From IMG/VR virus record IMGVR_UViG_3300018467_000009: a stretch of 4,117 bases of DNA; one strand, 5' to 3'. Position 1 is the first letter of the stretch. Each line of letters starts with the position of its first letter. The stretch is from a virus. Lineage: Duplodnaviria; Heunggongvirae; Uroviricota; Caudoviricetes. This document shows, piece after piece, positions 1-4,117 of the stretch. Position numbers and translations under genes: made by a program. Under the pieces are notes generated by a model. That model made no database searches. It had not been told where the DNA came from and worked only from the letters and a program-made list of their open reading frames with translations.

Positions 1-52
1 CCTTTAAATATTGTTGGAACAAACAATTTAATATCGCTGTCTGTTTCATCAT
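1..52 (-). CDS. Probable 5' end of the next late gene (expected tail-completion region), first 17 codons only
   Basis: Minus strand ATGATG at 47-52 starts an open frame 'MMKQTAILNCLFQQYLK' that runs off the window. AGGGG lies 7 nt upstream of the first ATG. Too short to assign a product; the call rests on position after the FII-like gene. Confidence 0.3.
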   Translation of the reverse strand, partial: MMKQTAILNCLFQQYLK

Positions 53-130
53 AAGGAGGCCCCTGCACTAATAAATCATGGAAAACCTCATGTTCCAACC
101 GATTTTTTATTGCATCTATCAAAAGATTAA

Positions 131-475
131 TCAAATCGGCATTCCTCTGTTAGTATTAACAGTGAGAGTTATTTCCAATACACCAACATTATCTGATACT
201 TCATCAACAATATAATTTTTACCGTTGATTTTCATTGACTGGTCTTTGACAGGGAGAACAGGAAAATCTTTTCTTGAAACAAATAATATTATTTGCCCCT
301 GATTTATTCCCTCTGCAAACTCAGCATATGAGCGTTTATTACGCTCATGAATAAGGTCTGTATCAATAACGGCAAGGATATCCTTGCCGTCTATGTTATA
401 TGTATCGGCAAACTCTTTTTCATTGAGGAATATTGCAGAAATATCTTGCGCTATAACCTCTTTGAAGGAGTTCAT
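131..475 (-). CDS. Head-tail joining (head completion) protein, lambda gpFII-like
   Basis: 114-aa ORF (lambda FII is 117 aa). C-terminal half 'IILFVSRKDFPVLPVKDQSMKINGKNYIVDEVSDNVGVLEITL' parallels lambda gpFII 'SLFVRTDEVRQLRRGDTLTIGEENFWVDRVSPDDGG' (LFV...I..-aromatic-hydrophobic-D.VS-D.G). Start ATG at 473-475 overlaps the upstream stop by 1 nt (TAATG). Stop TGA at 131-133. Confidence 0.7.
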   Translation of the reverse strand: MNSFKEVIAQDISAIFLNEKEFADTYNIDGKDILAVIDTDLIHERNKRSYAEFAEGINQGQIILFVSRKDFPVLPVKDQSMKINGKNYIVDEVSDNVGVLEITLTVNTNRGMPI

Positions 476-867
476 TACTTCTTATTACCTTTTTTTTGCG
501 TTGATTTTTTCGCATTACTGGTATCAGAAGTAGCTACAGATTCAGATGAATCATCAGCAACCATTTCCTCATTGCCGCCATCATCCTCAAACTCAACCTC
601 GAATACACAGCTACCCGCCTCCGTTCGCGTAATCAACCCCGCGTCCACAGCATCATTAACAGCAGATGCGTATCCATGCTCAAAAGCTAACTTAGCAGCA
701 TCATAGCCCCCAGCCGATGCCAAATCACCATCCTCTTCGGTGGCAATAGCATGTCCTGACGCTATCAGTTCGGCAATTCTGGAGTTATCCATTAGCCCAT
801 TAAGCAAACGGCCCGCTTTTAGCGAGCCGTGGCTTATCGTATCAATGTTTTTAATCAGTCTGGCCAT
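475..867 (-). CDS. Small acidic head-module protein of unknown function in the gpFI position
   Basis: 130-aa ORF, translationally coupled at both ends (TAAATG upstream, TAATG downstream). About 23 Asp/Glu, an acidic stretch 'FEVEFEDDGGNEEMVADDSSE' and a Lys-rich tail 'KKSTQKKGNKK'. No motif I can recognise. Its position matches lambda FI and the Gifsy-type gene that I recall carrying a legacy 'DNA breaking-rejoining protein' annotation; I cannot confirm homology from sequence. Confidence 0.6.
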   Translation of the reverse strand: MARLIKNIDTISHGSLKAGRLLNGLMDNSRIAELIASGHAIATEEDGDLASAGGYDAAKLAFEHGYASAVNDAVDAGLITRTEAGSCVFEVEFEDDGGNEEMVADDSSESVATSDTSNAKKSTQKKGNKK

Positions 868-1911
868 TTAAACCACCTTAGCCACCAGATAGGCATCAGC
901 CACACCAGGATTAGGCAGTGGAGATGACTTCATGGCAACATAACGGCCAGCCGGCTTACGAGTTACCCAGGTGTCTGGAACTCGTGGCGACTCAACAATC
1001 GTTAGAGTCTTTTCGGCGTCATCTACAAGCTCTACAGCACCATACAGCATCGTTCCTCGACCAGGAGAGCCAAAGAGGATCTTATCTTCCGGTACTAATG
1101 GTTCTGGTTTTCCTGTTTTATCATTGCGAATAAGTTCGTCGTAACCATAAAAATCGACACCTTCAAGATTGCCATAATGAGTTACGCCTTCTTCTAACTC
1201 CTTAGGCTCAATATACCCAAGCTCTTTTCGGCGATTATCAAGATATTTAGTTACTGCTTCATTTTTAACGAAGGCATCAACAACTTTTGCGCCCATTACG
1301 GCAACACGAGGTGTAAAACCTGAAGTTAGTGATACCCGACGTTTCCAGTTGCGAACATTGACCAACGGATCTGATTTTGCTGCACTCCATAAATCATCAC
1401 CTGTCAGTTCAAGATATGGTTTATCTCCTTCCTCTTCAGGCCAAAAATAAACTGTGTCATCCACTCCTTCACCAACAATATCAACCTGCCCCGTAAACAA
1501 GACTTGTGCACACATCCATTCTTCACGGCGGTTAACCATTTCATCAAGCTCAAGCAAATCTTTACCTAATTGCGCGGCGGCTCGTTCTGCTGGCGATTTT
1601 GCGTTGTAAATATTCTCACCCGGAAGCCTGTTTAAAAGCAGCTCGGCTGTTGTTACCAAATCAGGTGCAACAAGTGGTGGCTCCAGAGTTCTCGTTACAA
1701 AGCCGCGTCGCTCAACGGTTTTTGAGCCAAAACCTTTACCAACAAACGGAGCCATAGTACGGCCACCGCGAACAAAATCCAGATCAACTTTCTTTGTATT
1801 AAAGGTCTGAACACCAGGAAAAAAGGTACGAAGAAGAAAACGACGAGCCTTGAAATTCTGAATAACAGGCTCAAGCATTGTACGTCGTTCAAAAATATCA
1901 ATATTCGGCAT
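868..1911 (-). CDS. Major capsid protein, lambda gpE family
   Basis: 347-aa ORF, close to lambda gpE (341 aa), placed directly after a gpD-like gene and preceded by a good RBS. Overall length, position and composition fit the lambda E-type capsid family. Assignment is by synteny plus by-eye similarity, not alignment. Confidence 0.85.
   Translation of the reverse strand: MPNIDIFERRTMLEPVIQNFKARRFLLRTFFPGVQTFNTKKVDLDFVRGGRTMAPFVGKGFGSKTVERRGFVTRTLEPPLVAPDLVTTAELLLNRLPGENIYNAKSPAERAAAQLGKDLLELDEMVNRREEWMCAQVLFTGQVDIVGEGVDDTVYFWPEEEGDKPYLELTGDDLWSAAKSDPLVNVRNWKRRVSLTSGFTPRVAVMGAKVVDAFVKNEAVTKYLDNRRKELGYIEPKELEEGVTHYGNLEGVDFYGYDELIRNDKTGKPEPLVPEDKILFGSPGRGTMLYGAVELVDDAEKTLTIVESPRVPDTWVTRKPAGRYVAMKSSPLPNPGVADAYLVAKVV
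873..879 (-). promoter_or_regulatory. Shine-Dalgarno site for the FI-position gene, inside the 3' end of the capsid gene
   Basis: Minus strand reads GCT AAG GTG GTT TAA ATG. AAGGTGG is 5 nt upstream of the ATG at 865-867; the capsid stop TAA (868-870) abuts that ATG. Confidence 0.65.
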
Positions 1912-1920
1912 AAAAATACG

Positions 1921-1927
1921 ACCTCTT
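1921..1927 (-). promoter_or_regulatory. Shine-Dalgarno site for the major capsid protein gene
   Basis: Minus strand reads TAA TATAAAGAGGTCGTATTTTT ATG. AAGAGGT lies 9 nt upstream of the ATG at 1909-1911, in the 20-nt gap after the decoration gene stop. Confidence 0.7.
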
Positions 1928-1931
1928 TATA

Positions 1932-2315
1932 TTATGCAGATGGATTTTGTTGTGCGGTATTAAGGAATATCCCAACCTTCCGGCAAGCCAGATATACATC
2001 GGCAATCTTTGCTGATTCAGGAAGGATAACCGCATGTGCATTGAACATTCCGGTCAGCCATGCTGTTCCAACTTGCGCTGAATCAGTCGCATCAATACTA
2101 TGTTGAGCGATACAATACGGTTCTTTTGCCACCCCCTCACCAGAGAGATTTATTGGTGCCACAGTGACAACATTTGTTGTCTGATCAATACTGACAAAAG
2201 CAAGCAACTCACCTCGATTTACTTTACCGCTGGCAAGTTTAATACTTGTTGTAATTGCTGGCATACCACCAGAAATAATCAGATTATCTGGTTCAAATGA
2301 AAAAGACTCTCGCAT
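1932..2315 (-). CDS. Head decoration protein, lambda gpD-like
   Basis: 127-aa ORF between protease/scaffold and major capsid, the same position as lambda D. C-terminal 'GMFNAHAVILPESAKIAD...GIFL' parallels lambda gpD 'GTFRYEDVLWPEAASDE...' (G-x-F-x4-V-x2-PE-x-A). Strong RBS upstream. Stop TAA at 1932-1934. Confidence 0.7.
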   Translation of the reverse strand: MRESFSFEPDNLIISGGMPAITTSIKLASGKVNRGELLAFVSIDQTTNVVTVAPINLSGEGVAKEPYCIAQHSIDATDSAQVGTAWLTGMFNAHAVILPESAKIADVYLACRKVGIFLNTAQQNPSA

Positions 2316-2318
2316 AAA

Positions 2319-2326
2319 CTCACCTT
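2319..2326 (-). promoter_or_regulatory. Shine-Dalgarno site for the decoration protein gene
   Basis: Minus strand reads AAT TAA GGTGAG TTT ATG. AAGGTGAG overlaps the protease stop codon and ends 3 nt before the ATG at 2313-2315. Confidence 0.7.
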
Positions 2327-3413
2327 AATTTTTATCGCGGTTTTTAAATACTGACCCAATAACATTTTTTACTACTTCAGCTTGTTTATCGCCGTTGTTT
2401 TCTGGTTGATTAACATCAACTGAATCATTCACCTCATTTGCGTCTTCTTGCCGTTGATTAAGAAAGTTTTTGTTACGCGCTCGCTCTGCATTCATAATTT
2501 CCAAAGCAAGTTCAGCCGCAGAAATTCCCGTTTTGAATTTTGCATTCTTAACCAGGTCGTCATGACCTGGAATTACGCTATTCTCGATTGTTTCAATGCG
2601 CTCGCGTTCTGATTTAACGCCCTCGTCTTTACCAGCATTAAAAACCTGATTGTATAATTCTGGATGTTTATTTTTTAATTCATCAAGAGTCACAACATCG
2701 TCCTCATTTTGTTCATTTAATTCAGTAGATAATTCATTTTTATTTTGTGGCAACTTTGCGAGCGAATCAGGTAATTTTGAAAACCTTGATGCTTCAAAAG
2801 TTATTCCATTGAGCGAAAGCATCCCTTCCTTTATAGAAGCGGATAAGCGCATTGGTTTTTCAACTTCGTCAGCAAATCCAAGCTCTACAGCCTCTTCTGC
2901 ATTTAGCCATGTTTCCTGATCCATTAGTTCAATTAATTTATCCTCAGAAAGCCCTGTTTTCTCCTTATATGCAGATAAAATACTATCTCGTATCTTATCC
3001 ATCATCTCAGCAATATCACGTAGTTCATCCGCATCACCAGCAGCAAATGTCCACGGATTATGGATCATCATCATAGCATTAGATGGGATAACAACTTTAT
3101 CACCTGCCATTGCAATAATGGTTGCAGCCGATGCAGCAATACCATCAATATAAACAGTAATATTAGCCTTATGACGTTTTAATGAAGAAAGAATAGCTTG
3201 AGCAGTAAAAACAGAACCACCATAACTATTAATTTTTACGTTGATAGCATTTGATGATATATCCTTTAATTTATTAACTATGTCAGAAGAAGAAACCTCA
3301 TCAAATTCGCCAATATATCCGTAGATTAAAAGTTCAGCCGGAGAGTCATCTTCACCCGTGCTATTTTTTATTTCCCACCAATTAGGCATCATCTGTCTCC
3401 ATATTTTGTTCAT
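2325..3413 (-). CDS. Prohead maturation protease, ClpP (S14) family, fused to a C-terminal charged scaffold-like domain
   Basis: 362-aa ORF. Residues 57-120 ('INVKINSYGGSVFTAQAIL...YIDGIAASAATIIAMAGDKVVIPSNAMMMIHNPW') match the ClpP fold: GG oxyanion region, catalytic Ser in 'GIAASAA', His in 'MMIHNP' (compare E. coli ClpP 'INSPGG...GQAASMGA...VMIHQP'). The C-terminal ~170 aa is E/K/N/D-rich and low in hydrophobics, typical of scaffold domains. Start is ambiguous: ATG at 3411-3413 has GAGG only 3 nt upstream; in-frame ATGs at 3390-3392 and 3387-3389 follow GGAG with 4 and 7 nt spacing. Stop TAA at 2325-2327. Confidence 0.85.
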   Translation of the reverse strand: MNKIWRQMMPNWWEIKNSTGEDDSPAELLIYGYIGEFDEVSSSDIVNKLKDISSNAINVKINSYGGSVFTAQAILSSLKRHKANITVYIDGIAASAATIIAMAGDKVVIPSNAMMMIHNPWTFAAGDADELRDIAEMMDKIRDSILSAYKEKTGLSEDKLIELMDQETWLNAEEAVELGFADEVEKPMRLSASIKEGMLSLNGITFEASRFSKLPDSLAKLPQNKNELSTELNEQNEDDVVTLDELKNKHPELYNQVFNAGKDEGVKSERERIETIENSVIPGHDDLVKNAKFKTGISAAELALEIMNAERARNKNFLNQRQEDANEVNDSVDVNQPENNGDKQAEVVKNVIGSVFKNRDKN

Positions 3414-4117
3414 TTACCTCAGAAACAGGAGGCGTAATCAGCCCCAACTCACGGCGAGCATTCTCTTCTCTGCCACAAATTTGTGCGGTTTCTTCCCAGT
3501 TAAGACCTGACATTTCAGCCGCTTCCTTTTCACGGGTAGAGAATGTTTCCTCAACACGCAGTTTTGCAGCTTTGACTTCTTTAAGGGGATCTAATTGGCC
3601 TTGTGATGGGCCATACCATTGAGCGCCACTCCATGCAGCGCGATATTCAGGCCCATAAAAAAAACCAGGGGCAATAACACGACCTTTAGCAACGGCTTCG
3701 GCCAACCATTCCTCATAGATCGGTTGGCAAAATGACTGAACCATCCAGTCACGTCGCATACGGAACATTTTCCAGGCTTCAAGTAATGCGGCCCTGCTTG
3801 CGCTATAACTTGCTGTAAAATGCTTTACCAAGAGTTCGTAAGGGAGTTCTAAAGCAGCCCCAATTTGACGGCATATGGCGACAACAAAACCATCAAATGC
3901 CGTATTTGGTCGCCCGGGATTTGCTGTATCTATCGACTCACCTTCACCCAAACTTACTATGGAGCCATTCCCCATTTCTTGGGTGTTATCATCATGGTTA
4001 TCGATCTGCTCGTACTGAGGGATACCCGATTCACCGACTGGTCCATCAGGAGCGTCTGTTTTAATAAAGACAGTAAACATCCCTGACAAGATCGAAAGAG
4101 AACACATCTGAACTACA
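3382..4117 (-). CDS. Phage portal protein, lambda gpB-type; C-terminal 241 aa only, N-terminus lies beyond the window edge
   Basis: Minus-strand ORF stays open to the window edge (no stop in frame between 4107 and 4117), so the ATG at 4105-4107 is probably internal. It sits immediately upstream of the prohead protease, as in lambda B-C. The segment 'YEEWLAEAVAKGRVIAPGFFYGPEYRAAWSGAQWYGPSQGQLDPLKEVKAAKLRV' resembles the conserved C-terminal region of lambda-family portals as I recall it. Stop TAA at 3382-3384. Confidence 0.8.
   Translation of the reverse strand, partial: VVQMCSLSILSGMFTVFIKTDAPDGPVGESGIPQYEQIDNHDDNTQEMGNGSIVSLGEGESIDTANPGRPNTAFDGFVVAICRQIGAALELPYELLVKHFTASYSASRAALLEAWKMFRMRRDWMVQSFCQPIYEEWLAEAVAKGRVIAPGFFYGPEYRAAWSGAQWYGPSQGQLDPLKEVKAAKLRVEETFSTREKEAAEMSGLNWEETAQICGREENARRELGLITPPVSEVNEQNMETDDA

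Follow-up and report, generated by a model that had tools for sequence, protein, structure and literature searches.

It is suggested here that the head protease gene of this tailed phage very probably holds a second gene in the same reading frame, which would encode a scaffold protein like Nu3 of phage lambda and would start at a conserved GTG codon (2693-2691). In the window, by which we mean the whole 4,117-nucleotide stretch of DNA analysed, the interval 3389..2325 is therefore described as a likely nested protease/scaffold pair of the lambda C/Nu3 type in which the protease has a ClpP fold. An initial annotation had proposed a co-terminal scaffold nested in the protease gene. That general arrangement is well supported by our comparisons, but the start it had favoured, an ATG at codon 198 (Met198), and the resulting 165-aa product are not.

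Organization of the head module

The genes of the head module lie on the minus strand in the order portal (PF05136), protease, D-like decoration protein and E-type capsid protein (Table 1). The initial annotation had noted that no separate scaffold gene separates portal from capsid, and this holds, the intervening 127-aa ORF being a lambda D-like decoration protein. The capsid protein has no N-terminal delta domain, and a scaffold of the HK97 type, in which a delta domain of about 100 aa is fused to the capsid protein, is not found here. With the capsid protein lacking such a domain and the intervening gene being D-like, no other scaffold candidate was found in the head module, and the E-type capsid protein is presumably the partner of the scaffold. 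Short ClpP-type proteases that lack the C-terminal extension were also checked for a scaffold gene downstream. They are followed instead by HK97-like capsid genes, whose products of 380-460 aa have coiled-coil N-termini.

Table 1. Features of the protease/scaffold locus and adjoining head genes, in window coordinates
Feature	Position	Strand	Remarks
Lambda E-type major capsid gene	868..1911	-	Pfam PF03864, E 2e-55, residues 17-345 of 347
Lambda D-like head decoration gene	1932..2315	-	PHROG 49, E 1e-24; weak match to Pfam HDPD
Full-length gene, ClpP-type head maturation protease with scaffold-like domain	2325..3389	-	354 aa, 39.3 kDa
Nested co-terminal ORF (predicted)	2325..2693	-	122 aa, 13.8 kDa, pI 5.1; all-helical, scaffold-like; TAA stop 2327-2325
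GTG, Val241 of the long frame, conserved internal initiation codon (predicted)	2691..2693	-	43 codons downstream of ATG 2822-2820
Linker, predicted disordered, poorly conserved	2697..2753	-	residues 221-239, between beta-meander and helical domain
GAGGA, Shine-Dalgarno (SD) of nested gene (predicted)	2701..2705	-	7 nt upstream of GTG; aligned spacing 5 nt
Three-stranded beta-meander, small, conserved	2793..2840	-	residues 192-207, after protease domain
Candidate AAGGAAGGG and ATG (Met198)	2820..2831	-	AAGGAAGGG 2831-2823, ATG 2822-2820; SD-like motif judged to be lineage-specific and due to chance
ClpP (peptidase S14) fold protease domain	2859..3293	-	residues 41-185 of the 362-codon ORF; Pfam PF00574, E 4e-32
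GGAGA, SD of full-length gene	3396..3400	-	aligned spacing to ATG 3389, 6 nt

The full-length protease and its C-terminal domain

The program-made ORF list gives the protease frame as 3413..2325 on the minus strand (362 codons), and translation of the long product probably begins at Met9 of this frame (ATG 3389-3387). This start is also annotated in the GenBank relatives ON470591.1 and OR545054.1, the aligned homologues begin with MPNWW or MSNWW, and the start of the resulting 354-aa gene overlaps the portal stop codon (3384-3382). The protease is of the S14 type, a serine protease of the ClpP/S49 clan to which the S49 enzyme of lambda belongs. Foldseek matched its domain to Staphylococcus aureus ClpP with a TM score of 0.82 on the target and an rmsd of 1.6 A, and Ser87 and His110 (354-aa numbering) are invariant among the aligned homologues. 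The domain ends at about residue 185, leaving some 177 residues beyond it, in agreement with the long charged C-terminal extension described in the initial annotation.

In the AlphaFold2 model (354-aa numbering) this extension begins with a beta-meander of strands 184-187, 190-193 and 196-199, modelled with a pLDDT of about 70 and carrying the conserved alignment motif AAS...NG...SRF.N.P. It continues as a linker with a pLDDT below 50 at residues 213-231, variable and gappy in the alignments, and finishes as a domain with helices at 235-241, 243-270, 277-287, 291-321 and 333-351, within which an ERxR motif is invariant. Val241 of the long frame falls at the far edge of this disordered linker, and the first helix of the domain begins two residues later. 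No Pfam family matched this domain or 20 homologous domains, and PHROGs returned only families of whole 'head maturation proteases'. A BLASTP comparison of the helical domain with lambda Nu3 detected no similarity; two hhalign runs gave at most a weak alignment to Nu3 (E 0.009, probability 4%), spanning 57 columns around an E-x-x-R-I motif. The position, architecture and composition of the helical, acidic domain suggest that it may function as a scaffold.

Conservation of the internal start across homologues

The homologous genes were scanned for in-frame ATG, GTG or TTG codons with an SD of -8 kcal/mol or better, located 20-45 codons ahead of the invariant ERxR motif. The 31 representatives used, all below 80% identity, came from Enterobacteria, Vibrio-like, Bacillota and Synergistota sources. 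A start codon with a strong SD was present at the place aligned with Val241 in 28 of these 31 divergent genes, against about 5% expected from a zone of equal size elsewhere in the same genes (binomial p ~1e-32, to be taken as nominal since the representatives are linked by phylogeny). In PVP-XSN and X29, two cultured Vibrio phages, just one internal start is strong, and it lies at MNLEELKAKHPDLY. When the same scan was applied to lambda gene C, Met309 alone emerged as a strong internal start, its SD being AGGAGG (-10.8 kcal/mol). It corresponds to the start given for Nu3 in UniProt P03711; the J02459 record annotates a longer nu3 of 201 aa.

The way in which the signal is encoded is informative. 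The SD is written through different residues in different lineages (KEA, EEG, KGD, QGG, GGT or KEV), and its persistence through changing amino acids argues that the constraint acts on nucleotides. Among 11 enterobacterial relatives RAGG is invariant at the SD position while the residues it encodes vary (E/K; D/E/V), and codon 241 is GTG in all 11, which share 52-100% amino acid identity. Val241 is alone in using a single codon among 60 invariant columns of four- or six-fold-degenerate residues; the other three invariant valine columns use 3-4 codons each, and GTG makes up 25% of the valine codons overall. Across 39 homologues the column reads M in 19, V in 15, L in 4 and T in 1. These alignments show that selection throughout the family acts on the nucleotides of the internal start signal.

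Few members of the family have a weaker signal than the window, in which a GTG start is paired with GAGGA at -5 to -6 kcal/mol, and the window is one of the three representatives that fall short of the -8 threshold. GTG is the start codon of 6 of the 67 genes of the near-identical phage vB_YpM_41. Of its annotated genes 33 have a clear SD, in 28 of them at a spacing of 4-8 nt, with a mode of 7, and the 5 nt of the GTG in the window fall within these limits. The opening energy, computed over -18..+10 in a 160-nt context, ranks Val241 at the 81st (unfavourable) and Met198 at the 71st percentile among in-frame positions. Since the true gene starts of the window are spread from the 23rd to the 89th percentile, this accessibility test does not discriminate. 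The initial annotation also expected scaffold in excess over protease. As a proxy, SD strength lends this no support, for the internal SD and the gene's own SD have about equal medians across homologues (-11.3 and -11.6 kcal/mol), and no conclusion on excess can be drawn from them. That the internal SDs match those of the genes themselves in strength does speak for the internal site as a start signal.

Screening in the initial annotation covered ATG codons only, and the in-frame GTG at 2693-2691 was missed. Gene callers, for their part, often pick exactly the Val241 codon as a start on truncated contigs. The idea that some relatives carry the scaffold domain as a separate gene was considered, as many 'proteins' of 117-139 aa begin exactly at the Val241 residue. 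In each of the three that were examined a contig end is 45-70 nt away and the frame stays open upstream, which indicates a choice of the gene caller on a truncated contig and no split gene.

Alternative interpretations

A nested start at ATG 2822-2820 with AAGGAAGGG as its ribosome binding site, giving a protein of 165 aa (18.6 kDa) that begins MLSLNGITFEAS, either instead of the GTG product or beside it as, for example, a lineage-specific second start, seems unlikely. The initial annotation had located the signal correctly: the ATG is codon 198 and AAGGAAGGG lies immediately 5' to it. No other in-frame start of the ORF reaches its raw anti-SD energy of -8.3 kcal/mol, the values being -3.6 at Met164 and -0.7 at Met188, both of which had rightly been set aside as lacking an SD-like motif, and as a start codon ATG is superior to GTG. 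However, neither the methionine nor the purine-rich motif, on whose conservation in homologues the initial annotation had made its proposal depend, is conserved. Codon 198 is ATG in 2 of the 11 enterobacterial relatives (the window and L167), GTT in 5 and ATT or ATC in 4; relatives at 52-73% identity have GTT, ATT or ATC there and no SD, and the purine run is confined to the window lineage. The column contains V in 9, K in 7, M in 6, I in 5 and T in 4 of 39 aligned homologues, with other residues in the remainder. A Bacillota subgroup does have AAAGGAGGG-ATG in the same column, but within it the codon varies (ATG, ATT or TTT) while the K-G-G codons persist. The aligned spacing of 2 nt at Met198 is outside the range of the annotated genes of vB_YpM_41, none of whose 33 clear-SD genes has it, and the product would start in the middle of the predicted beta-meander, at the first residue of strand 2 and not at the start of the helical domain, and would include the predicted disordered linker. 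By the same metric, and with the conserved zone left out, 39 spurious in-frame starts with an SD of -8.3 or better occur in the 31 homologous genes (1.26 per gene), at least one of them in 17 of the 31. Judged by these counts the AAGGAAGGG-ATG signal is no better than chance, and most likely the ATG is not used to an important extent. It is conceivable that the start arose in compensation, as the SD at Val241 is weaker in the window lineage (GAGGAC) than in relatives (GAGGAGGAG). The E. coli/Yersinia lineage would then make three co-terminal products, of 354 aa (ATG 3389), 165 aa (ATG 2822) and 122 aa (GTG 2693), the AAGGAAGGG-ATG serving as a second start. We think this improbable; if it were true, a scaffold start site would have been caught moving.

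It also seems rather unlikely that there is no internal initiation at all and that the full-length fusion is both protease and scaffold, with the helical domain freed only by autoproteolysis in the linker. A fusion with a disordered linker would permit this, all public annotations show one CDS at the locus, the SD of the window is modest, and P2 gpO is reported to work in this way in the summary given in bioRxiv 10.64898/2026.09.13.751334. Such a reading leaves unexplained why a start codon and SD occur at one place in nearly all representatives, why Val241 is always GTG when other invariant valines are free to vary, and why the SD is retained as the amino acids change; proteolytic release is in any case compatible with internal initiation, as in lambda. 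Pausing of ribosomes at SD-like sites is a generic idea from the ribosome-profiling literature, where it is disputed. It could be proposed that the conserved sequence is a translational pause that aids protease folding and that the Met or Val is structural, and in the AlphaFold2 model the site is exactly at a domain boundary. A start codon is superfluous for a pause, but 38 of 39 homologues have M, V or L in the column with the valine always GTG, the spacing from SD to codon is within the range for initiation, and an identical signature is present at the known Nu3 start of lambda, so that this explanation is very improbable.

Proposed mechanism and implications

If initiation at the GTG is accepted, ribosomes starting at ATG 3389 would make the 354-aa fusion of ClpP-like serine protease, beta-meander, disordered linker and helical C-terminal domain, while ribosomes recruited by the internal GAGGA (2705-2701) would start at GTG 2693-2691 and make a co-terminal 122-aa protein, fMet-TLDELKNKHPELY at its N-terminus, consisting of the helical domain only. 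We infer that the short protein is made and acts as a scaffold, and any ratio of the two products is likewise inferred. On the model of lambda Nu3 and Mu gpZ the short protein would be the assembly scaffold for the E-type capsid protein. The long protein, because it has the same helical domain, would co-assemble with the scaffold and so bring a few protease copies into each procapsid. Once the shell has been assembled the protease would break down both the scaffold and its own copies and the fragments would exit, and expansion of the shell and binding of the D-like decoration protein would follow.

More than 2,400 ClpP-type 'head maturation protease' proteins are found in prophages and phages of Enterobacteria, Vibrio, Bacillota, Synergistota and others, and if the GTG is used, a large and widespread family has been left without annotation of an essential head gene. 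Knowledge of the true start would give the correct scaffold expression construct and the correct peptide to look for in proteomics, and would allow the scaffold and protease functions to be separated cleanly by synonymous mutations. The rule of nested protease and scaffold known from lambda, Mu and herpesviruses would be extended to ClpP-fold proteases, although a nested gene of this type opens no new kind of biology.

Comparison with known systems

A close comparison is with lambda, in which C is a protease with the co-terminal scaffold Nu3 nested in it (Shaw and Murialdo 1980, as cited in PMC8508860; the roles of both are summarised in PMC3224144). In both phages the order is portal, protease/scaffold, D-like decoration protein and E-type capsid protein, and in both there lies behind the serine protease domain an in-frame internal start, equipped with an SD, for a co-terminal product of about 120-130 aa, our scan finding one strong internal start in each gene. 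They differ in that the protease is S49-type in lambda and ClpP/S14-type in the window, and the start is ATG with AGGAGG in lambda and GTG with a weaker SD in the window. Sequence homology between the scaffold parts is not demonstrable, and the window model is strongly helical. In Mu (I/Z) and in gene 27 of the Pseudomonas Mu-like phage PaMx73 the scaffold comes from an in-frame start inside the protease gene (PMC4378225). The start proposed for PaMx73 is a valine codon, GTG, behind ACGAGGA with a 9-nt spacer (PMC4378225), similar to the GAGGA and 7 nt of the window. A decoration-like gene follows here too, but these are transposable phages with another protease family.

[quoted passage not shown] Their hosts are archaeal or eukaryotic, their protease folds are unrelated or distant, and they are supported by expression data whereas the window is read from sequence. 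P2 gpO likewise joins an N-terminal protease and a C-terminal scaffold domain in one reading frame, but according to the summary in bioRxiv 10.64898/2026.09.13.751334 it is made only at full length and cleaves itself, with no internal start. The window gene has a conserved internal start signal and at the sequence level does not look like a single-product gene of this type. We found no paper on this phage group, and in the literature searched, where the cases found were lambda, Mu/PaMx73, MD8, HFTV1 and herpesvirus, no account of a nested start inside a prohead protease of the ClpP type.

The prohead protease of Vibrio phage VPHZ6 (OQ267696.1) has a C-terminal domain homologous to that of the window gene (hhalign probability 96.7%, E 3.5e-10) with an in-frame ATG and AAGGAG (Met294) ahead of it, although its protease domain is S49-type (Pfam PF01343, E 2e-20). 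Used as a bridge, this domain made no link to Nu3. One scaffold-like module thus stands behind an S49-type protease as well as behind ClpP-type proteases. The nested protease-scaffold arrangement is already known from lambda C/Nu3 and Mu I/Z, and the window most likely encodes a new member of it that had escaped annotation.

Probable nested start in the protease gene

The comparisons of sequence presented here suggest that the protease gene of the window is most likely a nested protease/scaffold pair. A scaffold nested in this gene had been proposed in the initial annotation with Met198 as its start, and although the kind of feature was right its place was not, the conserved start being Val241, 43 codons downstream. 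The feature is an unannotated new case of a well-known arrangement, so that interest in it is modest and its main value lies in annotation and the design of experiments. No nested CDS is annotated at the protease gene in any of the GenBank records examined, one of which carries the note 'head-tail preconnector protease C / Phage head, scaffolding domain Nu3', and there is no description of a nested start in ClpP-type prohead proteases in the searchable literature.

Head module and relatives

The window (4117 bases) holds a lambda-type head module with every gene on the minus strand. At the DNA level it is 98-99.5% identical to Yersinia phages vB_YpM_39, 41 and 44 and Escherichia phages vB_EcoM-613R2 and 473R2. 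Copies of 96-99.9% identity are found on ~48-kb E. coli plasmids, with 72 genomes reaching a coverage of at least 80%. In vB_EcoM-613R2 tail sheath and tail tube genes are among the neighbours, indicating a myovirus with lambda-type head genes, and the virus of the window looks like a phage-plasmid myovirus of this kind. The related phage vB_YpM_41 (locus L172; 49,128 bp, circular record) has genes for a hin-type invertase, the toxin HigB2 and a tRNA-Met.

GenBank starts the protease gene at Met9 (ATG 3389), giving 354 aa; translation probably does not begin at 3413, where the mechanically called ORF opens. From Met9, the protease gene has an 8-nt overlap with the end of the portal gene (stop codon TAA 3384-3382), an arrangement that points to translational coupling of the two genes; a second ATG precedes Met9 at 3392. 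Directly after the capsid gene, an acidic 130-aa ORF (475-867, minus strand) with a Lys-rich tail, SNAKKSTQKKGNKK, matches only PHROG 5541 (function unknown; E 8e-79).

Features of the window and of the protease model (residues in 354-aa numbering)
Feature	Position	Strand	Evidence
Portal C-terminus	to 3382	-	Pfam Phage_portal_2
Protease ORF, 362 codons	3413..2325	-	ClpP domain PF00574, E 4e-32, residues 41-185 (ORF)
Lambda D-like decoration protein, 127 aa		-	PHROG 49, E 1e-24
Lambda E-type major capsid protein, 347 aa		-	PF03864, E 2e-55
Small head-completion ORFs (n=2)		-	
ClpP fold	residues to ~180		Foldseek rmsd 1.6 A to S. aureus ClpP
Three-stranded beta-meander	residues 184-199		AlphaFold2, pLDDT ~70
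Low-confidence segment	residues 213-231		AlphaFold2, pLDDT <50
Five helices	residues 235-351		AlphaFold2

Signal at Met198

The initial annotation placed Met198 correctly (ATG 2822-2820 is codon 198, with AAGGAAGGG at 2831-2823), and anti-Shine-Dalgarno (SD) duplex energies bear out its statement that Met164 and Met188 have no SD-like motif. Its survey found Met198 but considered ATG codons alone, leaving out GTG and TTG. With 20 upstream bases used, Met198 has the best energy among all in-frame ATG, GTG and TTG codons, -8.3 kcal/mol. The purine run abuts the ATG, and the spacing is 2 nt once it is aligned to the SD consensus; in the vB_YpM_41 genes with a clear SD the spacing is 4-8 nt in 28 of 33 and 2 nt in none. 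By the same energy metric, 39 in-frame starts with an SD of -8.3 or below fall outside the conserved zone in 31 homologous genes (1.26 per gene, with at least one in 17 of the 31). The signal at Met198 is real but not significant.

The column of Met198 is not conserved among 39 aligned proteins (V9, K7, M6, I5, T4 and others). Across 11 enterobacterial relatives (52-100% identity), codon 198 is ATG in two (the window and locus L167), GTT in five and ATT or ATC in four, and the purine run before it is limited to the window lineage. A Bacillota subgroup has AAAGGAGGG at this place because K-G-G is encoded there, and the next codon is ATG, ATT or TTT. The initial annotation had itself held that homologues lacking a conserved Met and purine-rich motif would speak against a start here, and by that criterion Met198 as the nested start is refuted.

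Conserved probable start at Val241

More than 2,400 database relatives share the layout of ClpP domain plus extension. DNA of relatives was drawn from genome contigs, IMG/VR, phage records and assemblies. At Val241 (GTG 2693-2691) the 39 proteins have M19, V15, L4 and T1. The scan at DNA level covered 31 representatives of less than 80% identity, all with the invariant ERxR motif, and 28 of them have an ATG, GTG or TTG with an SD of -8 kcal/mol or below, 20-45 codons upstream of ERxR. The background elsewhere in the same genes is 0.0022 per codon, or 5% for a zone of equal size (nominal binomial p ~1e-32), and the histogram of such starts holds 28 at offsets -40 to -21 and at most four in every other ten-codon bin. 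The SD letters encode different residues by lineage (for example AAGGAGGCA, K-E-A; GAGGAGGGG, E-E-G; AAAGGAGAC, K-G-D; CAAGGGGGC, Q-G-G; AAGGAGGTT, K-E-V), and the constraint is therefore on RNA and not on protein.

In all 11 enterobacterial relatives codon 241 is GTG, which makes it the sole single-codon column of 60 with an invariant four- or six-fold-degenerate residue; each of the other three invariant Val columns shows 3-4 different codons, GTG being in the minority, and GTG accounts for 25% of Val codons overall. The sequence RAGG four codons upstream never varies among these relatives, even though it encodes different residues (E/K, then D/E/V). The SD of the window, GAGGA (2705-2701), lies 7 nt from the GTG (aligned spacing 5 nt), within the range of vB_YpM_41 (mode 7), where GTG starts 6 of 67 genes. 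mRNA accessibility did not tell the candidates apart.

The cultured Vibrio phages PVP-XSN and X29 have their sole strong internal start at MNLEELKAKHPDLY, and the Met within their beta-meander lacks an SD. In Paenibacillus phage Lily (L179, gene 454-1575) the Met aligned with Val241 (MTLDMFAQRHPDLY) has only a weak SD, and a GTG in the linker, 22 codons before that Met, gives the strongest internal start (-11.6 kcal/mol); lineages may therefore differ in exactly where in the linker the start lies.

It is quite unlikely that Met198 serves as the start or as an additional one: such use is unsupported, although conceivable in the window lineage, where the ancestral SD is weakened. A single product processed by autoproteolysis, in the manner of P2 gpO, is also unlikely, as it leaves the conservation of the start signal at the nucleotide level unexplained. 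That the conserved signal is a translational pause site is highly improbable, since a pause does not require a start codon.

A search with the 122-aa helical domain against a library of 1.84 billion proteins gave, in its best 150 matches, about 25 that appear to stand alone (117-139 aa), their first residue aligning with Val241. The three that were looked up (L174, L175, L176) begin 45-70 nt from the end of their contig, the frame upstream of them being open; these are gene-caller picks of the internal start on truncated contigs, not separate genes.

Products and scaffold function

The AlphaFold2 model was built with 39 homologues (mean pLDDT 77.5; adding 8 gives the numbering of the 362-codon ORF). 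In it Met198 (residue 190) opens the second strand of the meander and Val241 (residue 233) is the second residue past the low-confidence linker, two before the first helix. The 122-aa product from GTG 2693 would have a mass of 13.8 kDa and a pI of 5.1; that from Met198 would be 18.6 kDa. No Pfam family exists for the helical C-terminal domain.

Under the nested start at Val241, the long product would consist of protease plus helical domain and the short one of the helical domain alone. By analogy with lambda, Mu and herpesvirus (PMC3224144, PMC4378225, bioRxiv 10.64898/2026.09.13.751334), the short protein may act as scaffold while the E-type capsid protein assembles, the shared helical domain could bring a few protease copies into the procapsid, and the protease would afterwards clear the scaffold. 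Two observations argue for the helical domain supplying the scaffold function: a delta domain is missing from the capsid protein, and there is no other candidate gene. The suggested stoichiometric excess of scaffold over protease is not established: throughout the family, internal SDs equal those of the genes' own starts in strength (medians -11.3 and -11.6), and the two SDs of the window are both modest.

Relatives with short ClpP-type proteases and no C-terminal extension (loci L013, L021, L034, L044 and L126-L162) have, within 2-60 nt downstream, genes of 380-460 aa for HK97-type capsids with coiled-coil, delta-domain-like N-termini, and no separate scaffold gene stands beside them. The family therefore seems to place the scaffold function either behind the protease or before the capsid protein. 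Fusion of a ClpP-like protease to the capsid protein is a third way to link protease, scaffold and capsid. More than 700 E. coli genomes match the protease core alone (window ~2994-3174; bases 240-420 of 3413..2325) at about 70% nucleotide identity, within genes annotated 'ClpP-like prohead protease/major capsid protein fusion protein'.

Comparison with known systems

Applied to lambda gene C (J02459 4418-5737), the same scan returned one strong internal start, Met309 (AGGAGG, -10.8 kcal/mol), which we take to be the accepted Nu3 initiation site (UniProt P03711); the original record J02459 gives a longer nu3 of 201 aa. The window shares with lambda C/Nu3 the order of genes, the size of the product and an in-frame start nested in the protease gene, but its protease is of type S14 whereas that of lambda is S49, and no sequence homology is demonstrable between the two scaffold parts. 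The closest formal parallel to the start signal is PaMx73 gene 27, with a Val codon as the proposed start and ACGAGGA nine bases upstream (PMC4378225). Vibrio phage VPHZ6 (L173, OQ267696.1, 745-2109) has an S49-type prohead protease (Pfam PF01343) whose C-terminal domain is homologous to the helical domain of the window (hhalign probability 96.7%), with an in-frame ATG (Met294) and AAGGAG just upstream of that domain. The helical domain is thus a module that follows either protease type, S14 or S49, and is bound to neither.
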